Source: a virus (taxonomy: Duplodnaviria > Caudoviricetes). From it: DNA of 64,000 nucleotides. Of this stretch, positions 1-64,000 are shown one piece after another (the stretch's first letter is position 1; each line of letters opens with the position of its first letter). The DNA lies in IMG/VR virus record IMGVR_UViG_3300050034_000334; one strand, written 5' to 3'. The notes beneath the pieces are model-generated. The model saw nothing but the letters and a program-made list of their open reading frames with translations. It had not been told where the DNA came from and did no database searches. The position numbers were made by a program, and so were the translations under genes.

Positions 1-446
1 AGGAACTCTGTTTCGTGCTCTTCAGGATGGTAGAATTCCTTCTTCTTGTCCTCAAATTGAGAGGGCATCCACTTCGTCACCTGTTCCTTGCACTCCAACT
101 CAGCCCTCTTCTCGTTAGGGAGCGCGTCATAGTCTTCTTGTGAAATTCCCCAGTGTTCTTCAGGGAAATCCATCCACTTCCCAGATGGGACCGGGTAAGG
201 ATCTCCTGCTTTCATCCAGATCTGGGAGTGCTCCCAGTCACTGAGTACATAACAAGTGTACGTGCCATCGCTGTAAGAAGCCATAGGCTGGATTGTCTTC
301 TTCAGGAATCCAATCACAGTCCGAACACAGCGGTTGCGGAACTCTTGGACCATCGGGGAGAAGAATGGATCCACCTTGTGATCCAGCTTGATCTCCTGAA
401 TGATCTCTTCCGCCGATTTTGCTTTCTTGAGAAGTTTTGAGTTCAT
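1..446 (-). CDS. Hypothetical protein, 3' end truncated by the window edge
   Basis: Hand translation from ATG at 446 (MNSKLLKKAKSAEEIIQEIKLDHKVDPFF...) stays open to position 1; not in the ORF track. Confidence 0.7.
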   Translation of the reverse strand, partial: MNSKLLKKAKSAEEIIQEIKLDHKVDPFFSPMVQEFRNRCVRTVIGFLKKTIQPMASYSDGTYTCYVLSDWEHSQIWMKAGDPYPVPSGKWMDFPEEHWGISQEDYDALPNEKRAELECKEQVTKWMPSQFEDKKKEFYHPEEHETEF

Positions 447-448
447 GA

Positions 449-1153
449 CTATAGAGAAAGAGAAAGTTCACAAAAGGAACATCCTGGTTTTTTAATTCCT
501 CGATTGAGATGCCAACGTGTGTGATGAGCCTTTGGAAGACTTCGAGCAGCTATCCGACCGGCTCTTTGTAGGGTTTCTCTGGAATGAGACTTGCCTCCAA
601 GGGAGTGAACTTCACGAGACATGCGGGTTGACATTTCTTCCGGATGTTCTTCCGCATATTTCCGGCAACCAGCTACTCGAGGAGTTTCGTCTTGGACTGC
701 ACGGGCTGCCTTGATTTTGTCAATGGTTTCCTCCGAAGTGAGATGTCCCATCATCTTGGCAGAGAACCTTTCTTTATGACCAGGACGTTGCCACATGAGA
801 CGAGTGTTTTCAATTATCTTGAGACGAGATTCTTCAGAGTGAGGTGCAGTATGCCCTTCTCCACCTTTGCAAATATTGTATCCGATTTCAGGATCACGAG
901 CTAAGAAAATCTTAATCAGTGCTTGTTCCCAAACACAGAGAGCCTCATTATTTGCACAATCAGTAACGAGAGGATAGATAGTGAAATTATCCCAACCATA
1001 CTTTCGAACAGCATTATAGAGATGAGGCTTTCCAGCATCGCCTTTCAGAATTGAATCTTTCTGCCTAGACCAATAATGTTGAAGATTGTTCTCTTTCGTT
1101 TTACCGACATAGATCTTGCAGTTTACCACATTGACGATCACGTAGACAAACAT
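449..1153 (-). CDS. GIY-YIG homing endonuclease with NUMOD-like basic tail
   Basis: N-terminus FVYVIVNVVNCKIYVGKT...GYNICKGGEG. Confidence 0.85.
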   Translation of the reverse strand: MFVYVIVNVVNCKIYVGKTKENNLQHYWSRQKDSILKGDAGKPHLYNAVRKYGWDNFTIYPLVTDCANNEALCVWEQALIKIFLARDPEIGYNICKGGEGHTAPHSEESRLKIIENTRLMWQRPGHKERFSAKMMGHLTSEETIDKIKAARAVQDETPRVAGCRKYAEEHPEEMSTRMSREVHSLGGKSHSRETLQRAGRIAARSLPKAHHTRWHLNRGIKKPGCSFCELSLSL

Positions 1154-1206
1154 GCCATACCTCCACTCACTGATACTGGTGGAGATTGGAAAGTACGTTT
1201 TCTTGT

Positions 1207-2268
1207 CTAGCCCAATAGCCAGCGTTGCTGTCTGAGACCCACACTCGCTGGTCTGTTCGCGGTGATTAGAGGTGCCCAGGTTTCGAACATAGCAGTGTAG
1301 GTCTGTCCTAGACCTTGGTACAGAGAGGATTTATTGATGTCCAAACTCACACCATTCAAGCTGTATCCGAACTCTTCTTCCGCCCAGCGAGCTGATTCTC
1401 CCAGCAAGCACTTGGCCGCCGCGCCGACCGCCGCCGCTTCAGCCCAGTCTTCAGGAATCGAGCGAATGTTGTAGTTGGTGAGAGCCATAGGGTTCCAGGT
1501 ATTGAGTTGGGCAATCGTGATCTTCAGCATGAGTGTGATTGTCATGTCGACCCAGATATACCCCACTCTCGAAGTGTATCCTGCTACGATCTTGCTCGGA
1601 GTTGGAGGACGGAAATGGTAGTTTCTATCCGGATTGGTGTCTGAAAGAAGCTCTCTGACACTCATGATCATCTGTGCTGTCTTTTGGTCCATCCCAGGCT
1701 TCCGAGCTACGATCATCGACGGTGCTTCGAAACTGTTGGAAGCGTAGTCGACCACCTGCACGAAGAAGTCTTCAGTCACCACATCAGAAACTAGGACAGG
1801 AGTTGAAGTTGGAGTGAACTGAGCATTGCTCGATTGACCGACCCAGATATCAGTTGAATTTGTGGTCAGGATTTGAGCAGGGGTCAATCCGTTGATCTGC
1901 ATGCTACCAGTGGAAGCCAGCACCATTGTCGCAGAAGCGAGTGTGACATTCTGGATGACAATCTCCCCGGGAATGAACACACCAGAGGTGATTGCTCCTG
2001 CTACGTTGCTGACAGGATACTGAACCAGATTCCATCGCAGTTGATACTCACCTTCCCAGCTGGTCGGGATAGTGATTGGAACATAGTAAGCTCCGATGTT
2101 CGTGTTTCCAGGAGTCTGACTTAACACGACCGGCGAGAACACTCCACTGACATTACTGTAGATGTCATAATTGATGGCGGTCGGATTCATCAGCATTCCA
2201 TTGGCATCATGGATGAGAATGCCCAGATCGCCTGGTCCTAGAGTTTTTCCTTGGGTCAAAGTCTGCAC
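1207..2268 (-). CDS. Putative virion structural protein (neck/head-completion-like)
   Basis: 353 aa; beta-rich N-terminal half; carries a ~60-aa module shared with two baseplate proteins in this window; exact role inferred. Confidence 0.5.
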   Translation of the reverse strand: MQTLTQGKTLGPGDLGILIHDANGMLMNPTAINYDIYSNVSGVFSPVVLSQTPGNTNIGAYYVPITIPTSWEGEYQLRWNLVQYPVSNVAGAITSGVFIPGEIVIQNVTLASATMVLASTGSMQINGLTPAQILTTNSTDIWVGQSSNAQFTPTSTPVLVSDVVTEDFFVQVVDYASNSFEAPSMIVARKPGMDQKTAQMIMSVRELLSDTNPDRNYHFRPPTPSKIVAGYTSRVGYIWVDMTITLMLKITIAQLNTWNPMALTNYNIRSIPEDWAEAAAVGAAAKCLLGESARWAEEEFGYSLNGVSLDINKSSLYQGLGQTYTAMFETWAPLITANRPASVGLRQQRWLLG

Positions 2269-3146
2269 GAGCTCACCACCTCACTTAGAACTTGAAAGCC
2301 ATTCCTTGGCTTCATTCCTCGTTTCCATCCGTTGGCTTCATATTTCTGCCATTCTTCTTGTTTTATGGCTTTGCTTCCAAGGATTTCATGATGGATTCTT
2401 ATCCTCCCCTTGTTTCCTTTTCCCATTGACTGCACCTGATTCAAGTGATCATCTGTTCCAAAGTACGTTTTCCGAAGAATCTCAAGAGTTTTCCTCCGAT
2501 GTTTCGCAGCCTCTTCCGTAGCATTCCATATACGAACACTCTGTTTAGATTTCTCAATTCTAAAAGGATGTGAAGCCAGTCTTTCACGATGAGATTTTCC
2601 TTCTTCACTGTCATTCCAATTCTTCAAATGAGCGATGGCCTCTGCGGATCCCAACCAGTTATCTCGCACATAATCCCATCCTTTAGACATAGCTTTTCTT
2701 GTAAACTGCTTTCCTCTTTCAGTATTGTGCCAAGCAGCAAGCCTTGCCAATTTCTTGGGACTGCGCCTCGAGGCTTGAGCCTTAAGACTATTTCTAACAG
2801 AGCCACCAATCAAAATTCTAGTTTCTTCAGAGTGCTTCCATCCGCTAACTCCTTCTCCTCCATCTGTATGATTAATCAGTATTCCAGTTCCATTATCTTT
2901 CCTACCATACAAATAAATCAGGTTCATCTCCAGTTGAAGAGCATCCTTCTCATAAAGATTTCCAGCCAAGATCACTATGTTCAAAGGATCAGCTGGAATA
3001 GGAGTCTTCCTGTGATCTTCATACGGACGAAGATTCCTCCCCTTACCTATGTAGTAAGGAGCTCCCTTTGGTGCCGTTTGAGAATCCTTAGAACGAAGGT
3101 ATGCGTACACGAAAAACTCTTGTTCACCTTGTGTTAGAGCAACCAT
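2256..3146 (-). CDS. GIY-YIG-family (Seg-like) endonuclease
   Basis: FFVYAYLR...YYIGKG...GILINHTDGGEG followed by a basic helical tail. Confidence 0.8.
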   Translation of the reverse strand: MVALTQGEQEFFVYAYLRSKDSQTAPKGAPYYIGKGRNLRPYEDHRKTPIPADPLNIVILAGNLYEKDALQLEMNLIYLYGRKDNGTGILINHTDGGEGVSGWKHSEETRILIGGSVRNSLKAQASRRSPKKLARLAAWHNTERGKQFTRKAMSKGWDYVRDNWLGSAEAIAHLKNWNDSEEGKSHRERLASHPFRIEKSKQSVRIWNATEEAAKHRRKTLEILRKTYFGTDDHLNQVQSMGKGNKGRIRIHHEILGSKAIKQEEWQKYEANGWKRGMKPRNGFQVLSEVVSSCRL

Positions 3147-3180
3147 ACTAAGGATCAGGAAGTCAAGTAAGTTTCCACAT

Positions 3181-3209
3181 TACCCGAAACTCGTGTCCCT
3201 TCGGTAGAA
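3181..3209 (+). promoter_or_regulatory. Phage promoter motif TACCCGA-N16-GTAGAA
   Basis: One of 11 copies with a fixed 16-nt spacer; lies upstream of the GGAGG RBS and ATG 3226. Confidence 0.7.
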
Positions 3210-3225
3210 AGAACTGGAGGGAATC

Positions 3226-3444
3226 ATGAACAAAGCACTATTAAAATCGCTCAAACAGGCAGTTCGATACATTGAAGTCACGAATGCATACCGTGGAGCA
3301 ATGACTGCTGCTGAAGTAGAAGCAGCGATCAAGCGTAACATCAATGACTCTCGCGTGGAAATCGGAGCCAACAGTTGCACCACGCTGGACTCATTTGATA
3401 TTCATGCTGCCAAGGCGGCTATTAAACTGGCCGAAGAGGTATAA
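3226..3444 (+). CDS. Hypothetical protein
   Basis: Promoter motif and GGAGG RBS upstream. Confidence 0.7.
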   Translation: MNKALLKSLKQAVRYIEVTNAYRGAMTAAEVEAAIKRNINDSRVEIGANSCTTLDSFDIHAAKAAIKLAEEV

Positions 3445-3495
3445 TCAAGAAAAACGGTCGCCCGAAGACGACCGCTTGACTTGTAAAGGATCTCG

Positions 3496-3753
3496 TTACA
3501 CGGCGGACAAGGTCATTCTATTTCTAGACTCGATCTTTGTGGGCTTGGGATCTGGGTTCAGCATGGTCATTCTAGAGGGACTTTTGGAACCTTGATTTTC
3601 AGGGGTGAATCTCAAGTATCCCTTCGAAATGCTCTGTTTCAGAAAAACTTCAAGCTCTTTTGCCAATTTGGGGTTTGATGTTTGAACTACCAGATCTCCA
3701 CTTCCAGTGAGAAAATCAGTAATCATGATTTCAGTAGTAACTTCCGCTTCCAT
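3496..3753 (-). CDS. Hypothetical protein
   Basis: 85-aa ORF filling the intergenic gap, AGGAG upstream. Confidence 0.6.
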   Translation of the reverse strand: MEAEVTTEIMITDFLTGSGDLVVQTSNPKLAKELEVFLKQSISKGYLRFTPENQGSKSPSRMTMLNPDPKPTKIESRNRMTLSAV

Positions 3754-3829
3754 TTCGTTTTCCTATCTCCTGAATTCAATGATATACCTAGATTTCCCAC
3801 GAGGGTAACTGTTTTACACCTGATTTCAC

Positions 3830-3858
3830 TACCCGAAACTCACATGAACTCCGTAGAG
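3830..3858 (+). promoter_or_regulatory. Phage promoter motif TACCCGA-N16-GTAGAG
   Basis: Exact motif, 6 nt upstream of ATG 3865. Confidence 0.7.
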
Positions 3859-3864
3859 AGAAGT

Positions 3865-4104
3865 ATGGAAAATAGAGCAAAGGTCATCAAGCAGAAGTAC
3901 ACCACAGCCAAAGCCAAGCTCCCTTCTTGGGCGCGCAACCTTCAGGTCGATGACGATCCTCGCCTCCCGGTGAAGACTCTCGAGAACTTGAAGCAAGCTG
4001 TTCGTGACGAGATCACGATGTACCTTCGCGGCCTGAACCCTCTCACCGACAAGCAGTATGCTCAACTCCGCGAATGGCAGGATTGGGCCGGGAGATCACT
4101 GTGA
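3865..4104 (+). CDS. Hypothetical protein (MENRAKVIKQKY...)
   Basis: ATG 6 nt after the promoter -10-like box; 3' part of track ORF 3682..4104. Confidence 0.6.
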   Translation: MENRAKVIKQKYTTAKAKLPSWARNLQVDDDPRLPVKTLENLKQAVRDEITMYLRGLNPLTDKQYAQLREWQDWAGRSL

Positions 4105-4330
4105 AGAGACTGACTTCGGTGGCTCTTACCTCTACACCTTCGCTGACCCGACTGGCAATGTCATCAAGTGGTTCGCTTCCAACGAACTGCAGCTGGGCGA
4201 CGGAAGCTACAATGTGAATTCCATGATTGACGCCATCGGAAAGATTGTTAGTTTGAAAGGAACCATCACCAAACACGAAGAGTACAACGGTGTCAAGGCA
4301 ACCTACATCAACCGGGCTGTGATAGTGTAA
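4058..4330 (+). pseudogene. Probable C-terminal fragment of a phage OB-fold-like protein
   Basis: ETDFGGSYLYTFADPTGNVIKWF...LKGTITKHEEYNGVKATYINRA recalls the C-terminus of a common phage protein; no convincing start or RBS, overlaps the upstream gene out of frame. Confidence 0.4.
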
Positions 4331-4394
4331 CCATAATTCAACTACATTTTCACCTACAGGATTCTCTATAGCATCACAGTAAAGGAGAATCCAC

Positions 4395-5534
4395 ATGCTC
4401 AAACTGGACTATTATGGCCAGAACGATGGAACCACGGTTCCTAACGTGGTTTTGACTGGCACCCCAGGGGTTGACCAGACTACCCTCACCAACGCTGGTT
4501 ACCTTGGCGGAAAAGTTATGGCCATGGTGGGAACGTACTCAGCAGATGGATTCCCACTCATCGCGCCTTGCGATGCGTACACCATGAACCCCTATGGACT
4601 GCTCGCAAACGGTCCTGGAGAGTTCGCTGGGGCAATCGGACCTTCCGGCTCCAAGAAAGCTCCAATCTTCCGCGCAATGCTCAAGGGCGGAGTGGACAGT
4701 CAAGCATATGCCGGCAGTGGATTCGTCGCCGGACATCCCATCTACTGCGGTGCCGGAGTCAACTCTGGACTCATGGTTGCGACCGCTCCGATCATTCCTC
4801 TGGCGCTGACCAATCCCTCGGTAGTTCTGGCACAAGTTGCTGCAGTTTCCACCGCGACGTTTACCTTCAACGCTGCCGCAGACACCCTCTTTGGCAACTT
4901 CGTTGTTGGACTTGGCGCAAGAACTCTGATTACAAACCCCACTCCAACCGTACCCACTGCCCTGGTTCCTGCGACCGCGACCTACACCTTTGCCGCTGCC
5001 GGCGACACTGTGATTGGCAGCTTTGTGATCAACATCGCTGCGGTTGGCGCAGTTACCACTGTCATCCCTGCAAGAACAACTCTTGGCGGTGCTGTCACTC
5101 TGCTGAATACCGCTGGCAATCTTCCTGCTGGAGTGACCGCCTCTGTCTCTGGTGCCTCGATCGTCTTTACAGGTATCGTTGGAACAGGCAACACTCTGAC
5201 GGTCTCTGCGACTGCGGTCTATGACGTGGTGACAACCACCACCACTATCGTTATTCCGGATGACACGACCCTTCCAGCCGCCGTTCTTCTGCTGAATGCT
5301 CTGCCGGCTGCTGGTGGTCTTCCCACCGGAGTGGTTGCCACTAACCCTGGCGCTGGTGCAACGATCGTTCTTACCGGCAGTCCAGTTGGAATCGGCAACG
5401 ATCTGGTCATCACCGGAACTTCACTCTTCGACGTCAAGGCAACGGGAGGAGTTGCTGTTCCTCCCATTGGCATCTGCATGGCGCCACCTTCGGCAACCAA
5501 CAGTTTCTTCCTGAAATTCGCGTCCTTGCTGTAA
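4395..5534 (+). CDS. Putative capsid decoration/cement protein with internal Ala/Thr/Gly/Val-rich insertion
   Basis: AAGGAG RBS; own terminator; core split around two internal repeats; function inferred. Confidence 0.5.
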   Translation: MLKLDYYGQNDGTTVPNVVLTGTPGVDQTTLTNAGYLGGKVMAMVGTYSADGFPLIAPCDAYTMNPYGLLANGPGEFAGAIGPSGSKKAPIFRAMLKGGVDSQAYAGSGFVAGHPIYCGAGVNSGLMVATAPIIPLALTNPSVVLAQVAAVSTATFTFNAAADTLFGNFVVGLGARTLITNPTPTVPTALVPATATYTFAAAGDTVIGSFVINIAAVGAVTTVIPARTTLGGAVTLLNTAGNLPAGVTASVSGASIVFTGIVGTGNTLTVSATAVYDVVTTTTTIVIPDDTTLPAAVLLLNALPAAGGLPTGVVATNPGAGATIVLTGSPVGIGNDLVITGTSLFDVKATGGVAVPPIGICMAPPSATNSFFLKFASLL

Positions 5535-5555
5535 TCAGTATTTGCCGCTAAGACC

Positions 5556-5594
5556 AGAACCTCTCCGAGATTAAGCGGAGAGGTTCTTCTTTTT
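5556..5594 (+). terminator. Intrinsic terminator
   Basis: 12-bp stem agaacctctccg/cggagaggttct followed by tcttttt. Confidence 0.85.
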
Positions 5595-6365
5595 GAATTC
5601 AGATCTCTTGAAGTGATAGAGATCGTCTGCACGACCGCACACTCCACAAGTGGGATCCTTGGGATCAGGTTCACCCTCCGAGAAATCTGGTTCCCACTGA
5701 TGATGAAAGGCCTCTGCTTCATCCCTGATCCAACCCAACACAGTTGAGACCGCTTGCTTGTGAGGAATGGTCCGCACGTCCTTGGTCTTGGACTGGCAGG
5801 GCTTGATCTTGCAACACTCACACTTGTCAGTTCCCGCCAGTTCGAACTTCTTCCTGGATGAGATGATAGCCTCGAACTTCGGCGCCAGAGTCTTGTAAGG
5901 ATCGAAGGGCTTGATATTCCCCTTGGCCGCCCTGCGGGACAGCGTCTGATCGATGCAACGCTGGAGAGGGGTGTCGAGAAAGCCAAAGATGAAGTGATGC
6001 TCATTGAGTTCATCAGCCAAACTGTTGTAGCGACTGAACAGACCGGAGATCAGCAAACCTTCATACAGGACGTTGCCCAGAGGAGCCCACTCACGAATGA
6101 GATCACAGATCTTATCCTGAGTGTTGATCCCGTCACATCCACCACACTCATTGACATAGGAGCCTAGAACATACAAATCTTTGGGTTGCATCTGTTTGTT
6201 ATTTGGATTCTTAGGAGGGATAACCACGTTCTTACACACGTATCCACGGATCTTGCCTTTTTCATCCAGAATGGGCTGACCATCGTATACACTCAGAATC
6301 GCTCTGACAATGGTACTTTTCCCTCCGCCATTCGTGGAGCGGATGTTCACAACTAGGTTCCCCAT
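5571..6365 (-). CDS. P-loop kinase of the type linked to phage thymidine hypermodification (5-hmdU DNA kinase-like)
   Basis: VNIRSTNGGGKST Walker A; GSYVNECGGCDGI; LYEGLLIS; FLDTPLQRCI. Confidence 0.65.
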   Translation of the reverse strand: MGNLVVNIRSTNGGGKSTIVRAILSVYDGQPILDEKGKIRGYVCKNVVIPPKNPNNKQMQPKDLYVLGSYVNECGGCDGINTQDKICDLIREWAPLGNVLYEGLLISGLFSRYNSLADELNEHHFIFGFLDTPLQRCIDQTLSRRAAKGNIKPFDPYKTLAPKFEAIISSRKKFELAGTDKCECCKIKPCQSKTKDVRTIPHKQAVSTVLGWIRDEAEAFHHQWEPDFSEGEPDPKDPTCGVCGRADDLYHFKRSEFKKKNLSA

Positions 6366-6406
6366 TCGTTAATTCCCCTAACATTGAGACTTCCTGTTTC
6401 CAGGTT

Positions 6407-7282
6407 ATGAGAACTAATACTGAGAAAATCTGTTCATGTGGTAAGTCATTCAGAATGACATATAGGCTGGAGGGAATTCCCACCAATAAATGTCTTGCTT
6501 GTTCCTTCCCAGAAGAAATTGCTCGAAGAAAGGAGCGTTTCAAGGGATCCAGTAATCCTAGATTTGGAAAACCAGGCACTATGAAAGGAAGAAATCCGTA
6601 TGATCTGTGGGTTGAGAAGTACGGAACGGAAGAAGCCGATCGTCGTAAATCTGAACTCAACTCTAAACAGGGACGTCCTCATACAAAGGATTGGAAAGAA
6701 GATCACAGTAGGAAAATGACTGAATCTAATTCCATGGCTGGCCGTTCTATATACTCAGTCTGGCTGGAGAACTATGGGAAGGAAGAAGCCGACTGTAGGA
6801 TGATAGCATCCAGAGCTAAATGGAGTCTAGCTTCTTCCGGATCCAACAACCCCATGTTTGGAAAACCCTCTCCTATCGGTTCCGGTTGTGGATGGAGCGG
6901 CTGGTATCGGGTTCACTACTTTCGAAGTCTCCTTGAACTCTCTTACATGCTCAAATTTGATGAGGAAGGTACTGTTTGGGAATCCGCTGAGAAGAAATAC
7001 CACAAAATTCCCTACCAGACTTCAACCGGATCTAAGAATTTCTTTCCTGATTTCTATCTTCCTCTCACAGAGGAATTTGTTGAAATCAAACCTCGAGCAT
7101 TGACGTACACAGAGGGTAATAAGGCCAAATTTGCTGCCGCCAAAAATCTCCTAGGAGATAAGTTCAAAGTGCTCACAGAAGACAACATTCACAAGATACA
7201 AGGAGATCAACTGAGTCACTTAGTTTCTTCTGGAACGGTCAAGCTACTTCCAAAATGGCAAAACCGACTTTCAATCTCGTAA
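6407..7282 (+). CDS. PD-(D/E)XK (TnsA-N-like) homing endonuclease with NUMOD-like repeats
   Basis: FRSLLELSY...FFPDFYL...FVEIKP; repeated NPRFGK/NPMFGK motifs. Confidence 0.75.
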   Translation: MRTNTEKICSCGKSFRMTYRLEGIPTNKCLACSFPEEIARRKERFKGSSNPRFGKPGTMKGRNPYDLWVEKYGTEEADRRKSELNSKQGRPHTKDWKEDHSRKMTESNSMAGRSIYSVWLENYGKEEADCRMIASRAKWSLASSGSNNPMFGKPSPIGSGCGWSGWYRVHYFRSLLELSYMLKFDEEGTVWESAEKKYHKIPYQTSTGSKNFFPDFYLPLTEEFVEIKPRALTYTEGNKAKFAAAKNLLGDKFKVLTEDNIHKIQGDQLSHLVSSGTVKLLPKWQNRLSIS

Positions 7283-7299
7283 CACAAGGAGAAAATTTC

Positions 7300-7854
7300 A
7301 TGGCGTCGTTTAGCATCGCATTCGCCTGGACAATGGTCTTTGAAGACCCCAAACTCCAATACGCACAAGTTGATGACGTGCCTAATCAGTATGACGGCAA
7401 TGGAAAACGGATTGGTGCATTTGCCATTTCCGGAATCAACAGTGCTGCTTTCCCCACTCAGTTTGCCAAGATCGCCCTGGTTCCTCAGTCGCAGAGAGGT
7501 CCGGATGTTCAGGCTTTCTATCAAGGTAACTTCTGGGGCATCCACTATGGTCAGCTGGCTGATGACATTGCCAAGAGATTGTTCGATGCAGGAGTCAATG
7601 CTGGAGAAGTGACCGCTGTCGAAATCTTCCAGAAGGCCATCAACTCTCTCGGTGGAACACTCAAGGTGGACGGAGGCATGGGTCCCATGACCGTGGCCGC
7701 CGCCAATGCTCTTGACATCAGTCATCTGGTTTCAGCCTTTCAGAACTTCCGTCTGGCTCACTACCAAGACATCGTGGCCAAGAATCCCAACGATGCTAAA
7801 TTCCTCGGCACTGCTGCCAAACCTGGTCCTTGGTGGAAGAGAGCGATGGCCTAA
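7300..7854 (+). CDS. GH108-family lysozyme/endolysin with C-terminal peptidoglycan-binding region
   Basis: FED...AISGINS; FYQGNFW; IAKRLFDAGVNAG; LKVDGGMGPMT; AAGGAG RBS. Confidence 0.8.
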   Translation: MASFSIAFAWTMVFEDPKLQYAQVDDVPNQYDGNGKRIGAFAISGINSAAFPTQFAKIALVPQSQRGPDVQAFYQGNFWGIHYGQLADDIAKRLFDAGVNAGEVTAVEIFQKAINSLGGTLKVDGGMGPMTVAAANALDISHLVSAFQNFRLAHYQDIVAKNPNDAKFLGTAAKPGPWWKRAMA

Positions 7855-7889
7855 TCATCCAGGGTGAACATAGGTTCGTCCTGTTCCAG

Positions 7890-8420
7890 TCAGGTATCAA
7901 GCAAGTCTCCCATGTCCTTCACTTTGGCCATTTCTATGTCGCGCCGCCGCTCGTTGGGAGACTTGCGGGTCTTGTTCAGAGGAAGTGATTGCAGGCGGGA
8001 GACGGCCTCATTGAAATTCAAGCCATCTTCCAACTGCTCATCAGAGATGTCTCCCTTGCGATGAAGGAACTCGGCAACTGTGCCCAGCAGGATCCTAAGT
8101 TGATCCACAGCAATCACTGCTGTAGGATTAGGACGAGCAGCCGCTTCGGCAATCTGGTGCTGGGCATACTCCTCGGGATAGTAGAAGAGCATCGCTTTGG
8201 TCAGGTAGGACTGAGACTTGAGCAGATCCTGGAAGCCGTTCTTGTCCTGATGACGATCAATGTACTTGCTGATCTGAGCATCCAGGTACGGAAGTCCGGC
8301 TGCGTAGTCCCAGTGCTGAATGATCCCTGAGCAATGAGGGCATTTGGACTTCTTGTTGTAATGACTTCCACCAACCTGCTTCACTGGATGGTCTTCGATA
8401 TTTGGCATGAGATCCTCCAT
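7890..8420 (-). CDS. DUF3310 / T7 gp1.7-like nucleotide kinase domain protein
   Basis: QVGGSHY...IQHWDY...KYIDRHQDKNGFQDLLKSQSYL. Confidence 0.75.
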   Translation of the reverse strand: MEDLMPNIEDHPVKQVGGSHYNKKSKCPHCSGIIQHWDYAAGLPYLDAQISKYIDRHQDKNGFQDLLKSQSYLTKAMLFYYPEEYAQHQIAEAAARPNPTAVIAVDQLRILLGTVAEFLHRKGDISDEQLEDGLNFNEAVSRLQSLPLNKTRKSPNERRRDIEMAKVKDMGDLLDT

Positions 8421-8441
8421 TTGACTATTACTGTGGAAATC

Positions 8442-9038
8442 TCAGTTCTGCCAAATCCAAACCCGGTTCAATTCAGGAGAAGTGGCACGACTGCGGATGA
8501 AGGAAAGATTGTACTCTTCGTGAGGCAGAGCCATAATCTTCTTCTGTCCATGAATCTTCACGTTTCATACATTTCCACCTGACTCTGGAGGAGGAAGGTT
8601 CTGGTCGATCCACTCAGTGACCCATGAGGCAATCACAACTTCTGGTTGATAGAAGTCAACTGCTTCCACTGCGTCTAGGGTGTGAACCTCGCTGGGATAC
8701 TTTATGACAGGCTGTCTCATGATTGCATAGTGCTGGCGGATCTCTGGCCATTCCTGCATCCTGTTGTCTGTTGCAGCTATACCCAAATAGTGAGCCAGGT
8801 CTCCAGAACCAGCACCAATCTCAATTGCTTTTCTTCCGTTGATACGCTCACGAAGCCATGCCACGAGTTCAGTAGTCGGCAGCCCATACCTGGCATTCTG
8901 ATTGCACCAGACTCGCAAGGCGTCATGTGAAATCTGATCGTAGGATTCAGCGGGAAGCAACTTGAGTCTGCCATTCGCTTCCAGAAGATCCGGAAGAGAC
9001 AATGAGTTCGAAAGGATGCTGATTTCCACTGAATTCAT
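8442..9038 (-). pseudogene. SAM-binding (methyltransferase-like) protein interrupted by an in-frame TGA at 8565-8567
   Basis: IEIGAGSG motif; after ...GGNV* the same frame continues 40 codons (NVKIHGQKKIMALPHEEY...NRVWIWQN*). Confidence 0.55.
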
Positions 9039-9295
9039 CTCTCTTCCATAAGTTTGTCGACCTCTTCGTCGTCAGCAATTTGCTTCTTCTGGATCTCGTC
9101 CTTGATCCTTGCATACTCGGTTTTCAGGGCCTCTCCCTGGCAATCCTTTGCATGGGTGATCTCAGACCCTCCCTTGCCGCCCACGTCGGAATGACCGCAG
9201 AAATGGCAGCGGGTACGACCCCAATCAATGTCGTAGTAATACTGGTACTTCTCTACAAACTGCATTGCCTGTTCGGTGACACTCTCAACGCTCAT
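9035..9295 (-). CDS. Hypothetical protein with CxxC...HxxxC
   Basis: Overlaps the downstream gene by 4 nt (coupled). Confidence 0.65.
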   Translation of the reverse strand: MSVESVTEQAMQFVEKYQYYYDIDWGRTRCHFCGHSDVGGKGGSEITHAKDCQGEALKTEYARIKDEIQKKQIADDEEVDKLMEER

Positions 9296-9313
9296 AGTTT
9301 TCTCTACGGAATT

Positions 9314-10027
9314 TCATGCCAGAGCGGGTACAAATTCGATATCCCATCTATCACATGATTCCTTTGAGAGAAATTGACCCATCGCTCGCCTAGTCATCAT
9401 CTGATTGCGAATACTTTTGCGGATTTGTTCAGGAGAGTTTACCTGCCCTTTGTGTGATTCACTAAGTCTGTCAACTGTTTCCTGTGAGGCTTTCTGGCCT
9501 ATCCTCCGACTTCGAATATCAGCAATCTGCTGTTCTGACCAAGGGTTTTCTCTTCGTATCTTGGACAACAATTGCTTCTGTTCAGCACTCATAGGCCCTT
9601 TTGTCTTGCCTCTCTGTACATCACCAATTTTCTTTCTGGAGGCTGCTGTATGACAGTAGTTCCCCCTTCTTCTTCGAGTTTCAACTCTTTTTCGTATTTC
9701 TTCTTGAGACTGAACTCTTCCAGCACCACTGTACGCCTTAGCTAGACTGTTGTATCCATTGTGGAAAGCATCTAGCTTATCAATCCAGAATTGTTCTCGT
9801 TCTTCCAATTTTGCTCTGTTTGGGTTAGTAATTTCTTCAAGCACATTCCAATCCCAAACCTCTGAACCATACTTCTTCCAGGAACGAAGCAGCTTTGGGC
9901 CGGTGTGGCTCCCGTCTTTGAATCCTTGAATATGAATTTGCCATCTTCCATAAATATCCACAGAACTTCCAACGTAGGACTTCTTGGAATTCCGATTGTA
10001 TATTTGATATACACCAGCAGTCTTCAC
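9314..10027 (-). CDS. GIY-YIG homing endonuclease with NUMOD3 repeats
   Basis: GVYQIYNRNSKKSYVGSS; GYN; HTAASRKKI and ETVDRLSESHKG repeats. Confidence 0.9.
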   Translation of the reverse strand: MKTAGVYQIYNRNSKKSYVGSSVDIYGRWQIHIQGFKDGSHTGPKLLRSWKKYGSEVWDWNVLEEITNPNRAKLEEREQFWIDKLDAFHNGYNSLAKAYSGAGRVQSQEEIRKRVETRRRRGNYCHTAASRKKIGDVQRGKTKGPMSAEQKQLLSKIRRENPWSEQQIADIRSRRIGQKASQETVDRLSESHKGQVNSPEQIRKSIRNQMMTRRAMGQFLSKESCDRWDIEFVPALA

Positions 10028-10059
10028 TCTTCGTCTACCTCCAGAATCGGAAGCAGAAG

Positions 10060-12183
10060 TCAGGAAATTCCTAACATCGTCAAAAAGCGACTTGGCTCAA
10101 CCGGGGTCTTAGTCCATCCTGTGCTAGTCTTCTTCAGAAGAAAAGTTGGTACACAGATAGTCACTTTGTTTCTGGCCCTAGTGAGTGCCACGTAAAATAG
10201 GCGCATTTCTTCCTCGATTTCTGTTTCATTTCCCATCGAATACATATGGGGCAATGAGCCTTCATAACAGTTCGTTAGAAAAATCGCATCCCATTCTAAT
10301 CCCTTGGCCTTGTGAATGGTGGAGATGACCACACGACCATCCTTGTCTTCATCCTTGGCCTGTTCATCCATGGACAACTGAAAGACCACGTCTGCCAAGT
10401 TCATGATGTTCGTTTCAAGGAGACCGACTACGAGGAGCGCGAGCCGCTCGAGGTTCTCGAGCTTGATGGTCAGCTTCTCAACATCCTTCCTGTACTTGTC
10501 TCTGAGATAGTTGCTGTATCCCGAGAGCTTGATTGCGAAGTCGAATGCGTTGACCGGGTCATCGTGTTTCTGCTGGATGTGCTTGACGATATCGACGAAG
10601 GCACCGGCCTTGTCTTTGTTCACTGCCCAGCATCCCGACAGGAGATCCCCGGCGAACTGCTTGTTGGCAACGTCACGAATTTTCTCTAGGGCGACCGTAC
10701 CAAGACCTCTCTTGGGAGCCGCTATCGCTCGATTCAAAGCCATGAAATCCTTGGGATTGACCGCCAGTCGGAGATAAGCAAGGACATCACGGACCTCCTC
10801 GGTCTGAAGAAGTCCTTGGCCGCCGCGCACCACATAGGGGATGCGCAACTTGACCAGTTCGGCCTCTAGGTCGCGAACCTGGCTCTTGCCCGATCTGACA
10901 AGGATTGCGTTCTCCTTGTAGGGAGTCGTCTGCCGATCACGATAGATCTGTGAAGCGATCCGATTGGCGATCTCCCGGGGAGTACCGTCGTCCTCTCCAC
11001 CCTTCATCAAGCTGGTGGTGCCTGTGTGTCCCAGTTCTCCTCTGGCAGAGGCCATCTGTAGAGGGATAGTCATCACCATTTTCTTCTGCACAGCGTTCGC
11101 TAGACCAACGATCTCAGGCACGCTCCGGTAGTTCTGAGCGAGCCGGTAGAGTGTTGGGGTTACACCACGCCACTTCTCACTGTAAGCCTTGAGGATCTCT
11201 GGAGCAGCGCCGTTGAAGCCGTAGATACTTTGTGACAAATCTCCTACAACGAACAAGTTGAAATTGTCCACAGGAATGAGAGATTCCACAAACTGCCATT
11301 GAACCGGACTAAGGTCCTGAACCTCGTCCACAAGGACATAGTTGAACATCTTGGCCCAAGCAGTTGCCCAGGATTTATCAGCCTGAACACGTCGCACCAC
11401 TAGATGGAGCATGTCCGAAAAATCTAATGTAGACGTGGCTTGTTTTTCATCTTCGAACTTCTTCCACAGATAAACTACCTCAGAATCAAGAGCATGATAT
11501 CCTGAATGACTATGCAGGGATTGCTGATGAATTTCAGCAGTATAATCAGTTGAAAACCCAACTCCTCTGGCACGATGATAGGCAATTCGTTCAAGCAAAT
11601 TCCAGGGATTGAACTGATCACGATCACTTTCTTTAATTTCACGATCGATGATCTTTTTAAGCAGGATACCCTGATCATAGTCATCTAGTAGAGACACTCT
11701 CTCCTGCAGACCAAATCCTCTAGGATTTCTTCTAATTGCTGCCAGAGCCAACGAGTGAATTGTGGATACTCGAGGCACTCTATCTCTAGGGGTGTCAACA
11801 GTGACTCCTAGTCTATCAGCCATCTCGTTTGCAGCTTTATTGGTGAAAGTTAGAGCAGCTAATTTGCGAGGTTCTTGTCCGGCCTCTGCAATGAGCCATC
11901 TCACTCTTTCAGTAAGAACTAGAGTTTTTCCACTACCTGCTCCAGCAATCAAGCACACCGGGGATCCTACAGGATGTCTAACCACAAGTTGTTGTTCTTC
12001 GTTCATGATAATCTCCAATACTAAACTTCCTGAACCAAGGATCACAGTTCCTTTGCAGCCATTCATGAAGCAGAATCCTCCAATCGAAGGAAATTTAGAC
12101 TCTGCTCCACACTTGGGACATGTACCCGGTTTGGTGAGAAGGTTCGCAATCTGACTTTGTTGCAAAACCTTGAGGCGAGTCAT
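10060..12183 (-). CDS. uvrD: UvrD/PcrA-family SF1 DNA helicase (alternative start ATG 12006)
   Basis: AGAGSGKT, DEVQD, QSIYGFNGA, NYRS, STIHKAKGLEW, RLFYVALTRA. Confidence 0.93.
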   Translation of the reverse strand: MTRLKVLQQSQIANLLTKPGTCPKCGAESKFPSIGGFCFMNGCKGTVILGSGSLVLEIIMNEEQQLVVRHPVGSPVCLIAGAGSGKTLVLTERVRWLIAEAGQEPRKLAALTFTNKAANEMADRLGVTVDTPRDRVPRVSTIHSLALAAIRRNPRGFGLQERVSLLDDYDQGILLKKIIDREIKESDRDQFNPWNLLERIAYHRARGVGFSTDYTAEIHQQSLHSHSGYHALDSEVVYLWKKFEDEKQATSTLDFSDMLHLVVRRVQADKSWATAWAKMFNYVLVDEVQDLSPVQWQFVESLIPVDNFNLFVVGDLSQSIYGFNGAAPEILKAYSEKWRGVTPTLYRLAQNYRSVPEIVGLANAVQKKMVMTIPLQMASARGELGHTGTTSLMKGGEDDGTPREIANRIASQIYRDRQTTPYKENAILVRSGKSQVRDLEAELVKLRIPYVVRGGQGLLQTEEVRDVLAYLRLAVNPKDFMALNRAIAAPKRGLGTVALEKIRDVANKQFAGDLLSGCWAVNKDKAGAFVDIVKHIQQKHDDPVNAFDFAIKLSGYSNYLRDKYRKDVEKLTIKLENLERLALLVVGLLETNIMNLADVVFQLSMDEQAKDEDKDGRVVISTIHKAKGLEWDAIFLTNCYEGSLPHMYSMGNETEIEEEMRLFYVALTRARNKVTICVPTFLLKKTSTGWTKTPVEPSRFLTMLGIS

Positions 12184-12461
12184 TCCTTGTAACCAGAAAG
12201 TATTTCGGCTGTGTCTCGGTCAATCAGCACATACCGACATGATCTTGAATCCCTCGGATCTGTGAAACAGGCAAATTCACTCGCATCGTAGCAGAAACCC
12301 GCTGCCTCAAATGCTCCATTGTTCACCACAGCGATGAGTGCTTTCCCTGCTGGGATATCCTCATAGGTTTTGGGTGCAGAGGCCAGGAGCACTCCGTTGT
12401 ACTTCTCGGCTATTTCCTGAGCCTTGCCATGGTTGTAGTCTGTCTGAATGTAGTAACCCAT
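12180..12461 (-). CDS. Hypothetical protein
   Basis: ATGA overlap with the helicase ORF. Confidence 0.7.
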   Translation of the reverse strand: MGYYIQTDYNHGKAQEIAEKYNGVLLASAPKTYEDIPAGKALIAVVNNGAFEAAGFCYDASEFACFTDPRDSRSCRYVLIDRDTAEILSGYKE

Positions 12462-12494
12462 GATTTTTGCCCCCTTTGAGGTATATACTGATGT

Positions 12495-13136
12495 TCAGTT
12501 CACTGAACAAGTGAAACCTTTGGGAAGATCTTGCAAGTCATACCGCAGGAGTTTGCTACCGGCGATGCATCTCACGATTTCGTCAGGAGTCACAGGGCAG
12601 ACCGGAGGATAGGGACTTTCCTTGAGAGTCTGAACCACCTGTCCCGGGATACGACCCACAGAGTACTCAGGACGCATGATGAGCGGAGCATCCACGCAAA
12701 CTTCGCGGCCTCTGATCATCTTTCCCTTCTCGTCGCGAACCTCAGGTGTGATTCCCCAGAGCAGATGACCCAGGGCATGGTGCATCATCATGCCGGCATA
12801 GGTTCCTGCCAGACTCTTGATCCTCTTGCATCCACGCTTGATCGCTTCGGCCTCGACAACCTTGTAGAGTTCCGTGGCATATCCTTTGCGACGGATGGCG
12901 ACCGGAGTGTAGGCTGTGTACCAGTTGGCATAGGGTTCCCAGATGTTCTTGCTCTTCTTGCCGAAATAGGTGACATTCAGCGTGAGCAGGGCACCAGCCG
13001 GGTCACGGAGGATATAGAGGGGTGCCCCTCTGAAGACTCCCATATCAACTTCTGACAGGACTGAGGATTTCTCTCCGATATCCTTGACGATCCTTCTGGC
13101 TTCTTTGGGCTCAGTTACGATTTCAATCGTGTTCAC
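12495..13136 (-). CDS. GNAT-family acetyltransferase
   Basis: Acetyl-CoA motif A: AYTPVAIRRKGYATELY; GTG start overlaps the upstream TGA (GTGA). Confidence 0.7.
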   Translation of the reverse strand: MNTIEIVTEPKEARRIVKDIGEKSSVLSEVDMGVFRGAPLYILRDPAGALLTLNVTYFGKKSKNIWEPYANWYTAYTPVAIRRKGYATELYKVVEAEAIKRGCKRIKSLAGTYAGMMMHHALGHLLWGITPEVRDEKGKMIRGREVCVDAPLIMRPEYSVGRIPGQVVQTLKESPYPPVCPVTPDEIVRCIAGSKLLRYDLQDLPKGFTCSVN

Positions 13137-15010
13137 TTGGACACTCCAATCGGTGCGTTGGGTAGCAGTCCTCGATTGATCATCGGCCACAAGCCGATCA
13201 TTCGACCTTCATCTCTAAGGACGTGCTCCATGGATCGGGTAACTCTGACTCTTGGAGGATCTACCAACTCTCCAAGATACTCATGAATGAGGTTTTCTTT
13301 CCTGAATTGCCATAGAACATTCCAGTCTATTCCGCTGGTGATATCCTGCTGATCTTGCATCTGCTGAATCTCGTCCGCCATTCGATCAAGGTAGTATGGC
13401 AGATAGCGACCTTTGGTGGTCCGGAAGTATCCCTTGTATGCACACAGACACGACTCCATGAACCAGTGATCCATGCCCAGCAGAGGGTACTCAACTTGGA
13501 TCTCCTTGATCAGAATTTCGAGCTCTTTCTCGAGCCAAGCCCACTGCTCCTTGTTGAGTTTTTCGAAGGCCCAATCGGCTTTGCCCAGGACGATGCAGAG
13601 GCCAGCGCGTGGCGAGTCAGCTTCTTTAAGGAAGACTGTGTCAGCCTGGAGAGGCATTCCCATACAGCGAGCAAGGCACTCAGTGTAGATGTACACACTG
13701 TAACGACCGAAGCGCATGAATTGGTTCAGGGCCTTGGTCACGTTGTGGAAGTTCTCAATCTTGTTGGTGGAGGTGAGGTGCTTGGCGAAGAATTCCTCCT
13801 GGGCAGTCGAGGTCTGTTTGCCCATCTGCTTGACATAGTCCTCGAACATCTCCACGAAGTGACCCTTGAGATACTTCCGGTCCGTGTTGTACCTCAGCTT
13901 CTTCCAGTTCTCAGTATGCCAACGACGGAGCCGCCCGATGTCGATCTTCTCGAACTCAGGAAATTCCTGCATCACATAGAAGACAGAGCCGGGGTGATAG
14001 AACACTCCATACAAGTAACAAATCCAGTACTCCTGACTCTTTGACATCTCCCACCGGCGGAAGACGTAGTTCAGCAGAGCATAGTTTGGATCTATCTCCC
14101 AGGAGGCCACGGAGGATACACAGTACCTTTTGAATGAGTCACGAAGAGCCTTGCGATGGTCTCCTCCGGTCCAAATTGGGAGGTCAAGAATCACATGCTT
14201 GCTGTCAAAAGGGACCGAATGCTTGCTCATCATGACGTTCGCAATGGGAGGTCTCTCAAATCTCTTCTCAGGAGCATAGTACGTTTTGTATCTCTGAGAA
14301 CTGACGGACTTTCCTGTACCAGAGAAGGTGTATATGGTGTAAGGTTCACACTCCTGAACTGTACACTTGTGTCCCTCGAACTCGAAGGCTCTCATGATGA
14401 TGTCCTGAGTGGAAGCGAATCCTTGCATGGACAATTCAGGACAGTCAAACATCCACAAAGGTCTCAAGTGGTCCCGCATCAGATAGATGGACCCCAGATA
14501 GTCTAGGAATCCACAAGCAAAGATAGGAGGAGCCACTTCATAAACTTTTCGAAAAGCCTCAGCAATGGTGCCTTTCAATGCATGACGTAAGAATATCTCG
14601 GAGTCATTGGCGGTCTCGGTGTCGATCTTGTAATCGGCTTCGAACTCTTCCTTGGTCGCCATAGACACCAGACCGTTATGGACGATCGCCAGCTGCGGAG
14701 TGCTGAGAGGCTGAGTGTTATTGTTGTCATGCCAGTCTCCACTGGTGGAGTACCGGCAATGTCCAATCATGGTCTTCGGAATCTTGCAAGACAGATCCGT
14801 CCAGCCAGCCGTTTCCAGCAGGGCCTCAGCACAAATTGGCGCCTTGAAGGTCTTGACCTCTCCCTGTTGCCAGGTTGGACCTTCCACCCAAGACACCCCA
14901 GACGCGTGCTTCCCACGAACCTGAGCCTCAATCATCAGCCGCTCAAATACCTTGAAGGCATCGTGTGCTCGGTCAGTATTGTACAGCTTGTACCCAACGA
15001 TTCCGCACAT
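13133..15010 (-). CDS. Class II glutamine amidotransferase fused to an amino acid:DNA transferase (aGPT-Pplase2/ADDT-like) domain
   Basis: N-half MCGIVG, GHCRYST, HNG, NDSE; C-half DPNY, YNTDRKYLKGHF, FGRYS, ESCLCAYK, RYLPYYLDR. Confidence 0.75.
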   Translation of the reverse strand: MCGIVGYKLYNTDRAHDAFKVFERLMIEAQVRGKHASGVSWVEGPTWQQGEVKTFKAPICAEALLETAGWTDLSCKIPKTMIGHCRYSTSGDWHDNNNTQPLSTPQLAIVHNGLVSMATKEEFEADYKIDTETANDSEIFLRHALKGTIAEAFRKVYEVAPPIFACGFLDYLGSIYLMRDHLRPLWMFDCPELSMQGFASTQDIIMRAFEFEGHKCTVQECEPYTIYTFSGTGKSVSSQRYKTYYAPEKRFERPPIANVMMSKHSVPFDSKHVILDLPIWTGGDHRKALRDSFKRYCVSSVASWEIDPNYALLNYVFRRWEMSKSQEYWICYLYGVFYHPGSVFYVMQEFPEFEKIDIGRLRRWHTENWKKLRYNTDRKYLKGHFVEMFEDYVKQMGKQTSTAQEEFFAKHLTSTNKIENFHNVTKALNQFMRFGRYSVYIYTECLARCMGMPLQADTVFLKEADSPRAGLCIVLGKADWAFEKLNKEQWAWLEKELEILIKEIQVEYPLLGMDHWFMESCLCAYKGYFRTTKGRYLPYYLDRMADEIQQMQDQQDITSGIDWNVLWQFRKENLIHEYLGELVDPPRVRVTRSMEHVLRDEGRMIGLWPMINRGLLPNAPIGVSK

Positions 15011-15059
15011 AGATTCCTAATCGTCCCCAGTTAGTCAATACTGGAAAATCGAGGATTAT

Positions 15060-15257
15060 CTAGATTTGGGTCATCTTCTCTTGAAGAACAGCGAGCCCAT
15101 CCAGCACCATTGCCACAAGCAGCGTTTGGCGATGGACGTTCAATCTCAGAGCATGCTCTTCGATCAGATTCGCTTGCGACTCAGGAATTCGCAACGTGAA
15201 CGCCTTGAATGGTTCTTTCTTTCCCAGGTTATTCACCAGATTTTCAACGTAGCTCAT
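15060..15257 (-). CDS. Small ribbon-helix-helix-like DNA-binding protein
   Basis: KAFTLRIPESQANLIEEHALRLNVHRQTLL pattern; ATGA overlap with the Nudix gene. Confidence 0.55.
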   Translation of the reverse strand: MSYVENLVNNLGKKEPFKAFTLRIPESQANLIEEHALRLNVHRQTLLVAMVLDGLAVLQEKMTQI

Positions 15258-15709
15258 AACCACCCCATGTGTCGAAACTTCTCGATGCACGGATACCAGA
15301 TCTTGTCCTGCAGCTTCGGCAAATCTGTTACTGGGACCCACTGCCAGTCGCTACTCTTGGTTGGCTCTGTGTTGACCGGCTCGCCGCCGATCCATTCTCC
15401 GACGAAGTAGATCGTGATGTAATGCTTGCCCTGTTCCCGACTGATGTCCTCGGTGAATCCGACGAGATGGACTTTTCCCAAAGTTAGACCCGTCTCTTCT
15501 TCGGTCTCACGACGAGCCGCTTCAGATGCCAACTCGTACTTCTCTACATGACCGCCTGGTAAACTGAGGAATCCATATCCGTATTCCTTCCTGCGAATTC
15601 CCAACAGGATGTACTCCAGCCCAATCCCTTCCGGGTCTCCACCAGGAAGGTACTTGTGGACGATCATGCCGGTGCCAACACCGGGCCTCTCAATAGAGTC
15701 TGAACTCAC
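15254..15709 (-). CDS. Nudix hydrolase
   Basis: Nudix box GGHVEKYELASEAARRETEEETGL. Confidence 0.92.
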   Translation of the reverse strand: MSSDSIERPGVGTGMIVHKYLPGGDPEGIGLEYILLGIRRKEYGYGFLSLPGGHVEKYELASEAARRETEEETGLTLGKVHLVGFTEDISREQGKHYITIYFVGEWIGGEPVNTEPTKSSDWQWVPVTDLPKLQDKIWYPCIEKFRHMGWL

Positions 15710-16302
15710 TGTTTGCCTCTGGCTTTCTCTACAGTTTCCCGATCGATGGCCGGGTATTCAAAGACGATAGGCATCTTCCGCTTGGCGACTTCAACCTTGA
15801 CCCAGAGCGGATGACCTTGGAAGATCACTTGGCCGGTGCGATAGGCAATGGCGAGCACTTGTTCTTGACGAGGACCGTTGCTCTCGTATGGAACGATTAT
15901 GACACCATGATCAATGGCGATTTGTTCGTCAGTGATGTGGTAGGTGTGCTTGACCGCCAGCGGACCTTTGCTGGGCTTGAAGAGATTGCCAAATGCTGCC
16001 AGAGCCCAGGCGACCTGAAATCTCTGGTAGACTGTTCGCTTCTCAGGAAAGTTGATGAAGTCGACATATCCGAACCCAGGACGCAAGGTTTGTTCGTCGA
16101 GCCATGACTTCGCAGCAAGGAATTCCTCGATGGTCACATCACCATCAATCTTGGGTGTCGGATCCTCAGAAGTGGCACTCAAACCCAGTAGCCTTGAGGC
16201 TGTGTCCTTGAGGGCTTGAAAATTGAACCACCGGCGATATGCTTTCTCGCTGTAGTCCTCATCCGGCTTCTTCAACTGTGCTGCTGTGGCTCTCTTGAAC
16301 AT
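15706..16302 (-). CDS. Hypothetical protein
   Basis: Overlap-coupled in the minus-strand operon. Confidence 0.7.
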   Translation of the reverse strand: MFKRATAAQLKKPDEDYSEKAYRRWFNFQALKDTASRLLGLSATSEDPTPKIDGDVTIEEFLAAKSWLDEQTLRPGFGYVDFINFPEKRTVYQRFQVAWALAAFGNLFKPSKGPLAVKHTYHITDEQIAIDHGVIIVPYESNGPRQEQVLAIAYRTGQVIFQGHPLWVKVEVAKRKMPIVFEYPAIDRETVEKARGKQ

Positions 16303-16574
16303 CAGTGTGCCACTCGTAGGACAGTGAGCGGTGTGTCGATAACGGAGTCATTGTCCCAGCCCAAAGAGGCCAGCAGTTCCAGCAGAGTTGTTTTGTGCTT
16401 GTTCGTGTTGTAACGAGTGACGATCATGGGCAGTCCCTCGTTGCCGATGTTGGGCTCGTTGCCCACGTGAAGCTCGGAGTGGACCTTGATGAACTCCTTC
16501 GCCTCCTCACGAGTGCCAGCGAAGTCGACCTTGAGTGTGCCCTGAGTGTGGATCTTACGTCTTAGTGACATCAT
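16302..16574 (-). CDS. Hypothetical protein
   Basis: Overlap-coupled; phage-like codon usage. Confidence 0.7.
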   Translation of the reverse strand: MMSLRRKIHTQGTLKVDFAGTREEAKEFIKVHSELHVGNEPNIGNEGLPMIVTRYNTNKHKTTLLELLASLGWDNDSVIDTPLTVLRVAH

Positions 16575-16828
16575 GCCATCCTTTCACTTCTTCCGTCTGG
16601 TGATGCTACCCAACGAATCCCAGTGGCTTGTTCGATTGCCTCTTTCGCCCAGGGGAGCAACTCTTGTTTCTCAATCAGACCAAAATCGAACTCGGTGATC
16701 TGCGTTCCATCTTCTGTATATCCTGCTGATTTCTCAGCACGACCAGCCTTGCGCTGATAACGGACATGGATGGGACCAAAGACTTCAAGCATTATATCCC
16801 AGCCGCCATATTGTCTGCCGTTACTCAT
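16571..16828 (-). CDS. Hypothetical protein
   Basis: Overlap-coupled. Confidence 0.65.
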   Translation of the reverse strand: MSNGRQYGGWDIMLEVFGPIHVRYQRKAGRAEKSAGYTEDGTQITEFDFGLIEKQELLPWAKEAIEQATGIRWVASPDGRSERMA

Positions 16829-16836
16829 GTGAATCC

Positions 16837-17061
16837 TCAGTAGCGAGAAGACGGCCTTGTTGACTTCCCACAGATAAGACAGTTGTCACAGTCACGTCCA
16901 GATGAAGCATCTTCGCCCCAAGGGAAGGTATGATCACAGGCCGCCACCAGAGGGTTCAGGGTCTTATCTCTGAATTCCTTGAGAGCAATCTCCTGCTGAT
17001 CCCTGAATGCCTGGACATCCTTCGTGGCCTGACGAATCACAGCGATCTGCTCACTGGTCAT
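16837..17061 (-). CDS. Hypothetical protein with C/H cluster (CDH...CxxCxxC)
   Basis: 74-aa ORF in the operon. Confidence 0.65.
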   Translation of the reverse strand: MTSEQIAVIRQATKDVQAFRDQQEIALKEFRDKTLNPLVAACDHTFPWGEDASSGRDCDNCLICGKSTRPSSRY

Positions 17062-17242
17062 GTTCCCATCCTAGGCTCTTGCTGATCTCTGGTGAGAAGC
17101 CACCCAATTCTCTGAGCCGGGTGGCGAAATAGGTTCCTGCTTCGTCTTGGAGCAGTGGATTTCCTACTGGAGCAAAACGCCACAACCGACACAGTTCGTA
17201 TCGAGTCATGGCGTCGATTTCAGCTTTTTGTTCAGGAGTCAT
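17051..17242 (-). CDS. Hypothetical protein (MTPEQKAEID...)
   Basis: TAATG overlap with the upstream gene. Confidence 0.7.
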   Translation of the reverse strand: MTPEQKAEIDAMTRYELCRLWRFAPVGNPLLQDEAGTYFATRLRELGGFSPEISKSLGWEHDQ

Positions 17243-17802
17243 TACAGTTCGAATTCTCCAAGAGCGGTGTCCGCCGCGTCGCGCTGTTCCTGCAACCAGG
17301 CTTCTTTGTTCTCCACCCACTCTTCGTGCTTCTCTTCGTCATCGAGGGAAGGCTCGCTCTCTTCGTCCTCAAAGGATGTGCCGTCAACTTCATCGGCAGC
17401 GGTGTTCAGGGAATCGAGGAAGGTGTCGAGCGCATCGACCTTCTCCTGCATGTCAGAAGAATCGCGAAGGCCATCCGGCAGAGCTTCGAGGGCCTCTTCG
17501 TACTCACCCTTCACTTCTTCGCAGGTAGTGGCGCAGTCACGCAGAGCCTGAGCGATATCGCTGATATCTTCGGCAGCCGTAACATTGGCCGACGCATCCT
17601 CAATGGCAGAGTAGACGCCACTGAGTTTGGATGTGGTCAACTGAGACTGGGTGGGATGGCCGTGCTTCGAATGCTGGCGGCGAGAAGCAGACTTGTAGGG
17701 CGTCCACTCGAAATACTGGTCACCGGCGACGATCAGGTCGGGACACTTCTCGCAGGGATATTCCCTGCCGGCTTTGCTCTTTTTGTGCTCTGTAACTCGC
17801 AT
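17242..17802 (-). CDS. Hypothetical protein, CxxC N-terminus and acidic helical C-terminus
   Basis: First gene after a promoter motif. Confidence 0.75.
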   Translation of the reverse strand: MRVTEHKKSKAGREYPCEKCPDLIVAGDQYFEWTPYKSASRRQHSKHGHPTQSQLTTSKLSGVYSAIEDASANVTAAEDISDIAQALRDCATTCEEVKGEYEEALEALPDGLRDSSDMQEKVDALDTFLDSLNTAADEVDGTSFEDEESEPSLDDEEKHEEWVENKEAWLQEQRDAADTALGEFEL

Positions 17803-17808
17803 ACTTCA

Positions 17809-17837
17809 CTCTACCAGTAGAATCGTAAATTCGGGTA
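17809..17837 (-). promoter_or_regulatory. Phage promoter motif TACCCGA-N16-GTAGAG
   Basis: Exact motif, 6 nt before ATG 17802. Confidence 0.7.
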
Positions 17838-17871
17838 ATGCCAAGAAACTGACTATCCGTCCCTATAGTAG

Positions 17872-18642
17872 ATGACTACAAATCTATACGCAGAGAAACT
17901 GGAGCAAAACGCCATCAGCAACAAGTACACTCGATGGTATCTACGTCTTTGCCTCAGAGCAGGTAATCGAAGTGATCTTCAAGGATACATTGAAGAACAT
18001 CATGTCCTTCCTAGATGTCTCGGAGGAAATTCTGAAAAGACTAATCTTGTGATTTTAACCGCAAGAGAACATTTCATTGCTCATCTTCTCCTCACTAAAA
18101 TGTTCAGAGGGCAACGGTTGTACAAGATGCTGGCCGCTGCTTTCTTCATGGCAAACCGTACTCGGATGTATCGAGGAAGCCGCACTTATCAAACTCTACG
18201 AGAAAACTATGCCCAGGAAGTGAGTAACCATTTCAAGGGAGTTCCAATTTGTTCAGACGTGCTGGCCGCAAGGATCGGAAAGTCTCACGACCATCATGTT
18301 CTTCCACATCCTGTTCACCAATGTATACTCGTTGGAGAAACAATAGCTGAATTTGGGCACGATCCTCGTATTCTTAAATCTATGAGTAACCGCAAAGTGA
18401 AAGTCAGGTATCCCTGCTGTGGAACTATTTTAGACCGGCCATTCTATGCAGCCAATAAAGGATTGAACTACTGTAAATCCTGTTTTATACAGAAGAATCT
18501 GGAGGCAATGAATACCTTTCAAGGGCGCAAAGAAGCTGCTGAAAGGATGCGTGATAAGTGGACAAAAGCATCCTTCCGGGAGCATACCTCTCGAGCAGTA
18601 TCCAATGCGAACAAGACTAGGAGAACTCCACCAAGTACCTGA
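17872..18642 (+). CDS. HNH (MobE-like) homing endonuclease
   Basis: KYTRWY...EEHHVLPRCLGG...NLVILTAREHFIAHLLLTKM. Confidence 0.85.
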   Translation: MTTNLYAEKLEQNAISNKYTRWYLRLCLRAGNRSDLQGYIEEHHVLPRCLGGNSEKTNLVILTAREHFIAHLLLTKMFRGQRLYKMLAAAFFMANRTRMYRGSRTYQTLRENYAQEVSNHFKGVPICSDVLAARIGKSHDHHVLPHPVHQCILVGETIAEFGHDPRILKSMSNRKVKVRYPCCGTILDRPFYAANKGLNYCKSCFIQKNLEAMNTFQGRKEAAERMRDKWTKASFREHTSRAVSNANKTRRTPPST

Positions 18643-20083
18643 TGTTGGCTTGGCTTACTCTGTAGACTATGGCCTCATGATTCATGATTCCACTTCTTCC
18701 TGGTACTGCATTGCAAGAATCATACCCAGACTGCTTTCCGTTGCCTGGTCCAGAAGGAACGTACTCTCTCCCCATGGCCACATCCACTAAGAACATATAG
18801 CAGTTTTTGTCTTTGTTTCCACCGTCCCAGTAACCATATGAATAGTTCAAACTTTTCGTGCTATTTTCACTGAAATACAATCCATTTCCGAACATCGCGC
18901 CGGTGGTGGAGATGGTGCTCAGTGCATTGGGCATGACCAAGCCACGCTTGAGGATCGACAGCACGTTGAACATACGAGTTCCGTGCCACAATTCCTTGAT
19001 GTTGCCGACCTTGTGACCGTCGGTGTCGAAAGCCTTGATCATGTGAGGGATGGTAACCTCATAGACCCGAACTGGCTTCAACACGGAGGACTGATGACCA
19101 CGAGTGCCGGTCGTGAGATACTTGTGCTTGATGCGCTCGATGAGTTTGTTGTCCGAAACCAAAGTGAGTTTGCATTCAAAGGTCGAAGGAGCAGCCACGA
19201 CTTTCTTGTCAGTGACCTTGTTGGCCGCGTTCACGGCATCCGTGATGCGCTGTTCGGCGATTTCGATCGAGGTTTCGATCTGGTCGAGCAAAGAGGTCTG
19301 CTTCGCGAGATCGATGAAATCTTTGTGCCATCCCCGCAGACGAGGAGTAGCTTGGGGAACCAAGCGGAGGTATCTGCTGAGCAGACCAGGTTCACCGGGC
19401 TTGCCACAGTAGATAGGATTTTCGGTGTCGTTCTTGCGAACGAACGGCTCCATCTGAGAGAGGATTGTACGGGCACCTTGAACTGCTTCGAGAGTCACAA
19501 CGCCCATCGCGGTGCGAACGATGCCCGTTGCCAGGTCTATGTCCATGCCGCCTTGTTCGATACCACCAGTCGCCTTGATGAGTTCGTGCCTGTTCGCTTC
19601 CGCAAGTTTCTTGACCAGTTCAGCCGTGACAGGACAGGCACCGGCGATTTCCTTGACAGCCACTCTCTTGACTTCTTCCTTGGCCATTGACGATCCGCCG
19701 TTGCCATTGGAAGGCCGATTGAAAGAGACTTTGCCCGACTCAGCTTCGCCGCCCACGATCGTGATTTCCGTGTAGCTTGGCTCAGGGAAAGGCTTGTGAG
19801 TCTTCTCGTAGACCTTGGAGAGGAAGTCCCTCTCGCTGGAAGAAACAGTCTTCTTCAGAAGTTTGAAACGGATCTCGTTATTGATGACTGTCATGTCGAG
19901 AGGGAAGGTGAGACCTGAGCGCACAAGAGGTTTGGTCTGCGTGGCCATTGGGCCACCCACTCTGCCCCACTCGTATTTGACAGTATTGTCGTCGTAGACG
20001 GTATAGGTCCAGGCCTTATTGTGATTAGCGTCAGCATTTGCCTCAACTGCGATGAACTTCCGATGCTCGATTATACCAGCCAT
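18617..20083 (-). CDS. PARP-family ADP-ribosyltransferase with N-terminal WGR domain
   Basis: EWGRVG (WGR); LWHGT, FGNGLYF, KSLNY, NHEAIVY (H-Y-E triad). Confidence 0.9.
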   Translation of the reverse strand: MAGIIEHRKFIAVEANADANHNKAWTYTVYDDNTVKYEWGRVGGPMATQTKPLVRSGLTFPLDMTVINNEIRFKLLKKTVSSSERDFLSKVYEKTHKPFPEPSYTEITIVGGEAESGKVSFNRPSNGNGGSSMAKEEVKRVAVKEIAGACPVTAELVKKLAEANRHELIKATGGIEQGGMDIDLATGIVRTAMGVVTLEAVQGARTILSQMEPFVRKNDTENPIYCGKPGEPGLLSRYLRLVPQATPRLRGWHKDFIDLAKQTSLLDQIETSIEIAEQRITDAVNAANKVTDKKVVAAPSTFECKLTLVSDNKLIERIKHKYLTTGTRGHQSSVLKPVRVYEVTIPHMIKAFDTDGHKVGNIKELWHGTRMFNVLSILKRGLVMPNALSTISTTGAMFGNGLYFSENSTKSLNYSYGYWDGGNKDKNCYMFLVDVAMGREYVPSGPGNGKQSGYDSCNAVPGRSGIMNHEAIVYRVSQANIRYLVEFS

Positions 20084-20089
20084 GCACTT

Positions 20090-20118
20090 CTCTACTGTCT
20101 TTGAGTGAAAATCGGGTA
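20090..20118 (-). promoter_or_regulatory. Phage promoter motif TACCCGA-N16-GTAGAG
   Basis: Exact motif, 6 nt before the PARP ATG. Confidence 0.7.
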
Positions 20119-20205
20119 ATCTATTTGACTTCCCAATCCATAGTGTACGTGCCAATCGCGACCCTGGCAGGTCCACTGGCCCTATGACTGAGAAGGAGTC
20201 ACAGC

Positions 20206-20940
20206 ATGATAAATGGAACAGAAAGTCCCATCTATTGCCAGAAATATCTCGATAAGATCTCTGAAATTTCCCTTGACAACAAGTACACCAAGTGGTATCT
20301 GAAATTGTGTCGGAAGGCTGCTCTCAGAGACCATCCGGCCAAAGTAGATATGCACCACATTCTTCCATTCTGTTTTGATCTAGGTGGAGAAAGTGATTCA
20401 GACAACCTGGCTCACCTTTCTCTTCGAGAACACTTCGTCTGCCATCTGCTTCTCACCAGAATGATGACAGGCACTCGTCGATACCAGATGCTAGCGGCTG
20501 CTTTCCTGATGGCCAACCGGGTCAAATCCTCACGTGCATATGAGTATCTTCGCATTCAGAGAGATATAGAACAAGGGCCTCTTCACAGTATACGACTCAA
20601 GGAAACTCACAGGAATCACCCTGAAATCCAAGTGAGGCGGAAGGTTACTCTGGCTTCAAAACCCACACTGACTTGTCCCAGATGTCACAGGAATTTCCGG
20701 TATCCAGACCATCTCCTGCCAGGTAAACACATATGCAGAATCAAGAACGAGAAGGCCGCTCGGACTCACCGAGAACTAGGATCGGGGAGTATGAACCGTC
20801 TCCGAGAAACGATGGCTGGGTACACTCAGGATCTGGAGTGCTGTCACTGCAAGAGGATTTTCAAACTTCCCTGGAGATGGCGCAAGCATGTGGGATGCGT
20901 GGGGAATTCTAGTTCGTCAAAAGATGGTACCAAATCCTAA
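20206..20940 (+). CDS. HNH (MobE-like) homing endonuclease
   Basis: KYTKWY...MHHILP...NLAHLSLREHFVCHLLLTRM. Confidence 0.85.
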   Translation: MINGTESPIYCQKYLDKISEISLDNKYTKWYLKLCRKAALRDHPAKVDMHHILPFCFDLGGESDSDNLAHLSLREHFVCHLLLTRMMTGTRRYQMLAAAFLMANRVKSSRAYEYLRIQRDIEQGPLHSIRLKETHRNHPEIQVRRKVTLASKPTLTCPRCHRNFRYPDHLLPGKHICRIKNEKAARTHRELGSGSMNRLRETMAGYTQDLECCHCKRIFKLPWRWRKHVGCVGNSSSSKDGTKS

Positions 20941-20945
20941 GTCAA

Positions 20946-21812
20946 TCAAAATGTCTTCCGGAATGAACTTGTTGCCACCGTCAGCATCGGATGAGCCGCC
21001 AGTTCGTCCTTGCCAATCATTTGGATAGTTGGTGCCAGTGAACTTTTCATCAGTGTTGGAGAACCTCTCCGGAACAACTGATAGCTCGACAATTCAGTCC
21101 CCAACTTGTGGCCGGACGTCGTGCGATGATGAGTGACATCCGTGAGATGCCAGTCAGGACCGATGAACTGCTTGTACCATTCACCCACCGCTTGGAAGTA
21201 CTCCGGGAGGTTGGTGATCGTCTGTCCCAGCATCTTGGAGTAGACCTCATACGACTTCTTGCCATACTGCAGGAAGTGAACTCCACAGTCGTTCAGCAGC
21301 AGGAACTTCTGGGCTGAATTAAACGATTCGACAGTAGTATCCCGGTATTCTCCCTTCCAGAACTTTGTGGGAGTGTACTCGTTGTAGTCGAGGAAGATGA
21401 AGTCTGGCTTGACACTGAGGAGCTTCGCCCGTTCCTTCTTGTCGAAGAAGTTCAGACGCGAGATGAAAGCCTGAGGGAAGTTCGCCAGCAGTAGCTCGAG
21501 GCAGCCCATGTCGATGTCGTTCAGATAGACCTGGGTCGGATCCTGTTCGAAGAGCTTCGCGTCGATCCCTGCGCCGCCCAAAGGCTCCATGTAGGACTTG
21601 TACTGTCCATCGACCTTCTGTTGGAGAACGTACGAACACAGCTTCCGGATGGACATGCTGCCACTGGCGAAACCGAAGTCACCGGGCTGATTCTTCTTGA
21701 GAAACTCTGCGAGCCATGATGTAGAATCGCTCAGATGTTCAAACTGAGATCCAAACTGAAGAAGATGTGGAGGCACTACTATGGATTTTCCGTTGCATAG
21801 ATCAAATCTCAT
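20946..21812 (-). CDS. SAM-dependent methyltransferase-like protein (Dam-like motif order, atypical catalytic motif)
   Basis: YMEPLGGAGI motif I, YLNDID, IFLDYNEY in place of DPPY. Confidence 0.6.
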   Translation of the reverse strand: MRFDLCNGKSIVVPPHLLQFGSQFEHLSDSTSWLAEFLKKNQPGDFGFASGSMSIRKLCSYVLQQKVDGQYKSYMEPLGGAGIDAKLFEQDPTQVYLNDIDMGCLELLLANFPQAFISRLNFFDKKERAKLLSVKPDFIFLDYNEYTPTKFWKGEYRDTTVESFNSAQKFLLLNDCGVHFLQYGKKSYEVYSKMLGQTITNLPEYFQAVGEWYKQFIGPDWHLTDVTHHRTTSGHKLGTELSSYQLFRRGSPTLMKSSLAPTIQMIGKDELAAHPMLTVATSSFRKTF

Positions 21813-22365
21813 CTTGCTCCTCGTGTAACCCATCCCACAATCTCTGATACTCTTCACGAACTTCTTCAGCCAAAAGAAAATCTCGTGGACAGTTGTTAGC
21901 TTTCATCAATTCCACTACGTCAGCTACATCTTTCTGACGAGTATTTGGATTACCCAAGTAACTGGATAGTTTGATTTCAATAATCTGTTGAAGACTTGCA
22001 ATGATTGGTCTCTTGGATACTTGCGTTGGCATAGGAAGTTTCAGCGGTCCACGTCCAACCGATCCTCCTCCAGGAAGTAGATCGACTTCCACTTTAGACG
22101 CACGATCAGTAACAGTCATACTTGAACCTGGATTTGCTCGAAAGCCACTGATGGACAACTTGTCTTTTGCCTCTTGTACGCTGGGAACCACCAAGTCAAC
22201 ATCGATAGTAAATCGTGGATATCCATTTTCCTGAACAGCGTACCCACCAACAACCAAAGAAGGAATTCCTGCATCTGCAAGAATGGCCACAGCACTTCTC
22301 ATTGTTTTTTCAATGTCGGTGGAGTTAGAAACCTTGCGCAGCAGCTTTGCTTTCAGGTTAGACAT
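21802..22365 (-). CDS. Pol-beta-superfamily nucleotidyltransferase (AbiEii/DUF6036-like)
   Basis: VVGGYAV...PRFTIDVDLVV, VEVDLL, K...R.KD..D. Confidence 0.8.
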   Translation of the reverse strand: MSNLKAKLLRKVSNSTDIEKTMRSAVAILADAGIPSLVVGGYAVQENGYPRFTIDVDLVVPSVQEAKDKLSISGFRANPGSSMTVTDRASKVEVDLLPGGGSVGRGPLKLPMPTQVSKRPIIASLQQIIEIKLSSYLGNPNTRQKDVADVVELMKANNCPRDFLLAEEVREEYQRLWDGLHEEQDEI

Positions 22366-22742
22366 CAGATTTTCTCCGCTATCACAATGCAGTTTTCCTT
22401 CGGGTTAGGCCCAACGATCCAAGCACCGGATTTACTTCTGGCCTCAATACCTTCTTCCGGCTTGGAGAATCCAAACCATCCAGCGATGATCGTAGCTGCG
22501 ATCATGTTAGGGAACCGACCAGTGATTGGAATGGAGATCGAGAGATGACGATAGTTCTGTCCATGTGATACTGTAAAGCTGAACACGCAGTGATAGGTGT
22601 CTAGAAAGCAGCAGTGGCCGGGGATGTCGCCAGGAGAGACTGCGTTGGGAGCATCGAGGATATAAGGGTGAGACATCGCATAGGCTATAACAATGTCGAC
22701 TTTGTCTTTGTTCTCGTCACTGAGAGTGAGAAATCTTGCCAT
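22365..22742 (-). CDS. Hypothetical protein
   Basis: Overlap-coupled to the nucleotidyltransferase. Confidence 0.7.
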   Translation of the reverse strand: MARFLTLSDENKDKVDIVIAYAMSHPYILDAPNAVSPGDIPGHCCFLDTYHCVFSFTVSHGQNYRHLSISIPITGRFPNMIAATIIAGWFGFSKPEEGIEARSKSGAWIVGPNPKENCIVIAEKI

Positions 22743-22762
22743 TGGAACCTTCTAACACGAAA

Positions 22763-22786
22763 TCCGGAGACCTTTCGATCTCCGGA
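22763..22786 (-). terminator. Probable intrinsic terminator
   Basis: 8-bp stem tccggaga/tctccgga followed by tttcgtgtt on the minus strand. Confidence 0.55.
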
Positions 22787-22822
22787 CTCGGGAATTGTCG
22801 AGGGCCATAGCCCACAGACGTC

Positions 22823-23572
22823 CTAGACGAACAGCTTGGCGATGTGCGAGAACTGCGAGAACGTGACTGCCTGGATGGGGCTGTCGATGTTCAGGCCGAT
22901 GCTCTGAGTGATGGCGCGAATCTCCTGCGACTTGACACCGAGAATATCGTCGCCGGCAATGAACGGTCCGAAGGTCCACTTGATACCAACGGTCGTGCGG
23001 AAGCCGGGAAGTCCAATGCACTCACAGTTGATGCCGGCCTCGCGAACCACGGTTGCGATACCCAGCAACCCAACGCGCGAAGGGACATTGACGATGACCT
23101 GTGCGCCCACGCGAACGGCTGCCAGCTTGGAGCGCATGCGAAGAAGGCCATTGACAAGGGCGTCGTCGGTTTCGGTCGAGATCACTCCCAGATGAGCCAG
23201 CTTGAAGGAGCGAAGCTCGTTGGCCATGTCCTGGCGAGCCTGAAGATAGGAAGGTGCCGTGGGATCCGGATCGACAGTGGTGTCATCGTCGTCCTGATCG
23301 ATGTAATCGGGATCGTCGCTATCAGTCTGAGATAGAAAGGAGGGAACAGGATCCACGCCATTGGAAGCGGAATGAATCTCGGTGTCAACCACGTTGCCGC
23401 TGAAGAAGGCGAGCAGGTTCCGGCGAGCACAGGCAAGTGCCAGCTTCTTGTTGTCAGCCATACGCTGTGCAAATCTGATGGGAAGTCCGGTGGAGAGGGT
23501 CTCTTCCAGACGATAGGCGGCGAGGTTTGCCCAGTAGAAACCAGGCGTGATGTTCTGCTCATTGGCAGTCAT
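22823..23572 (-). CDS. Hypothetical protein with acidic linker
   Basis: AAGGAG RBS before ATG 23572. Confidence 0.75.
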   Translation of the reverse strand: MTANEQNITPGFYWANLAAYRLEETLSTGLPIRFAQRMADNKKLALACARRNLLAFFSGNVVDTEIHSASNGVDPVPSFLSQTDSDDPDYIDQDDDDTTVDPDPTAPSYLQARQDMANELRSFKLAHLGVISTETDDALVNGLLRMRSKLAAVRVGAQVIVNVPSRVGLLGIATVVREAGINCECIGLPGFRTTVGIKWTFGPFIAGDDILGVKSQEIRAITQSIGLNIDSPIQAVTFSQFSHIAKLFV

Positions 23573-23713
23573 GGGTGCTCCTTGGTGTTGCTCTTCAGTG
23601 TTCGAATACCATGACCGAAGATTCATCCCTTCGATTCTGCATCCGAAGACCGTCGTAGTTTCGCTTATCCAGCGAACTCATGATACTACACTTTCCTCTG
23701 TTTCAGCGCGAAA

Positions 23714-24049
23714 TTATTTTGCCCACATCCAATTCCAGATGTATTCGACCTTGTCCTGGTGTGTGACGAACCAGTATACGAAAACCAGGAGGAATGTGGT
23801 CTCGCACAGTACACCGAAAACGAACAAGAGGGCGCGAAGGGTGCGAAGAACATTGAGCATGTTGTCCAATCTCAGTGGCAAAGAGGCTGCTGCTTGGCAC
23901 TTGGGACAGACCAGAGAAGAATCCTTGGTCCAGTTTGGACCATTCCGGTCTATCTCGCCGTGAATGGGACAGATTCCCTTCCACCAGCAGTAGATCTCAC
24001 GCTTCGTTTCACTTATCCAGTGAACTGTTTGTTGCCAGAATTTATTCAT
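23714..24049 (-). CDS. Hypothetical membrane protein (CxxH/CxxC plus C-terminal TM)
   Basis: Hydrophobic stretch ALLFVFGVLCETTFLLVFVYWFV. Confidence 0.65.
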   Translation of the reverse strand: MNKFWQQTVHWISETKREIYCWWKGICPIHGEIDRNGPNWTKDSSLVCPKCQAAASLPLRLDNMLNVLRTLRALLFVFGVLCETTFLLVFVYWFVTHQDKVEYIWNWMWAK

Positions 24050-24082
24050 CGATTCCCTCTACCACCGGGTGGAGAGAAACGG

Positions 24083-24748
24083 TTACTGGGCAACCACTTC
24101 GAAGCGAACCGACTTGATCCACTTCTCGGCTTCGGCCTTCGGAACGATCCACTTGCCTTTGCGCTTCTCACCGACAAGCTGACTCGATCGGAGAGCCTTC
24201 ATCACAAGAGTTTCGGTGCTACCGGCCAATTTGGCTACTGTACTAGCACTCCAAAATCCTCTTGGAGCAGGATTGGAACCTTGACGACGCTTCTTGCGAG
24301 GAGCAGGCACTGGGAGATCTTCGATGTTAGGGAGTCCAGGAGCTTCGACCCTGGGGATGACAATCTCCTCTTCGTCGTCCAGGGCGAAGTTGAAGATCTT
24401 CTTCTGCTTGAAGTATTGAGTTTGGACGATGTCGAAGTAGTTCAACAGGGAGAGTGTCACATCCTTGGACTTGTCGCGACACCACTCGATCAGATTGAGG
24501 AGATACCAGTCAGGTAGATCTCTCCTCTTGAACTCGTTCATCAAAGTCCGGATGCCCTCGGGATTGATGTCATGTGAATTGCGGCGCTCGCCGCGCTCCG
24601 TGGTCACCTTGCCTTTGGTGATTGGCCAAAACTCCTCGCACCAGGAGACCGCAGTATCGAACACCTCTTGTGGATCAACGCATGTGTTAATGGAGCGTTC
24701 GATGAATGGAACCAGTTTGGGATCATTAAAGGGTCGCATCATACCCAC
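24083..24748 (-). CDS. Protein with C-terminal excisionase/MerR-like HTH
   Basis: WSASTVAKLAG...ALRSSQLVGEKRKGKWIVPKAEAEKWI. Confidence 0.65.
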   Translation of the reverse strand: MGMMRPFNDPKLVPFIERSINTCVDPQEVFDTAVSWCEEFWPITKGKVTTERGERRNSHDINPEGIRTLMNEFKRRDLPDWYLLNLIEWCRDKSKDVTLSLLNYFDIVQTQYFKQKKIFNFALDDEEEIVIPRVEAPGLPNIEDLPVPAPRKKRRQGSNPAPRGFWSASTVAKLAGSTETLVMKALRSSQLVGEKRKGKWIVPKAEAEKWIKSVRFEVVAQ

Positions 24749-24799
24749 TCAATACTGGGGAATTCAGGACTACCAAAATCAGAACAAAGGATGGATGTC

Positions 24800-25225
24800 A
24801 TGAAGATCTGGATTTGTTTGTTCTTGGTTTGTGCTCCATTGTTGCTTGGTCAAACAGCTAAAAAGACGACTCAGTATGTCAAGACCAAAAGTGTTCAAGC
24901 AAGCACTGGATGCGCCTTAGTCGATAGGACACAGTGCTCTCTCAATGCCATGTTGACGTCTGTCAGATCACTCAATACCGTGGAAACCATGAGAGTCTAC
25001 CAGCAAGGAGGACACGATCTGCTTCTTCCTGACTGGCTGGCTGAAAACCAGACGAGACTGTCCTTTTACAACACAGGATGTCTGTACGGAGATAGACTGG
25101 TTACCGGATGGCTGATCAGACGAGGACATCCTCGCTGGGCGAAGGCGGTCACCATCATAGACATGGGAGTGGTCATTCCATTTACAGCACGAAATATGAA
25201 GGTAGATTTTCAGTCTACGAAGTAG
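24800..25225 (+). CDS. Putative exported/membrane protein
   Basis: Signal-peptide-like MKIWICLFLVCAPLLLG. Confidence 0.6.
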   Translation: MKIWICLFLVCAPLLLGQTAKKTTQYVKTKSVQASTGCALVDRTQCSLNAMLTSVRSLNTVETMRVYQQGGHDLLLPDWLAENQTRLSFYNTGCLYGDRLVTGWLIRRGHPRWAKAVTIIDMGVVIPFTARNMKVDFQSTK

Positions 25226-25226
25226 T

Positions 25227-25303
25227 TGGAGGACGGAGAGAGAATCGAACTCTCGCATTATGGGATTTGCAGTCCCACGCCTTACCGTCTTGGCTATCCG
25301 TCC
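25227..25303 (-). tRNA. tRNA-Cys(GCA)
   Basis: Cloverleaf, loop CTGCAAA, GTTCGATT, encoded CCA. Confidence 0.93.
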
Positions 25304-25310
25304 TCAATTT

Positions 25311-25385
25311 TGGCACCGCCGAAGGGATTCGAACCCCTACACCTGGCTCCAAAGGCCAGAGTCCTGCCATTAAACGACGGCGGTG
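25311..25385 (-). tRNA. tRNA-Gln(TTG)
   Basis: Cloverleaf, loop CTTTGGA, GTTCGAAT, encoded CCA. Confidence 0.93.
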
Positions 25386-25395
25386 TATTTCTAAC

Positions 25396-25605
25396 TCATA
25401 CTGATACAAAATGACACGAGTTGTGCCACTCTCTTGACATGAACGAACCCTTGGGCCGGTCAGGATTCTCAACCAGCAGACTGACCCCTCCACTATCTTC
25501 GTTGTGAGTGTCTCGAACGACGTAAAATTCGGGTGCAGGCCGCCAGTACACAAGATCCTTCGCGGCCTCCTTCATCCGAACTTTGTCGCCCTTCTTGTAT
25601 TCCAT
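25396..25605 (-). CDS. Hypothetical protein inside the tRNA array
   Basis: 69 aa, directly after the endonuclease stop. Confidence 0.6.
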   Translation of the reverse strand: MEYKKGDKVRMKEAAKDLVYWRPAPEFYVVRDTHNEDSGGVSLLVENPDRPKGSFMSREWHNSCHFVSV

Positions 25606-25606
25606 C

Positions 25607-26524
25607 TCACACCTTCATAAATTTCTTGTCTCTCAATTCTTGCATGCTCAATTTCTTCCTAGAAAGTCCGAATTTCTTGGCCCATTCATGAACTGTCATA
25701 GCACTGACGCCGTAGATATTTCCAATTTGGCGATAACCAGTGTGTTCTAAGTGAGTTCTAAGTTCTTCAACCGGCGGAATTTTCTTCATTAGACCACAAG
25801 CTGAACTGCAGTGAACTACTGTTTTGTCCCTAGTCACGAATTCTTTCTCGCACTTAGGACAAACTCGGACAAATTCAGAAATTGCACCTCTCCCTGGCAA
25901 CCAGCCTAGACGAATTCTCTCTTTAGCCTCACTCTCTGGCACCGAAATAACCTCTGAATTTTTGTACATCCACATATTTCCAAAAGAGTGATTATTTTCT
26001 CCCATTGCGAGCCTAGACATCTCTTTTCTACATTCAAGAGTATGATGCTTACCTCTACGAGATTCTGCCAATCTCCTACAAGCAGCTAGAAGTTTTGGAG
26101 TAACCCGCTTGGGAAGGACTCTAATCCTGTTCCACTTCTCCATAAATTCTCTAGCAAATTCAGGATCTCGTCGCCTTCTTTCTTGAACCTTCTGAGAGCC
26201 CAGTCTTCCCCAGGATACTCTGTCAAATTTGAAGTGAGTGTTGACGTAGTCAAACCCACCAGATCCCCCTTTTCTCAGATTCATACAAAGAGGATCTTTC
26301 CGATGAAGTTCTACTACCTCATCTTCTTTCTTCCAGGCTTCCTCCTGAGTTTCAAACTCGAAGAGAATTTCTTTCTTAAAACTTGCTGGACCATACTTTG
26401 CAACGGCTCGTATGATGTAAGTACCAGAACCAAGATACTCATCATTTGGGTTATCAGTCTTATGAACACCCAAGTAGAACTTGCCGTTGACCAAATTCAC
26501 TGTTTTGTATACAGTGTATATCAT
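25607..26524 (-). CDS. GIY-YIG homing endonuclease inside the tRNA array
   Basis: MIYTVYKTVNLVNGKFYLGVHKT...YLGSG; GGAGG RBS. Confidence 0.88.
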   Translation of the reverse strand: MIYTVYKTVNLVNGKFYLGVHKTDNPNDEYLGSGTYIIRAVAKYGPASFKKEILFEFETQEEAWKKEDEVVELHRKDPLCMNLRKGGSGGFDYVNTHFKFDRVSWGRLGSQKVQERRRRDPEFAREFMEKWNRIRVLPKRVTPKLLAACRRLAESRRGKHHTLECRKEMSRLAMGENNHSFGNMWMYKNSEVISVPESEAKERIRLGWLPGRGAISEFVRVCPKCEKEFVTRDKTVVHCSSACGLMKKIPPVEELRTHLEHTGYRQIGNIYGVSAMTVHEWAKKFGLSRKKLSMQELRDKKFMKV

Positions 26525-26568
26525 GAACCCTCCTGTACCCTCTACTTGGATACTGGAAGTCACGAAAG

Positions 26569-26641
<73 letters not shown>

Positions 26642-26656
26642 ACTACTTCTAAACTC

Positions 26657-26738
26657 TGGAGCCTTGGGAGGGACTCGAACCCCCGTTGTGTTATAGCAGA
26701 TTACAGATCTGCTGCTGTCGCCGCTGAGCCACCAAGGC
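26657..26738 (-). tRNA. Atypical tRNA, most likely Thr(TGT); Tyr(GTA) register possible
   Basis: Stem gcaga/tctgc, loop TCTGTAA, 11-nt variable region, G1-C72, C2-G71, U73, CCA. Confidence 0.75.
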
Positions 26739-27311
26739 TAGTCTCGTGACTTGAATCCTTTGTTGCATAGGACTCTTATCAGATGTTAACTTACAGTCTC
26801 CATTTACTGCATTTCTTCCTCTTCCCCAGTTTAGTGCTTTGTACGTTGGAGTGATCGCATGACAACATGGACAGAGCAATAACACGTTATCCGGAGAGTT
26901 ATCCTTCCAATCTCCATTCTCGTGTTCTAGTTCAATAGGTGCAATTCCAGTTACCAGATTGACTTCACACCATCCACAACGCTGACATTTATTTCCAAAC
27001 AAGTGAATGAGAGCTCGCTTAGTCCTTCCGTGAGTTTCTTCCTTTGGAGATAGCGTTCTTTCCAGCCAACGCTTAATCCAAATTGAAAGTTCGTAGCTGC
27101 TCTTACATTTGTTAGAGCAGTAAGTATTAGCAGATTTGATACCAGTTCCACAACCAGGACAAAACTTTACGACCTTTTCTGGTTTCTTCTTCACCAACCC
27201 CAGTTTGGTCAGATGATATCGGACATTGGTTTGACTTGCACCTAGTTGTTCCGCTATCTTCCAACTGCTAAATCCTGCTGTCCACAACCGAGTTAGCTCA
27301 ACTATATCCAT
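26691..27311 (-). CDS. HNH homing endonuclease inside the tRNA array (3' end runs into the next tRNA)
   Basis: CQRCG...LEHENGDWKDNSPDNVLLLCPCCH. Confidence 0.85.
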   Translation of the reverse strand: MDIVELTRLWTAGFSSWKIAEQLGASQTNVRYHLTKLGLVKKKPEKVVKFCPGCGTGIKSANTYCSNKCKSSYELSIWIKRWLERTLSPKEETHGRTKRALIHLFGNKCQRCGWCEVNLVTGIAPIELEHENGDWKDNSPDNVLLLCPCCHAITPTYKALNWGRGRNAVNGDCKLTSDKSPMQQRIQVTRLALVAQRRQQQICNLL

Positions 27312-27346
27312 ACCCAGATTCCTAAAGTCGGAAAACAGGTGAGCTA

Positions 27347-27423
27347 TGGAGCACCCCATCGGATTCGAACCGATGTCCACTGAGTACGAAACAGTGATCC
27401 TAAACCAACTAGACGAGAGGTGC
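27347..27423 (-). tRNA. tRNA-Thr(CGT)
   Basis: Cloverleaf, loop TTCGTAC with a U31-U39 mismatch, CCA. Confidence 0.82.
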
Positions 27424-27437
27424 ATACTACGAAACTT

Positions 27438-27513
27438 TGGTGGACGAGAATGGTCTTGAACCATCCACCTTTCCCTTATCAGGGGAATGCTCTACCACAT
27501 GAGCTACTCGTCC
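27438..27513 (-). tRNA. tRNA-Ile(GAT)
   Basis: Cloverleaf, loop CTGATAA, CCA. Confidence 0.93.
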
Positions 27514-27525
27514 ATTTTGACTCCC

Positions 27526-27557
27526 AAAACACGAATGCCGCCCTTATTCTGGCGGCA
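27526..27557 (-). terminator. Attenuator terminator hairpin upstream of the tRNA array
   Basis: tgccgcc-8nt-ggcggca followed by ttcgtgtttt; its 5' arm can instead pair with leader segment 27599-27607. Confidence 0.7.
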
Positions 27558-27582
27558 GATCATACGAGATTTTGTTGTTCTC

Positions 27583-27657
27583 TTACTCTCGCAGACTCCC
27601 ACCGCCACCCGTTTGGGTGCATGTAATGGTGATGCTAGTTTGCAACGTCTGCTTCAT
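27583..27657 (-). CDS. Thr/Ile/Gln/Cys-rich leader peptide MKQTLQTSITITCTQTGGGGSLRE
   Basis: Hand translation; thrL-like composition; ATG 7 nt after the promoter -10-like box. Confidence 0.75.
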   Translation of the reverse strand: MKQTLQTSITITCTQTGGGGSLRE

Positions 27658-27664
27658 GATTTGA

Positions 27665-27693
27665 TGATACCTCAACTTTTCCCATTCCGGGAA
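27665..27693 (-). promoter_or_regulatory. Promoter motif TTCCCGG-N16-GTATCA
   Basis: Same architecture as the copies at 54150 and 57945. Confidence 0.65.
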
Positions 27694-27694
27694 A

Positions 27695-27925
27695 TTATTT
27701 TGCTTCCCCAAACTGGAGACTCATTACTTCTCCTGCCAGAAAGGGTGGCGCCAGCACAACTGCTTCAAACAAGATTCGAGAAGTGTGTCCTTTGTGTTCA
27801 GCTACAAACGATTCCAAATCAGCATTGACAACTGTCTCTCTATGAGAAGAACATCTCTCACAAGATACACTCATAATCTGGAACTCTACATCCATAGCAT
27901 TCTTTCGAGATTGTTCTACCCTCAT
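27695..27925 (-). CDS. Hypothetical protein (CxxC, H-x2-H)
   Basis: 76-aa ORF. Confidence 0.55.
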   Translation of the reverse strand: MRVEQSRKNAMDVEFQIMSVSCERCSSHRETVVNADLESFVAEHKGHTSRILFEAVVLAPPFLAGEVMSLQFGEAK

Positions 27926-27939
27926 GATCAGAGGAACGG

Positions 27940-28188
27940 TTAGGCTTCGTTTTCCTGACCAAACCAGGTGTTGATCTTGTTTTCGACATACCCATCACTG
28001 ACGAGGAACGGATGGTGAATCACAGTCACTGTGAGAGTGGGTTCGACATACTCGAATTTCACTTTGCAGCCCATCTTATCAATGTTTCCGCTGTCACCCA
28101 CCAACTGAACACCTTCGTTGGTTAGATCTATGCGAATCTTTTCAAGCTGCTGACGATTCAGTGTGAAGGTTTGAACTGTCTGTGGCAT
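27940..28188 (-). CDS. Hypothetical protein
   Basis: AAGGAG RBS; 82 aa. Confidence 0.75.
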   Translation of the reverse strand: MPQTVQTFTLNRQQLEKIRIDLTNEGVQLVGDSGNIDKMGCKVKFEYVEPTLTVTVIHHPFLVSDGYVENKINTWFGQENEA

Positions 28189-28237
28189 GTGATCTCCTTC
28201 AGTGATGTAATACTCATCTTATTGCTTCTGCAGAAAG

Positions 28238-28921
28238 TTACATTAGGGTACTTCTCAACATTCGTTCTCGCTCCCGTCTAGAATGCTGAGCCTCAGATAG
28301 TTTAGCACGAACTTTCGTTGATCTCAAAGCAGTGCCTGCGTTTTCTAGACGCTTCGAGGACTCCTTGAAATTTGAACTATGATAGTAACAAACCGGAGAA
28401 CAGAATAACCGACTATTTCTTTTGGAGAATGGTACGGAAAAAGGTCTGCTGCATATAAGGCAAATCTTAGTTAGTGGTGGATTGCCAACTCCTTTTTTGG
28501 CATCACTTATCCTTTTACCCATCAATTTTCTAGTATCAGCGTTGGCAGGATTTGCATGCCATGATCTACGAGTAGTACTCAGTAGTTGACGAGTTGCTTC
28601 AGAATGAGGTCCAGTGAATCCCTCACCACCCTTACAAATGTTGTAGCCGTATTCAGGATCTCGAGATCTAAGGAACTCTATAAATTCCTTCTCTCTTTGA
28701 TCCAGTTCTTCCCTGGTTTCAATATCTGAAAGAAGAGCGTGAATGCTCCACAAGGAGGGATCTGGGTACTTCCTCATCGAATTGTAGAGATAGGATCTTC
28801 CGTTTCTTTGATGGCGAGCATCCCAAAATTTACCCTTGAGATAGGCTTTCAAATCCTTTCCCTTGTGCTGACCTACATAGTATTTCCCAGTGACGTGATT
28901 CACTATCAAATAGATGAACAT
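28238..28921 (-). CDS. GIY-YIG homing endonuclease
   Basis: MFIYLIVNHVTGKYYVGQ...GYNICKGGEG; paralog of 449..1153. Confidence 0.88.
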   Translation of the reverse strand: MFIYLIVNHVTGKYYVGQHKGKDLKAYLKGKFWDARHQRNGRSYLYNSMRKYPDPSLWSIHALLSDIETREELDQREKEFIEFLRSRDPEYGYNICKGGEGFTGPHSEATRQLLSTTRRSWHANPANADTRKLMGKRISDAKKGVGNPPLTKICLICSRPFSVPFSKRNSRLFCSPVCYYHSSNFKESSKRLENAGTALRSTKVRAKLSEAQHSRRERERMLRSTLM

Positions 28922-28966
28922 TTCTTCAACCTCTAATGAGAGGTAAGAAGTCAGGAAACGCGGGCA

Positions 28967-30433
28967 CTAACCTAAATTCAGAATCGTTAGAGTGTCGGTG
29001 CCCATCTCCCAGGCAGTGTCAATACGAGGAGCCAACAGGCCCCTGGCCTTCGTGATTACTCCAGGTGGCAAATAGGCGCCAGTATCATCCACCAGAGCCA
29101 CATCAGAGTAACAATCCGGATTGAGAGTGTAGGATGTCTGAGTGGAATCGGTCCAGGTGAGGACAGCGCCGGTTGCCGGCGGAACTGTGAAAGTCACTGT
29201 GGCGATTGTGGTTACTGGAGCAGGAGCAGTCGTTGGAGTAAAGTGAGCTCCACTTGCTTGGCCAACCCAGATGTGACTGGCATCTGGAGATCCAGTGATC
29301 GCTCCAAAGATCATCACTCCGCCAACCTGACCAATGATGTTGGCATGTGCTCCCGTGGAAGCCTGAATCACCTCTTCGTTGGCAGTGAATATACCACTCG
29401 TGATCGAGCCATAGGCCATCGTCGAACTGTAGGTGGAGAACGTGTAATCAGTTCCCTCAGTGAGTTGAACACCACCAGCATAGATTACAACAGTTCCTGA
29501 TACCACAGGAGCCGCGAACTGGTAGAACGTGTTGGTCCCATTTCCTGTTCCGAACGATGTGCTGTACTCCACCTTGAATGCCGCAGGCAGAGCAGCGAAC
29601 TGCAATGAACTGAGAATCATGCCAAAGTCAATCGGAAATGACTGACCCACATTCTTACCCAGGGCTGTCAACTGCGTCTCCGGAAGGGTCTGATCATAAA
29701 ATGGCGACTGTGTGAACGTGGTCTCCCAAGTTCCGGTGTCTGTGTTGCGGACATAGATTCTCAAGAAGTCCGTGATCGAATTGAGAATCGACTCCATGCT
29801 AAGACTCTCGGTCTGAATGGTGGTGAAATTCAGTCCAATGTGAGCAGGCTTATTCAAGTCGATCGCAGTGTACAAATTTGAAGTGATCTGCTGAATCTGG
29901 TTGATGTTGACGATGTTGATTTCAAGATCGGAGGGATTGCCGCTTCCGTAGTTGATGGACACAACGATCCCATTGTGATCGGTCATGTTGTATCCATCGC
30001 CAACCTTCTTGTAGAGTTCGACGACCGTGATCATCTTCCCAGTGTAGGCTTCAATGATCTCAGCAATGGCTATCGCAGTCGAACCTTGCTGGTAAGCAGG
30101 GATCAGGTTGACGATCATCTGCTTGTAGTCAAGGTCGTACTGGGTGCTTCCTGGATACCCGCTGCTGATGAACAGAGGAGTAGCAAACCTGCGCTTGATG
30201 TCTGGAGGAGTCAGGTATTCAGGATTCTTGGCCACGATGTCGTATGCAGTCATGTACTCCAGTCGCGCAAGTTCGATGGCGACCGCTCTCTGAACATGAC
30301 CCCACAGATTGTCGTCGTTCCTTGAGATGTAGAAGTTGGCAACAGCCGACATGAGGGCATTGAAACGAGCATCCTCGTATCGTAGCAGATCCTCACGGGT
30401 TCGGAGGTACGCGATATCGGCCTGGAATGCCAT
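28967..30433 (-). CDS. Putative baseplate wedge/tail-formation protein
   Basis: Downstream of the baseplate J-like gene; YQQGST...IIEAYTG and LNKPAHIG motifs. Confidence 0.6.
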   Translation of the reverse strand: MAFQADIAYLRTREDLLRYEDARFNALMSAVANFYISRNDDNLWGHVQRAVAIELARLEYMTAYDIVAKNPEYLTPPDIKRRFATPLFISSGYPGSTQYDLDYKQMIVNLIPAYQQGSTAIAIAEIIEAYTGKMITVVELYKKVGDGYNMTDHNGIVVSINYGSGNPSDLEINIVNINQIQQITSNLYTAIDLNKPAHIGLNFTTIQTESLSMESILNSITDFLRIYVRNTDTGTWETTFTQSPFYDQTLPETQLTALGKNVGQSFPIDFGMILSSLQFAALPAAFKVEYSTSFGTGNGTNTFYQFAAPVVSGTVVIYAGGVQLTEGTDYTFSTYSSTMAYGSITSGIFTANEEVIQASTGAHANIIGQVGGVMIFGAITGSPDASHIWVGQASGAHFTPTTAPAPVTTIATVTFTVPPATGAVLTWTDSTQTSYTLNPDCYSDVALVDDTGAYLPPGVITKARGLLAPRIDTAWEMGTDTLTILNLG

Positions 30434-33400
30434 TAGCTCCCCACAATGTAGTCAATCGTGATGTTTCCTGGTGACAGATACTCAGTGGAGGACGTGGTGA
30501 TATCCTTGGCCCCTTCTTCGTTCCACACCTGATAGGTCACTCTGTACGAGTTGGAGTTGGCTGAGTTCTGATAGGTCGGAATGCGGATCCATACATCACC
30601 AGCAGCCGAGATGAAGAACGACTGATCAATTCTTCCCTGGAATTCGGTGAGGCTGAACGTCCGAGTGTAGGACTCACTCTCGTAGAGGAAACCCACATAG
30701 GCATTGGCCGTTCCTCCAGAGTTCAGCGTGCTGTTCTGAAGGATGGCATAGGCCACGTACACTTGATTTCCCATGGATACCCAAGGAGTGTTGCTGGGAA
30801 TCAGGAAGCCAATGTCGTAGGCTCCGTCAGACTTAGCACACTTCGTGATAGGAATCTGAACACCAGTCACTCCAGGCTGGGACCTTACCTGCTGAACAAG
30901 CAGCGATTGGTCCAGGTCAGTCTGAGAGTTGTTGAGGACTATTCCAATAGCCGAACGCACCAGGTTGTCTACAGTATCCTGGGTTGCTGTTGGACTGATG
31001 GTCACGGTCATCGTGATATCCACCGGGCTGGCGACCATCGCCTTCACGAGCACATCTGCATCAGCGTGCTTGCTTGTCGCCAAAGTGGCCGCAAGTTGAT
31101 CTACCCAGGTTGGAATCTGAGTACTGACCGCGAAGACCTCTGATGCATAGTAGGAAATGAACAGAGGATAGGTCGTTCCTCCAGTGAGGAAAGGCATCGT
31201 CGAACTTCCGCCAGACTTAGCTGTAATCGAAGTCTGGCCAGAGGTGTGATCGACAGTCAGAATGAAGTCACGATTTTCCTGCAAGACTGTCCAGATTGGA
31301 ACTGAAGTGGTTCCGCTATTCCACACCACCTTGATGTATCTGCTGGTGAGAGGCACCGGCGGAGTCGCATTGATCAGTGAAACATCACTGGTTAGAGTGG
31401 TGAGTCCGTAGCTGTTTGGCAACCAGGTGTTGTAGATGAAACCAGACTGAGTTAAATACGAGGGAACTGTTCCTGTCAAAGTGAGGGTGTCAGTGTAGAA
31501 GTTGACCTTCTCGGTCAGGATGAACTTGTAGTATGTCACCACAACCGATGGGCTTCCATTCAGGGGAATGCCGGACTGATTCAGTATGTTCAGGCCAACC
31601 AACTGCAAGTTGTACTGTTCATAAGGACCAGCAGAAGTGATCGTGTAGTCCACTCCAAAAACATAGGGTGGCCCAACAGGATCGTAAGCATTGACAACCG
31701 TGAATCCCTTGGGAGGAGAAATGGCCCCGGTGCTGGGATCGATCATCATCACCATGTTGCTGTCGATCAGTAAGCTGGTGATTGGAGAGACGTAGACAAG
31801 CGTAACCTGCTGAACTGCCGACTGAGTGCTGTCTACCTGCACCGCATCACCCGCCGCGTTGGATCCTCCAGAGAGTAGAAAGTCCTGTGTATGGATAAGT
31901 TCAATGTTCGAAGGATCGATGACTCCAGTTTGAGGTCCTGTCACTGAATTGATGCTCAGCAACGGCTGCGAAGGAGGATTGTAGAAAATGTCCTCATGGT
32001 AGCGACCTGTCAGAATATAGTTGGCATTGCCTGAGGCCATTACTCCTGTGATGAAAGCTCCATTAGTCTGAGTTCCAGGGACTTGAACTCCATTCACTAG
32101 AGTGTATGTCAGTTCTGCTGGGTTGACAAAGATGGAAGCCGTCAATCCAGCTGGATTGTTGTAAACTTGAGCAGTTTGAACTCCCAAATACACCATTCTG
32201 CCCAAACTTGTTGCTGAAAGACTCAGAACCATGTAGAGAGGACTTGTTAGACTATTCACACTGAACTTGATGGAACTCGAATTGCTCAGCAGATTCAATG
32301 TCAGAGATCCGGTCTCAGAGTAGTTGTACACCACATTGTTGATCTGTTCAGAGAAGGAAGTTCCACGAGTGTAGATGTCAACACAGCCAAATATGTGCTT
32401 GCCTGACCTCTTGATGATGAGTCCTGAATCGGAAATATCCGCCGGCAGCCAGTCGCGAAGCATCTCGTCATCTCCGGCAGCGACAACCATGGCTTGAACA
32501 ATTCCTGGTGTTTGAATGGCAGTTCCCCAGTACCCGTATCGGGTACCAGTGTCGACTCCGACAATCTTCTTGTTCTTGATGCGCTCTGCGAAACGAGAGT
32601 TGAGTTCCGTGTCTACTGCAGGAGAAGTTCCACTTTGATTGATGCAGGACATTCCTTGAGGTACACCAGAAACTGTCTGACGGATAGCTCCAGCACCAAT
32701 TGTGCCCACACTTCCTGCTGTCTGACAGACCACCGGAATATCGACTGACCACCAACCCTTTGTGGCGTTGTAGAGACTATCAGCGTATCTCGGATCGATT
32801 GAGGCACTTCCCTGAGTGGTGAAGTTCACTGATGCCGTGGAACTATCAGCCAGGGTTGCTACAACGGCTCCCTGCTGAATGCTGATCAAGGTGGTGGGAC
32901 GGACATAGGTGAAGAAGGTCACTGTTCCAGCAGAGTATGTGGGACCTCCTCTAGTTAGACCCGCGTCTTCACCGGCCACATCGAAGGCATGGTCGATGTA
33001 TGACTGGATGTCTGTGCTGTTAAGACCGAAGGCCGCCGCCAGCTGCTGTTTCACAGAAGAATCTGAAACTGGGTCACTGTATCCATTCCCATTGGCATTG
33101 TCAATCTGAGCCAAGGCTGAAATGCTCTGGCAGCACAGAGCATACCACTGCCTGACCGACATGTTGCTGATCTCAACAGCGAACGGGTCGATGAAGAGGT
33201 CACGATTCTCTGAACGAGGAGTGAGGTCCAAGTCAGGATAGATTCTGATGATCTGAGAGATCATCCTCTGGGCAACGTCCTCTTTCCTCTGAAGCGCAAG
33301 GAAATCAGTCGGGTTGACTGCCTTCAGGTTGACAAAGCCACAAGTGATCGGTCCGACCTGCTGAGATTCATAAATCTGGTTCGAAGTGGGATCCTGCAGG

Positions 33401-34251
33401 ATCGTAGAAGCCACTGCGTAGAAGATATCAGCATTGACGTAGGACTGAGCAATCGAGACTGAGTCAAAAGTCGTAGTCGTGAAGTTCTCTGTGACTGTGT
33501 AACTGAGGGTGTAATTTCCAGTTATGAGACCAGGAGTGTTGACCATCGCGGATTCTAGACTGCTGGTCTGAACATTTGCGGATCGAGTCACGCTATTGAC
33601 CAGATCTCCCACTTGAGCATATGGAACGGTGATGCCAGTAGGATCAGTGCTGATCTGAATCCGAACCCCGAGAAGATTGTTGTAGGGAGGAGTCACCCAC
33701 TCGAGTACACAGGATTGTTGCTGCTTGTAGCAACGGAAACCAGAAGGAGGAGAAATGCGAACAGCCAGGTTGATGTCGTTGTAAAAGACAAGGTAGAACT
33801 GAATTGAAGAATCGGTGGTGCCAGTACTCAGCACGAGGACTTGAGAAGGAGTCGTGATCTGTTGAACAGGTAGATTTCCGGCCCAAAGAAGAGTTGTTGC
33901 CCCGGTTGGCGTGAAGACAGCCTTGCTAGTCACTCCTGTCCAGTAATCAGTGGCTGTAGGAGCACCTGTAATGGTCTTCAGATACATTGCTGTGCTGGCG
34001 TTGAGGATAGTTCCATCAATGACAGCGGTCGCCCCGGTGCTGTCTTGAACGACAGCTTCATTCACGAGGAAGGAGGTCGTGCTGGTCACTGAGCCAGGAA
34101 CTTCAAGATCCAACGGAAATACCTGACTATATGCCTGAACAACCACATTGTTCGTTCCATTCGCAGTTTGCACCAAAAATGGGAGAGAAGCGACATCAAC
34201 CGACAGCGTACTGTTGGCAACAATGTTCGGTGATAGGATAGTCAAGCTCAT
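30433..34251 (-). CDS. Large baseplate J/gp6-like wedge protein
   Basis: 1272 aa; DLTPRSENRDLFIDP, GTVTFFTY, DIPVVCQTAGSVGTI, DTELNSRF, HADADVLVK. Confidence 0.75.
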   Translation of the reverse strand: MSLTILSPNIVANSTLSVDVASLPFLVQTANGTNNVVVQAYSQVFPLDLEVPGSVTSTTSFLVNEAVVQDSTGATAVIDGTILNASTAMYLKTITGAPTATDYWTGVTSKAVFTPTGATTLLWAGNLPVQQITTPSQVLVLSTGTTDSSIQFYLVFYNDINLAVRISPPSGFRCYKQQQSCVLEWVTPPYNNLLGVRIQISTDPTGITVPYAQVGDLVNSVTRSANVQTSSLESAMVNTPGLITGNYTLSYTVTENFTTTTFDSVSIAQSYVNADIFYAVASTILQDPTSNQIYESQQVGPITCGFVNLKAVNPTDFLALQRKEDVAQRMISQIIRIYPDLDLTPRSENRDLFIDPFAVEISNMSVRQWYALCCQSISALAQIDNANGNGYSDPVSDSSVKQQLAAAFGLNSTDIQSYIDHAFDVAGEDAGLTRGGPTYSAGTVTFFTYVRPTTLISIQQGAVVATLADSSTASVNFTTQGSASIDPRYADSLYNATKGWWSVDIPVVCQTAGSVGTIGAGAIRQTVSGVPQGMSCINQSGTSPAVDTELNSRFAERIKNKKIVGVDTGTRYGYWGTAIQTPGIVQAMVVAAGDDEMLRDWLPADISDSGLIIKRSGKHIFGCVDIYTRGTSFSEQINNVVYNYSETGSLTLNLLSNSSSIKFSVNSLTSPLYMVLSLSATSLGRMVYLGVQTAQVYNNPAGLTASIFVNPAELTYTLVNGVQVPGTQTNGAFITGVMASGNANYILTGRYHEDIFYNPPSQPLLSINSVTGPQTGVIDPSNIELIHTQDFLLSGGSNAAGDAVQVDSTQSAVQQVTLVYVSPITSLLIDSNMVMMIDPSTGAISPPKGFTVVNAYDPVGPPYVFGVDYTITSAGPYEQYNLQLVGLNILNQSGIPLNGSPSVVVTYYKFILTEKVNFYTDTLTLTGTVPSYLTQSGFIYNTWLPNSYGLTTLTSDVSLINATPPVPLTSRYIKVVWNSGTTSVPIWTVLQENRDFILTVDHTSGQTSITAKSGGSSTMPFLTGGTTYPLFISYYASEVFAVSTQIPTWVDQLAATLATSKHADADVLVKAMVASPVDITMTVTISPTATQDTVDNLVRSAIGIVLNNSQTDLDQSLLVQQVRSQPGVTGVQIPITKCAKSDGAYDIGFLIPSNTPWVSMGNQVYVAYAILQNSTLNSGGTANAYVGFLYESESYTRTFSLTEFQGRIDQSFFISAAGDVWIRIPTYQNSANSNSYRVTYQVWNEEGAKDITTSSTEYLSPGNITIDYIVGS

Positions 34252-35069
34252 GGGGTGTTGTTCGCTCTCAGGGTGAAATTGATGTTTTGCAGTGACGATG
34301 CTTTCTGGTTAGAGGTGACTGCAATTGACACTCTGACCAGATTTGGATTGTTCGGATCTTGCTGAGCAGAAATGCCATTGATCGCTACAAGAGTCTCTCC
34401 GTTATCCAAATGTTGAATGGTTGCTTGTGACCTTTGAATGTTCTGCATGTTGGTCAGAGCATTCGTGACCTCTTGACTGATATCGGTGTCTGTGATGTTC
34501 ACACCAAACTTCTTACCGATGTAGTCCTTGATGTGACACACAAGCTGAGGATAAAACCCACAAGTCGACGTGAGGATCCACTTCAGGCTGCGCTGTATGA
34601 GTTTGTCCTGTCCCCAAATATGGAGCAGGCCGCCAGAATTTTGAATGTGCAAATCATTGACGTGCGAAGTTCCATTGCAGCGCAAACAGAAATCCACGAA
34701 TGTTCGGTACGAAACTTCCAGCAGAGGCTGAGATAGCCGAACCTCCTGTTTGAACATGATCTTGAAGAAAGGTTCATCAAGAGAAAGAGTATCCGGATCT
34801 TTGAGAACCTGCCAACCATACAAGTTATGATTCTGAGGAACTGCAACTCCGCCTATGAACACCTTGATCTGACTGGCACCATTCAAAGGAGCTCTCATGC
34901 TCATGTTTGGATCAGCCGCCAGCAGAAAGGTCCGATAATCAAACGGACTTACGGCATACCTCTCCAGGGATTGAAGATGGTCACAACCTGCCGACTTGAT
35001 GGAGAGGTCATAGCTCATGTTGTTGTCGTAGGACTCTGATAAGTGCGGTTGGAAATTGCCAGTTCCCAA
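34248..35069 (-). CDS. Putative gp25/GpW-like baseplate protein
   Basis: C-terminal KLIQRSLKWILT...YIGKK...LVAINGISAQQDPNNPNLVRVSIAVTS; position before the J-like gene. Confidence 0.6.
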   Translation of the reverse strand: MGTGNFQPHLSESYDNNMSYDLSIKSAGCDHLQSLERYAVSPFDYRTFLLAADPNMSMRAPLNGASQIKVFIGGVAVPQNHNLYGWQVLKDPDTLSLDEPFFKIMFKQEVRLSQPLLEVSYRTFVDFCLRCNGTSHVNDLHIQNSGGLLHIWGQDKLIQRSLKWILTSTCGFYPQLVCHIKDYIGKKFGVNITDTDISQEVTNALTNMQNIQRSQATIQHLDNGETLVAINGISAQQDPNNPNLVRVSIAVTSNQKASSLQNINFTLRANNTP

Positions 35070-35638
35070 GGAGTTGGAGGATCCATCTGATTGACCCGGA
35101 ATCTCGCCACTCCTTGGTATAGATCTGTCGTGTCCTGAACCAACACCGCCTGGTATTGGGGTTGAGAAAACATGTTTTCCAGGTTCTGTAGCTGAGTTGT
35201 AGTTTCTGTCGCCGCGCCATTGGCGTCCTGGGCATCATCCTCATTCATCTCTATGAGAGTTCTCACATGGTTCATGGAGAACACGCCGTCATCTTGACGA
35301 TTGAGAGTGTGCTGAAAGTTGTCCTTGATGGTAGACACAGTCACCATGGGAGCATGATCATTTCTGTAGGCATACGAGAAGTGACCATTGGGACCGGGCT
35401 TCCACGAATCTTTCTGGAATGTGGGAGTCAGAGGCTCCTCGTGAAACTCTGCATAGTACTGCTCTAGCAGACCGGCTGTCTTTCTAAACTGCTGAGCACG
35501 CATCTGATGATGCTGCTGGATCGGAGTGAAGTTGGCCGCCTTCTTGTTTACCCAGCTTTCAAACGCAACTTTCTGGCTGTGAGACAAATGGCCCAGGAAA
35601 TTGAAAGGAGGTCCGATGTTTGCATACGAAGTCGACAA
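35015..35638 (-). CDS. Hypothetical virion-module protein
   Basis: 207 aa in the structural operon. Confidence 0.7.
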   Translation of the reverse strand: MSTSYANIGPPFNFLGHLSHSQKVAFESWVNKKAANFTPIQQHHQMRAQQFRKTAGLLEQYYAEFHEEPLTPTFQKDSWKPGPNGHFSYAYRNDHAPMVTVSTIKDNFQHTLNRQDDGVFSMNHVRTLIEMNEDDAQDANGAATETTTQLQNLENMFSQPQYQAVLVQDTTDLYQGVARFRVNQMDPPTPWELAISNRTYQSPTTTT

Positions 35639-35649
35639 TCAAGCCTCCA

Positions 35650-37872
35650 TTATCCAACGAAATAGCTGACCGTTACCGAGAAATAGTAGAAGAAGCTGCG
35701 GGTGGTGCCATTGTCTACAATGGTCACTTGGAATCCGACACCGAAGGAAGAATCATTGACGATTGCCGGCGTGAGTGCTGCACCCCACATGTCATTTCCT
35801 CCGCCAAATCCCACCACTGTTGGAGAACTCTGATTGTAGAGGCCAGGGTTCTTGGCGGTGCCAATTATGCTTCCCTGATAGAACAGAGCCACTCCTGTGA
35901 GAATACCATCTCCAGCATTCTGACCTTGCCAATCCACACTTGCCGATACACCGTAGATGGTCGCATTAGAGGGTACTCCGAGCCCAAAGCCATAGGCTCT
36001 GATGTAGTCAGTAACTGTGCCTCCGCCGACACCTTCCTTTGTACGGAGCGCATTGGCTCCTTGGAAGTTGTTGTACTCGTACTGCGAGGTGTTGTATGTG
36101 AGAGAAGCAGAATTGGGATAGGTCGTACCCGCTTTGTTCAGTACAGTTACACTTACGACGGTTATGGGCACGTTGCCTCCGTAGTAAGTGAAATTTGAGT
36201 GTGTAACAAAGCTGGTTCCATACAGATAGGTGACTGGTCCAGAGATAGTGACATTCAAGTTGGAGACAACCGTACTGCTGACATTCACCACCGGAGTGGC
36301 TACAGCCGTCCATCCAGTGATCCAAGCATTCCCAGTGCCACCCATCACTGGAGTGGCTGTCACTACAGCAGAGCCAAAATAGGAATCAAACGTGAGAACA
36401 CAGGTCGTTCCATTTTGCAGCGGAGGCAATGGCTTGACCAGGGAAATAGTGAACGTCACCGGACTGCCATCAGCTGCCACTGATGTGGGACTGACGTTTG
36501 GAGATGCTCCTATTCCTGGATTTACCAGCCAGTCAACTTCAATTCCTAAACTCTGACCTCCACCCTGACTTGTAACTTGGAACATATCGGCAAATCCGGA
36601 TCTGTACCAAGCCAGGTCGTCCTGTGTAATGGTGATGTTGGTCTTTGCCACATTGGGATCAGAGGAGTTGCCATTGTAGTACAGGCCGACAGACCCTGAT
36701 ACGGGATACGTGAAACTCAACTTGCCTGAATAGCTTCCGTTGTCTCCGGTTACATTCAACATCCCTGGTGGTGGATTGGTTGGAGATGCTCCGTTGAAAC
36801 TGGGAAGAACGAAGTCCGTTCCGCTAGATGTGCTGTTCGTGAGGAACACATATCCAGTGGAGCCTTCCAACAAGCCCAAATAGGGACGAGTGTTGTAACT
36901 AATCCCCTGAACTTGGACATTGATTGTTGCTGAAGATCCTACCACATAGGGACCCTGGCTGGTTGGAGTCAAAACCAAATTGCCATTAATGGCGCCAGGA
37001 GGAGCAGGAACGATGGTGGAAGCAACTGGAAGGATCAGAGATCCGGCTCCAGTTCCGTAGAAGAGGTCGAACTGGCATTGAGAAGCACCAGAAGCGAAGC
37101 AGATTTCAAACGGATAGACACCTGCAGTCGGGAAGTTGACCACAAAATTATCGGTCTGATTGTATGGATAGACCGAAGGAGGACCTGTAAGACCAGAATC
37201 TCCAAGCAATGGACTGTATCCCTTGATCGGAGTTGTGATCATGCCATTGAATCCCTGACGACCTGAGACGTACGAAGCACCCTGAATGGCGATAATGCAG
37301 GTAGAGTTCAGGACCGCCATCAGATTCATGTTGCCTGCGGACCCAACTACAAAGTTACCAGTGAGACACACCAGAGAAGGATAACTGGCGATGGTTTGAT
37401 CACCACCATATCCACCGGCTGAAGTAACAATGTTGCTGACAAACGGATTGGCTTGGTTGCCAACTGCGTGAGGATCTCCTGAAAACGAGCTCTGTGGGAA
37501 TGTATTGAACATCAAGCCGCTGATGCCGGACGCCACTGCGTTTCCAAAGTTACCGGCTGTCAATCCTGATGGGAAATTTGCGTTGTAGTTGGCTGTGTTC
37601 ACATACGCAGTGACCGGAGTGACAGCGATTGGACCATTGGTGGCTTGCCATACCACATTGACAGCATTGGACGTCAAACCAACACGAGAGATGGTAGCCT
37701 GAATGCTATCAACACCTGCTAATGTGCCGATGTCAACAATTGTTCCAGTTCCAGATCCTGTAGTTCCGGATCCTGATCCAGAAGTAGTGGAAGTATCGAC
37801 AGAAATGGAGCCAGTTCTAGGACTCCCTCCTCCCGATGGTGTAATGGTATAGTTGACTGTCTCTCTCGGCAT
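35650..37872 (-). CDS. Tail fibre/adhesin-like protein with a possible PA14-like domain
   Basis: Ser/Thr/Gly-rich beta protein; NFPTAGVYPFEICF segment. Confidence 0.6.
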   Translation of the reverse strand: MPRETVNYTITPSGGGSPRTGSISVDTSTTSGSGSGTTGSGTGTIVDIGTLAGVDSIQATISRVGLTSNAVNVVWQATNGPIAVTPVTAYVNTANYNANFPSGLTAGNFGNAVASGISGLMFNTFPQSSFSGDPHAVGNQANPFVSNIVTSAGGYGGDQTIASYPSLVCLTGNFVVGSAGNMNLMAVLNSTCIIAIQGASYVSGRQGFNGMITTPIKGYSPLLGDSGLTGPPSVYPYNQTDNFVVNFPTAGVYPFEICFASGASQCQFDLFYGTGAGSLILPVASTIVPAPPGAINGNLVLTPTSQGPYVVGSSATINVQVQGISYNTRPYLGLLEGSTGYVFLTNSTSSGTDFVLPSFNGASPTNPPPGMLNVTGDNGSYSGKLSFTYPVSGSVGLYYNGNSSDPNVAKTNITITQDDLAWYRSGFADMFQVTSQGGGQSLGIEVDWLVNPGIGASPNVSPTSVAADGSPVTFTISLVKPLPPLQNGTTCVLTFDSYFGSAVVTATPVMGGTGNAWITGWTAVATPVVNVSSTVVSNLNVTISGPVTYLYGTSFVTHSNFTYYGGNVPITVVSVTVLNKAGTTYPNSASLTYNTSQYEYNNFQGANALRTKEGVGGGTVTDYIRAYGFGLGVPSNATIYGVSASVDWQGQNAGDGILTGVALFYQGSIIGTAKNPGLYNQSSPTVVGFGGGNDMWGAALTPAIVNDSSFGVGFQVTIVDNGTTRSFFYYFSVTVSYFVG

Positions 37873-37880
37873 TTCAGTCC

Positions 37881-40800
37881 TCAACCCGCGTAGTAAGTTG
37901 GAATGGAGCCACTTGCAGGTACCAAGTAGATCGCTTCACTCGTGTACTGCAGCCACTGAAAAGTGACCGATTTTGAAATTCCCTTGTCAATCACTGACAC
38001 GGTTATGTTGTTGCTTCCCGTTGAGCCAACTAATGACCCGGTCAGTTGAATCAGAGCCACCGCACTGCCTGAAGATCCAGTTACAGATGTTACAGTTGCC
38101 GAAACTCCTGGTACTGAAGTGGATGCTGAAATAGTGCTAGTTGAAGTAGAAATCACTCCAGTTGCAACCACATAGAACGACATGTTCGGACGAGGACTGA
38201 CTGAACTGATGTTACCAGCATCCACTCCTCCTACGAATCCACTTGGAGATCCTCCAGCAACATAGTCCGGCCCTGACACCAGATACAAGTTAGAAGCTAC
38301 AGTCAGAGACAAGGTCCTTGTGACATAGGCTGTGGTAGAATCTGTCAGCCGGAAAGTGAAGCTGTATGTTCCAACCGCAGTCGAAGTGCCTGTGATAGCT
38401 CCAGTCGAAGCATTCAGATTCATGCCAATTGAAGACAAAGAAGCTGCTGAGGAAGGATCAATCGACCAAGAATAAGCTCCCACACCGCCAGTTCCAGTCA
38501 GAGTGGCGGCGCTGTAAGCCACTCCTGCTGTTGAGTTAGGAAGTGAAGAAGTGGTAATGACCAGAGTCGTATTCTGAACCCTGATGCTGAGAGTGGCTGA
38601 AACCCCGGTGTCTCCAGTGTATCCAGGGACTCCAGACAAAGCCGCATTCAAACTGTCAGTGGCCGTCACAGTAAAGGTCGAAGTGTCAGTTGCAGAAGGA
38701 GTTCCAGATATCACTCCTCCAGAACTCAGAGTCAGCCCAGTTGGGAGACTTCCAGAAGTGAGAGCCCAGCTAACAATCGGAGGATTGTTGGTGGTGGCCG
38801 CCAGGGTAGTGCTGTAAGTGCCTCCAGCAATTCCATCCGGTACAGCAATGGTTGTAACCTTGACCGATGACACAGTCGTGAAAGGAACAGGACCCGTGAA
38901 ATTCTGTCCTAGGCTGTCCTGCACCATGAAGGTGTAGTTGGCCGCCGTGAGAACTAGGTCACAAGTTCCCGAAAGTCCACCGTTGTAAGTGTATCCACTT
39001 CCACGAGTCATCTGTAAATAGTTGGGAAATGCAGGTACTCCCGTGTAGTTCCAGGTATAGGGTGGGGTGCCTCCTAGAGCACCTAGAGTTCCAATGTATC
39101 CCTGTCCACCATAGGGAGCACGAGTGATCGGACCAACACCAGAAATATCAATTGACATGGTGTTAACAGTAACTGAAATCGTAAACACCTCTGAGGTTGT
39201 GACACTAAGGCTATCAACAACCTGAATCGTCACAGATTGAGGTCCTGACAATGTTGCCGGCCCAAGGCCACTGATAGCACCACTCGAATTCATTGTAATT
39301 CCTGCAGGAAATCCTCCAGCAATTACTGACCAAGTGTATCCCAGACCAGATCCTCCACGAGCCGACATCTGAGCATTGTAGTAAGCCGATTGTGTTACGC
39401 TTGGAAGAGGAGAAGTGTTGATAATGATCAGAGAGTCATTCAGAGTGATCGGCAGGGAAGTAGTTGCCTTCACCCCTCTCGAGTCTGTGAGCGTGATCCC
39501 CAGAGTGCTCGAGAAAGCCGTGAGTGCTGTTGTTCCAGAGATAATTCCATTGGGGATCGCAACCGGCAACGATGAAGTCGAAGGTGTGAATCCTGAAGGA
39601 AGACTTCCACTGGTCAGTGTCCAAGTGTACGGTCCGACTCCTCCAACTCCCTGCAGGGAGTCACTGTACGCAATAGACGGGAAAATCTGATCAAGATAAC
39701 CTGTGAGGATCGCCAGAGGAGTGACATACTTGGAAACGAATCTCTTGTAGAGGAACCCAACCGCCCCGGTTGTCGCTATGACCTTGAACCAGACATCAAA
39801 GTATCCGGATTCCGTAGTCGTTCCCGCGACCGTCACTTGTGTTGGAGTCACACTGTTGACCACTGCTGTGATTCCAACAGGGAGCCTTCCTGCAACGATG
39901 GACACCGAAGACAAAGTTCTGTCGGCTTGAATTGACCCAGAATACGGAAGCTGAATGGTGCAATAGGGACTTCTGGGATCACCAAGGTTATCGGTCAAAA
40001 TCACCACACCAGCATAGTTGTTCCAAGTGATCGTGACTGTTCCAGTAGTCACATTGGCAACTATGTAGTTCAGGACTGTCGAATAAACATTGGTGGAAGT
40101 GAGGTATCCATAGATCAACCCAGAACTTGAATCCAATGACAAGCCGCCCGGCAGGAAAGATCCAGTTGCCAGCGAAACTGTGCAACCTGCTCCTTTGCCG
40201 AACGATGGTGAGTTGAAGAAGGGCTTCAGTGGATTCAGGGTTACTAGATTTCCGACTAGATACGGAATAGCTGAAGAACTCAAGTTTCCACCCACAACCG
40301 CCAAAGTTGCGCTGTTGGAGTTCTCCACTGTGTACTCATGGCTGACAGTTGCCACCTGATTTCCTGCAGCGAGAATTGGAACTGAAGTCGTTCCATTGGC
40401 ACTGCCGAAGAAACTGGGAGAAACTATCTGCTGGAAGATCAGGTCTCCGCTCGTCAGAGTGATGCTGATTCCGTTTGCCGAAGTTGCTGAGTACGAACCC
40501 AGGGTCAACCCAGACAAGTTCGAAGAATCGAGGGGAAGAGAAACTGTCGTTGTTGTATCCCCTGATTCCCAAAGATGATCAACAATCGGATTGTACAATC
40601 CAACATTGGCAACCTGAAGACCGACCGTGTAACTGACACTTAGATTTTCGGTGTGGGAAGCAGAGTCAGTGACCAAGAAAGACAGGGTCTGAATTCCGAT
40701 TCTACCAACTGTTGGAGTCAGAAGAAATTCCCAACGACCGTCAATCAAGGCCCCGGAAGATGTGATGCCGGCTCCGTCAGTCATGACTACAGTGTAAGGT

Positions 40801-42701
40801 CCAACTCCACCAAAGATTCCCAATCCGATTCTGAACGTCTCTCCAGCAAAGACTACTGGCAACTGAGAAGGGTCCAAAGTCAGCGTGGCAGGAGTAAGAT
40901 CGATGCCAAAGTACTGCATGGCAACGGCTCCAATGGCATCAGCCACTTGAATCGTGACAAAGAACGGTGTCGTGAAATCAGTTGTGGAGTTGTCTGTGGT
41001 CGGATATCCGCTTACGAGACCGGCAGAATTCACGATCACATTGTTGGGCAAACTACCAACCGAACCTGGAGTAACTGACCAAGTGAACGGTGCAATGCCT
41101 CCGGTATTCAGCATCTGGTAGGAATAGCTCGCCATCACTTGTGCTGAAGGCAGGTAGACATTTCCGTTGATGATGGGAAGACCAGTTGTGTTGATCGCCA
41201 GGTTGCTACGAACAGCGACGTCTACAACAATAGTATCGATGAATTCCGGGTTGCTGCTGTCACTCACTGAGAAGGTACACTGGTAGATTCCCAGAACCAT
41301 CGGAGTTCCTGTTAGCGTTCCATCAATTGAAAACTTGAGACCATAGGGAAGATCTGCAGCGTACCAGCTGTAAGGAGCGATTCCTCCAGAAGCCGTGAAG
41401 CTGATTTCACCCATCGGCAGACCAGCAATCACATCAATTTCAGGAGTCGTTCCTACCGCATTCACCAAAGGAAGATTGGAAGAATTGATGACTACTGGAG
41501 AACTGCTGGAAGTTGCCGCTGTGAGAGCAGGTGTGATATCCATCAGATCCTGCACCTGAGGTCTTCCAATGAGCGGAAAGACATCTGCTGCCATGGTGCC
41601 CAGAATTGAACTGGCGTTCTGGTAGCGAGACAATGCCACCAGCAGCTTCAATTCATTGGTCACCGTGTCGCGAACCAAAGATCTCATGATCACAGCATAA
41701 GGTTCGGGAACTCCTCCAGCCAGCGCGTCTGTGATCTCGAAGCCGGTGGTGCCATACATGCCCACCGTTCCCGTGATGATTTCTGACGAGGCCTGAGTTG
41801 GAACCCAAACTGAATTGCTGACAAAGATCGATTTGGTGATGGACCGGCGAAGTTGAACTGCCGGCGAGGCAGTCGAGTAGTCATTCTGGACTTCAACTGA
41901 AAACGTGACCGCACCAGAATTGCCAAAGATATGGCTGACCGTCTGTACACTGATGGGAAGCCAGGCAGTTGCCCCTGTTGAGAATACCAGACGCCACTGA
42001 GATGCACCAGTGTAAGTGCCAGATAATGAAATGAGAACTGGCTGGTTGATCTGAGCCGTGGTTAGGTCAACTGCCACCGAACTGTCAGTGAAGACGCTTG
42101 GAAAACTGAGGTAGTTTGTCCATCCAGGAGCATCGGCATAGTCCGGATCAGCCGACAGGGCCTGCATTTTGACACTGTATCCGTCCAAGGTTACAGTCGT
42201 CCGGAAAGAACGTGAACTGAGGGTTCCTCCAAACTCCAAACCTGTGGGAAGATTTCCTCCCACCGACTGAAGTAGAGGATCAGTGGGATTGGAAGCCGCG
42301 ATCAGCCAAATGTTCCAGTCATTGTAAACGGAGTATCCACCGTTGACTGCAGCCGGATTCCAAGCCAGTGTCAGAGTGAGATCCTCTTCAATATAGCCCA
42401 AAGTGATGGCATCCTGAAGAGGAGTTGGATTAATGGCGAGGCTGATGGTTGTTGTGGCTGTCTCTGCGGTCGGAGTAGTGGAATCTACGACTGAAAATGC
42501 CACTGAGTACGGTCCAATGGCCGACAACGATGGAGTTCCAGTGATCGCTCCGGTAGCAGTATTGAGCACCAGTCCATTCGGGAGACCTGCTGCACTGTAT
42601 GTGTACGGAGTGATGCCTCCAGTAGCCACCACGGCATTGCTGTAAGCGATGCCTGCTGTACCACTTGGAAGAGAAGTCGTAGAGAAAACCAAAGTTGACA
42701 T
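37881..42701 (-). CDS. 1606-aa protein with multiple putative Ig (He_PIG-like) repeats
   Basis: Recurrent I/L-T-T-x-S-L-P-x-G...GG-x-x-PY-T/S-W...LP-x-G-L-x-L...G-x-I-S/T-GTP units. Confidence 0.85.
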   Translation of the reverse strand: MSTLVFSTTSLPSGTAGIAYSNAVVATGGITPYTYSAAGLPNGLVLNTATGAITGTPSLSAIGPYSVAFSVVDSTTPTAETATTTISLAINPTPLQDAITLGYIEEDLTLTLAWNPAAVNGGYSVYNDWNIWLIAASNPTDPLLQSVGGNLPTGLEFGGTLSSRSFRTTVTLDGYSVKMQALSADPDYADAPGWTNYLSFPSVFTDSSVAVDLTTAQINQPVLISLSGTYTGASQWRLVFSTGATAWLPISVQTVSHIFGNSGAVTFSVEVQNDYSTASPAVQLRRSITKSIFVSNSVWVPTQASSEIITGTVGMYGTTGFEITDALAGGVPEPYAVIMRSLVRDTVTNELKLLVALSRYQNASSILGTMAADVFPLIGRPQVQDLMDITPALTAATSSSSPVVINSSNLPLVNAVGTTPEIDVIAGLPMGEISFTASGGIAPYSWYAADLPYGLKFSIDGTLTGTPMVLGIYQCTFSVSDSSNPEFIDTIVVDVAVRSNLAINTTGLPIINGNVYLPSAQVMASYSYQMLNTGGIAPFTWSVTPGSVGSLPNNVIVNSAGLVSGYPTTDNSTTDFTTPFFVTIQVADAIGAVAMQYFGIDLTPATLTLDPSQLPVVFAGETFRIGLGIFGGVGPYTVVMTDGAGITSSGALIDGRWEFLLTPTVGRIGIQTLSFLVTDSASHTENLSVSYTVGLQVANVGLYNPIVDHLWESGDTTTTVSLPLDSSNLSGLTLGSYSATSANGISITLTSGDLIFQQIVSPSFFGSANGTTSVPILAAGNQVATVSHEYTVENSNSATLAVVGGNLSSSAIPYLVGNLVTLNPLKPFFNSPSFGKGAGCTVSLATGSFLPGGLSLDSSSGLIYGYLTSTNVYSTVLNYIVANVTTGTVTITWNNYAGVVILTDNLGDPRSPYCTIQLPYSGSIQADRTLSSVSIVAGRLPVGITAVVNSVTPTQVTVAGTTTESGYFDVWFKVIATTGAVGFLYKRFVSKYVTPLAILTGYLDQIFPSIAYSDSLQGVGGVGPYTWTLTSGSLPSGFTPSTSSLPVAIPNGIISGTTALTAFSSTLGITLTDSRGVKATTSLPITLNDSLIIINTSPLPSVTQSAYYNAQMSARGGSGLGYTWSVIAGGFPAGITMNSSGAISGLGPATLSGPQSVTIQVVDSLSVTTSEVFTISVTVNTMSIDISGVGPITRAPYGGQGYIGTLGALGGTPPYTWNYTGVPAFPNYLQMTRGSGYTYNGGLSGTCDLVLTAANYTFMVQDSLGQNFTGPVPFTTVSSVKVTTIAVPDGIAGGTYSTTLAATTNNPPIVSWALTSGSLPTGLTLSSGGVISGTPSATDTSTFTVTATDSLNAALSGVPGYTGDTGVSATLSIRVQNTTLVITTSSLPNSTAGVAYSAATLTGTGGVGAYSWSIDPSSAASLSSIGMNLNASTGAITGTSTAVGTYSFTFRLTDSTTAYVTRTLSLTVASNLYLVSGPDYVAGGSPSGFVGGVDAGNISSVSPRPNMSFYVVATGVISTSTSTISASTSVPGVSATVTSVTGSSGSAVALIQLTGSLVGSTGSNNITVSVIDKGISKSVTFQWLQYTSEAIYLVPASGSIPTYYAG

Positions 42702-42711
42702 GCCTGCTCCG

Positions 42712-45700
42712 CTAACCTAGACTTGGAACTGCCGCTGAAGAAGAATCTGTGATGATGATGCCTCCAGCAAATGAATCAGTCCCTGATGTGGGATACTGCA
42801 GCACCGACATCGTGTTCAGGGATGCCTGACCTCCTGATGAGAAATCAGGACTGCAAACGATTGAAGAACTAATACCCGCAGTCGCCACAAGGATAGAACT
42901 CGTAATACCTGTTTCTCTCAAAGGTGAGTGAGTTTCCAAAACCAGTGAACTGCCATACTGCATCGCGTAAAATGGACCTGCTACTCCAGTGCAAGCTAGA
43001 TCTACTGCTGAAGAAGTCATCTGAGATCCAGAAAGGATGATTCCTTGCGTTCCTTCGCTCAGGTTGATCAAACCTTGATGCATCTCAACACTGCTCTGAT
43101 CAAAAGAGCCAGCTGTAACATTATTCACGAAGTTGCAGTCTACGAACTCAATATCTGAATCGACACCCTGCACTGCCCCGTTGATGAATCCCTGGAATGT
43201 GAAACCACTGAACACCACACGTGAGTCATTCACATAGAAAGCAGAGACTTCTCCATCTCCATAGCTGACACCTGTACCATCAATTACCGCACCAGGACCC
43301 AGGATAGTGAGAGATCCCTCTTCTTGTATTGAGTATCCTATGATTCCCAGAGCGTAGTATTTGTTAGCACGGATGGAAGAATCACCACCCAAATTCGCAA
43401 TTTCCAATGAGGAATAGCTGGACAGAAGGTACGGAATTGGTGCTCCGGTAGTTGTCACGGGAGCCGCAACATTCAAGATCACTTTATGCAGCAAGATTGG
43501 AGGAAGAGTTGCCAGCGCGGCCTGGATGGTCATCATCGGAGTAGTGAGTGACAAACCATCGTTAGAGTCCTTGCCAACTACTCCGTTCACATACAGATTC
43601 ACTGGAGAAGATGTCGTGGTGGCATATACCGATCCCGACGTGACAGTTGGGCCATGAACCGCGAATCCAACATGAGGAAGAATCTGTGTGAATCCTCTTG
43701 TTGATGGAAGACTCAGTTGAATCGTCATGCGCTTGTCGTCGGCAAGGGACTGAATGAAGTCGTTGGTATACACCGGGACTTCGAAGACATTTTCTACGTT
43801 GTTGTACAGCTTTGATTCATAGTTCGAATCAAAGTAAGATGAAACCGGCTGATTGATCAAGTCGGTATCGTTCCAAGAACTGCCAGTGGGAAGTGAGGTA
43901 ACGATGGGGAGCTCTCTGTTGTAGGGATATACATCCTTGATTCCCACCAAAGGAGCCGCGCCTGTTCCATTAGTGGTGACCAGAGCACAGTCCTGGGTGT
44001 AGATCACATCGTAATTCCGGTTGGCAACTCCCTCTCCCTGATAGGGAACAATCAGTGTTGACAACATCAACTGAGCATCTGCTCTGAAAGCCGGAAGAAT
44101 TGCTCCAGTCATGAAGAATCCCTGTACTTCGAGATTCACCGTGGCCGGAATGGTGATAGTCAGCAAGCCATTGTTGGTGAACTGCACTGAAGTAATCGGA
44201 ACCGCTGTGAGAGTGCCCGAGCCGCCGTCTACCCAGACATATCTGAGGACGTCATTTCCCGAGATTCCCTTCAACACGCAGTTCGTAGCTGCTGCCACGA
44301 TTATGTTGTTGACGCCTGAGTAGAACTTCTTAGACACCACCTGAACGCGGGTGTCCATCAGATAGGTGCCAGTGGTGTCAGCATAGGTGCCAAAGAGAAC
44401 GGTCTCTTCAATCGCCACAATCCCTCTGACCGCTGCATTGTACACGAGTTGGGCAGTGTTGGCACAAAGAACTGTGATCTGTAATGGATCAATCATGTTT
44501 CCGAGGATAGTGACTGCCATCATGTTCACTGGAGCAGAGGCTGTAGTCGCGAGGGCAACTGAGAATGGAGCTATCATGCTTCCAGCATCATTCACGCTGA
44601 CGATGTGCAATCCCTCTAGATTTGTGTTAGCCTGACTGCTGGGAATGGCCAGAGTTGTGTAGCTGCCTCCCAGAGTAACTCCGAAAATTGTGGATGTAGG
44701 CACAGTCACAGTGTTATTGATGACGAAAGTGAGAAGAGTTCCGCTGGTAGAAACTGACACCACAGGGTACAACTGACCAGAGATAGCATTCCAGGCTGTG
44801 ATCTGGGAAGCCAGCCAAGTTGTTGTTGGGACCGGATTGGGAATGCTTACTGTGGTGGTTGGTCCTGAATTGGAAGCAACAACAACTCCAGGAATGAGAT
44901 TGAGAGTAGCTCTGACTCCAAATACCTTGTTGCTGTACTCGTTGTTGATTACAGTCAGGTTACCATCTGCAGATGAGGAGTTTTCATACTCCGAAACTCC
45001 AAACACAGGCAAGCTCTTGCCGCTCGCTGTGTCAAGAAGGGTTCCACCATAGACCTGTGTGGGAATTTGTCCCAAGTCAAATCCAGATCCCTTTGCATAG
45101 CTGATTCCGAGAGTCACATACAGAGGATTGGCACCGGGATCAAAAGAAGTCCCTGCGACATTCTGAACAATCGTGATTGTGACAGTTTGCGGATTTGTTA
45201 GGTTCAACCCTGCAATGCTGACCTGGCCCTGCATGAGAAAGACTGGATTCTTGATGTTGTTGATATTGTCGTTGACCAGAGCCATGACCTGCACAAACTC
45301 AATAGTGCCAACTGAGGGAGCGACAGTGAGTGAGAATGCATCGCCCTGAACCCAAGGTCCTCCAATGATTCCAGCAACATTCTTGCTGTTGATGGAGACC
45401 TGTTGAGTTAGATAGTACAACCGATTGTCAGCGCAGAAACCGTTCATGTAGCCATCAAAGGTGCCCAGACGCAGAGTGTTTGCAATTCCTGTCTGAGCCA
45501 CTGAGATGTCATAGGTCACCTGAGATCCCAAAGAATTGACTGGCGGAATCAGAATGGTTCCTCTGCCGACTGCCTGCCGAGACTCTCCTGTGATGAGATC
45601 AACAAATCCTTTCCTGAGGACGTTGTCGTATTCATAATCCTTGAGAGAGACCGTGAGGCGAGTGTCTACCACCTCATCCGAGGTGATGCCGTCTGCAAAC

Positions 45701-46671
45701 TTGCCATCAAGACGTCCTGATACTCCAGAAGTCAGCAAGCCAGCGCCGAACGGATTTGACTGAATTGAGAAATTGCTGCTGTTCTTCTGGAAGATGACCG
45801 CCAGAGGATAGGCGTAGGAATATCCATCCAAGGCTCCGATCCCATTGGTGGTCGTGCCATCTCCGGCCCTCCACAAACCGCTGTCTCCATTAATCGTAGA
45901 CATGGGTGTGTAGGAGAAAGGGTCGGCAACAATGGGATTTCCGTTTGTGTCGGAAGCATAGACGGTGTTGGCAGGATCCGTGGGTCCGCTGTTTCCTGAC
46001 AGGAAGGTTGGCGTCAAGCCGTTCGATTGTGTGAAATTATAGGCCAGAGTCACCGGCTGAATTCGAATGGCCCACTGAATCATGGCACGAGTTGTAGTGT
46101 TGTCAGATTCAAACGGGTCAACGACATCCATGAGCAGAGAATTTGCCAGAGTCGGATCAGGCGCGGCAATGATCGACGCCATGTTAGCAGTCCGGCAGCC
46201 GTTCGGAAAGAAGAAGTTTCTAGGATATGACAGAGTGTTGTCAACATAGTATGCTGTTAGGTCGTTCTGCAAAGAAGTGTAGCGGAACTCTACAAACGCG
46301 ATGTAGACGGTGGCTGCCATATCCGCCGCCGCTGTCTGGCCAACTGGAGGAGGAAGCACCACGTTGTTTACAGTCATGTCGCTGGAAAGGTTGCCAGCGA
46401 TAGTCACGATCTCCCCTTTGAAGAGGACATTGAAGGCCGGAACCTGGAAGGTGTTGGCAACAGTCGGCGTGAGAACAAATGGAGACCAGGATACTGCCCC
46501 CGAGACCGTCTCGTTGTCCAGTATGCGCTGGCGTTTGTAGTCCTGCAGATCCTGAATCAGATTGATGTCTGCGTCGGACAGGTGATGCTCAAACATACCA
46601 ACGACAGTGGTAAGAGCCTTCTGGCTAGGATCCAGGGATCTGGAGACGACGGATTTCGGATATGTCTTCAT
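42712..46671 (-). CDS. Tail fibre/spike-like virion protein with C-terminal beta-helix-like region
   Basis: 1319 aa; LYVNGVVGKDSNDGLS...TIQAAL motif followed by repetitive beta strands. Confidence 0.65.
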   Translation of the reverse strand: MKTYPKSVVSRSLDPSQKALTTVVGMFEHHLSDADINLIQDLQDYKRQRILDNETVSGAVSWSPFVLTPTVANTFQVPAFNVLFKGEIVTIAGNLSSDMTVNNVVLPPPVGQTAAADMAATVYIAFVEFRYTSLQNDLTAYYVDNTLSYPRNFFFPNGCRTANMASIIAAPDPTLANSLLMDVVDPFESDNTTTRAMIQWAIRIQPVTLAYNFTQSNGLTPTFLSGNSGPTDPANTVYASDTNGNPIVADPFSYTPMSTINGDSGLWRAGDGTTTNGIGALDGYSYAYPLAVIFQKNSSNFSIQSNPFGAGLLTSGVSGRLDGKFADGITSDEVVDTRLTVSLKDYEYDNVLRKGFVDLITGESRQAVGRGTILIPPVNSLGSQVTYDISVAQTGIANTLRLGTFDGYMNGFCADNRLYYLTQQVSINSKNVAGIIGGPWVQGDAFSLTVAPSVGTIEFVQVMALVNDNINNIKNPVFLMQGQVSIAGLNLTNPQTVTITIVQNVAGTSFDPGANPLYVTLGISYAKGSGFDLGQIPTQVYGGTLLDTASGKSLPVFGVSEYENSSSADGNLTVINNEYSNKVFGVRATLNLIPGVVVASNSGPTTTVSIPNPVPTTTWLASQITAWNAISGQLYPVVSVSTSGTLLTFVINNTVTVPTSTIFGVTLGGSYTTLAIPSSQANTNLEGLHIVSVNDAGSMIAPFSVALATTASAPVNMMAVTILGNMIDPLQITVLCANTAQLVYNAAVRGIVAIEETVLFGTYADTTGTYLMDTRVQVVSKKFYSGVNNIIVAAATNCVLKGISGNDVLRYVWVDGGSGTLTAVPITSVQFTNNGLLTITIPATVNLEVQGFFMTGAILPAFRADAQLMLSTLIVPYQGEGVANRNYDVIYTQDCALVTTNGTGAAPLVGIKDVYPYNRELPIVTSLPTGSSWNDTDLINQPVSSYFDSNYESKLYNNVENVFEVPVYTNDFIQSLADDKRMTIQLSLPSTRGFTQILPHVGFAVHGPTVTSGSVYATTTSSPVNLYVNGVVGKDSNDGLSLTTPMMTIQAALATLPPILLHKVILNVAAPVTTTGAPIPYLLSSYSSLEIANLGGDSSIRANKYYALGIIGYSIQEEGSLTILGPGAVIDGTGVSYGDGEVSAFYVNDSRVVFSGFTFQGFINGAVQGVDSDIEFVDCNFVNNVTAGSFDQSSVEMHQGLINLSEGTQGIILSGSQMTSSAVDLACTGVAGPFYAMQYGSSLVLETHSPLRETGITSSILVATAGISSSIVCSPDFSSGGQASLNTMSVLQYPTSGTDSFAGGIIITDSSSAAVPSLG

Positions 46672-46775
46672 GTTTTCCTTGTGAACTGCTCACCCTATAA
46701 AGTGATCATGTAGTGCTTTTCCCGGATTCAAATTTTCAGAATCCAGTTAGGGTGCAATAGTCCGGAGGTAGATCC

Positions 46776-47288
46776 GTGCCAACATCGTCGATTCTGATCA
46801 TCCCAAGGCCTGGAGTTTCGTCATGTCTCATCAGTCCCAGAGACAATGATTCATTCTTCAACCCAGTTTTAATGGGACATACTGGGTTTGCTGCCAATGG
46901 AACGATGTACAATACAGGAGTTCCACAGCCTGTGGTTGCTTCCTGGTTCTCTGAAGGATTAAGTTCCACACGTGGAAATCCTGCTTTCCCCAGTACCGGG
47001 CTGGCTCTGTTGTCCAAGACGGATCTCACCATCTACGATGAATCCGATAGACATCTTCCTCTATGGATGAGGTTCGTACTTGCGGACAATCTTCTGCTTA
47101 CGAACAACTTTGATGGATTACATGGGTTCACACCCAGTGAAGTGAGCTATGCACAGGGAGTTATCAGCCTCCTGTTCACACCAGATCCCGGACTTGTTCT
47201 TCAGACCAATCTAGTTATCACTATCGATTTCTCTAAGGACACTGCTGCCATTGAGTTTATTTCGGGTCCTGGTTCGGCGGAAGCGTAG
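46776..47288 (+). CDS. Hypothetical protein
   Basis: 170-aa ORF divergent from the tail operon. Confidence 0.65.
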   Translation: MPTSSILIIPRPGVSSCLISPRDNDSFFNPVLMGHTGFAANGTMYNTGVPQPVVASWFSEGLSSTRGNPAFPSTGLALLSKTDLTIYDESDRHLPLWMRFVLADNLLLTNNFDGLHGFTPSEVSYAQGVISLLFTPDPGLVLQTNLVITIDFSKDTAAIEFISGPGSAEA

Positions 47289-47622
47289 GGTTGATGTCTA
47301 CCGTCACTCCTTCCGGAGTCACCTTGGCATCCACTGGTCCCAACTGGGAGTAATCAATTGTCTGAGGGTTGTTTATCCGCTGCCAGGTCGCGGCGGCGAT
47401 TTCACACTCTCCAGGATCCATACCAGATCTCGTGTATGTTTGGAATACATGAAGCAGGTATGTGTGCAGGTTTTCCGGAAGGACAACGACTTTGACATCC
47501 ATGTTAGAGAGATACCGGAGTTCTGAAATTTGAGGACAAATCACGAGAACGAGTATTAGATCCCTGAGTTCCACCAAATCAAAAGGAGATTCCGATGGAA
47601 ATGGCACTGAAGTATCCCACAT
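47257..47622 (-). CDS. Hypothetical protein
   Basis: 121-aa ORF; true start uncertain. Confidence 0.45.
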   Translation of the reverse strand: MWDTSVPFPSESPFDLVELRDLILVLVICPQISELRYLSNMDVKVVVLPENLHTYLLHVFQTYTRSGMDPGECEIAAATWQRINNPQTIDYSQLGPVDAKVTPEGVTVDINPTLPPNQDPK

Positions 47623-48170
47623 CCCAGAAGCTGGGAGCGTGGTCTATGATTATGACTCTGATGCTGGGGATGTTCGTTTCCGTCGGCATCGTGCAGACAA
47701 CCGGATGCACAACCAACCAGATCCAGAATAACGTCAATGCGGTGTTGAGTGCTGCTCAGGCAGTTCTCAAGGTTGCTGAACCCAATGCACCTTGGGTGCC
47801 CCAACTGACGGCAGCCATTACAGCCTTGCAACAGGCAGAAGCCTCCTGGAAGGGTGGCAGTTCAATCGCTATTGTGGAGTCTGCGTTGAACACCGTTGCC
47901 GCCGTGGCCTCAGTGATTCCTATCGCGTCAGCTTACGGTCCGTTGATTGACATCCTCGTAGCTGCGATTGACCTGGTACTGAATACCATTCAGGTGGACA
48001 ATCCGACTGTCACTGTCAAGGCAATTGCTCCGTTCGGACCGTTCAACCATCATGGCCGCGTCCAGTTGAAGAAGCCCGGAACATTCCAGAATCAGGCCGG
48101 TGCAATCAAGGCTCAGTGGAATGCTGCTGTCAAGGCGAATCCCGCGTTGGCCGCTGCGAAGCTGCAGTAA
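47595..48170 (+). CDS. Putative lipoprotein/membrane protein
   Basis: AAGGAG RBS; TM helix ending in TTGC (lipobox-like); Ala-rich helices; own terminator. Confidence 0.7.
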   Translation: MEMALKYPTSQKLGAWSMIMTLMLGMFVSVGIVQTTGCTTNQIQNNVNAVLSAAQAVLKVAEPNAPWVPQLTAAITALQQAEASWKGGSSIAIVESALNTVAAVASVIPIASAYGPLIDILVAAIDLVLNTIQVDNPTVTVKAIAPFGPFNHHGRVQLKKPGTFQNQAGAIKAQWNAAVKANPALAAAKLQ

Positions 48171-48186
48171 CTCATTCGTGCGCGAG

Positions 48187-48223
48187 AAGGCCCTTGGATT
48201 TTTGATAATCCAAGGGTCTTTTT
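48187..48223 (+). terminator. Intrinsic terminator
   Basis: cccttggatt/aatccaaggg stem followed by a T-run. Confidence 0.8.
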
Positions 48224-48638
48224 GTCTTCTCATTTCCAGACCATGGGTGGAAAATGGGTACATCGAATTTCCAATATTGATGAAAGTACCAAGACAGGCC
48301 TGTGCTTAAATTGTGGACCAGTCAAACTCAAGTTTCTAAAAGGTCAGAAGAGATGGGCCTGCAGAATACAAAGTGAAAACTGGAGTTGGCGAGGCATTTA
48401 CATCAGAAGCACTGGAATTACCTATGAACAGTTTATGAAAAAGATGAAGTCAGTAGAAGGCAAGTGTGAGATCTGTGGAAGTGATCTAAATCCAGTATTT
48501 GATCATGACCATAAGACCAATAGAGCTAGAGGAATTCTTTGTAGGGACTGTAATACAGGACTAGGATTGCTCAAAGAAGATCCCAGTGTTCTTTTGTCAG
48601 CTATTCGATATCTTGAAAAGGAGTACCCTCGTTTCTAG
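48222..48638 (+). CDS. Endonuclease VII-like HNH endonuclease
   Basis: CEICG...DHDHKTNRARGILCRDCNTGLG. Confidence 0.88.
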   Translation: MSSHFQTMGGKWVHRISNIDESTKTGLCLNCGPVKLKFLKGQKRWACRIQSENWSWRGIYIRSTGITYEQFMKKMKSVEGKCEICGSDLNPVFDHDHKTNRARGILCRDCNTGLGLLKEDPSVLLSAIRYLEKEYPRF

Positions 48639-49326
48639 TTCTTCTTTTGAGCATCAAACGAGAGACAATCCTGACTGAACCCTTCTTCTCAATTTTCTTA
48701 ATCCACGACGGAGGTATCGTCACAGCGATAGAGATGTCAGCACCTTTCAACATCGGATGCTGGGCAAGCAGAGCGTTGTCGTCCTCATATCTCATGTCCG
48801 GAACTATGTATCTGTAATATTCCGGAGGTACGACAAACTTGACTTCCACCTTGGTGGAATCAAACACGAAACCTGACGGCTGATCAATTGTACCGAAGGT
48901 GCTCTGGCCCTCTTCACCGCCGTTCAGACCTTGCCTCTTGATGCTGTCCATGTACTTGGCAAAGGTCTCATGATAGACCGGAAGTCCATTGGGATACCTG
49001 GCTCTGAGATTGTACTGGAAGGGAGAATCCCCTGTGAGACGGATGCCCCAGGGATTCATGTCGCTGTCAAGGACTGACCTTACTTCGCTAGAGAATCCCA
49101 CCAGATACAGAGAGTTGAATGGGACATGCCAGAACTGCTGGGGAGCGAGATGATCTTCAGAGTCGTCATCCACCCATGCCTTCATCCGAACAACATCGGA
49201 CATGCGATAGACACGTTCCTTAAGACGCAGAAGGGTGTGTTCCATCGCCTCTGCAGGAACATGCTTAAACTGGATGGGAACCCAGGGTCCTGGTTTTAGA
49301 ATTGTGTGATCTGACGGAGGCGGCAT
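48601..49326 (-). CDS. Hypothetical protein
   Basis: 241-aa ORF. Confidence 0.75.
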   Translation of the reverse strand: MPPPSDHTILKPGPWVPIQFKHVPAEAMEHTLLRLKERVYRMSDVVRMKAWVDDDSEDHLAPQQFWHVPFNSLYLVGFSSEVRSVLDSDMNPWGIRLTGDSPFQYNLRARYPNGLPVYHETFAKYMDSIKRQGLNGGEEGQSTFGTIDQPSGFVFDSTKVEVKFVVPPEYYRYIVPDMRYEDDNALLAQHPMLKGADISIAVTIPPSWIKKIEKKGSVRIVSRLMLKRRTRNEGTPFQDIE

Positions 49327-49467
49327 CTAGGTTAGCTGCACACCCTTTCCGAACACGAACTCAGCAAGCACCTGTGACTGCTGGTCGGCGGGAGTCTGAG
49401 CCAGAAGCTGCTCAAGTTGGGCTGCGGTCTTCTTGATCTCGGCTTCCTTATTGATCTGCTTCTTCAT
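49327..49467 (-). CDS. Small hypothetical protein (MKKQINKEAEIKKTAAQ...), 46 aa
   Basis: Hand translation; promoter motif upstream; stop abuts the next start. Confidence 0.65.
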   Translation of the reverse strand: MKKQINKEAEIKKTAAQLEQLLAQTPADQQSQVLAEFVFGKGVQLT

Positions 49468-49486
49468 GGCTTTCCCCCCTGTTCTA

Positions 49487-49515
49487 TTCTACGGAGATTT
49501 CCCATGAAACGGGTA
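49487..49515 (-). promoter_or_regulatory. Promoter motif TACCCGT-N16-GTAGAA
   Basis: 16-nt spacer match. Confidence 0.65.
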
Positions 49516-49671
49516 ATCTCTACCTAGAATAGAGAAGTTAAAATCCGGTCAATTCGACTTCGTACTCGAAGGCATCCTGCTTGATCTTCGTTTTTGTCGA
49601 ACCGGATAGATTTCATTGTTTCCCTCCACCTCTCTCTACGGAGTTCGTGCGAGTTCCAGCTAACAAATGTC

Positions 49672-49696
49672 AAAAGAAAAGGCCTCCGAAGAGGCC
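49672..49696 (-). terminator. Intrinsic terminator of the tmRNA transcript
   Basis: ggcctc-TTCG-gaggcc followed by ttttcttttg. Confidence 0.85.
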
Positions 49697-49699
49697 CTC

Positions 49700-50112
49700 T
49701 CTTTGCCACGTGATCCCGGTTTATCCAGGACCTTCTGTTGCTAGGATCGTAACCGACCCCCGACAGCGATTAAGCTGCCATTGCCAGCGGAGCGAACGAA
49801 CGGACCGGGAAGGCCAGGACGTTGCTACGACGGGCGCTGATACCATTGTCGGTAGCAGTTATTGTTTCTGTGTCCGATTACGGAGGGCCACAGCGTACCG
49901 AGTTGTTATCTCTGGTCAGTTCCAATTGTCGAATCTGTTCGCCCCCATCATAAGCACTCTGGTTCCCAACTTCTGAACAGTCTCTTCTCCAGCGACCGTA
50001 TGAAATTCTAGGCGAAGTGGAGAGTGCTTATGGTGGAGGCGCGGGTCTATGCTAACCCGGTCCAAATGGCACATCACTTTGACTTCAGCTCCGAAGAGCA
50101 TACAACCATATA
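49700..50112 (-). ncRNA. ssrA: Circularly permuted (two-piece) tmRNA
   Basis: Acceptor piece ending cgcctccACCA (50031) lies upstream of the coding piece starting GGGGGCGAACAGATTCGAC (49946); G3-U70, A73; tag ATDNGISARRSNVLAFPVRSFAPLAMAA* (49856-49770) after AATAACT. Confidence 0.9.
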
Positions 50113-50116
50113 GATA

Positions 50117-50145
50117 GTCTACTGGCTATATTTGAATTCCAGGTA
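50117..50145 (-). promoter_or_regulatory. Promoter motif TACCTGG-N16-GTAGAC driving the tmRNA
   Basis: Variant of the recurring motif directly upstream of the acceptor piece. Confidence 0.6.
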
Positions 50146-50177
50146 CATCAGTAGTATCTTTAGAGAGGTGGCGAGAT

Positions 50178-50936
50178 TTGAACAAGCGTCTGGTATACAC
50201 GGTCTATAAAACCGTGAACAAAGCAAACGGTAAGTTCTACCTTGGAGTTCATAAGACTTCAAATCCGATGGATGAGTACTTAGGTTCTGGTACTTACATC
50301 AAGCGAGCCGTTGCAAAGTATGGTCAATCTGGTTTCACGAAAGAAATCCTCTTTGAGTACGAAACTCAAGAAGAAGGATGGGACAAGGAGGATGAACTCA
50401 TTGAGTTGAATCGGAATAATCCTCTTTGTACAAACATACGGAAAGGAGGTTCTGGAGGATTTGATTATATCAACAAAAATGGATTACTGACTATGTCAGA
50501 CGAGACTAAATCTAGGTGTACTGCTAAGCTGTTAAACTGGAGGAAAGAACATCCTAATGAAATCAAAGAGAATGCTCGAATAGCTAATCTAACTAGAAGC
50601 AAGCAGTGGAAGGGAGGTAAGCATACAACTGAAGTTTGTCATAGAATCTCAGAAGTGAGTAGTGGACCACACAATAACATGCATGACAAGAAATGGGTAC
50701 ATCATCCTGAATTGGGATTTAAGGCCGTTCTTCTAGATGAAGTACAATCGTATCTAGATGCTGGATGGCTACTTGGAAGAATTAGATATCGCAAGACTAC
50801 TCATTCAACTTATGGTAAGATTTGGATAAATAATGGAGAAAGAAACAAATTGGTGTCTAATCTAGAAGAGTTTCCAGGATGGAAACGTGGAAGATTGATG
50901 ACTATGATACAACGCAGTTTTGCTTCCATCTCTTGA
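50178..50936 (+). CDS. GIY-YIG homing endonuclease
   Basis: YTVYKTVNKANGKFYLGVHKT...YLGSG; paralog of 25607..26524. Confidence 0.88.
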   Translation: MNKRLVYTVYKTVNKANGKFYLGVHKTSNPMDEYLGSGTYIKRAVAKYGQSGFTKEILFEYETQEEGWDKEDELIELNRNNPLCTNIRKGGSGGFDYINKNGLLTMSDETKSRCTAKLLNWRKEHPNEIKENARIANLTRSKQWKGGKHTTEVCHRISEVSSGPHNNMHDKKWVHHPELGFKAVLLDEVQSYLDAGWLLGRIRYRKTTHSTYGKIWINNGERNKLVSNLEEFPGWKRGRLMTMIQRSFASIS

Positions 50937-51213
50937 AGATTGTGTCCACGCGAAACCCGAAGGTCAGAACTTGTGTCCACCACCAGCGATGAACCACAAC
51001 GGCGCATACTGTGTACGCCACGCATGGAACGCCCTCACGCAAGGGCCGTGCTGCACCTGCACGCCGGAAGGCAGCACGATCACGCTAGACGACGGCGAGT
51101 ACCTTGCGCTGACCAGGATCACCGATAGCGGCTGTCCGATACACGGGATGAGCAGCGCACACGTACCAGACCCGCACGAGGGCGCAAGCACGAAGGGAGG
51201 GCCGAAGCTGTGA
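50920..51213 (+). CDS. Cys-rich hypothetical protein, possibly 5'-truncated
   Basis: Starts the GC-richer patch; no clear RBS. Confidence 0.45.
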   Translation: MLPSLEDCVHAKPEGQNLCPPPAMNHNGAYCVRHAWNALTQGPCCTCTPEGSTITLDDGEYLALTRITDSGCPIHGMSSAHVPDPHEGASTKGGPKL

Positions 51214-51428
51214 TGGGTAGGCTGATTGGTAGTGATTTTACTCAGGTAGTCCAAACGCGCAAAACACGCTGCTCTGAGTGCGGCTTCAATATCCCTGTCG
51301 GGGATACCGCTCTGGAGTCTATCAAGGACGGCAAATGTGTCAAGCGCGTATGTGGGGAGAATTGCCGGATGGACTTCGATGATCGTTTCTGGCGTGGAGT
51401 TGCGGCCAGAGACAAGAGGCTACGCTGA
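51210..51428 (+). CDS. Small zinc-finger-like hypothetical protein
   Basis: CSECG...CG.NC; overlap-coupled. Confidence 0.65.
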   Translation: MMGRLIGSDFTQVVQTRKTRCSECGFNIPVGDTALESIKDGKCVKRVCGENCRMDFDDRFWRGVAARDKRLR

Positions 51429-51691
51429 TGACCACGCCCCTGCTCATCATCCTGATCGGCGCCGTGCCGGTAGCCATTCTGAGCGCATGGCTGGACCACG
51501 CATGGCGCAAGCGGCACCCGAAGCAGATCAGCACGGCGGAGTGGCTGCGTAGGATGCGTGCTCTTGAACCTGGAGTGCCCCCTGTGCGTCGCTACGAGGG
51601 CGCGGTAGGGGTAAGCACACCAGAACGCCCTGTGAGGGATAAGAAACTGGCGCTGGTGGTCAAACCGGCGAGAAAGAACGGGACACAATGA
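51428..51691 (+). CDS. Hypothetical protein with N-terminal TM
   Basis: TGATG overlap; hydrophobic N-terminus. Confidence 0.65.
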   Translation: MTTPLLIILIGAVPVAILSAWLDHAWRKRHPKQISTAEWLRRMRALEPGVPPVRRYEGAVGVSTPERPVRDKKLALVVKPARKNGTQ

Positions 51692-51906
51692 AGACTCCAT
51701 CAGGGATTGAAATTGAGATAGGTCAGGTTTGGCGCGGTCCTGATTATGGCGTTCAAAATCGCGTGGGACACTTTGAGGATGGTATTGTCTGGCTGTACCG
51801 GAAACATTGCAACGGGCCAGATCGCATCCCTGTGAGTCGATTCAACGGTAAGCGTGGCGGATATGCGCTGTCGGCCGGCAACGATGCGACAGAGGAGAGC
51901 AAGTGA
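51688..51906 (+). CDS. Hypothetical protein
   Basis: ATGA overlap. Confidence 0.65.
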   Translation: MKTPSGIEIEIGQVWRGPDYGVQNRVGHFEDGIVWLYRKHCNGPDRIPVSRFNGKRGGYALSAGNDATEESK

Positions 51907-51932
51907 TCGCCGCTGGTCTGGCTGCTTACTTC

Positions 51933-52424
51933 CTATCTGTGATCGCCGCTTCGCACGGCCTGTAAGGGCACGAAAGCCGGGGCGTCATGCTCCGGCTTTC
52001 GTGCCTGCTCTGCGCGATACTTCTCGAACCAGAAAACTACCGGCGTTGTATCGATACTTAATTTGCCAAAACGCATCAAGTGGTGTACGTGCGTGTAGGT
52101 TGATATTGTTGGGATGCTGTTCGCAAAATAGGTGAGTATAGAGCGGAAGCCTTCGACATTTGTATCTGCCTTTAGTATGTTGCATCTGACACAAGCAGGG
52201 TAAAGATTGTCTTTATTATCGTTTTCGGGTGAATAAAGTTTCCCGGTTTCCCGTGTCTTTGTGTACCCTGCTTTAGTAACTTCGCCGTGTACATATTCTG
52301 TTTGGCGGCGAACTGGTTCCACATGATCGGCGTGCCATTTGTCGATCAACTCCTGCCCACAATAAGCGCATCGACCGCCAAACATCATGCGGATTCTTTC
52401 GCGCTCTGGCTTGCTAAGGATCAT
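51933..52424 (-). CDS. HNH endonuclease
   Basis: FGGRCAYCG...WHADHVEP...NLYPACVRCNILK; ATGA overlap with the lysozyme. Confidence 0.88.
   Translation of the reverse strand: MILSKPERERIRMMFGGRCAYCGQELIDKWHADHVEPVRRQTEYVHGEVTKAGYTKTRETGKLYSPENDNKDNLYPACVRCNILKADTNVEGFRSILTYFANSIPTISTYTHVHHLMRFGKLSIDTTPVVFWFEKYRAEQARKPEHDAPAFVPLQAVRSGDHR
51967..52005. repeat. 14-bp perfect inverted repeat at a convergent junction (possible bidirectional terminator)
   Basis: ggcacgaaagccgg ... ccggctttcgtgcc. Confidence 0.6.
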
Positions 52425-52975
52425 TTCAACGCTCTCGCCGTCCATGCGTCTTTGTAAATGGCCAGCGCGGGATTCTTGGCAATAAGCGCATCGTAGTACG
52501 CGACACGAGATTGCTGGAAGCTGCCAACAAGTGCAGGGCCGCAAGCGTTTACCTGCTCGACGGTATTTGGACCCCACTTGCCGTCACATATCAATCTCGG
52601 CAATCCAGGATCACCGCACCAATTCACGGCTTGCTGCAAGCACCTCACAGACGCCTCACTGCCGGCATTCACGGCGAAGTCAAAGACGCGCTTTGCAACT
52701 TCGTCGCTGGTCAGTTGCGCGTACCAGGACGAGCCGTTCAAGATGCACCAGAAATGGGCTAAGTAGAACGTCTTCACGAGCGGTCCACGATCAGCTTGCG
52801 GCATGTTGGCAATCGCCGTGTACTGGAGCGGGAAGGCTCCTGAGTTGATTCCTGAGATGGCGAAGCAGTGGTCAAGCGTGCAACCTTCGGGGCACCTGTC
52901 CGTCACGGTCGCGTGCATGTCGGCGGCGTCTTCATTGCTGAGGAGCCATGAATATGCGGTTTTAAACGATGCCAT
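52421..52975 (-). CDS. Second GH108-family lysozyme
   Basis: NED...FAISGINS; FYLAHFW; VAKRVFDFAVNAG; CDGKWGPNT. Confidence 0.82.
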   Translation of the reverse strand: MASFKTAYSWLLSNEDAADMHATVTDRCPEGCTLDHCFAISGINSGAFPLQYTAIANMPQADRGPLVKTFYLAHFWCILNGSSWYAQLTSDEVAKRVFDFAVNAGSEASVRCLQQAVNWCGDPGLPRLICDGKWGPNTVEQVNACGPALVGSFQQSRVAYYDALIAKNPALAIYKDAWTARALK

Positions 52976-53002
52976 TCTCTCTCCTTAAGGCCGTACAGCG
53001 CC

Positions 53003-53506
53003 TTACTCGCAAAGCCCATACTTTGATTCGCAAGAAGGGCGTTCTGTGTTACCACGAAAAATATTGAATTGCCTTCCGCCTCGATCTGTCTTTGCCCACT
53101 CGATTACTTCATCAATGAAGTTGTACCCTGTTGACTTGATCGGGTCTATCGGGGGAAAGAACGTCACACCGCTTTCAACTTCATAGCGGCGAACTTTTTC
53201 TATCATCTCAGGATAGCGTTCAATCCAGAGGAGAATGTCTTCCTTCCCGCTATTCACACACGGAGCGCAACCGACACGGCCAAATCCAAGTTTGTAAAGA
53301 TGATTGTATTCCTGCCCATGACCCTCAATGAAATCGAAGCACATCTTTTTAGTCCAGTCAGCTAAAGGCGCATGACACATACAATCGAAGTAGGAATCAA
53401 ACCAAGAGAACGGCGTATCTTTCCGGCGCTCCGACTCATCCCTTCGCACTCCAGTGTACCTCTCATAATCCAATCCTGCGTATTCTCCCATCGGGCCGAA
53501 ATGCAA
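53003..53506 (-). pseudogene. C-terminal half of a PAPS-reductase-family protein
   Basis: YTGVRRDES, PLADWT, LYKLGFGRVGCAPCV present; N-terminal SGGKDS PP-loop absent. Confidence 0.7.
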
Positions 53507-53715
53507 CTCAGGCTCCGCGTGGAACCTAGAAAAATCAGTATGTGATCGCGACCTTCATCTTGCGGAAGCGGTCGACTGCCTGCTTTGAGTGGTCAACTGC
53601 TTGCGCGGTCTGCTTCTTGGTTTGTTCCCAGAAAGAAACCATCGCCTTCCAGCAGGATTCACCGTTCAAAACCACTTTGCCGTTGACTTCAACATTCATT
53701 TTCATCACCATTCAA

Positions 53716-54140
53716 GTGGGAATCAGGCTGCGGGCCATCTGGGCGTCGTCCCACCCGATCCGCTCCCAGACAGTTCTGTCTTGCGACAGGCCGCAGCCCT
53801 CACCCTCGTTAGGAGATAGACATCTCCTGAAATTTGGGTGGAGTCAGTCGCCCTTCTCCAACTCTCAAGATTCTGGCATCCGTCAATGTCCATGAGAGAC
53901 CACTCCACTTCGTGGTTTTAAGTATTTCCTGTGGGTGATAGGCGTGGTGCAACGCCTTGTTTTGCTTCTAGGGTCGGGGAGGGATTGCTCCCTCCCGGAT
54001 CACCCTCTCCTGCTGCTGCATACAAATACCTCCGCAGCGAGTTCTCGCTCCACTGATTAGCTGCTCGTTAGGCAGCTAGAAATCGTCACCAAAGAAATAG
54101 CCATCGCGCATGGGAAGTCTCCTGTACAGATCTCACCTTG
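53716..54140 (-). ncRNA. Candidate large structured ncRNA
   Basis: More than ten stems found by eye, two GCAA tetraloops on the minus strand, no convincing long ORF, promoter motif directly upstream. Confidence 0.5.
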
Positions 54141-54149
54141 ACGAGTGAA

Positions 54150-54178
54150 TGATACTACTCTACCGAAGAAAACGGGAA
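54150..54178 (-). promoter_or_regulatory. Promoter motif TTCCCGT-N16-GTATCA
   Basis: 16-nt spacer match. Confidence 0.6.
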
Positions 54179-54183
54179 ATCAG

Positions 54184-54420
54184 TTATTTTGCCCCAAGAG
54201 TGGGCTGGGTGCCGGTCACAAATTCTACATGCCTGATTTCCTTGGCCGTCTGTTCCGGAGTGGCTTCGACGGTTTCCAGGTGCCTATCCATGTTGGGCTC
54301 TACCATCCGTTCACCCAGTGAAGGACTTTCGGCGCTGATGAAGGCGACTGGACTCAGCTTGATCATGAGTTCTCCCTTGAATCGGAAGAGACTCTTGATT
54401 GGGATTTCTGCGAATGTCAT
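54184..54420 (-). CDS. Hypothetical protein
   Basis: GAGG RBS. Confidence 0.7.
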   Translation of the reverse strand: MTFAEIPIKSLFRFKGELMIKLSPVAFISAESPSLGERMVEPNMDRHLETVEATPEQTAKEIRHVEFVTGTQPTLGAK

Positions 54421-54429
54421 GTTATGCCT

Positions 54430-54975
54430 CTAGACTGGATACGCTACTTCAGCGAGTTTCCTTCTCTTGCCGGCGGAAATAGCCGCGCACTCTTCCGGAG
54501 AGCGTTTCTTGCCCAGTCTTCCTCTAGCAAAGGACTGAAGAGTTGCCAACGCAAGCGGGTGTGGTACTCTTCCTTTCTTCAACGCAGATTGACTATCACA
54601 GAATTCCTTAGTCCTTTTCTTTCCTATATTTGCTCTGCGGATTCTTTCAACCACTTCTCTAGGCATCTTCCAACCAGACTTACCTTCTCCACCAAGGGTC
54701 TCGTTGTAGCCACTACCCAAAGAGGCAAGCGTACCTTGTGATTTGATGAACTGCTTCTCGAGATCATTCAACAAACTGACTTCGCAGCAAGCAAGTTCCT
54801 GAATGGAAAAGTTGGAAGCACCATACTTTCGGATGGCCCGATACAGAGCAAAGTCAAGTCCGCTTTTTGCGTTGGCGACATGGTCCTTCCATCTCCCAGC
54901 CACCGATTTCGAGGTTTGTCCAACATACTTCTTCTGATTCACCAAGTTGACAATAAGATAGATGAATCCATTCAT
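54430..54975 (-). CDS. GIY-YIG homing endonuclease
   Basis: GFIYLIVNLVNQKKYVGQT...GYNETLGGEG. Confidence 0.9.
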   Translation of the reverse strand: MNGFIYLIVNLVNQKKYVGQTSKSVAGRWKDHVANAKSGLDFALYRAIRKYGASNFSIQELACCEVSLLNDLEKQFIKSQGTLASLGSGYNETLGGEGKSGWKMPREVVERIRRANIGKKRTKEFCDSQSALKKGRVPHPLALATLQSFARGRLGKKRSPEECAAISAGKRRKLAEVAYPV

Positions 54976-55139
54976 ACCTGATAGGTTCCTTCGAAACAGT
55001 CTTTGACATCCTGAAGTCCACAAGTACACTTTGGAGGAGGCTTCGTTCCGCCTTCTGCCACCTTCTTGTTCCACTCGCTCACTTTGCACTCAGGTGTGTG
55101 CTCAGCTTGCTCGAGGTACTCTTGTGCCTTGCTTAGCAT
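54972..55139 (-). CDS. Small hypothetical protein (H..C...C.C)
   Basis: Overlap-coupled; start uncertain. Confidence 0.55.
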   Translation of the reverse strand: MLSKAQEYLEQAEHTPECKVSEWNKKVAEGGTKPPPKCTCGLQDVKDCFEGTYQV

Positions 55140-56187
55140 TTTCGGTTGCCCACTTGGTGATGATTCCATCCCAGGGTGTCTTCTGAGAGTTTGCTCTCTT
55201 CCAGGATGCAACGCGGCGGTCCCAGGATGACGATTTGTACTTGTTCACAGCCTCTACGAAATCCTTGGGAAGTTCAATCTCGATCTTGTAGTAGGACTCA
55301 GTCTGCTTGGCATTGAACGGAGCAACCAATGCTCTGGCTTTCTTCAGATAATCACGGAGCCAGCGAAGCTCAGTGTCAATCTTGGGATCGTCCTCATCCT
55401 TCTTGAGAGCATCGTTCATCAAGCGAAGCAAGCTGGTGCAGTAGTTGGTACGAGGAGTGCTGTACTTCAGATCTCTGAATTTGTCTTCCTTTTCACTACC
55501 TGCCAGAGCCGCTTCCATCTCCGCACGATACTTTTGGAGCTTTCCGTACTCAACCGCTGTGAGATCAGCACCTTCAAGTTTCTGACCACACAGCTTCTCA
55601 TACTTCTTTATGATCTCTGGCATGCGATTATTCTTATCATCTGCCAGAAGTGAAAGTAGCAGTTGCTCGAGCTCAGGCCACCGCTTGGGAGCAATGTGAG
55701 GAGGAGACGTCCATCTCTCTTTGGAACCATAGGAATTTGTGTTATTGAACGCGAACTCGCCTGAAGTTCCGCCGTAGTAATACATCATGTCGTAGTCATC
55801 TTTGACTGCAATCATGGCTGCTTCAAGACTAGCATCACGCTCCTTGTAATTCTTGAAAGCGTTGAATGTCAGCACATCTCCGAATCTCGTAGAACAGCAA
55901 GCCAGAACGAGGTCATGAAGATCCTGGCGCCAAGGCGACGAGCATCTGTAGTAGTATTGCTTGAGGAAGGCCTCCAGCTTGTTTCCGACCTTTTCGATGC
56001 CGGTAGTCTCAGTGTCGTATGAATCCTTGGTAGTCGGAGGCGGAGTTGCCACTCCCTGCTTCAGCAAGGCAATTGCTGCTTCTTCGAACTCTGGCCAAGG
56101 CTTCTCAGCATTGACTCTGAGATAGGTGTTGCTAACGAAGTTCTGTTTGTAATAGGTGAGGACTGCCTGCAGGTCGTTCATGGTCAT
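55102..56187 (-). CDS. Hypothetical helical protein
   Basis: Long ORF with phage-like codon usage; start MTMNDL inferred. Confidence 0.75.
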   Translation of the reverse strand: MTMNDLQAVLTYYKQNFVSNTYLRVNAEKPWPEFEEAAIALLKQGVATPPPTTKDSYDTETTGIEKVGNKLEAFLKQYYYRCSSPWRQDLHDLVLACCSTRFGDVLTFNAFKNYKERDASLEAAMIAVKDDYDMMYYYGGTSGEFAFNNTNSYGSKERWTSPPHIAPKRWPELEQLLLSLLADDKNNRMPEIIKKYEKLCGQKLEGADLTAVEYGKLQKYRAEMEAALAGSEKEDKFRDLKYSTPRTNYCTSLLRLMNDALKKDEDDPKIDTELRWLRDYLKKARALVAPFNAKQTESYYKIEIELPKDFVEAVNKYKSSSWDRRVASWKRANSQKTPWDGIITKWATENAKQGTRVPRAS

Positions 56188-56361
56188 CTTCTGCAGCAGG
56201 GGTCGAACCAAAGATAACCCAAATCTAACGGCTCGTACAAAACTTTCTGCACATGAACGAAGAGCGAACTGGAAAATTGTTGGACACTGTAAAAGTACTC
56301 TTGAGCTAGCATCCCGAAAGATGGAAATACTCAGGAGAACGACAGTCAATGACCGCCACAG

Positions 56362-56580
56362 TTAGGTAGATAATCCAATCCAACGGCTCGTGTGCAAACT
56401 GTGGGCAACCCACCGGGCTGCCTCTGGACTATCGATACGCTGAATATTCAGAAAAGTAAACACTTTTAATTGAACATCTGACTTTTTGCTCCATTGTATG
56501 GAATGTTCATACTGCCACACCAATCCTTGTAGACCAGGCTTCGACACCTGCAGTCGTAGTTGTGCTTCCTCTAGAGCCAA
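56362..56580 (-). CDS. Hypothetical ORF, doubtful
   Basis: Overlaps the endonuclease on the opposite strand. Confidence 0.25.
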   Translation of the reverse strand: MALEEAQLRLQVSKPGLQGLVWQYEHSIQWSKKSDVQLKVFTFLNIQRIDSPEAARWVAHSLHTSRWIGLST

Positions 56581-57304
56581 CAGTAATCGAAAACTATCTG
56601 AGGAGACTAAAGAGAAAATTAGAAGAACTCTTCAATCCAAGTATCCTGTCAGAAAATGCCCTATATGTGAAAAATTGTTCCGTCGTAAACAAGAGTACTG
56701 CAGCAGGTCTTGTGACATGAAATCTAGAATGAGAGATCCTGTCCAGAGGAAAGCAGTGTCTGATTTTATGAAATCTGCTCCTCATAAGGGCTGGAAATCG
56801 AGATCGATGTCCTCCTATGCAGAGCTGTTTTGGATTGACATTCTCGCTAGAGAACAAGTCAGCTTTATCCGTGAAAAAGTCATGTCAAAGAAGAGCTTAG
56901 GAATTGAATCCTCCGGAAGCTATTTCCTCGACTTTTTCTTTCCTCAATTGAACCTAGATTTAGAAATAGATGGTAGCCAACATCTCAATCCTGTGGCAAA
57001 AACCAAAGATGACGAACGTGATTTAATCCTAGAAAGAAATGGGATTCATGTTGTGAGAATGCCTTGGAAGGGATTGACCAGACATCTAAAATTCACATTT
57101 TCACAAGTGGAAGAAGTTCTTATAATGGTCGGGGTGAGGCATTTCGAAAGCCCAACCTCATGTTCCCAAAACATGTGCTCTACCCTTGAGCTACACCCCG
57201 ACATGTTAAACCTTTTCTGCGTGCCGGATTTGACCGGCGTTTCCGTCCTCAATGGACGGCGTGCTGTCCGCTTACGGAATCCTGCCCAGGCGATGCGTCT
57301 ATAG
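56486..57304 (+). CDS. Vsr/DUF559-like PD-(D/E)XK endonuclease with zinc fingers; frame runs on antisense through tRNA-Pro
   Basis: CSRSC repeats; YFLDFF...LEIDGSQH...DDERD...GIHVVR. Confidence 0.75.
   Translation: MLHCMECSYCHTNPCRPGFDTCSRSCASSRANSNRKLSEETKEKIRRTLQSKYPVRKCPICEKLFRRKQEYCSRSCDMKSRMRDPVQRKAVSDFMKSAPHKGWKSRSMSSYAELFWIDILAREQVSFIREKVMSKKSLGIESSGSYFLDFFFPQLNLDLEIDGSQHLNPVAKTKDDERDLILERNGIHVVRMPWKGLTRHLKFTFSQVEEVLIMVGVRHFESPTSCSQNMCSTLELHPDMLNLFCVPDLTGVSVLNGRRAVRLRNPAQAMRL
57126..57200 (-). tRNA. tRNA-Pro(TGG)
   Basis: Cloverleaf, loop TTTGGGA, CCA. Confidence 0.88.
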
Positions 57305-57388
57305 CCACAAAGTCCAGACATTCTACCTGCTGCCCTTTGTTCTCACCCGTCGGCAAGATCTCAGGCTCTATTGCACTATCGCAAACTT

Positions 57389-57465
57389 TGGTCGGGATAA
57401 CTGGATTCGAACCAGCGACCTCACCCACCCCAAGGGTGCGCTCTACCAGGCTGAGCCATATCCCG
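57389..57465 (-). tRNA. tRNA-Pro(GGG)
   Basis: Cloverleaf, loop TTGGGGT, CCA. Confidence 0.93.
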
Positions 57466-57562
57466 ACAAACTGTGCCGCGTCCGATGTTGTCTCTTGTCA
57501 ACTTGAGGCTGGTTGGCTCTTCAAGTCACATCCTAGTGCGGCTTACTACGCTCTTCAAACTT

Positions 57563-57637
57563 TGGTGGACTCGAACGGGATTGAACCGCCGACGCCAACC
57601 TCTTCAGGGTTGCGCTCTACCACTGAGCTACGAGTCC
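57563..57637 (-). tRNA. tRNA-Phe(GAA)
   Basis: Cloverleaf, loop CTGAAGA, CCA. Confidence 0.93.
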
Positions 57638-57652
57638 ACATACAGCAAAAAT

Positions 57653-57729
57653 TGGTCGGCGTGGTCAGATTTGAACTGACGGCCCCTTGTTCCCGAAACA
57701 AGTGCGCTACCAGGCTGCGCTACACACCG
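57653..57729 (-). tRNA. tRNA-Pro(CGG)
   Basis: Cloverleaf, loop TTCGGGA, CCA. Confidence 0.93.
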
Positions 57730-57840
57730 ATGTTACATAGCACAGTTGTCTAGGATTGGAGAACGGAATTGTGTGAGGAATTTCTTCTCACCCTCCTGCT
57801 AGAGCAACTGGCGTCGCCCGAGGAGAGGAGTCTTTAGGAC

Positions 57841-57900
57841 TTAACCCTCCGCGAGCCTTGCAGGTTGCGGTCGAAATCGAAATGTTGGTCGCATTCTCAT
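57841..57900 (-). CDS. Pro/Phe/Arg-rich putative leader peptide MRMRPTFRFRPQPARLAEG
   Basis: Hand translation; ATG 7 nt after the promoter -10-like box; precedes the Pro/Phe tRNA array. Confidence 0.6.
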   Translation of the reverse strand: MRMRPTFRFRPQPARLAEG

Positions 57901-57907
57901 GATCTCA

Positions 57908-57973
57908 CTCTACTGACCTGGTTCGAAAACCGGGTACAAATCGATGATACCTCAGTTTTTGGAAATACGGGAA
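57908..57973 (-). promoter_or_regulatory. Tandem promoters: TACCCGG-N16-GTAGAG (57908-57936) and TTCCCGT-N16-GTATCA (57945-57973)
   Basis: Both motif classes, each with an exact 16-nt spacer. Confidence 0.7.
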
Positions 57974-57984
57974 GAAAAATTTGC

Positions 57985-58146
57985 CTAGGACATCCAACCA
58001 CGAAAACGGAGCTTGGTGGGAGCATCCTCTAGAAGCTGTTTGCCCATACGACGCATGGCCTTGGCCGCGAACTTCTTGCGGAATTGACGAGCCTTGCTGG
58101 GACGCTTGCAGCTGACGTCGATCTGCTCAATGGAGACGAATTTCAT
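57985..58146 (-). CDS. Small basic protein (MKFVSIEQIDVSCKRPSKARQFRKK...), 53 aa
   Basis: Hand translation; AAGGTGA RBS. Confidence 0.7.
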   Translation of the reverse strand: MKFVSIEQIDVSCKRPSKARQFRKKFAAKAMRRMGKQLLEDAPTKLRFRGWMS

Positions 58147-58218
58147 GTCTTCACCTTTTCTGAGCTATACTGAACTCAAGTTCACTGAATAAGTGAAACA
58201 GTCGTTGAAAAGTGTATC

Positions 58219-58512
58219 TTAATCGTTGAAAAGTGTAACCTTGATGCCGCGAGCCTCAGGAACGGTGCGAAGACTTTCGCGAGTGGGAATCAGTTCGTAT
58301 GCCAGCAGGTCGCCTTCTTCATCGCGAACCACGTTGTCGACTACGAAAGTCACTTCTTTGCGTCCAACAATCACCAGGCCCTCATCGCAGGCATCAGGAT
58401 AAACCCGCTGGAAAATGCTGCCGCCACCTTGAAGATCGCTCAGTTCGGCGCAAAGGACCGTTTGTCCGTCTTCCGTGGTCTTGGTGAATTTCTGGATGCT
58501 AAAAGTTGCCAT
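58219..58512 (-). CDS. Hypothetical protein
   Basis: Promoter motif and GGAGG upstream. Confidence 0.75.
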   Translation of the reverse strand: MATFSIQKFTKTTEDGQTVLCAELSDLQGGGSIFQRVYPDACDEGLVIVGRKEVTFVVDNVVRDEEGDLLAYELIPTRESLRTVPEARGIKVTLFND

Positions 58513-58532
58513 TTGTCATTCCCTCCCTCATT

Positions 58533-58561
58533 CTCTACTGACAGAGAACTCGGATCGGGTA
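58533..58561 (-). promoter_or_regulatory. Promoter motif TACCCGA-N16-GTAGAG
   Basis: Exact motif. Confidence 0.7.
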
Positions 58562-58569
58562 ACAGACCG

Positions 58570-59112
58570 CTAGTCCTTCCACTTTCTGTTCTTGCGACCG
58601 ATCTGCTTCATCCTCTTCATCCACTTGTCCATCAGCATCGAACGATCCAGCTTCTTCAGGTAGTCCACGATCAGGACTCCGTTCAGATGATCGATCTCAT
58701 GCTGAATGCGGCGAGCCTCTTCACCAGTGAAGGTGCGGCTGAATGGAATGAGCTTCACTTCCGGATCGTCATCCTCACCAATTGCGGTGATCGTGATTTC
58801 CCGATAGCGAGGGACTGAAACCCTGATCTGCGGAAGGCTGAGACATCCTTCCAGCTTGGCATCCTTCTCTTCAGAGTGAGCAGTGATGACTGGATTGACC
58901 AGTCCTAGTAGCATTCCACTGTTGGACTGATAGACAATGATGCGCCGGGTATCTCCTGCCTGATTGGCAGCTAAACCAGCCGCCTTATGACTATCCACCA
59001 CGATCTTCATGTAGTGCAGGATGTCGAGCGTGCCTTCGATATCAGCCGGGAAGTCCACCGGAATACACGGATGCAACAGGATTGAATCTGGGTACTGCTT
59101 TACTGGCATCAT
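58570..59112 (-). CDS. def: Peptide deformylase
   Basis: Motifs AAGLAANQAG, EGCLS, QHEIDHLNG. Confidence 0.95.
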   Translation of the reverse strand: MMPVKQYPDSILLHPCIPVDFPADIEGTLDILHYMKIVVDSHKAAGLAANQAGDTRRIIVYQSNSGMLLGLVNPVITAHSEEKDAKLEGCLSLPQIRVSVPRYREITITAIGEDDDPEVKLIPFSRTFTGEEARRIQHEIDHLNGVLIVDYLKKLDRSMLMDKWMKRMKQIGRKNRKWKD

Positions 59113-59236
59113 CTCTTTCCTTCTCTTCCTCGACATCCGGAGGGTTGCAATCCGGGCAGGGAATGGTCCCCTTGCTGTTGCTGATAAACCCAACATCCTT
59201 ACAATGCTTGCATTCGATACTCGGCTGCGGCTTCAA
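59042..59236 (-). CDS. Small zinc-finger protein
   Basis: CKHC...CPDC; GGGAGG RBS before a TTG start. Confidence 0.6.
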   Translation of the reverse strand: MKPQPSIECKHCKDVGFISNSKGTIPCPDCNPPDVEEEKERDDASKAVPRFNPVASVYSGGLPG

Positions 59237-59334
59237 ACCCGATCCTCCCCATCATATTACTCTACTGACGACTAGGAAGACCAAACTTTCCTAGAGTACT
59301 CTTCTACGGAATGTCCAACAAAAGTAGCTACTGT

Positions 59335-59727
59335 CTAGAACTCCAGGCTCAGGATATGGTTTCGAATACTGGCCAAATTGGCTTTTGAGAGGATCTTCAC
59401 TCTTGTTGGAAGGCTGCCACGCAGTTCACTCTCAGAAATTCCAGAGATCATCATCACGTGTTTTGGTTTTGTGGATTCATCCCAGGTCAGGATCTCGTTC
59501 AGAAACTCCACTCCTGATACATAGGGCATCTGATAATCGCTCATCACGAGATCAAACGGAACTCCATCTATTGATGCGCGGCGGCAAGCTGATATTGCAG
59601 CACCGCCATTCCAGGTTGTCTTGATGTTTTCAGCAGAGTAACCCAGGTCTATGATCATAGTACATAGAGCATCCTGGATTTCCTTGTCATCGTCTACAAC
59701 AAGGACTTTCACGTCTTTCACTTCCAT
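59335..59727 (-). CDS. Stand-alone CheY-like response regulator receiver
   Basis: VLVVDDD, FDLVMSDYQMPYVSGVEFL, MMISG, LSK. Confidence 0.9.
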   Translation of the reverse strand: MEVKDVKVLVVDDDKEIQDALCTMIIDLGYSAENIKTTWNGGAAISACRRASIDGVPFDLVMSDYQMPYVSGVEFLNEILTWDESTKPKHVMMISGISESELRGSLPTRVKILSKANLASIRNHILSLEF

Positions 59728-60206
59728 TGGAGTTTCACCCGTTCTATCAAGAATTTCTGAGCAGCTTCATGATCGTCAAGATTCACACCCTTGATAATTC
59801 CAGATTCTACAATTCCGCTCAGGCAGGAAGGCCGTCCGGTCAGGAAATCGAATGAACCGACCGGAGACTTCTGCACAGTGTTGCTTATCCAATCAGCCTC
59901 GCCGCCTTGGTACTCGTTGGCGTCATCAATGGCTTGTTGAGCAGAAACAGCGTTCTCAACTTTCTCGGCATCGTAGCAAGTTTGGTAGATGGACACACCC
60001 TCTAATCGAACGATTTCGTAGTTGTACACTGCTCCATTCCAACCGTAGACCATCCAAATGGGATTGGAAATTCCCACTTGCTCCGGAGTCTCCAAGTCTA
60101 CTTCTGCACATACAGCCATGCCGCCCAAGTAACCACAGTCAGGTTCCTGTTCGGTAGAAGTAAACGTGGACCAGTTTTTAGAACTGGGGATCAGGATTGA
60201 TGACAC
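59718..60206 (-). CDS. Hypothetical protein
   Basis: 162-aa ORF in the operon. Confidence 0.7.
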   Translation of the reverse strand: MSSILIPSSKNWSTFTSTEQEPDCGYLGGMAVCAEVDLETPEQVGISNPIWMVYGWNGAVYNYEIVRLEGVSIYQTCYDAEKVENAVSAQQAIDDANEYQGGEADWISNTVQKSPVGSFDFLTGRPSCLSGIVESGIIKGVNLDDHEAAQKFLIERVKLQWK

Positions 60207-60253
60207 TTTGAGGCTCTCCTATGAATCGTCTACGCGATCGCTATGAAGAAGAG

Positions 60254-61186
60254 CTAATTCTGTGGTCGTTCATCACAGGAGAACACAAGGAAAGGGCAGT
60301 TGGTGAATCTCGAGGTCAGATTGTGGAACTCGTCATTCGTGTTGAAGAAGTCGGTGACGATCTGAACAGATTTCATTCTGGGAATCAGAACCTTGACATT
60401 TGCAGTCCGGACCGCCCCATAGACATGACTGGTGACCCAGCGCGAGAACAAGACTTCGTTCAGAATTTCGCCACCACTCTTGCTGATGAACGAGTAGTCG
60501 ATCCCAGGAGTCTTGAAGCTGCCATCCTCCTGAGGAATGATGATGCCTGGCGTTGCCGGCCACGAGATGAAGTAGACGCGGGTGCCAGGGATGGTCACGA
60601 GATACTTGTCGCCACCGGCTCCGATCATGCTCACATTGAGAGAGTCCGCAAAGGCCGGTGTGCTTCCAGTAGGAGACACTCTCCAACTGTTCGCCATGCC
60701 GAACTTCTCAATCATCCGGAGAGCCTTGAGTGCAGACAAATCGTTGTTGTAACGCAGATCATCGAACCGGGTGGCATTCTTGACCATGGTGGCTTTGGAC
60801 ACGAAAGGCGACTTTTCCTTGTCCTTGTAGAAGGCCTCGAGACTATCAAGTTGCTTCTTCGCTTCGGCTGTGTTGTAAGCAAATCCCAAGTATTTCTGCA
60901 GGTTCATCAAGACTTGAGTGAACAGACTGTAGTCCAGCAGACCATAGAGATGGTCAAGGATCTGCTCCTGATCGTAGGGAGTCTGCACAGAACGAACCTC
61001 TGGTCCCTTCTCAAACCAGACGTCAGTCAATTTTCTTCCTAGAATACCACTCCAATGATCCGTACGACTGAATGGGAGCATGGTGAAAACTCGATGAAAT
61101 TCCCTTTCTAGGGATTCTTCAGAGGAGAACATACTGATAATTTCCTCTGCGAATTTCTTTGCCACACGTTGATATACTTCCTGCAT
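60254..61186 (-). CDS. Hypothetical protein
   Basis: 310-aa ORF, GGAG RBS. Confidence 0.75.
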   Translation of the reverse strand: MQEVYQRVAKKFAEEIISMFSSEESLEREFHRVFTMLPFSRTDHWSGILGRKLTDVWFEKGPEVRSVQTPYDQEQILDHLYGLLDYSLFTQVLMNLQKYLGFAYNTAEAKKQLDSLEAFYKDKEKSPFVSKATMVKNATRFDDLRYNNDLSALKALRMIEKFGMANSWRVSPTGSTPAFADSLNVSMIGAGGDKYLVTIPGTRVYFISWPATPGIIIPQEDGSFKTPGIDYSFISKSGGEILNEVLFSRWVTSHVYGAVRTANVKVLIPRMKSVQIVTDFFNTNDEFHNLTSRFTNCPFLVFSCDERPQN

Positions 61187-61944
61187 AGGTTTCTCCCATC
61201 ACTTGGTAATACTGTGTTGTTAGCTATCATGTGACACATACTAATAAAGACGTCTGTGGGAATTGCGTTTTTCATCAAGTTCACTGTTTTGTGTACCCAT
61301 TGAACATTTCCCAGTTTGTATCCTAAACTTGTATCTATCCTATCCAACGAAGCTGTAAACTCGTTGAAGTCTGAAGGAGCACTAGGAAGAGTAATCTCTA
61401 CCCCGGACAGCGCACAACACCTATCCTGGTCAAGTAGTAGAGCATAGGCTTCTTCCTTGCTGATTTCAAATTCGATATTCCTGTACTGAGCACAGTCTTT
61501 AATCTTTTTCCAGACTGGCCCAGGAATTGCCCATTTTGGATATATTTCTTTGGGTCTAATCCAACGAGTTTCCTTAATCTGACAGCCACAACTAACCGTT
61601 AGTTTATGTCTCAAGTTGTGGATTGAAACCTCCTTAGTAACTCCACAATCACAAGAAACTCTAACTCTTCCTCCAGGACCGGGAACAATGTCGGAAACGA
61701 CTAGCCTTCCAAATCTCCGACCTATTTCCTTCTTTGTCCTTTCATTAGCGGCTTTCCAGCTATTTTCTTTGAGACTTGCAAATCGGCATTCAGGACTGCA
61801 GAACATAGTGTTCACAAAGGAAGGAGATACTTGAAATTCTTTTGAACAAAATTGACAGTTTAGAGTGAATCGATGAAAGAATTTCTTGCTGCACTTTTCT
61901 CGAATTGCAGGATCAACATCCAATCCACATTTGGTACAAATCAT
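61108..61944 (-). CDS. HNH-related homing endonuclease
   Basis: FGRLVV...CDCG...SCGC; CALSG...ASLDRID...GYKLGNVQWVHKTVNLMK. Confidence 0.85.
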   Translation of the reverse strand: MICTKCGLDVDPAIREKCSKKFFHRFTLNCQFCSKEFQVSPSFVNTMFCSPECRFASLKENSWKAANERTKKEIGRRFGRLVVSDIVPGPGGRVRVSCDCGVTKEVSIHNLRHKLTVSCGCQIKETRWIRPKEIYPKWAIPGPVWKKIKDCAQYRNIEFEISKEEAYALLLDQDRCCALSGVEITLPSAPSDFNEFTASLDRIDTSLGYKLGNVQWVHKTVNLMKNAIPTDVFISMCHMIANNTVLPSDGRNLCRKYINVWQRNSQRKLSVCSPLKNP

Positions 61945-62007
61945 CAGTAACTCCTTTGTAAGAGGAGCATGAAGTCAATATACGAATAGAAAGTCAGTTC
62001 TCACTTT

Positions 62008-62487
62008 CTAGTCATATGTGTCCTCAACTTTGGCAAAGAATTGTTTGAGAGATTCTACTTCTGGACGTTCGTAGAGCCGATTCTTGTGACCACAAGCCGG
62101 GCAGGTGAACTGACCTTCCCCAGAGTTCCAATAGTCCCCTTCAGTGCATCCGGAAGGCGGAGTGTACCAATGTGTCTGAATGTATGTCAGTTGGTTGACA
62201 GGAAACTGGGCTCCACATCCGCTCCACTCTCCGCTGCCTCCAGTGATCGACCACCCCAAACAAGTGATCAGTGTGGTCTTGGTGGCTTCACGCTCTCCAG
62301 CCCGGAGGATGCGGAGCTTCTCGTTCAGCTTTGCAATCTTGGCCCTGATAGACAGCATCTCTTCAGAAGGAACGATCCCCTGGCGAGAGATTTCTGCATA
62401 GGGACTGTGTTCGCCCTTGTGGCCCTTGAGCAGATTACAGGTGAATCCCCACCGGAACTTCGCAATGTGTTTGTAGGGTTCGTCTGG
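62008..62487 (-). CDS. Hypothetical protein with zinc-ribbon motifs; start uncertain
   Basis: GCGAQF...FTCPACG; 3' portion of track ORF 62008..62643. Confidence 0.6.
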   Translation of the reverse strand, partial: PDEPYKHIAKFRWGFTCNLLKGHKGEHSPYAEISRQGIVPSEEMLSIRAKIAKLNEKLRILRAGEREATKTTLITCLGWSITGGSGEWSGCGAQFPVNQLTYIQTHWYTPPSGCTEGDYWNSGEGQFTCPACGHKNRLYERPEVESLKQFFAKVEDTYD

Positions 62488-62488
62488 T

Positions 62489-62731
62489 TCACGAACACTC
62501 TCCCGGCAAATTGTTGACCAGTCCATCAGTCGCACCTTCTTGCACAAAATAGACATCGAAGTCCATGTTCTTGGCCTGCGTGACGTTAGAGGCATCCACG
62601 TCCAACTCGCATTCTTTGGCAATAGCGAGAGCCTGAGTGACATTGTCGGCCACGACTGTTGCGATCTTCTCGTGCAGGCCAGAGTAGTATCTCAATTGCC
62701 ACAACTTGCTTTTTCCAATTTTCATCAGCAC
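62489..62731 (-). CDS. Hypothetical protein
   Basis: GAGGTG RBS. Confidence 0.6.
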   Translation of the reverse strand: MLMKIGKSKLWQLRYYSGLHEKIATVVADNVTQALAIAKECELDVDASNVTQAKNMDFDVYFVQEGATDGLVNNLPGECS

Positions 62732-62735
62732 CTCG

Positions 62736-63389
62736 TTACTTTTGACATTTCTTACAGTAGTTGCGAAATCCGGATGGTCGGCAGTTACAGCGGTAGAATT
62801 CGTCTGTGGGCAAGTATTCTTGATGCCCGCTGCACCAAGCAGTTCCTTGTGGAGCTAAATGATGTCTACCTAGTCTAAGTTTGAGAAGACCTTGGCTTAT
62901 TTTGGATCTAGTATCGCCAGATCGTTCCTTACCCAACATAGGGTGACTTTTTGCATCCAGTTCTCTAACAGCTTTAGATACCGCACTACGTTGCAGTTGA
63001 CCATTTGTTTTGCCATAACGATGATTCTTTGCTCCCATCTGAGCTTCACTTACTTTCTTGCGAGCACTTTCAGTTAGACCACAACCACCATCTCCTCCCG
63101 GAGTCATGTTGTAGCCATACCCAGCTATGTTGGCTCTATACTGAGCGATATACATCTTTTCTTGATCGGCAAGATCTTGCTTTGAACCTATTCCTGAGGA
63201 CAAAACGCTAATTTCAAACGTCTGCGCTCCGTATTTCCTCATAGCTCGGTAAAGGTAGCAATCTCCTCTTACAGCATCTCTCAGATGTCTTTGCCAACGA
63301 TCTTTGACATGTTCTCCCACGAATTTTCCCACGTACACTTTGTTGTTAACTGTATTCGTCACGAGGTAGACCAGCATGTCACAACTCAC
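62736..63389 (-). CDS. GIY-YIG homing endonuclease
   Basis: LVYLVTNTVNNKVYVGK...GYNMTPGGDG. Confidence 0.9.
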   Translation of the reverse strand: MSCDMLVYLVTNTVNNKVYVGKFVGEHVKDRWQRHLRDAVRGDCYLYRAMRKYGAQTFEISVLSSGIGSKQDLADQEKMYIAQYRANIAGYGYNMTPGGDGGCGLTESARKKVSEAQMGAKNHRYGKTNGQLQRSAVSKAVRELDAKSHPMLGKERSGDTRSKISQGLLKLRLGRHHLAPQGTAWCSGHQEYLPTDEFYRCNCRPSGFRNYCKKCQK

Positions 63390-64000
63390 AAATCTCTACA
63401 GCTTTGTCAAAGATTGAGTCATCGTCAGTAAGTGCTCTGAGCACTTCTAAGGCATCCGACGATTCAATACCTTCAACAGCCTCATCCATAACTGAAAAGA
63501 AGGCAGACATTTCGCCTGTTTTATTGCCTACCTTTTCCATTCCCTTGTCGGCCATCGTGAAGATAACTTCAAGTGGTTTCACAGGGATAGGAAGTTCCTT
63601 GTAAGCCATGCCCTTTTCAGAGAAGGAGAGTAGAGCCAAAGATACCGGGCGATCCACCTCATCCATATTTAGAGCCGCCCTTGCTACTGAGCCAAGATGA
63701 ATATGTGTTACATTTCCCACTGTAACAGTTTCTTTTCTACTATGGTCATGTCCCCAACATACAAAATCGTAGTCAGTTTCAGCCAAAGCAGGATAACCAA
63801 TCGGGTTGTAAGGAATGCCTGTGTTACCGAAGGTCGCGTTCTCGGCATCCGGGTGACCATAGGCATGGAGTAATGCTATCCGATAGGTGACGCCCTGAGG
63901 ACGAGGAGGAGCATCTAGGATAAGTGGAAGGAGCGCGGTCTCGTCACAGTAGGGATAGCCTTCCACCAGTACGGAGATGGTCTCATCACGATTGGTGAAA
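63379..64000 (-). CDS. SbcD/Mre11-like metallophosphoesterase (gp47-like recombination nuclease), N-terminus outside the window
   Basis: LLHAY...DFVCWGHDH...HLGSVARA; frame open to the window edge. Confidence 0.8.
   Translation of the reverse strand, partial: FTNRDETISVLVEGYPYCDETALLPLILDAPPRPQGVTYRIALLHAYGHPDAENATFGNTGIPYNPIGYPALAETDYDFVCWGHDHSRKETVTVGNVTHIHLGSVARAALNMDEVDRPVSLALLSFSEKGMAYKELPIPVKPLEVIFTMADKGMEKVGNKTGEMSAFFSVMDEAVEGIESSDALEVLRALTDDDSIFDKAVEICEL

What the first reader, a model, noticed from the sequence alone, without database searches (positions are those of the whole stretch)
57735..57973. Second codon-matched leader: Pro/Phe array
Seen: leaderless-type ORF ATG AGA ATG CGA CCA ACA TTT CGA TTT CGA CCG CAA CCT GCA AGG CTC GCG GAG GGT TAA. 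It uses CCA, CCG and CCT once each and TTT twice, and the array encodes exactly Pro-TGG, Pro-CGG, Pro-GGG and Phe-GAA. Downstream is a long hairpin (gggcgac-gcca-gttgctc inside ctcct/aggag arms) whose 5' arm can alternatively pair with the leader end (ggaggg). Caveats: there is no clear U-tract, and five Arg codons have no matching tRNA here. Independent recurrence at a second array makes this look like a system rather than a coincidence.
Basis: partly seen in the sequence, partly recalled or inferred. Interest (0 to 1): 0.85.

Follow-up and report, generated by a model that had tools for sequence, protein, structure and literature searches.

The report
Atypical leader before phage Pro/Phe tRNAs
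A jumbo phage from peat puts a tiny reading frame, written partly in proline and phenylalanine codons, plus a conserved switchable RNA fold in front of its proline/phenylalanine tRNA genes. It looks like the odd, terminator-less sibling of clear "make tRNAs only when ribosomes run short of them" switches at the phage's other tRNA arrays and in a cultured relative.

Summary
A 19-codon ORF (minus strand, 57900-57841) has 3 Pro and 2 Phe codons and lies 112 nt upstream of tRNA-Pro(CGG), Phe(GAA), Pro(GGG) and Pro(TGG).

The codon match alone is only marginal: P about 0.1 by count and 0.01-0.02 by density. The context is strong.
- An exact 12-mer promoter-like motif occurs only twice in 64 kb, once before each tRNA array.
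- The Thr/Ile/Gln/Cys array in this window has a textbook codon-matched leader-peptide attenuator.
- So does a Val/Gly/Asp/Ala/Glu array in a near-identical contig.
- So do three arrays of the cultured relative Tunturiibacter phage Tunturi_5. All five have canonical terminators.

Leader 2 has none. Its frame survives a +3 nt indel and two synonymous changes in a relative about 10% diverged. Its last four codons form the left arm of a conserved, unusually stable fold with three mutually exclusive pairings (A:B, B:C, C:D). Only the last Pro codon is placed so that a stalled ribosome would flip that fold.

My best reading (about 0.45) is a divergent, terminator-less attenuator resembling Salmonella mgtP. 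The rivals are a chance ORF in a structured pre-tRNA leader, or a decayed relic.

This scan has already noted the same design in at least 13 other phage genomes. I found no published description.

The parts
57943..57973 (-). Promoter-like element shared with the other tRNA array: TTCCCG (57973-57968), 18 nt, TATCAT (57949-57944), inside the exact 12-mer TGAGGTATCATC (57954-57943).
   Evidence: The 12-mer occurs with 0 mismatches only at 57954-57943 and 27674-27663, both just upstream of a tRNA array. It is present in all relatives. The sigma-70 consensus scan does not call it, so its role as a promoter is inferred.
57916..57935 (-). 5'-UTR hairpin ACCCGGTTTTCGAACCAGGT with a UNCG-type tetraloop.
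   Evidence: It is part of the minimum-free-energy fold. The relatives keep it with changes: loop UUCG in the window and L001, UCCG in L022, and one stem pair G-C in the window but G-U in L001 and L022. These comparisons are by inspection of three haplotypes only.
57907..57912 (-). TAGAGT, invariant in all three haplotypes, 6 nt before the ATG. It is either a weak -10 (leaderless start) or part of a weak GTGA-type ribosome-binding site.
   Evidence: GTAGAGTGA is conserved while the 8 nt before it vary. The geometry equals TATCAT-N6-ATG of leader 1. Its function is not shown.
57841..57900 (-). Leader ORF 2: MRMRPTFRFRPQPARLAEG plus stop. Pro codons are at 5, 11 and 13; Phe codons at 7 and 9.
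   Evidence: The ORF is identical in L001, L024 and L026. In L022 and L023 it reads MRMQRPQFRFRPQPAKLAEG: an in-frame +3 nt insertion, CCT>CCC and GCA>GCG (both synonymous), ACA>CAA and AGG>AAG.
57845..57856 (-). Region A (GCTCGCGGAGGG): the last four codons of the ORF, forming the left arm of stem A:B.
   Evidence: A:B folds at -21.5 kcal/mol and is part of the minimum-free-energy fold. A 132-nt run perfectly identical to L022 starts here.
57813..57830 (-). Region B (CTCCTCTCCTCGGGCGAC): pairs with either A or C.
   Evidence: The C at 57816 is A in the L001 haplotype with no compensating change, which weakens A:B to -17.7 and B:C to -14.1 kcal/mol.
57791..57812 (-).
   Evidence: B:C -18.9 to -23 kcal/mol and C:D -23.2 kcal/mol.
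57740..57753 (-). Region D (CTAGACAACTGTGC): closes the large C:D hairpin. It is followed by TATGTAACAT (no U-tract) and then the tRNA.
   Evidence: the 127-nt post-ORF RNA folds at -46.1 kcal/mol, z = -4.0, with 0 of 200 shuffles as stable. No terminator is called.
57653..57729 (-). tRNA-Pro(CGG), first gene of the array. Three very different alleles exist among the haplotypes.
57563..57637 (-). tRNA-Phe(GAA)
57389..57465 (-). tRNA-Pro(GGG), absent from the L022 haplotype.
57126..57200 (-). tRNA-Pro(TGG)
27536..27674 (-). Sibling control region of array 1, given for context: the same 12-mer (27674-27663); a leaderless-type ORF MKQTLQTSITITCTQTGGGGSLRE (27657-27583); and the terminator TGCCGCC-loop-GGCGGCA plus TTCGTGTTTT (27557-27536), 22 nt before tRNA-Ile.

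Best explanation
The 230 nt between the shared promoter motif and tRNA-Pro(CGG) form the 5' control region of the Pro/Phe tRNA operon. I read it as a divergent member of a clade-wide set of codon-matched leader-peptide attenuators on phage tRNA arrays.

Proposed mechanism (inferred, not shown):
- The 19-codon ORF is translated, and its last four codons are the left arm of stem A:B.
- With no ribosome on A, A:B forms first and leaves C free to pair with D. This gives the default two-hairpin fold.
- A ribosome held on or near A, stalled with the last Pro codon (codon 13) in its A site or slow from there to the stop, blocks A:B. B then pairs with C while the polymerase is just past C, and D stays single-stranded.
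- Which fold lets more polymerase or more mature tRNA through is unknown, because no intrinsic terminator is present.

The nearest precedent is Salmonella mgtP. That is a short Pro-codon ORF whose last four codons are the left arm of a stem, with alternative stems, no intrinsic terminator and possibly Rho.

Shown: the ORF, the codons, the promoter motif, the alternative pairings, conservation, and the canonical siblings. Inferred: translation, the stalling response, the output step and the direction of regulation.
For: - The exact 12-mer TGAGGTATCATC occurs only upstream of the two arrays in 64 kb.
- The siblings are clear. Leader 1: 12 of 24 codons cognate, top of 513 small ORFs in the window, canonical terminator. 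Leader 3 in G002: 20 of 34 cognate, terminator abutting tRNA-Val. Ribosome masking swaps terminator for antiterminator in both, over a range of stall positions.
- Tunturi_5 leaders a, b and c each have a canonical terminator. In one search a stall removed the terminator at one position in b and at some positions in c, but at none in a.
- Tunturi_5 is the nearest cultured relative: helicase 52% identical against 30% for the next hit.
- Each of the six leaders is most enriched for its own array within its own phage. Leader 2's ratio (2.8x) equals those of its siblings. Its density-based P is 0.01-0.02.
- In L022 and L023, about 89-91% identical in flanking genes, the frame survives a +3 nt indel and both third-position changes are synonymous. 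All 5 Pro/Phe codons are kept, while the 5' UTR carries a +2 nt indel.
- The longest identical run in 2.9 kb aligned is 132 nt, against 80 nt for the next. It starts exactly at region A and ends 5 nt into the tRNA.
- The post-ORF RNA is unusually stable, z = -4.0. A:B, B:C and C:D are mutually exclusive and near-isoenergetic.
- A ribosome at codon 13 through to the stop flips A:B to B:C in the co-transcriptional window.
- In L022 a 161-aa gene sits between the upstream gene and the promoter, so the promoter-leader-fold module travels with the array.
- The mgtP precedent is documented in PMC3641672.
Against: - There is no intrinsic terminator between the ORF and the tRNA, whereas 5 of 5 siblings have one.
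- By raw count the codon match is compatible with chance, P about 0.1.
- Stalls at Pro5, Phe7, Phe9 and Pro11 leave A:B intact, so the Phe codons have no evident role.
- In full-length minimum-free-energy folds C:D wins whatever the ribosome position.
- Taken literally with C:D as the stop, slow decoding early in the ORF would lower tRNA output rather than raise it.
- Five Arg codons match no tRNA of this array.
- The Shine-Dalgarno match is weak (GTGA only).
- The L001 haplotype has an uncompensated change in B, and a 546-nt antisense endonuclease gene sits between the fold and the tRNA.
- The 132-nt identity could come from recent gene conversion around a swapped tRNA cassette rather than from selection.
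- Only three haplotypes exist, so there is no covariation test.
- Metatranscriptome data are contigs only and show no RNA ends.
Confidence: 0.45

Rival explanations
1. The ORF is a chance ORF. The region is simply the transcribed 5' leader of the tRNA operon, and its two conserved hairpins serve RNA stability, RNase processing or pre-tRNA release. The array is expressed from the shared promoter with no sensing of decoding.
For: - The count-based P is about 0.1.
- There is no terminator.
- Four of the five cognate codons are badly placed.
- Non-cognate Arg codons are as frequent as Pro plus Phe.
- The ribosome-binding site is weak.
- The most conserved part is the RNA fold, not the ORF: 0 changes in 132 nt against 5 substitutions plus an indel in the ORF.
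- Several Tunturi_5 tRNAs (Pro-CGG, Pro-GGG, Ile, Gly) sit behind protein genes with no leader.
Against: - The frame is kept across a +3 nt indel, with synonymous third-position changes.
- The ORF's last four codons are exactly the left arm of A:B.
- Enrichment for its own array is as high as in the clear siblings, and the density-based P is 0.01-0.02.
- Every other array examined in this clade that begins at its own upstream intergenic region has a codon-matched leader.
Confidence: 0.3
2. It is a relic. An ancestral canonical attenuator lost its terminator during the repeated, endonuclease-associated swapping of the first tRNA cassette. The ORF and part of the fold persist, but regulation is gone or vestigial.
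For: - The segment from just after GGGTGAGA through tRNA-Pro(CGG) differs completely between the window and L001, which carries a DUF559-type endonuclease gene there.
- tRNA-Pro(CGG) has three very different alleles, with breakpoints at the fold or at the tRNA 5' end.
- In L001 the partner of region C is followed by the more terminator-like tail UUUGUGUUCU.
- All siblings have terminators.
Against: - A relic should decay, yet the fold is the most conserved stretch in the neighbourhood between the window and L022.
- The fold is far more stable than shuffles.
- The ORF frame is maintained.
Confidence: 0.2

Closest known systems
Salmonella mgtP (and mgtL) proline-codon leader ORFs of the mgtCBR and mgtA leaders (PMC3641672; the mgtL details are from my own knowledge)
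   Same: A short ORF (17 codons against 19 here) with Pro codons in its second half. The last four codons form the left arm of a stem-loop. There are alternative stem-loops further down and no intrinsic terminator in the leader. Stalling at the Pro codons is what matters.
   Different: mgtP has three consecutive Pro codons and controls protein-coding genes in a bacterium. Here the Pro codons are spaced (5, 11, 13) and mixed with Phe, the regulated genes are the tRNAs that read those codons, and the setting is a phage. No sequence homology was found. Rho involvement is untested in both.
Classical leader-peptide transcription attenuators (trpL, hisL, pheL, thrL, ilvL; pheM of pheST). General mechanism from established knowledge.
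   Same: Promoter, then a short ORF enriched in codons for the sensed aminoacyl-tRNA, then successive mutually exclusive pairings 1:2, 2:3 and 3:4, with region 1 overlapping the end of the ORF.
   Different: The 3:4 equivalent (C:D) has a 50-nt structured loop and no U-tract. Most regulatory codons lie upstream of region 1. The target is a tRNA operon. There is no Rfam leader-family match.
Codon-matched leader attenuators on phage tRNA arrays: leader 1 of this window, leader 3 of contig G002, Tunturi_5 leaders a, b and c (my), and unpublished notes of this scan on other phages
   Same: Position directly upstream of a tRNA array. Enrichment for the array's own amino acids (2.8x). The ORF's 3' end is embedded in an alternative pairing. 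The promoter motif is the same as leader 1's.
   Different: It is the only one without an intrinsic terminator. It has the lowest density of cognate codons (5 of 19 against roughly 50-60% in the others). It has a 40-nt structured 5' UTR, whereas leader 1 starts 6 nt after the TATCAT hexamer and the other siblings' 5' ends are not mapped.
T-box riboswitches
   Same: They couple expression of translation-apparatus genes to tRNA status.
   Different: T-boxes bind uncharged tRNA directly through a specifier codon and the T-box sequence, with no leader peptide. There is no Rfam T-box match here.

Membership tests
Leader-peptide (ribosome-mediated) transcription attenuator, trp/his/thr type | Short ORF between the promoter and the regulated genes | tested here: met
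   A 19-codon ORF at 57900-57841, downstream of the shared promoter motif and 112 nt upstream of the first tRNA.
Leader-peptide (ribosome-mediated) transcription attenuator, trp/his/thr type | ORF enriched in codons of the sensed aminoacyl-tRNA beyond chance | tested here: inconclusive
   5 of 19 codons are Pro or Phe. P is 0.09-0.11 by count and 0.01-0.02 by density.
Leader-peptide (ribosome-mediated) transcription attenuator, trp/his/thr type | Regulatory codons placed so that a stalled ribosome masks region 1 | tested here: inconclusive
   Only Pro-13 qualifies. Stalls at Pro5, Phe9 and Pro11 leave A:B intact. Phe7 does so at the +15 edge, but at +12 B:C is narrowly the minimum.
Leader-peptide (ribosome-mediated) transcription attenuator, trp/his/thr type | Successive mutually exclusive pairings (1:2, 2:3, 3:4) | tested here: met
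   A:B -21.5, B:C -18.9 to -23 and C:D -23.2 kcal/mol, sharing arms.
Leader-peptide (ribosome-mediated) transcription attenuator, trp/his/thr type | 3:4 is an intrinsic terminator (GC-rich stem plus U-tract) | tested here: not met
   No minus-strand terminator is called in 56900-58700. C:D is followed by UAUGUAACAU.
Leader-peptide (ribosome-mediated) transcription attenuator, trp/his/thr type | The ORF is translated and its translation acts in cis | not testable with these tools
   The evidence is indirect: the frame is kept across a +3 nt indel and there are two synonymous changes in L022. RNA data are contigs only.
Codon-matched leader attenuators of phage tRNA arrays (siblings in this clade) | Leader most enriched for the amino acids of its own array | tested here: met
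   2.8x for its own array against 0.6x and 0.85x for the other two arrays.
Codon-matched leader attenuators of phage tRNA arrays (siblings in this clade) | Canonical terminator within about 100 nt upstream of the first tRNA | tested here: not met
   Present in 5 of 5 siblings and absent here.
Codon-matched leader attenuators of phage tRNA arrays (siblings in this clade) | The 3' part of the ORF pairs with an arm of the downstream hairpin | tested here: met
   Codons 16-19 (region A) pair with region B, the 5' arm of hairpin B:C.
mgtP/mgtL-type terminator-less Pro-codon attenuator | Pro-codon ORF whose last codons form the left arm of a stem with an alternative fold, and no intrinsic terminator | tested here: met
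   compared with the description in PMC3641672. This is a resemblance of design, not homology.
mgtP/mgtL-type terminator-less Pro-codon attenuator | Rho-dependent termination controlled by the fold | not testable with these tools
   The only hint is a 40-nt patch with 33% C and 7% G (about 57785-57746) that is paired within C:D and free in the B:C state. It is short for a Rho loading site.
T-box riboswitch | Match to the T-box covariance model | tested here: not met
   No Rfam hit at the gathering threshold or at E <= 10 in 57700-58000.

The most novel reading that the evidence does not exclude
Leader 2 is a working sensor of Pro-tRNA (perhaps also Phe-tRNA) supply that gates its own tRNA operon without an intrinsic terminator. 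It would act through Rho or through structure-dependent processing. That would make it a second mechanistic class within an unpublished, widespread family of self-tuning phage tRNA arrays, in which each array is switched on only when ribosomes run short of the very tRNAs it encodes.
Probability: 0.3. Interest if true: 0.85.

Novelty: new variant of a known kind. Interest (0 to 1): 0.68.

Why it matters
Why phages carry tRNA genes, and how they time and dose them, is a long-standing question. A leader peptide written in the codons of the tRNAs that follow would give direct product feedback. The phage would measure decoding capacity for exactly those codons and top it up, for example when host tRNAs are depleted or cleaved.

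This report adds three things:
- Independent evidence that the design is real in this clade, with five canonical examples.
- A cultured phage-host pair, Tunturi_5 on Tunturiibacter psychrotolerans, in which it can be tested directly.
- An atypical, terminator-less case that either marks a second mechanism or shows how such switches decay next to mobile endonuclease genes.

In the paper library I searched I found no description of leader-peptide attenuation of tRNA operons.

Tried and rejected
- Whole genome: none is held for this window.
- More relatives: protein and DNA scans of IMG/VR, the one metagenome scan and a protein search gave only three haplotypes. These are the window; L001, L024 and L026; and L022 and L023. 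L025 was a chance match. L002-L004 carry a homolog of the 97-aa neighbouring gene but no tRNAs.
- Rfam: no leader, T-box or other family matched at E <= 10 for leader 2 or leader 1.
- Metatranscriptomes: four peat or wetland runs hold the region, but only as contigs. The contig breaks coincide with strain variants (57816, 57786, 57725), so nothing can be said about RNA ends, strand or attenuation.
- Full-length ribosome-masked minimum-free-energy folding showed no switch for leader 2. Only the co-transcriptional version did.
- Other ORFs in the region were rejected. These include a TTG-start mini-ORF at the predicted transcript start and a GTG ORF directly after AGGAGG in region C. They have a poor start context and no codon match.
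- An internal promoter candidate, TTCTCC-N18-TATGTA, lies just before the tRNA. I noted it but could not support it.
- The TFRF match between leader 2 (codons 6-9) and Tunturi_5 leader b depends on which ATG starts leader b. No DNA homology backs it, and T6 is Q in L022. I treat it as possibly coincidental.
- Streptomyces phage CeilingFan, a tRNA BLAST hit, has single tRNAs interleaved with small genes and is not comparable.
- The C-rich patch as a Rho loading site is weak and short.

Full report
**What is there**

The window is part of a jumbo phage from peat. It carries a permuted tmRNA, a peptide deformylase, a helicase and a polymerase, and ten tRNA genes on the minus strand in two arrays.

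The second array is Pro-CGG (57729-57653), Phe-GAA (57637-57563), Pro-GGG (57465-57389) and Pro-TGG (57200-57126). It uses CCA, CCG and CCT once each, TTT twice, and five Arg codons. The downstream hairpin and its alternative pairing with the end of the ORF are real. There is no U-tract terminator.

**Is the codon match more than chance?**

On its own, barely.
- An ATG ORF with at least five Pro/Phe codons turns up in 9-11% of shuffled or natural segments of the same length.
- With a length-normalised binomial score the figure is 1-2%.

**Context in this genome**

The exact 12-mer TGAGGTATCATC occurs only twice in 64 kb, at 57954-57943 and 27674-27663. Each copy lies just upstream of one of the two arrays, within TTCCCG-N18-TATCAT.

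At the first array (Ile, Thr x3, Gln, Cys) the motif is followed six bases later by MKQTLQTSITITCTQTGGGGSLRE.
- 12 of its 24 codons are Thr, Ile, Gln or Cys.
- It ranks first of 513 small ORFs in the window for that amino-acid set.
- A called terminator lies 22 nt before tRNA-Ile.
- Masking the RNA as a stalled ribosome would replaces the terminator with a GGCGGUGGG:CUGCCGCC antiterminator. A ribosome at the stop codon, or no ribosome, leaves the terminator in place.

The near-identical contig G002 (IMG/VR, 55 kb) extends beyond the window and holds a third array: Val, Gly, Asp, Ala and Glu tRNAs.
- It is preceded by MKSMVEFVGAVATVVAAEAAEGVDTGHLSLVRIS, with 20 of 34 codons cognate.
- A perfect terminator abuts tRNA-Val.
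- It shows the same masking behaviour.

**Context in a cultured relative**

The window's helicase is 52% identical to that of Tunturiibacter phage Tunturi_5 (308 kb, host an Acidobacteriota isolate). The next hit is at 30%. In Tunturi_5 three arrays that begin after an intergenic region are each preceded by a small ORF and a called terminator:
- MKTLCLSSYCLSSSLSLS... precedes Leu, Cys, Tyr and Ser tRNAs.
- MQHVSTFRFAVPATAGNPAGQQGTNACDTGGG... precedes Gln, Gly, Thr, Pro, His, Ala and Phe tRNAs.
- gp308, rich in D, R, K, V, W, E and M, precedes Trp, Asp, Met, Lys, Val, Arg and Glu tRNAs.

Ribosome masking in Tunturi_5 was less uniform than in this window. A stall removed the terminator at one position in leader b and at some positions in leader c. 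In leader a the terminator persisted in every state, although a complementary upstream segment exists by inspection.

All five siblings score P <= 0.005 against natural segments. Within each phage every leader is most enriched for its own array, and leader 2's ratio (2.8x) is as high as the others. When a tRNA sits in a different array in the two phages (Cys, Gln, Pro, Phe), its codons sit in the corresponding leader.

The paper describing Tunturi_5 mentions neither leaders nor attenuation. Three literature searches found no description of leader-peptide control of tRNA operons.

This scan has, however, noted the same design on other DNA, in at least 13 other phage genomes. Two follow-up reports also call it undescribed, and other notes describe two more arrays of this same genome. 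I could not check those notes and do not count them as evidence.

**Leader 2 in relatives**

Only three haplotypes could be found.
- L001, L024 and L026 have an identical ORF, one uncompensated C>A change in the hairpin (57816), and a 546-nt replacement right after GGGTGAGA. The replacement carries an antisense DUF559-type endonuclease gene and a different tRNA-Pro(CGG) allele.
- L022 and L023 are about 89-91% identical in the flanking genes. There a 161-aa gene separates the upstream gene from the promoter, so the promoter-leader-fold module travels with the array.
- The L022 ORF is MRMQRPQFRFRPQPAKLAEG. It has an in-frame three-base insertion, two synonymous third-position changes and two replacements, and all five Pro/Phe codons are kept. 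The 5' UTR has a two-base indel.
- The array in L022 lacks Pro-GGG, yet the third Pro codon there is CCC. The 'one codon per isoacceptor' detail therefore does not hold.
- From region A (57856) to five bases into the tRNA the two haplotypes are identical over 132 nt. This is the longest identical run in 2.9 kb aligned; the next is 80 nt.
- This 127-nt RNA folds far better than shuffles, z = -4.0.

**Anatomy of the fold**

Four segments give three mutually exclusive pairings:
- A is the last four codons, 57856-57845.
- B is 57830-57813.
- C is 57812-57791.
- D is 57753-57740.

The default fold is A:B plus C:D. In a co-transcriptional simulation, a ribosome with its A site anywhere from Pro-13 to the stop codon makes B:C the best fold at the moment the polymerase has just passed C. 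Stalls at Pro5, Phe7, Phe9 or Pro11 generally leave A:B intact.

C:D has a 50-nt structured loop and is followed by UAUGUAACAU, so it is not a canonical terminator. In the L001 haplotype the equivalent stem is followed by UUUGUGUUCU.

**Interpretation**

This leader, however, is its outlier.
- In favour of function: the shared promoter motif, a maintained frame, an own-array enrichment equal to the siblings, an ORF end embedded in a conserved switchable fold, and the module's linkage to the array.
- Against: no terminator where five of five siblings have one, poor placement of four of the five cognate codons, many non-cognate Arg codons, and a weak ribosome-binding site. The sequence identity could also come from gene conversion around a frequently swapped tRNA cassette next to a homing-endonuclease site.

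The closest documented design is Salmonella mgtP. That is a 17-codon Pro-codon ORF whose last four codons are the left arm of a stem, with alternative stems and no intrinsic terminator, possibly acting through Rho (PMC3641672).

I put about 0.45 on a functional, translation-coupled switch of that kind. Its output step and direction are unresolved. I put about 0.30 on a chance ORF within a structured pre-tRNA leader, and about 0.20 on a decayed attenuator.

It should not be filed as a classical attenuator, because the defining terminator was tested for and not found.

Noticed in passing
L028 (Tunturiibacter phage Tunturi_5, PP885688.1 229500-256500): 1657-1815, 9723-9976, 22074-22337: Three tRNA arrays of this cultured jumbo phage are each preceded by a small ORF enriched in the array's own amino acids, followed by a canonical terminator. 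One of these ORFs is annotated as hypothetical protein gp308. This gives a culturable test system for the whole design.
   Followed up: partly
L021 (G002:C1:22000-27600) 1868-2026: A third array of the same phage lineage (Val, Gly, Asp, Ala and Glu tRNAs) has the leader MKSMVEFVGAVATVVAAEAAEGVD... and a 10-bp terminator whose T-tract abuts tRNA-Val. It lies beyond the window's end.
   Followed up: partly
window 56486-57304 (+) and L001 6672-7200 (antisense): DUF559-type endonuclease genes sit antisense inside or next to the Pro/Phe array. The window copy's ORF runs on across the antisense of tRNA-Pro(TGG). A homolog in L001 is inserted between leader 2's fold and tRNA-Pro(CGG). They are probably mobile homing endonucleases that drive swapping of tRNA cassettes.
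   Followed up: partly
window 57653-57729; L001 7204-7280; L022 5439-5512: tRNA-Pro(CGG) exists as three strongly divergent alleles with compensatory stem changes. The breakpoints lie exactly at the tRNA 5' end or just after the leader hairpin, while the flanks are near-identical.
   Followed up: no
window 57201-57388 (-): A 188-nt spacer with several small hairpins lies between tRNA-Pro(GGG) and tRNA-Pro(TGG). It is conserved in L001, but it is absent, together with Pro-GGG, from L022. There is no Rfam match at E <= 1.
   Followed up: partly
window 58157-58222: A 66-nt segment between the 97-aa and 53-aa genes contains a direct repeat of TCGTTGAAAAGTGTA. It is missing (replaced by CAG) in contigs of three metatranscriptome runs, and missing in L001 and L022.
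   Followed up: no
window 49723-50139 (-): A circularly permuted (two-piece type) tmRNA gene is called by Rfam (RF04321 at 64.8 bits, RF01849 at 61.6 bits).
   Followed up: no
window 25607-26626 (-) and 26691-27464 (-): Two protein ORFs (339 and 257 aa) are interleaved with the tRNAs of array 1. The 257-aa frame as listed overlaps tRNA-Thr(TGT), tRNA-Thr(CGT) and the 3' end of tRNA-Ile, so its real start must lie further in. By eye they resemble GIY-YIG and HNH-type endonucleases. I did not test this.
   Followed up: no
window 57466-57562 (-): The spacer between tRNA-Phe and tRNA-Pro(GGG) contains a CGTAGTA motif. It resembles motifs 8-15 nt upstream of several leader start codons (leader 3; Tunturi_5 a and b; CCGTAGAG before leader 2 in L001 and L022). 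It may be a promoter element of this clade.
   Followed up: no
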